DNA of 20,000 nucleotides from Chiloscyllium plagiosum (taxonomy: Eukaryota): NCBI RefSeq assembly GCF_004010195.1, contig NC_057718.1, positions 78,053,135 to 78,073,134 of the forward strand, in the 5' to 3' direction. This document shows positions 1 to 20,000 of the stretch, one piece after another; position 1 is the stretch's first letter, and the number at the start of each line of letters is the position of its first letter. The notes below the pieces were generated by a model. The model ran no database searches and had not been told where the DNA came from. It saw nothing but the letters and a program-made list of their open reading frames with translations. The position numbers and the translations under genes are program-made.

Positions 1-387
1 GGCTGAATAGACTGGGGCGGTTTTCCCTAGAGTGTCGGAGGTTCATAAAACCATGGAAATAGATAGGGTGAATAACCAGGATCTTTTCCTTAGGATGGGG
101 GAGTCCAAAACTAGAGGGCATAGGTTTGAGTTGAGAGGGGAAAGAGTTAAAAGGGACTTAAGGGGCAACATTTTCACGCAGAGGATGGTGCATGTATGGA
201 ATGAGCTGCCAGAGGAAGTGTGGAAACTAGTACAATTACAACATTTAATAGGTATCTGGATATAAATAGGAAGGGTTTAGAGGGATATGGACCAAATGCT
301 GACAAATGGGACTAGATTAATTTTGGATATTTGGTCAGTAAGATGAGTTGGACTGAAGGCTCTATTTCCCTGCTGTCCAGCTCTGAC
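1..387 (+). mobile_element. CR1-clade LINE 3' end (ORF2 C-terminus and 3' UTR)
   Basis: ORF 32..265 carries SKTRGHRFEL...FTQRMVHVWNELPEEV, the typical CR1 ORF2 C-terminus. The tail ggactgaaggctctatttccctgctgt resembles the tail of the copy at 3730-3810. Confidence 0.9.
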
Positions 388-394
388 ATATTGA

Positions 395-1705
395 CAAATT
401 ACAGAGAAGTACAAAAGTAATAGAGAATTTCAACTTTCCCAACATTAGCTGGGAAAGATTTGTAGGGTGTGGAATTCTTAATGCATCCAGAAGAGCTTTT
501 TAAACCAGTATGTAGAAGGCCATATGTACAAGAAAGGGGATGTTCCTGGATTTAATTTTAGGTATTGCATCCAGGCAAGTGGTTGAAGTATCAGTGGTGC
601 GCGTTCTTCAGACAAAGATGATAATTCCATAAGATTTGGTGGCTCGGTGGCACAGTGGTTAGTATTGCTGCCTCAGTGCCAGAGACCTGGGTTCAATTCC
701 CGCCTCTGTGCAAACTCCACACAGACAGTTGCCTGTCTCCCCATGTCTGCGTGGGTTTCCGCCGGGTGCTCCGGTTTCCTCCCAAAGTGCAAGTTAGGTG
801 AATTGGCCATGCTAAATTGCCCGTAGTGTTAGGTGAAGGGGTAAATGTAGGGGAATGGGTCGGGGTGGGTTGCTCTTTTGAGGGTCGGTATGAACTTGTT
901 GGGCCAAAGGGGCTATTTCCACATTAAGTAATCTGATCATTCAAGGTTGTTATGAAAAAGGACCAGAATGGACTTAAAATCCAAGTTCTAAACTGAGCGG
1001 TGGCCATACTTTAATAAGATCGGGTATGATTTGGTCAGAATGGACTGGGAGCAGATATGTAGGCAAATCTGTGTCAGAGCAGTGGGACCATTGAAGAAGT
1101 ATTAGGAAGTATACAGGGCCAGTATGTTCCAATAAAGGCAGTGGGTCCATCAAATACTGTGGATGCTGAAGATCAAGGGATGTGCAAGATTGGATAAAGA
1201 GAAAAAGAGGAGACTTGGTGCAGAAATCTAAGACTCAAAATAGCAAGTGCCCTGGAGGAATAAAGCATTTGCATGGGGAAACTTGAAAAAGAAAGTTAGT
1301 GAAAAGGGTGCGTGAAAGAATAATGGCACGTAAAAAAGGAAAATCCTAAGTTTTACAAGTGCATTAAGGGTAAAAGGATACCAATAGAGAAAGTTAAGGA
1401 CAACAGTGGTTATTATGCACAGTGCCAGAGGACTCAAGTAAGGTTCTAAATTAATATTTTATGATGCAGCTCACTATTGAGAGGGATGACGTGCCTCGGA
1501 AATCAGGCAAAAGGAGTATGATTTATTGAAAGAAGTTAGTAAAGACAGAAGGTTCTGTGTGGTCTGATAGGTTTAAAAGCAGAAAAATCTGCAGAGCTGG
1601 TTGAAATGTCCACGGGCTTTTGAGTTAGTTAGGAGAGGAAATAAGACATTGGCAATAATTCTTAATTCCTCTCCCGTCACAGGAAAGGTACCAGCCTCTG
1701 GAGGA
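395..1705 (+). mobile_element. Old, degenerate CR1 ORF2 fragment (endonuclease end, linker, start of RT), interrupted by a SINE
   Basis: Broken frames read NFNFPNISW, CIQKSFLNQYVEG, FLDLILG, PGKWLK/GQVVEVSV, DNSIRF | KVVMKKD, DWEQ, LAIILNSSPVTGKVP, in the order expected for CR1 ORF2. Confidence 0.8.
638..937 (+). mobile_element. tRNA-derived SINE (HE1-like elasmobranch SINE) nested in the old CR1
   Basis: A-box TGGCACAGTGG (648-658), B-box GGTTCAATTCC (690-700), core gtgggtttccgccgggtgctccggtttcctccca and a CR1-like 3' tail. It splits the host reading IRF|KVV. Confidence 0.88.
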
Positions 1706-2083
1706 CATCCTGATCAGGTGTACCCTAGAATTCTGTGGGAAGCTAGGGAAGTGATTTCTGGGGCCCTTGCTGAGATATTTGTACTGTCGATAGTCACAGA
1801 TGAGGTGTCAGAAGACTGGAGGTCAGCTAACGTGCCATATTTAAGAAAGGTGGTAAGGGCAAGCCAGGGAACTATAGATCGGTGAGCCTGACGTTGGTAG
1901 TGAGCAAGTTGTTGGAGGGAATCCTGAGGGACAGGATGTACATGTATTTGGAAAGCAAGGACTGACTAAGGATAGTCAACATGGCTTTGTACGTGGGAAA
2001 TCATGTCTCTCAAACTTGATTGAGTTTTTTGAAGAAGTAACAAAGAGGATTGATAAGGGTAGAGCGGTAGACATGTTCTATAT

Positions 2084-2731
2084 TGCGGTCCTTCTTCAAG
2101 GACCGCAATTTCCCCCCCCTGACGTGGTCGACGATGCCCTCCACCGCATCTCTNNNNNNNNNNNNNNNNNNNNNNNNNNNNNNNNNNNNNNNNNNNNNNN
2201 NNNNNNNNNNNNNNNNNNNNNNNNNNNNNNNNNNNNNNNNNNNNNNNNNNNNNNNNNNNNNNNNNNNNNNNNNNNNNNNNNNNNNNNNNNNNNNNNNNNN
2301 NNNNNNNNNNNNNNNNNNNNNNNNNNNNNNNNNNNNNNNNNNNNNNNNNNNNNNNNNNNNNNNNNNNNNNNNNNNNNNNNNNNNNNNNNNNNNNNNNNNN
2401 NNNNNNNNNNNNNNNNNNNNNNNNNNNNNNNNNNNNNNNNNNNNNNNNNNNNNNNNNNNNNNNNNNNNNNNNNNNNNNNNNNNNNNNNNNNNNNNNNNNN
2501 NNNNNNNNNNNNNNNNNNNNNNNNNNNNNNNNNNNNNNNNNNNNNNNNNNNNNNNNNNNNNNNNNNNNNNNNNNNNNNNNNNNNNNNNNNNNNNNNNNNN
2601 NNNNNNNNNNNNNNNNNNNNNNNNNNNNNNNNNNNNNNNNNNNNNNNNNNNNNNNNNNNTGACCTGCTGCGCTTTTCCAGCAACACATTTCCATCTCTGA
2701 TCTCCAGCATCTGCAGACCTCACTTTCTCCT
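2084..2731 (+). mobile_element. 5'-truncated Penelope-like element inserted in the CR1 RT, with a 12-bp TSD
   Basis: TSD CATGTTCTATAT at 2072-2083 and 2732-2743. The 5' part reads SFFKDRNFP...VVDDALHRIS, recalled as shark Penelope ORF upstream of the GIY-YIG domain. The 3' tail tgacctgctgcgcttttccagca matches the hammerhead-bearing repeat at 16680-16779. Confidence 0.8.
2154..2659. other. Assembly gap (506 N)
   Basis: Run of N inside the inserted element. Confidence 1.
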
Positions 2732-4000
2732 CATGTTCTATATGGACTTCAGTAAGGCATTCAACAAGGTTCCCCATGGGAGGATTGTTTATCAGACTGG
2801 AGGCCTGTGACCAGTGGAATGCCACAAGGATCGGTGCTGGGCCACTACTTTTCATCATTTAAATGCATGATTTGGACGTGAGCGTAAGAGGTAAACTTAG
2901 TTTGCAGATGACACCAAAATTGGAGGTGTAGTGGACAACAAAGAAGGTTACCTCCGATTACAACAGGATCTTGATCAGATGGGCCAATGGGCTGAGGAGT
3001 GGCAATGGAGTTTAATTTAGGTAAATGAGGTGCTGCATTTTGGGAAAGCAAATCATAGCAGGACTTATACACTTAATGGTAAGGTCCTGGGGAGCGTTGC
3101 TGAACAGAGACCTTGGAGCACAGGTTCATAGCTCCTCGAACGTAGAGTTGCAGGTAGATGGGATAGTGAAGAAGGCATTTCGTATGTTTTCCTTTACTGA
3201 TCAGAGTATTGAGTACAGGGTTTGGGAGGTCATGTTGCAGCTGTACAGGACATTGGTTAGGCCACTGTTGGAATATTGTATGCAGTTTTGGTCTCCTTCC
3301 TATCGGAAGGATATTGTGAAACATGAAAGGGTTCAGAAAAGATTTACAAGTATATTGCCAGGGTTGGAGGATTTGAGCTATAGGCAGAGGTTGAATATGC
3401 TGAGGCTGTTTTCCCTGGAGTGTTGGAGGCTAAGGGATGACCTTACAGAGGTTTATAAAATCATGAGCAGCATGGATAGGGTAATTAGACAAGGGTCTTT
3501 TCCCTGGGGTGGGGGAGTGCCGACTAGAGGGCATAGCTTTAGGGTGAGGGGGGAAAGATGTAAAAGAGACCTAAGGAGCAACTTTTTCATGCAGAGGGTA
3601 GTGCATGTGTGGAATGAGCTGCCAGAAGTAGTGATGGAGACGAGTACCATTGCACCATTTAAAAGGCATCTGGACGGGTATATGAATAGGAAGGGTTTGG
3701 AGGGATATGGGCCGGGTGCTGGCAGGTAGGACTAGATTGGATTGGATTATCTGTCGGCATCGAAGGGTCTGTTTCCGTGCTGTACCTCCCTATGACTATA
3801 GACTCTGAGCCAAAAAGCTTTTTTGATGCTGTGTACCTCTATAACTATGTCTATGACCTGTGACCTTTTTATCATAAAGGGCCAATATAGTAGAAATGAG
3901 TTGTTTGTAACATCACTGGAACAGTTACCATGCTACTTTTCTCCAGTTTATGAACATAAATTTTACCGAAAAGTAATAAAAGTTTAAAATATATTTTATT

Positions 4001-4708
4001 AGTCATAGAGATGTACAGCACAGAAACAGACCCTTCAGTCCAAATTGTCCAGACTGACCAGATATGCTAACATCATCTAGTCCCATTTGCCAGCACTTAG
4101 TCCATATCCCTCTCAACTCTTTCTATTCATATACCCATCCAGATGCCTTTTAAACGTTGTAATTATACTAGCTTCTACCACTTCCTCTGGCAGCTCATTC
4201 CAATACACGCACCACCCTCTGCGTGAAAAAAGTTGTCCCTTGGGTCCCTTTTAAATTCTTCCCCTCTCACCCTAAACCTTCGCCCTCTAATTCTGGACTC
4301 CCCCTCCCCAGGAAAACAAATCTTGTCTATTTACCCTATCCATGTCCCTCATGATTTTATAAACCTCTATAAGGTCATCCCTCATCCTCTAATGCTCTAG
4401 GGAAAATAGGCCCAGCCTATTCAACCTCTCCCTGTGGCTCAAATCCTCCAACCCTGGCAACATTCCTGTAAATCTTTTCTGAACCCTTTCAAGTTTCAAA
4501 CATTCTTCCAAGAGGAGGGAGACCAGAATTGCACATACTATTTCAAAAGTGGCCTAACCAATGTCCTATATTGCTGCAACATGACCTCCCAACTCCTGTG
4601 CTCAGTGCTCTGCCCAATAAAGGAAAGCATGCCAAATGTTGCCTTCACTATCCTATCTACCTGCGAATCCACTTTCAAGGAACTATAAACCTGCACTCCA
4701 AGGTCTCT
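4001..4708 (-). mobile_element. CR1 LINE 3' fragment, antisense
   Basis: Reverse-complement similarity to ~3105-3800, for example cttcctctggcagctcattcca versus tggaatgagctgccagaag, and tacagcacagaaacagacccttc versus gaagggtctgtttccgtgctgta. Confidence 0.93.
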
Positions 4709-4807
4709 GTTATGGCTATTGAAAGTTCTTAAGCTAGTCCCATAGTTTTAGTGAGAAACTGAAGCTGTTATTCTGCAAAAATCTAAGCTTATTTTTTACT
4801 ATTATAG

Positions 4808-4951
4808 GCAACCACATTATTAACGATGGATAAGTATTTGGCAGAAGACATTTCAAATATCAACAATACTTGTTTTAAATTGAATTCATTGCAATTGCAA
4901 GCGCTACTTCAAAGCTACCACTGTGCACAGGATGAGCCCTATATCCCTCAG
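4808..4951 (+). CDS. AFDN: Afadin coding exon A (C-terminal part of DIL region), 144 nt, phase 0/0
   Basis: Acceptor ttttttactattatag|GCA, donor CAG|gtattt. Translates ATTLLTMDKYLAEDISNINNTCFKLNSLQLQALLQSYHCAQDEPYIPQ, matching the recalled vertebrate afadin segment ATTLLTMDKY..DDIPNINSTCFKLNSLQLQALLQNYHCAPDEPFIP. Missed by the ORF track. Confidence 0.96.
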
Positions 4952-5559
4952 GTATTTAAATTACTGAGCAACAATGATTTTAAGGTTTTAATTTAAGTAA
5001 TAATAGAATTGTCACATTGGCATGCTTTTTAGAGTTAAAGCATTTAGCCAAGCATGAGTGTTTTTTGGGGAGGGAGGTATTTTCCTCTACTGGGAAGCCC
5101 AAATGGGGATCCTTCACGAGGAGCAAATTTTAATAAGCTGCAGAATCATGATCAAAACTACCAGTTGTATGCATTTGATCGACAGTATTTATGTGATATA
5201 TTTTTGGTTCAATTAAAAGTGAAAATGTTTTTTTGAGAAAGCATGTAAACTGTTTATAGAGATATTTGATAACTACTGGTAGTTAAGAACTTTAACTGAT
5301 ATTTTGAAGCTGTCATTTATTTGAAGTGAAAGTAAATATTAAACGAATCAGAGTACCTTGATTCAATTCAGAGTTGCTCCACAAGTTTGGGATTTACCAT
5401 GGCAAAATCATGATTTCATTTTTAAACTTAGGAGCCTGTTCCCCCTCCTCCCAACAGTGACAGCTTCAAAAATATTTTAGCTGTATGCGTGTTGGGCCTA
5501 TGGTAGCCAAAGGAGGGAGCACTGGGTTGGTGAGGCATGTGGTGGGGGAGGAGAAGTGC

Positions 5560-5857
5560 TCCTCCCTCTTCCATCCCATTGGCCTGTCTCCCTCTTCTCC
5601 CCCTCCCTCACCTCCTGCTATCTGCTCTTCTCCATACACCACCCTCCCTCTATCATCTCCCTCCCTCATTCCCTTACTGTGTCCACCACCCTGCTTTCCC
5701 ACTTCTCTCTGTTCCCGCCACTACCACTGGCTCTCCCATCGACTCTCCCTGTTGCCCCCCCACGCCATTGCCTGCCCTCTTCTCCCCCCATCATGCTTTG
5801 CCTTTCCCCCTCGCCCTGCCCCCTCACCCTTGCCCTCTTTTTTGTTTTCCCCTGTAG
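5560..5857 (+). repeat. C/T-rich low-complexity tract
   Basis: About 300 nt dominated by ccct/cctc/cccc runs. It explains the Pro/Ser/Leu-rich ORFs in all three frames. Confidence 0.85.
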
Positions 5858-5878
5858 GTATCTATATTATGGCTTCAG
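5858..5878 (+). other. Candidate 21-nt in-frame microexon (VSILWLQ)
   Basis: Pyrimidine tract ending ttttgttttcccctgtag|, donor CAG|gtaatg. It lies in a phase-0 intron and its length is divisible by 3. Confidence 0.25.
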
Positions 5879-6244
5879 GTAATGTAAACCAGATCTGCCT
5901 ATTAGTGTCTCAAGCTGAAGCATGTGGTTCAAGCTGAAATGCAGAACCACCTCAATAATCCAGACGAGACGAGCAAGGAGTATTTCTCAGGTAACTGAGA
6001 GTTTGGGTAACAGATTGTTCGGATAACAGCACTTTTACGGGACCTTGAGATCTTGTTCGAGGTTGTTCTGTACATGGTATCATTTTCTGAAATGGTTGTT
6101 TAAAATTTTAATAGATTATGTAACCCACACTGTCAGTTGCTTAGCCAATCTGTATCTTTATAATGTGATGCAACATAGCTCTTGTTCCTTCCTTCTATTT
6201 TTATGTATGTATATTGACCAGAAATTGTTGGGGTTTGTTTTAAG

Positions 6245-6443
6245 GAATTAATTGAAAATGTAGTGGCATTAGCAGAGAACACAGCTGATGAACTTGCACG
6301 GAGTGATGGTAGAGAGGTGCAATTGGAAGAGGACCCTGACCTACAGCTACCTTTTCTACTACCTGAAGATGGCTATTCCTGTGATGTTGTTCGGAATATT
6401 CCTAATGGCCTTCAGGAATTCTTAGAACCACTTTGTCAGAGAG
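6245..6443 (+). CDS. AFDN: Afadin coding exon B, 199 nt, phase 0/1
   Basis: Acceptor gtttgttttaag|GAA, donor AGAG|gtaggt. Translates ELIENVVALAENTADELARSDGREVQLEEDPDLQLPFLLPEDGYSCDVVRNIPNGLQEFLEPLCQR(G), near-identical to recalled afadin. Overlaps ORF 6263..6457. Confidence 0.97.
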
Positions 6444-6889
6444 GTAGGTTTTTTTAATTCCTTTGCCTTGCTCTCAGTATTAGAAAACATCAGAATTGTT
6501 TTTGCATTATTCTAACTTTTCACCAAATCTGCAGTAATCTTTATTTGTGCTTTTAAGCAGATTTGCAACCAGATTGGTTCTCCATATTTTATATCAAGAA
6601 TTATCTTGGTTTATGTGAATCTTTTCAATTGAATTTACATCCTATGGGTCAGCAACTCCCAGATTCTATATCATGTCTTTGAGTTTCTTGGTACACTGCT
6701 AGAGCTTGTTGAATTAGAAACAGGGCAATTGGCCAAGGCTGATTGCTGTCCAACTGGAGGTGCCTGTGGCATTATGCAACAGTGATATGAGACAAAACTG
6801 AGATATTTAGTATCTACCCACTTGATAAAGCTTGGAATATCAGGTGATTATTTATTTTTGAGTGAAGTGAAAGTACAATATAGTTTAAA

Positions 6890-6960
6890 TGTTGCTAGAA
6901 GGAGACATAAAGGACAAAATGTTTCATCTTGCACTCATCAGGACTGGGACACTAGAAACT
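6890..6960 (-). repeat. Penelope-type tail with a degenerate minimal hammerhead core
   Basis: The minus strand reads gtc-CTGATGA-gtgcaagat-GAAAC-attttgtc. A related, more decayed copy lies on + near 13838-13865. Confidence 0.5.
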
Positions 6961-7175
6961 AGACTACCAATTTATATAGAATGAGAAGAATGTGCTAATT
7001 AGTTGGGTATTGCTCACATAGAGGTGCTACAGGAACTAATATCCGTCAGGTCTCAAACTAGACGGATAGAATCCATGGGGAAAGCTGCAGAGATTGATAG
7101 TCTTCATGACCTCTTTCCTGCTGAAAACATTTTGATGTGTCTACATGAAAGTGTTCTATTTGTTAATAAAAGTAA

Positions 7176-7298
7176 AGTACTGTGGCTGCTGGAGATGTGA
7201 AATACAAACAGAAAGTGCTGGAGAAACTCAGCAGGTCTGTCAGCATTTGTGAAAAGAGAAGCAGTTAACGTTTTGAGTCCAGTATGACTTTTTTGAAG
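7176..7298 (-). repeat. Penelope-derived tail repeat (decayed hammerhead)
   Basis: The minus strand reads gtcatactggactcaaaacgttaactg...atgctgacagacctgctgagtttctccagcac, sharing the gacctgctg...ttccagca block with 2660-2690 and 16700-16725. Confidence 0.7.
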
Positions 7299-7384
7299 TA
7301 GTGGTTTGAGTTAGTACTTGTGGTTTCTAACATTCATTACTCTGTAACCCCGACTGATTAATAGGACCATTCATAGTGGGCAGC

Positions 7385-7530
7385 ATTCTGATTGTGCGCA
7401 TCCAGCCAGTACTTGCAAGCTTCAGTACCATGCCTGATGTTAGTTGTAATCGTGCTATTGGCCAGCATTTACTCAATAATCCATACGGTGCTAAGAATTG
7501 CGCTGGAAACTAGGTTAAGTTGATAATTTG
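7385..7530 (+). mobile_element. Penelope GIY-YIG endonuclease remnant
   Basis: 7445-7525 translates CNRAIGQHLLNNPYGAKNC..N*VKLI, resembling the recalled Penelope motif SAIGQHLL.NP.CA..Y...F.I. Confidence 0.55.
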
Positions 7531-8138
7531 TAACTTTATAGGTCTGGTTGGTCAGAAACGGTACATGCTGATTTATAGCCCCACCACAGCTTTGTGCTAT
7601 TCCCATAGTTGCATTGAGATTTTCAGTCACTGGGAGTTGATGCAAGTCTAGTTATAACCTGCTGAAATCTGTCAAATTTGCCTTGATCTATATTACAGAC
7701 TTTTAGTTAATTTCATGGCAAAATGTGAGATTTGATTGAATGGCAGAATAGGTTTGTGGTGTTGAACAACTCACTACTCATTCTATTATGAGTGGTATCT
7801 CTCTCTACATCAGGCTTTTGTAAAAATAATTCTTAAAAGCTCATTAGAGGAATTAAATGGTTTTGGTCGCCTCTTCTGAAGATGCCTTCTGAAGATGACA
7901 GGTATCAGAAGATGCAGCAAAAGATTTCGATCCGCTTCATAGAGTAAAAAGTCTTAAAGTAACATGTTATATTTAATAAACATGAAATGAAGTGATTATT
8001 ACCATTTTTCCAAACATTAAGCAATCATCTGGAAACTTGTCTCTTTCTAATTAGTGCCTTTCCCTTTCCCCAAACTTACTGTATTTATGAAAAAATACTA
8101 CTATCTGCCGTATTGTTTAAATCTGTTCTATCCTGTAG

Positions 8139-8239
8139 GTTTTTGTAGACTAACCAGTCATTCACGATCACCTGGTACATGGACAGTTTATTTTGAGAGT
8201 GCTGACTATGAAAGTAATTTTCCACTTGATACTGAGTTG
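8139..8239 (+). CDS. AFDN: Afadin coding exon C, 101 nt, phase 1/0
   Basis: Acceptor ttctatcctgtag|GT, donor TTG|gtaagt. Translates (G)FCRLTSHSRSPGTWTVYFESADYESNFPLDTEL. Phase is compatible with exon B, and it matches afadin GFCRL..H.RSPGTWTIYFEGADYES. Confidence 0.96.
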
Positions 8240-8809
8240 GTAAGTTGGTAATTTAGAATGTATATGCATTTATTCCCTCCCTCATTGTTTAAAACAAAGT
8301 TCAATACTATCTGGAACAAATGTATTTACATTGCGTTTGTATGGTGTGTGAGCATTGCTTAATTTGTCAATGATTAGTTGACTTTAATGACATAAAGGCT
8401 ACAAGCTTTCATGAAGGTAAATGTTGATAGGTAGGACATGGAGTGATTAAAGAGAGCTGAATTGACCAGGTTTGATTTTGCTAATGCACTTACCATGAAT
8501 CATTAGTAGCATTACTTCTGAATATTCAAAGCATATTCAAGATTATTGGATAATAGATTTTCTAAAGCAGAAAGAAATGCCACCTTTATCTAAATGCTTC
8601 TCTCTGACAAGATTCTTCATTATTTACTCTGATTTTCATTCTTGGTTTCTTTCAGTTACTGGGAATGGATGGCGGTTTTGTTCTGGTGATCATTCATAGT
8701 GTCTGAAAGTAAACCATTTATGTCAGTTTTCCATTTTTAAGACAGGTTTATTTTTATTAGAAACAACTGGAAAATTTCTCAATCCTTTCAAAGAATTTCT
8801 CATCTTCTA

Positions 8810-9117
8810 CAGTGGCTCAGTAGTTAGCACTGCTGCCTCTCAGCGCCAGGGACTCAGGTTTGATTCCAGCCTCGAGCGAGTGTCTGTGTGGAGTTTGCAC
8901 ATTCTCCCCATGTATGGGTTTCCTCCCACAACACAAAGATGTGCAGGTTAGATGAATTGACCATGCTAAATTGCCTGTAGTGTTTAGGGATGTGTAAGTT
9001 AGGGCATTAGTCTGGGGTAAATATAGGACGGGGGGAATGAGTCTGGGTGGGTTAACCTTCAGGTCGTGTAGACTTGGTCGGCTGAATGGCCTGTTTCCAC
9101 ACTGGTGTGATTCTATG
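8810..9117 (+). mobile_element. HE1-like tRNA SINE with a 9-bp TSD
   Basis: A-box tggctcagtag and B-box ggtttgattcc (8857-8867), with the same core and tail as 638-937. TSD CATCTTCTA at 8801-8809 and 9118-9126. Confidence 0.9.
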
Positions 9118-9216
9118 CATCTTCTATCATGTCACCTCGTTACCTCGTTATTGATTGCATGTGAATATATGGTACGGGTATAAATTTTTAAGTGTTGTTT
9201 CCTTTTTTGTCTCCAG

Positions 9217-9294
9217 GCTTCAGTTCATGAAGCAGATTTTGAATTTGACTTTAGTACCCCAGACATTTATAGTGTCCTGGCTTCTGAATTTTAA
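9217..9294 (+). CDS. Candidate alternative last exon of afadin (coding part, 25 aa + stop)
   Basis: Acceptor tgttgtttccttttttgtctccag|G. Phase-0 frame ASVHEADFEFDFSTPDIYSVLASEF followed by TAA TAA. AATAAA at 9293, 9455 and 9468. No transcript evidence is available. Confidence 0.4.
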   Translation, partial: ASVHEADFEFDFSTPDIYSVLASEF

Positions 9295-9454
9295 TAAATG
9301 TGTCTAAGTATCTTATTTAGCTTAATATGCACATCTTTTTAATATATTATGTATCATATTCTCTTTTAGTATTTTAACTTTATTATACCATTTTCTTGCA
9401 TGTAACCTACTGGCAATGCTGTCTTACCTGATGTTTATTAGTTGTCAGAGCCAC

Positions 9455-9500
9455 AATAAAAAGGTTCAATAAAACTTTGGCATTTTTTAATGGTTAGTGT
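9455..9500 (+). terminator. Candidate intronic polyadenylation signal
   Basis: Two AATAAA hexamers (9455-9460, 9468-9473), an upstream TGTA (9401) and a downstream U/GU-rich stretch (cattttttaatggttagtgt). Confidence 0.35.
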
Positions 9501-9571
9501 AGCTGCTTTTCAATTCAGCTGATCAGCTTTTTAAAAATTGAGGGAATGAATCATAACCTAGCTGTGAGCTT

Positions 9572-10651
9572 GTAAGGCAGTAAGACACAGGAGCAGAAAT
9601 TAAGCCATTAGGTCCATCAAGTCTGCTCCAACATTCCATCGTGGCTGATAAGCTTACAGTCCCATTCTCCTGCTTTCTCCCCTTAATAATCAAGAGGCTA
9701 TCTATCTCTGTTTGAAATATATTCAATGACCCTGGCCCTCTGGCTGAATAAGTTTCTCCTCATCTCCATTCTAAAGGGTTTTCCCTTTACTCTAAAAGGC
9801 TGTGCCCTCTGGTCTTAGACTCTCCTGCTAATGGAAACATTTTCGCAATGTCCACTCTGTCCAGACCATTCAGTATTAATTAGATCCCCCTCTCATCTTA
9901 CTAAACTCCATCGAGTGTAGACCCAGAGTCCCTCAAATGTTTCTCATATTCAACCTTTCATTCCTGGGATTATTCTTGTCAACCTGCTCTGAACACACTC
10001 GAGGGCCAGTGAATCCTTCCTGAGGTGTAGGACCCAAAATTGCTCACAATATTGTAAATATGGTCTGACCAGAGCCTTTTAAAGCCTCAGAAGTACATTC
10101 CTGCTTTTATATTCTAGTTCTTTTTGAAATAAATGCCATCATGTATTTGCCTTCCTAACTACCGACTCAACCTGCAAGTTTACCTTTAAGACAATCCTGA
10201 ACTAGGACTGCTAAATCCCTTTACAATTTAGATCTCTAAATTTTCTCCCATTTAGAAAACAGTCTATGCCTCTAATCTTACTACCAAAGTACATGGTCTC
10301 TCACTTTACCACATTGTATATCATCTGCCACTTCTTTGCCCACTCTCCTAACTTGTCTAAACCTTCTGCAGCCTCCCTACTACCTTTCCCTCCACCTACC
10401 TTTTGCATTATCTGCAAACTTAGCCAAGTGCCCTCAGTTCCTTCATCTAGATAATTAATGTATAAAGTGAAAAGCTGTAGTCCCAACATTACCCTTGTGC
10501 AACACCACTAATCATCGGCTGCTGTTCTGAGACAGACCCTTTTATCCCCACTCTCTGCTTTCTGCCAGACAGCCAATCTTCTATCTATGCCTGTACCTTG
10601 CCTCTAACACCATGGGCTCTTATCTTACTCAGCAACCTCCTGTGTGGCACC
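9572..10651 (-). mobile_element. CR1 LINE 3' fragment, antisense, different subfamily
   Basis: Minus-strand frames give MLGLQLFTLYINYLDEGTEG, (K)FADN, LDKLGEWAKKWQMIYNVVKC-like RT sequence and a CR1 tail (tggagcagacttgatggacctaatggc). Internal deletions are present. Confidence 0.9.
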
Positions 10652-11068
10652 AGTTGTTCAGGTGTTATTACTGGTCCCAAAGCTGAAAGCAAAAGGGGAG
10701 CAATTTTGCAGCCAACAAATAACTGCAGAATCTAGCGATGATTAACCATTTCAATGACATTTGAGTACGAATTTAATGAGTGAAATTCCAAGTTAGGTAA
10801 ATGGTTGTTTATTGAGTTGCCAAATTTTTTTTTAAAAACTGAGTTGATAATTTAAAGTACTTTAAATTAGAAAAGTAATATAAGGAAAATTAGTGCAATT
10901 TCATTTTGTCATTAAGAAACAGAATGTACTTCATATTCTCTTTTCACTCCTGTTGTTGATATTGTTGAGTTTTGGATCAGGTATTCTAACTGCTGAATTC
11001 AAACTGTTGGGCGGTCTCTTCATGTCCTGGGTTTGTATTTTTCACCACATTGTTCTTTTTCTGTTAAG

Positions 11069-11155
11069 GCTGAGCCTAATCGTAAAGAACCAGAGATAAT
11101 TACTGTGACACTGAAAAAGCAAAATGGAATGGGCCTAAGCATTGTAGCTGCTAAG
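11069..11155 (+). CDS. AFDN: Afadin coding exon D (start of PDZ domain), 87 nt, phase 0/0
   Basis: Acceptor ttctttttctgttaag|GCT, donor AAG|gtaaga. Translates AEPNRKEPEIITVTLKKQNGMGLSIVAAK, including the afadin PDZ carboxylate-binding loop GMGL. Confidence 0.97.
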
Positions 11156-11224
11156 GTAAGATAATGTTTGCATTTAAGTCCTGTGGGTAATGCTATGACC
11201 AAAGTAAAAGAGGAACCTTCAGAA

Positions 11225-11500
11225 TTTGTGGACAGAATTAAAAGTAGTTCTGATCATTTAAGGTGGAGATGACATTTTTTTTTCTCTGATCGTCATGTCT
11301 TTGGAATGTTCAGAGAGTGGATCCAAAGCCATTGAATATTTTGAATGCAAAGCTAGAAAAATACTTGGCTAACAAAAATATTAAAGGTTATTAAAAAATA
11401 GATCAGATTCTGGAAATGAGGCCACAATTAAATCCACCGTGATATTATTAAATGATGAAGCAGGATTGAGGGGCACAATTGTCTGTTACCCCTAATTCAT
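11225..11500 (+). mobile_element. Old CR1 3' fragment
   Basis: Sequence catttaaggtggagatga...tttttctctga...tctttggaat...cattgaatattttgaatgca...ttaaatgatgaagcaggattgagggg follows the CR1 C-terminus and 3' UTR layout. Confidence 0.6.
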
Positions 11501-11829
11501 ACATTATTTCAACTGTCAGAGTAAATAGCGAAATGTAGGATGGTATATGCCAAAGCAGAGGTGGAAATGTATTGGCCTATTCATATCTTCCAAAATACAA
11601 CTTCCCTGTCATTCTTATCTGTCACTATTTTTAAGTTGCATGAGAAGTAAAGTTAAATGACACTCTTTATCGGAATTGAGCACTGCTGTTTTTGATGTAC
11701 CAACTTTTAACTACTTAGAATAGATGTTTTAACTTTAAAAAGTTCTGTATGTGTGCTGTTAGTGGTCAGTCGCTCAGTATTGTTGCTAAGATTTGTGTTC
11801 CATAAAAGAAATTCACAAAGTCATGAAAG

Positions 11830-12715
11830 ATTAAGAAAAATCAATGTGAAACGTGTGTAATTGTCCATTCTGGGAAGAAAAAAAAGAAAGCCAATAAATT
11901 GTATGAAGTTGCATCGTTTTAGGATAGAGACATCCAGGTTTTTTAGAGATGAATCGCTGAAGATTTGTGTGCTGTACTTGCAGGTGCAGCAAGGAATCAC
12001 AAAAACTAAAAATGTGTTTTCATTGCAATTGGAAATGAATGCAAGAGTAAGGAGATTATACTTCAGTTATACAGAGCATTGATGAAACTGCATCTAGAGT
12101 ACAGGTGAACTAACCATAGACCTACTGGACCATAGGACTACTGTCTCATCAAAGAGAGATGACTAGTGGTGGTTTAACCTGAGGGTCAACAGGCCTCAGG
12201 TGATGGGAGAGTTTGAAAAGAAGTATCCTGCATGATAACTTCAGCCAGTGTGAGAATTGAGCTCATGCTGTTAGAATCACTCTAAGCTAAAGAACCAGCA
12301 TCTATATACAGTCCTAGTCTTCTGGAAGGATGTTGATATAGTAGAAGCAGCCTGGAGAAGGTTTAGAGGATAGGTCTGTATCCTCTGGAGTTTAGAAGAG
12401 TCACCGATGACTTAAAACATAAAAGGGGGAATTAATCGGGTGCATAGAGAAAGGATGTTTCCTCCAGTGAAGGAATCTAGAACTAGGCGTCATAGTTTAA
12501 AAATGAGGATTGCCCGTTTAAAACCAGTGAAGAAACTATTTTTCTGAGGGTTTAGAGTACTTAGATTTCCCTTCCTCAAAAGACAGTGGTTGCAGAATTG
12601 TTAAGAGTTTTCAGGATGTAGAGTAAAAGTTAAATTCAGATCGATCATGATTTTATTGAATGTTGGCACGGGCTCAAAGGGTCATGGCATGTTTTGGTTC
12701 TTTGTTCATACAGAG
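11830..12715 (+). mobile_element. Old degenerate CR1 3' fragment, interrupted by a SINE
   Basis: Recognisable CR1 segments tcaatgtgaaacgtgtgtaattgtccattctgggaag, ctgcatctagagtac, ctctggagtttagaaga, gaatctagaactaggcgtcatagtttaaaa and a tail near 12650-12710. Confidence 0.7.
12115..12302 (-). mobile_element. Second SINE-like repeat nested in CR1
   Basis: The minus strand has a decayed tRNA-like head (agcatgagctcaattctcacactggctg) and an internal hairpin cctgagg...cctcagg (~12178-12200). The host CR1 resumes after it. Confidence 0.5.
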
Positions 12716-12807
12716 TATTACTTGTGACCTCTAGCTTTTTAAATAAACATCCATGGGAAAAGCTCTGGGTGACAATTTATGTTGGTTAGAGAAACTGAAA
12801 ATCATTA

Positions 12808-13097
12808 TTTATGGGATGCAGGTGCTGTTGGCTAGGACGGCATTTATTGCCCATTTTTAATTGAGCAAGAGCAAATCAGAGTCCACCACATAGCTGTTGG
12901 TCTAGAGTCACATGTAGGCCAGGTGGCAGGTTTTCTTTCCTAAATAGCATTAGTGAACCAGCTGGGTTTTTCCAACAATTGATAATGGCCATCGTTAGAC
13001 TCTTAATTCCAGATTTGTGATTAATTCCAATTCTGTCGCTTGCCATGGTGAAATTTGAGCCCCGGTCTCCAGAGTATTACCTGGGTCTCTGGATTAA
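12808..13097 (-). mobile_element. tRNA-derived SINE with a gggcaataaatgc-type (L2-like) tail
   Basis: The minus strand reads taatccagagacccagg...ggggctcaaatttcaccatggc (decayed B-box)...ctggttcactaatg...atgggcaataaatgccgtcctagcca...catcccat, recalled as a common shark SINE. Confidence 0.6.
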
Positions 13098-14414
13098 TTG
13101 CTGTTTTATCTTCCTTTATAAGCTGGTTGATTCTAGCTCATTGCCCAGATGCTTGCAGGAACTAGTTGAGTATCTTGTGCAGCTCTGTTTTTCCTCCATG
13201 TGAGCTTGAAATTTAATTACCAGCAAATGGAAAATCCAAGCAAGTTACACAGCTGCCTAATACTTTACAGACTCTCATCTAGGAGTTGACATTTTGTTTT
13301 GGGTTTTATAAGTGCAGCCTATGCTCCACTTTATGAGCAACCAAAGAAACTTGCTGTTTGAATGATTAGCCAATCGCTCATACATGCAGCCTGTGTACCT
13401 GGCACTGTACTGGCTGAGTAAGTAAAATGCAGTGTTGCTTAGTTGTATGGTAGGTAAAATGCTCTTTGAACAGATGACAGTATCCTTATAATATCTGTCA
13501 CCACTGCAAAGCAACAACATGAAATTGATGGGGGGGGGGGGGGGGCGGTGTGGAGGTGATGGCGGGCGAAGTCCTGTGCATGCTAATTACAACAGAATCA
13601 ATTCAAAATAATCCAAGGAGCTTGCTAGACATGTCAAGCTCTTCATTTCAGGAACTCATTTCCTGTAAAATAAAGGAATTTCTCAAACCTTGTGCTTTTT
13701 TGAATTACCAGCCAGCTCAGGTAACCAGTGCTTCTTCCCATTGGTTGAGGTGTTACCATGGAGAAAGCAAGCCGTACCCTTTTCTTTGAAAATATAATTG
13801 GTTGTGGATATTTGAAATTTGATAATGTCTTGTGTTAATCCAGATGAATGCAAGGTGAAAACTTCCTAATATCTGTCCAGCCGTGTTCAAGTTGTGTACT
13901 ACCAAACAATTATAAATATTTGAGATGCTACATTAACACGTGTGTATATATAAGAGCACCAAATTGCATAATAATCAAACTTTAGCTACACAATATCTTA
14001 ACAATGCCTTAAAAGTTTGTTGCTAGATGAATGAAAATATTTGACTGGCATCATAACCATTAAATAATCTGTTTATGCTGAGTTCTCAAAAATCTATCAT
14101 CTGGTCATCACTTATTGGTTAACCTTCAATCCATTCCTGTGCTTATTCATTAAATAAATTAAAGCACAAAATCTAATTTGCTTCTCCTCTCAACATCACC
14201 ATTGCTTAACAACTGTACTTAAATAATTGGTATGCAGCAAAGCTGCTTGAGGATCAGCTGAAAAACTTGCTGATGTCATCCTTAGAGTGTGTTTTGGTCA
14301 TCCTGACCTCGAAGTACGATGGCAGCAAACACATGGGAACATTTAAAACCTACAAGTTACATACCATCTAGATCTGTAAATATCTTGCAGTTCCTGCATT
14401 GTTACTGAATTCAA

Positions 14415-14572
14415 AATCCTGAAGCACTCTTTGATCTGAAATAATAACTCTTTCTCTTTGCGCACGTGCTTCCAGACCTGCTGAGTATGTAGAAGATGTT
14501 CCATTTTTATTTCAGATTTTTGGCAACTGATTGGCTTTTACTTTGGATTTCCAACATCTTCAGTATTTTCCA
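14415..14572 (+). repeat. Decayed Penelope-tail repeat
   Basis: ctgaag...tgatctgaaataataactctttctct...tgcttccagacctgctgagt...tttatttcagattt...ccaacatcttcagtatttt, the same layout as 7176-7298. Confidence 0.55.
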
Positions 14573-14740
14573 TTTTAAAAAATGAAATCTGTTTTAGAAT
14601 TGCCAATTCGCCTATGCAAATGAAGAAAAATGTTCTATATTTTCTGTACTTTTTTAAATGAAGTGCTTTTTGATACAATTCGATGAGCAACCTATCTCTT
14701 TTTCTAAGGTAATGGTGAATTATTATAGACTTGTGTTATG

Positions 14741-14983
14741 AGTGGCATGATTGCTTAGTAGTTAGCACTGCTGCCTCACAGCAAATATCTGCAAGGGTTT
14801 CTGTCAGGTACTCTGGTTTCCTCCCACAGTCCAAAGATGTGCAGGCGAAATGTATTAACCATGGTAAATGTGTGGTTTTGGGATAGGTTCGGGGGTTGGG
14901 TCTGGGTGAGATGCTGTTTGGAGGGTTGGTGCAGACCTAATGGGCTGAATGACCTCTTTCCATACTGTAGGGATTCTATGATT
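14741..14983 (+). mobile_element. HE1-like SINE with an internal deletion
   Basis: gttagcactgctgcctcacagc...ctctggtttcctcccacagtccaaagatgtgcagg...actgtagggattctatgatt. The B-box region is missing. Confidence 0.8.
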
Positions 14984-16374
14984 TTTTTTTTAAGAGGAAA
15001 TAGTTGTTCTTGTAAAATCCTTAATCATTTTTTAAACCTCACACCATATTCTTCTATTAAGCATACTCTGTGCAAACCAACTTCATAATGTTTACCTCTT
15101 TAACCCCTGTATTTTTCTGGGGAGTCTGCATCATACCTCTTCTAATATATTCTTCTGTGAGGCACTATACTGAATTGAATGCATTGTGGGACCTAATTGG
15201 ATCTAACTAGAGCTCTCTATAGCTATAACATAGCGGATATCTCTGCAGTTCTGTTGATAAATATTTCATTCATCTTTTTAGTGTTTTTATTATACCTGTC
15301 TGCTGGCATTGAGCAGTTAGCGAATGTGAGCCTTTTTTTTCTGTTCAGCTACAAATTCTAGAAAAATCTCAAGTTTGGGAATACTCCTATCTGGGGACTG
15401 AGGTGAATGACCTCTCACTTTCCCATAATATTCTGCATTTATTAACTTTTCTGATGTAATTTTATCTGTTTCTCTGTGACTTTCTACTTCCATCAAAGTG
15501 ATGTAACATGTCACATGTTTCTTGTATCCTGTTTTCTTCCCTGATCTACCTTTCTGCATTTGAGATTAATGCAGATTTTCTATGGATGGTTGACTGCGAT
15601 CCTCAAGTCAGATAATTGCCCTGCATCCCCCGTATTCCAGCTGAAGCTAAAGCATATGCCTGTAATAACCTAGAAATTAAACTCTACTTCCCCGCCCATA
15701 AAACTGTCACCTAACATAATGTCAGCAAATGTAGATGTACGGCTGTCTTTCTCATTCCGAATCCGCTATAGATAACAATGAAAAGTTGAGACCCCATAAT
15801 AAATCCTTGGGAGCAGCACTCATTCTAAGCTGTGGGGCCACTTGGATGTTCCCGCACACTGATCGGCATGCCAGTGTGACTCCCAGCATTGACTTCCAGT
15901 TTCATACTTGGGTGTTGGAGGTGCATAGCAGAAAATAATTAGAGGAGATGTTGATTTGGCAGCATCCCTGTTCACATCCTTCTAATTTGTCGATTGCCCT
16001 ATCTGTCTTCTACCTCCTGAAATAATTTCCTATCCAAGATTATGGGTGTCATGCTGTAGTAAAAACTTTTTCTCTTCATAGATGCTAACTCACCTGTTAT
16101 CTATTTTTAGCATTTTTGTTTGGATTGCAGATTTTCATAAGTGGCAATATTTTGATTCCCTTAGTTTCTAGTTTATCTCTCCTGCCCTTTGTAACAATTG
16201 GGGAAAATTTGTTAGTTTTCAAATTCACTAGGACAATTTGTTTTTGGAAATGGAGTTGTATTTCAACAACTTTGTCTTATTTAATAAAGCCCTGAAATGG
16301 AATTAACTGAGATCTGGAGATGTTCCATCTTTGATCCCTCGTTTCTGCATCAACTATTTTTTAAAACTTGTCTT

Positions 16375-16669
16375 GAATCTAGAATCCATACAATCTGCAC
16401 TGTCCCTCCGAAGAGCATCCCATCCAAACCAAGCCCTCCACCCTATCCTGTAACCTTGCATTTACCATGACTAATCTACCTCGCCTGCACATCTTCAGAC
16501 ACTGGGGCAATCTTTTTTTGCATAGCTAATTAACCTAACCTGCCCATCTTTGGGAGGAAACCGGAGCAATCGGGAAGCCCTTGCAGACACTGGGGAAACC
16601 TGCAAATTCCACCCAGTCACCCAAAGTCTGATCCCTGGCGGTGTGAGGCAACAGTGCTACCGTGCTGCC
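16375..16669 (-). mobile_element. HE1-like SINE, antisense
   Basis: Reverse complement of the SINE head (ggcagcacggtagcactgttgcctcacaccgccaggga), core (gctccggtttcctcccaaagatg) and tail (gattctagattc). Confidence 0.82.
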
Positions 16670-16679
16670 AAGGAATGAA

Positions 16680-16779
16680 GTTAGAGTCGAGAGTGTGCTG
16701 CTGGAAAAGCACAGCAGGTCAGGCAGCGTCGAAGGAGCAGGAGAATCGATGTTTTGTGCAAAAGCCCTTCATCAGGAAG
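16680..16779 (-). ncRNA. Penelope-associated minimal hammerhead ribozyme remnant with tail, probably inactive
   Basis: The minus strand reads ttc-CTGATGA-agggcttttgcac-AAAAC-atcgatt...gctgcctgacctgctgtgcttttccagca. The CUGAUGA core is intact, but the GAAA core has become AAAA and stem II is mismatched. Confidence 0.7.
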
Positions 16780-17087
16780 TTCATGGAAATTAGTTCATCC
16801 TGTAAATTTATTTTCAAATTGACTATTATCTCTGGTAATTCATCCAGATGTGAATATTAATCCAAATTCTTGTTTTATAAATCACCTTTTTCTGATGTCC
16901 AGTTTTATGTTGTGTGTTATTAAGGGGCCCACATTAGTCTTAACTACCAACAATATTTCCAGATGATTCCAGTAAATAATTGATGATCTGCATCTCCCTA
17001 ACCTATCTTATGACTGTAGTTTAGTGTGATTTAGCTCAAATCAATTTATTCAGCTATTTGATACTGATCTACTTTCAATGTTCTCAG

Positions 17088-17153
17088 GGTGCGGGACAGG
17101 ATAAACTAGGAATCTATGTTAAATCTGTGGTGAAAGGAGGAGCTGCAGACTTG
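17088..17153 (+). CDS. AFDN: Afadin coding exon E (PDZ domain), 66 nt, phase 0/0
   Basis: Acceptor ctttcaatgttctcag|GGT, donor TTG|gtaagt. Translates GAGQDKLGIYVKSVVKGGAADL, the direct continuation of the afadin PDZ. Confidence 0.97.
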
Positions 17154-18044
17154 GTAAGTGGATTTCATTCCTGAACTGATTAAGCAGAAATGTCCTACAT
17201 GCTTAAGCACTGGAGGACTGATCCAGGTTGGATAAGTGAGTTGTGTGCATTCTTTTCTAAAGCGAGACATAGTGCAAATAAATGTTGTCATTGTTTATCT
17301 GGGTTCAGTAAATTACCTGAAATGTTTTTGGGTAGTCTGATTTAACTATTTGATGTATACAATCATATCTGCCCAGGATACAACACTGCTTGAAAATGCG
17401 TTCTTCTGGTATTCCAGCCCACATTGCTTTGTGGGTGGGGATGGGTATAACCCATATCTAGTCAGTCATTTATTTCTCTTGTTATTTGTGACCTTGGCCA
17501 ATTAGCTGTTATATTTCCCCACACTCAAGATATTATCTGTATGTCTGAAGTTCTTGGATGTCGAGATACCGGAGTTGTCAAAAACTATTTAAATTCCAAG
17601 TCTTTCTTTAAATAACTGGCTAGAAATATTTATTGAATAGAAAGTATGGTTTCATGAAATTGAAAAATTTAAAACTTTCCCAATTGAGCATTTCTCCCCA
17701 AGTATTCATGAAAGTGGCACTTGAAATGAGAAAAGGACATATGTAGTTCAGTACAAATTTGGAGTGTTTTAAACATTTGCTGAGGTGTTAAAATATGTGT
17801 GCATTTATAGAATAAAAGTCTAAATTTATTGAAACTGAAATTGTGATTAACTATCTTCTATTTTTCTCATGATTTTAATAACTATAAATAAGTGTCATCA
17901 ATAAAATAAAAGCAAAATCTAATTATTTGTAATCAAATAAATTGTGAATGGATTCCATCGCACATGCATTCTCAAATGCAGTCAGAAATGGAGGTCGCTT
18001 TTAAGGCTCACCAGAATTTAATCTGAGAGCCGATCAAAATTAGC

Positions 18045-18165
18045 TGCTGTTCATGGTGGTATAATGGTAATGTCCCTACCTCTGAGCCAGGAGGCCTAGG
18101 TTCAAGTCATACCTGCTCCAGCAGTATGTAATAACATCTCTGAACAGGTTGATTAGATAATATTT
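18045..18165 (+). mobile_element. Short tRNA-derived repeat or SINE head, followed by a more decayed tandem copy (~18180-18285)
   Basis: A-box tggtataatgg, loop ctctgag and B-box ggttcaagtca. The second copy begins cttgtggtgcagtggttgtgt and retains acctctgagc. Confidence 0.6.
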
Positions 18166-18440
18166 AAGAACACAGGTGAGGGTTCTTGTGGTGCAGTGGT
18201 TGTGTGCTTATTTGTCAAGAGTGGGCATTTATTTGGTCTGGAAACCTCTGAGCTATTCAGGTAATGTGCATAATATGAATTGTTAACAGCTACCATTCAT
18301 ATTTGTTCTGCCATTGTTTGTATGCGGTATCCTTTGTAATAATTCCCACCTATTAACATGCTAACGAACATGACATAGGTTCATCCAAAGCATGCCTTTG
18401 TTGTTGACCTTGTTAATATTCAAAATTGTGGGGGGGGATC

Positions 18441-18452
18441 CAAGATGGCGGC
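18441..18452 (+). promoter_or_regulatory. YY1-type site at the L1 5' end
   Basis: CAAGATGGCGGC matches the YY1 consensus AAGATGGCGGC, in the position equivalent to the YY1 site of mammalian L1. Confidence 0.65.
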
Positions 18453-18603
18453 GACCCAGCAAGTCTGAGTCTATAGTGCTCTTCCCAAGACTTTGGTAAA
18501 GTGGGTCACCCACCCCCACCACACTCACCAAATCATTCATAATAGCTGTTTAATTTATTTAGTTGCTTAGTATTACATTTAAACAGTCTAATATTTAGTA
18601 AAA

Positions 18604-19258
18604 ATGACCAAAGGGAAGGGACCCCGCAGCTCTCAGCAAGCAGGAACCCCTCCCCCACCCTCTCCAGCTGAGGCGTCCACAGCCGCCCCGGGGGACTTAC
18701 CTACAGTGACAGGCCTTGTGGAGATGATCTCCAAGCAGGATACGAAGATCGACGCTTTTATCGAGGAGTCCCGAAATCGATCGGACTCATTCTCGGCCGC
18801 GCTGCAGAAGCACGACCGAGACATTAAAGCTTACAGCATTCCTCGAGCAGTGGCTGCCACAGCTTTTATATCTGGAAGCTGGATCAGGCCGGGTAAGGGT
18901 AGAATGGGCCTACCGGGTCGCAATACGCGGGCCCGGCTTGAACCAGCGCCCTCGCCCGGTCCTGTTCCGGCTGCAGAGCTATAGGGAGCGGCAGATACTC
19001 CTAGAACCTTCTAGAAATCTTGGAAGAGACCCCCAAGCTATGATCTATAAAGGATCCAAGATCATGTTATTCCAGGACTTTTCCCCAGCTCTGGTCCGAA
19101 AGAGGAAGGCATTTGACGAGGCAGAGAAGCGTTTAAGGGACTTAAATATTCAATACTCCTTACGCTACCCAGCAACGCTACGCTTTAACCATGAAGGATC
19201 CATGTATAACTTCGGATCGCCAGAAAAGGCTAAGGAATTCTTGGACTCTCTTAGATAA
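18604..19258 (+). pseudogene. L1 ORF1p, disrupted by an internal deletion and frameshift near 18825
   Basis: Frame 1 gives MTKGKG...QKHDRDI (start of coiled coil). Frame 2 from 18827 gives KLTAFLEQWLPQLL...VEWAYRV...RPRPVLFRLQSYRERQILL...IMLFQDFSPALVRKRKAF...YSLRYPATLR...FGSPEKAKEFL*, which is the L1 RRM plus CTD. Confidence 0.85.
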
Positions 19259-20000
19259 ATTGTAAGAGATAATGGATGTTGGTTTGCCTTTCCCTCCGCT
19301 TTGGTTTATATCCCCCCCTTTTTTTTTCTTTTTTCTTACCTTACTGTTTAATACTATCATGGGGGGTGGGAGAGGGATTTGATTATCTCCCCCCCACCTC
19401 CCCCACCCGGGGTTGTTTTTTTAAATTATTTTATGTATATATGTGGGTATGTATGTATATATATATATAGCCGGGGGGTTTGGGGGAGGTGGTTACCTTA
19501 TTCTATTTTACCTCTGTCATTAGGAGCGGGGTTGTTTTTCCCTTGTTATTTTGTATTATTATATTTAATTATTATTTGTTAAGGTTGTAATTTTATAGTT
19601 ATATGTTTATATATGGTATTAACATTACCAAATATATCCAGGTGTTGGTATGGGTGGGGGTAGGGTGCTCACTGTTAACTCTAGCTTTGTATTATATCTG
19701 AATTCTCCTCATTTTATTGAGGAGGGCCTGGGTCAAGGGTGGGGCATTGGTTGGGAGAGGATATGATGGACTTTTGGAGAGGAAGTGACACCCCCTGGTG
19801 TCACTTTCCCCAAGGGGGAAAATCTCCACTTAGATACGTTTTATATTTTTTTTATTTCAAAATAGTTTTTTATTGTATTGTTGTGAGTGTATTAGAGAGG
19901 CTTTATTTTTGTAAATTTTATATGCTCTACACTCGGGATGTTCTGGATAGGGTTTCCACTCCCGAGGGGTCTCAGATTTGCCCAGATGATTATGGTTGAT

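What the first reader, a model, noticed from the sequence alone, without database searches (positions are those of the whole stretch)
9195..9500. Candidate alternative last exon that would replace afadin's PDZ domain with a PDZ-ligand-like tail
Seen: in the intron between exon C (ends phase 0) and the first PDZ exon, in non-repeat sequence between a SINE and a CR1, lies a textbook acceptor (tgttgtttccttttttgtctccag|G). It is followed by an open phase-0 frame ASVHEADFEFDFSTPDIYSVLASEF, tandem TAA TAA stops, an AT-rich UTR-like stretch, TGTA, two AATAAA (9455, 9468) and a U/GU-rich downstream element. Established: afadin is RA-RA-FHA-DIL-PDZ-proline-rich/actin-binding, the well-known short form s-afadin keeps the PDZ, and S/T-x-hydrophobic-COOH is the class I PDZ ligand. 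Inference: using this exon would give an RA-FHA-DIL-only afadin that cannot bind nectins or F-actin but ends in S-E-F-COOH, so it could be a PDZ ligand or a Rap1/Ras-sequestering isoform. It also carries a YxxL motif. I do not recall such an isoform being described, but a 25-codon frame can occur by chance.
Basis: partly seen in the sequence, partly recalled or inferred. Interest (0 to 1): 0.72.

Follow-up and report, generated by a model that had tools for sequence, protein, structure and literature searches.

The report
Likely unused exon in shark afadin
An intron of a shark's afadin cell-junction gene holds a strong splice signal, a 25-codon frame and poly(A) signals, but the one informative RNA sample shows only the normal splice, so it is likely an unused look-alike of a last exon.

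Summary
The described sequence is all there: a strong acceptor before 9217, the in-phase frame ASVHEADFEFDFSTPDIYSVLASEF, TAA TAA, and AATAAA at 9455 and 9468 (plus one at 9293 over the stops). The acceptor outscores 26 of the gene's 30 real acceptors, and the site is the best composite in 227 kb of afadin introns. But looser look-alikes are expected about 7 times per gene, and the codon score is neutral. I found no sign of use. One RNA assembly holds the normal exon C to PDZ splice at depth 34, has nothing on the candidate frame, and has a contig running uncut through both poly(A) signals. All 92 shark- or ray-type afadin records seen go on to the PDZ exon. No relative of the peptide was found among 1.84 billion proteins. 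These negatives are weak: two raw-read runs had no power, contigs drop rare forms, and no second shark genome was available. Verdict: likely a silent or cryptic pseudo-terminal exon (0.7). A real PDZ-less isoform remains possible (about 0.2; selected and functional about 0.08).

The parts
8139..8239 (+). Afadin exon C (DIL-to-PDZ linker), ends in phase 0 at a GT donor
   Evidence: exact spliced match to afadin P0048; its 3' end is joined to the PDZ exon in an RNA contig
8809..9117 (.). Interspersed repeat (SINE-type; family name recalled, not tested)
   Evidence: self-BLAST mask of 340 kb
9193..9216 (+). Polypyrimidine tract and AG of the candidate acceptor, 10.9 bits
9217..9297 (+). 25-codon in-phase frame ASVHEADFEFDFSTPDIYSVLASEF plus TAA TAA; no transcript evidence found
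9298..9500 (+). AT-rich UTR-like stretch with TGTA (9350, 9401, 9498) and AATAAA (9455, 9468); a further AATAAA at 9293 overlaps the stops
   Evidence: crossed uncut by an X1 contig from 9417 to 9795
9564..9585 (+). Three donor-like GT sites (9564, 9572, 9580) that could close the segment as an internal stop-bearing cassette
   Evidence: simple pattern scan only
9573..10644 (.). High-copy repeat (CR1-type; family name recalled, not tested)
   Evidence: mask; depth in the thousands or more in most bins of run X2
11069..11155 (+). First PDZ exon, the acceptor seen used
   Evidence: spliced 3,050-nt RNA contig at depth 34.2

Best explanation
This is likely a pseudo (cryptic) terminal exon: intronic sequence with a strong acceptor, an open frame and poly(A) signals that the spliceosome likely skips, joining exon C directly to the first PDZ exon as one RNA assembly shows. 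Shown: the signals exist and the canonical junction is made. Inferred: the downstream acceptor normally wins, and any use of 9217 would be rare and unselected.
For:: RNA run X1 has a 3,050-nt contig (depth 34.2) joining exon C, PDZ exon 1 and PDZ exon 2; zero depth over 9125-9416; and a depth-4.9 contig from 9417 to 9795 passing both AATAAA uncut; 189 of 196 records with the exon C motif go on to the PDZ exon, including all 92 shark/ray-type records; the other 7 are not of the shark/ray type and have unrelated short tails. Six Chiloscyllium plagiosum isoforms X1-X6 (1,780-1,923 aa) all keep the PDZ; 0 hits among 1.84 billion representatives; 3 other intronic sites match or beat the acceptor and also have a frame of 20+ codons and an AATAAA; codon score -0.7 is reached by 18.5% of 9,524 intronic frames.
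Against: The acceptor beats 26 of 30 real ones, and the candidate is the only one of 16 top sites with a 20+ codon frame and two AATAAA or a class I end; strict expectation 0.007-0.12 per gene. G is skewed to codon position 1 (11 against 2 at position 2), seen in 0.9% of 7,940 intronic frames and 4.9% of 1,560 real windows (post hoc). A site with a similar score (10.8) in this gene is a real annotated cassette exon. The negatives are weak: one run of unknown tissue, contigs drop rare variants and a filter can leave holes; only part of each protein list was shown.
Confidence: 0.7

Rival explanations
1. A real, tissue-restricted or minor alternative last exon. Splicing to 9217 and cleavage after 9455/9468 would give an afadin of about 1,006 aa (RA-RA-FHA-DIL plus the 25-residue tail) without PDZ, proline-rich or actin-binding parts. 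It would likely compete with full-length afadin for Ras/Rap GTPases, as s-afadin does for R-Ras, and might bind PDZ proteins through S-E-F.
For: Strong in-phase acceptor, poly(A) signals and no donor-like pattern before 9564; best composite site in the gene's introns; codon-position G skew. Precedent for a dominant-negative short afadin (PMC4436838, passages) and for widespread intronic polyadenylation (PMC5928244, listing and abstract start).
Against: No coverage in RNA run X1 and an uncut contig across the poly(A) signals; absent from all fetched afadin records; no counterpart in the first 1.2 kb of the same intron in bird-like locus L035 (partial and distant). Class I-like ends occur in 6% of intronic frames.
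Confidence: 0.2
2. A poison cassette. The segment would be included as an internal exon of about 350 nt closed at a donor-like site at 9564-9580; the stop at 9292 would then trigger nonsense-mediated decay and lower afadin levels without making a protein.
For: Three donor-like sites just downstream; decay would explain absence from contigs and annotation (inference).
Against: The donor sites sit at the edge of or inside a repeat, were found by a crude pattern, and are crossed unspliced by the X1 contig; the exon would be long for a cassette.
Confidence: 0.07
3. A decayed partial duplicate of exon C or an inserted fragment of another gene's 3' end.
For: ADFEFDF resembles ADYESNF of exon C; a gapped DNA alignment is matched by 1% of 1,500 intronic segments.
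Against: Protein similarity is not significant (shuffle p 0.19-0.25; 85 of 1,743 intronic frames do as well); no second copy found in the genome by DNA or protein; no poly(A) remnant follows.
Confidence: 0.03

Closest known systems
Cryptic last exons / intronic polyadenylation with a skipped terminal exon (PMC7997972, PMC5928244; listing and abstract start only)
   Same: Acceptor, in-frame stop and poly(A) signal inside an intron, able to cut off C-terminal domains
   Different: Those were shown by RNA data; here use was not seen
s-afadin (PMC4436838, PMC9355967; passages read)
   Same: [quoted passage not shown]
   Different: s-afadin (190 kDa) is described as lacking the actin-binding end; that it keeps the PDZ follows from the domain order and recall. 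This candidate would stop before the PDZ and is unproven
Prematurely polyadenylated MAGI3 (PMC4905742; listing and abstract start only)
   Same: A junctional scaffold truncated at an intronic poly(A) signal
   Different: Shown event in human cancer; no evidence of such a product here
Class I PDZ ligand (S/T-x-hydrophobic-COOH; definition recalled)
   Same: S-E-F fits the pattern
   Different: Only three residues; the three solved afadin/Canoe PDZ ligands all end in valine (PMC8590279); binding untested

Membership tests
Alternative last exon | Strong 3' splice site in phase with the upstream exon | tested here: met
   10.9 bits, above 26 of 30 real acceptors; phase 0
Alternative last exon | In-frame stop followed by a poly(A) signal | tested here: met
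Alternative last exon | Transcripts spliced from exon C into 9217 | tested here: inconclusive
   None in X1 (contigs; canonical junction present); X6 and X7 had no power
Alternative last exon | RNA 3' ends just after the poly(A) signal | tested here: inconclusive
   An X1 contig runs uncut across 9417-9795; contigs cannot show ends
Alternative last exon (selected) | Acceptor, frame and stop conserved in related species | not testable with these tools
   No related genome held; no peptide hits; nothing in a partial bird-like intron
Class I PDZ ligand | C-terminal S/T-x-hydrophobic | tested here: met
   S-E-F; chance rate 6%
Class I PDZ ligand | Binds a PDZ domain | not tested
   No partner to test and no evidence that the peptide is made
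Duplicated exon C | Significant similarity to exon C | tested here: not met
   shuffle p 0.19-0.25

The most novel reading that the evidence does not exclude
Sharks make a selected, PDZ-less afadin (RA-RA-FHA-DIL plus an acidic tail ending S-E-F) through this last exon, switching afadin from a PDZ scaffold into a Ras/Rap-sequestering PDZ ligand in some tissue.
Probability: 0.08. Interest if true: 0.5.

Novelty: not a real feature. Interest (0 to 1): 0.12.

Why it matters
If unused, it does not matter beyond showing how convincing a pseudo-exon can look. If used and conserved, it would add a third class of afadin isoform, uncoupled from nectins and actin but still able to bind Ras-family GTPases and, through the FHA region, Scribble (PMC9355967, passages). 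My searches listed no paper on such an isoform. The mechanism, truncation by an alternative last exon, is itself well known.

Tried and rejected
No RNA holder of the stretch was listed as RNA on record; this is no evidence either way. Raw single-cell runs: X6 laid 7 reads of 12,955,460 read (none on 9125-10073, one on the PDZ exon) and X7 laid 0 of 8,328,510, so neither is a test. Exon C itself was not part of the laid stretch, so the junction was judged from coverage and loose ends at the acceptors; 99 loose ends and 2,445 pieces were not shown. Searches for short afadins: 2 candidates and the best 120 of 1,012 held no shark isoform with the tail; shortened isoforms tend to hide as cluster members, of which only 15 of 46 and 15 of 28 were listed. 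ESM Atlas gave only scores of 0.76 or less. The peptide was too short for the locus search; exon B found 80 loci with only one clearly vertebrate orthologue. Rfam: 0 matches in the intron. Exon duplication was rejected. Earlier scan findings: none. No fold or complex was run, since nothing shows the peptide is made. Two of 32 afadin junctions were not resolved and were left out of the null.

Full report
Setting. The window is part of the afadin gene of a bamboo-shark-type genome: exons B, C and the first PDZ exon match Chiloscyllium afadin P0048, exon C and the PDZ exon at 100%. Using 340 kb of the own genome I resolved 30 of 32 junctions. In the window the exons are 4808-4951, 6245-6443, 8139-8239 (C), 11069-11155 and 17088-17153 (PDZ). 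The intron after exon C is phase 0.

Observation. There is a third AATAAA at 9293 formed by the tandem stops, and three donor-like GT sites at 9564-9580. The segment lies between repeats at 8809-9117 and 9573-10644, was found once in the genome by DNA and by protein, and is matched without differences by a contig of run X2.

Chance. With a matrix built from the gene's 30 acceptors, the candidate scores 10.9 bits, above 26 of 30 real ones scored leave-one-out. 16 of 13,920 intronic AGs in 227,255 bases reach it. Of these 16, 6 open a frame of 20+ codons, 4 also have an AATAAA within 300 bases, and only the candidate has two or a class I end. Multiplying the marginal rates gives 0.12 such sites per gene (0.007 with the end) at the candidate's own values, and 7.3 (0.44) at the median acceptor score with one AATAAA. 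So it is unusual within the gene, but the criteria were drawn around it and the scan reads very many windows. Codon use is neutral: 18.5% of 9,524 intronic frames score as high, and 11% of real afadin windows score lower. A G skew to codon position 1 favours coding (0.9% of intronic frames, 4.9% of real windows) but is post hoc. As a calibration, one of the 18 best-scoring intronic sites listed is an annotated cassette exon (QDIAQYE); I found none of the others in the isoforms I mapped.

RNA. Four runs were laid on 9125-11300. X1 contains spliced mRNA: a 3,050-nt contig at depth 34.2 lies on the first PDZ exon with loose ends matching the end of exon C and the start of the second PDZ exon. X1 has no depth on 9125-9416, which holds the whole candidate frame. 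It does have intronic contigs at depth 5-6, one running from 9417 to 9795 through both AATAAA and the donor-like sites, which fits unspliced precursor or DNA. This leans against abundant use but cannot exclude a minor or tissue-restricted form, because contigs drop rare variants and a filter can leave holes. The raw-read runs X6 and X7 had no power.

Annotation and conservation. Of 335 proteins fetched, 196 carry the exon C motif and 189 continue into the PDZ exon, including all 92 of shark or ray type; the other 7 end in unrelated short tails that look like intron read-through. None of 316 had tail motifs and the 19 added later showed none. Only part of each list was visible. The 36-residue open frame found 0 hits among 1.84 billion representatives, which is weak for a short eukaryotic exon. 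No related genome was held. A bird-like locus has no counterpart in the first 1.2 kb of this intron, which says little about sharks.

Mechanism. Most likely (0.7) the site is a pseudo-terminal exon that is skipped; the canonical junction is shown, the skipping of this site in all tissues is inferred. If it is used (0.2), the product would be about 1,006 aa (981 of P0048 plus 25), keeping RA, FHA and DIL and losing PDZ and actin binding. By analogy with s-afadin, which blocks l-afadin binding to R-Ras (PMC4436838, passages), it would likely act as a dominant negative; the FHA region that binds Scribble would be kept (PMC9355967, passages). In flies the PDZ and actin-binding domains are described as modulatory and the RA domains as critical (PMC8590279, abstract start and passages), so such a form could keep some activity. 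The S-E-F and YxxL motifs are too short to count as evidence. A poison cassette (0.07) and a decayed duplicate (0.03) are the remaining rivals.

Literature. Searches listed no paper on a PDZ-less afadin isoform or an afadin alternative last exon; I read passages of three papers and only listings of the rest, and the library lacks most subscription journals. Supplementary tables of intronic polyadenylation atlases were not read and could list an AFDN event.

Verdict. Observation confirmed; isoform unproven and more likely absent or negligible. Interest 0.12.

Noticed in passing
G000:C9, 13,469 bases upstream of window position 1 (acceptor in L020): A 7-codon cassette exon (QDIAQYE) present in several shark afadin isoforms and absent from P0048; it scores 10.8 bits, close to the candidate.
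   Followed up: partly
Proteins P0051, P0055, P0328, P0330, P0326; L035:5090-5110: Read-through tails after exon C begin A-S in four tetrapod-type records and V-S in one; bird-like L035 has a GT donor giving V-S-I. A-S would fit a GC donor at this intron in some lineages (inferred, not checked). The likeness to the candidate's A-S-V start appears coincidental.
   Followed up: no
G000:C9, afadin junction at P0048 residue 575 (L020): The best-fitting donor is GC (CAG|GCAAGG), a likely GC-AG intron.
   Followed up: no
window 5858-5890: Another strong acceptor (11.0 bits) in the intron before exon B, after a long pyrimidine-rich tract, opening only 9 codons.
   Followed up: no
window 11104: T reads as A in all three runs that cover it (X1, X2, X6): a third-codon-position difference from the assembly in the first PDZ exon.
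   Followed up: no
window 2154-2659: Assembly gap of about 500 N inside a repeat.
   Followed up: no
window 18430-20000: 5' part of a LINE-like element with an ORF1-like frame, GC-richer than its surroundings (class recalled).
   Followed up: no
Proteins P0133, P0300, P0301, P0303, P0308, P0309: Crustacean afadin-like models of about 1,000 aa end after the first PDZ exon with unrelated tails; likely split gene models, since 1,860-aa versions exist in the same cluster.
   Followed up: no
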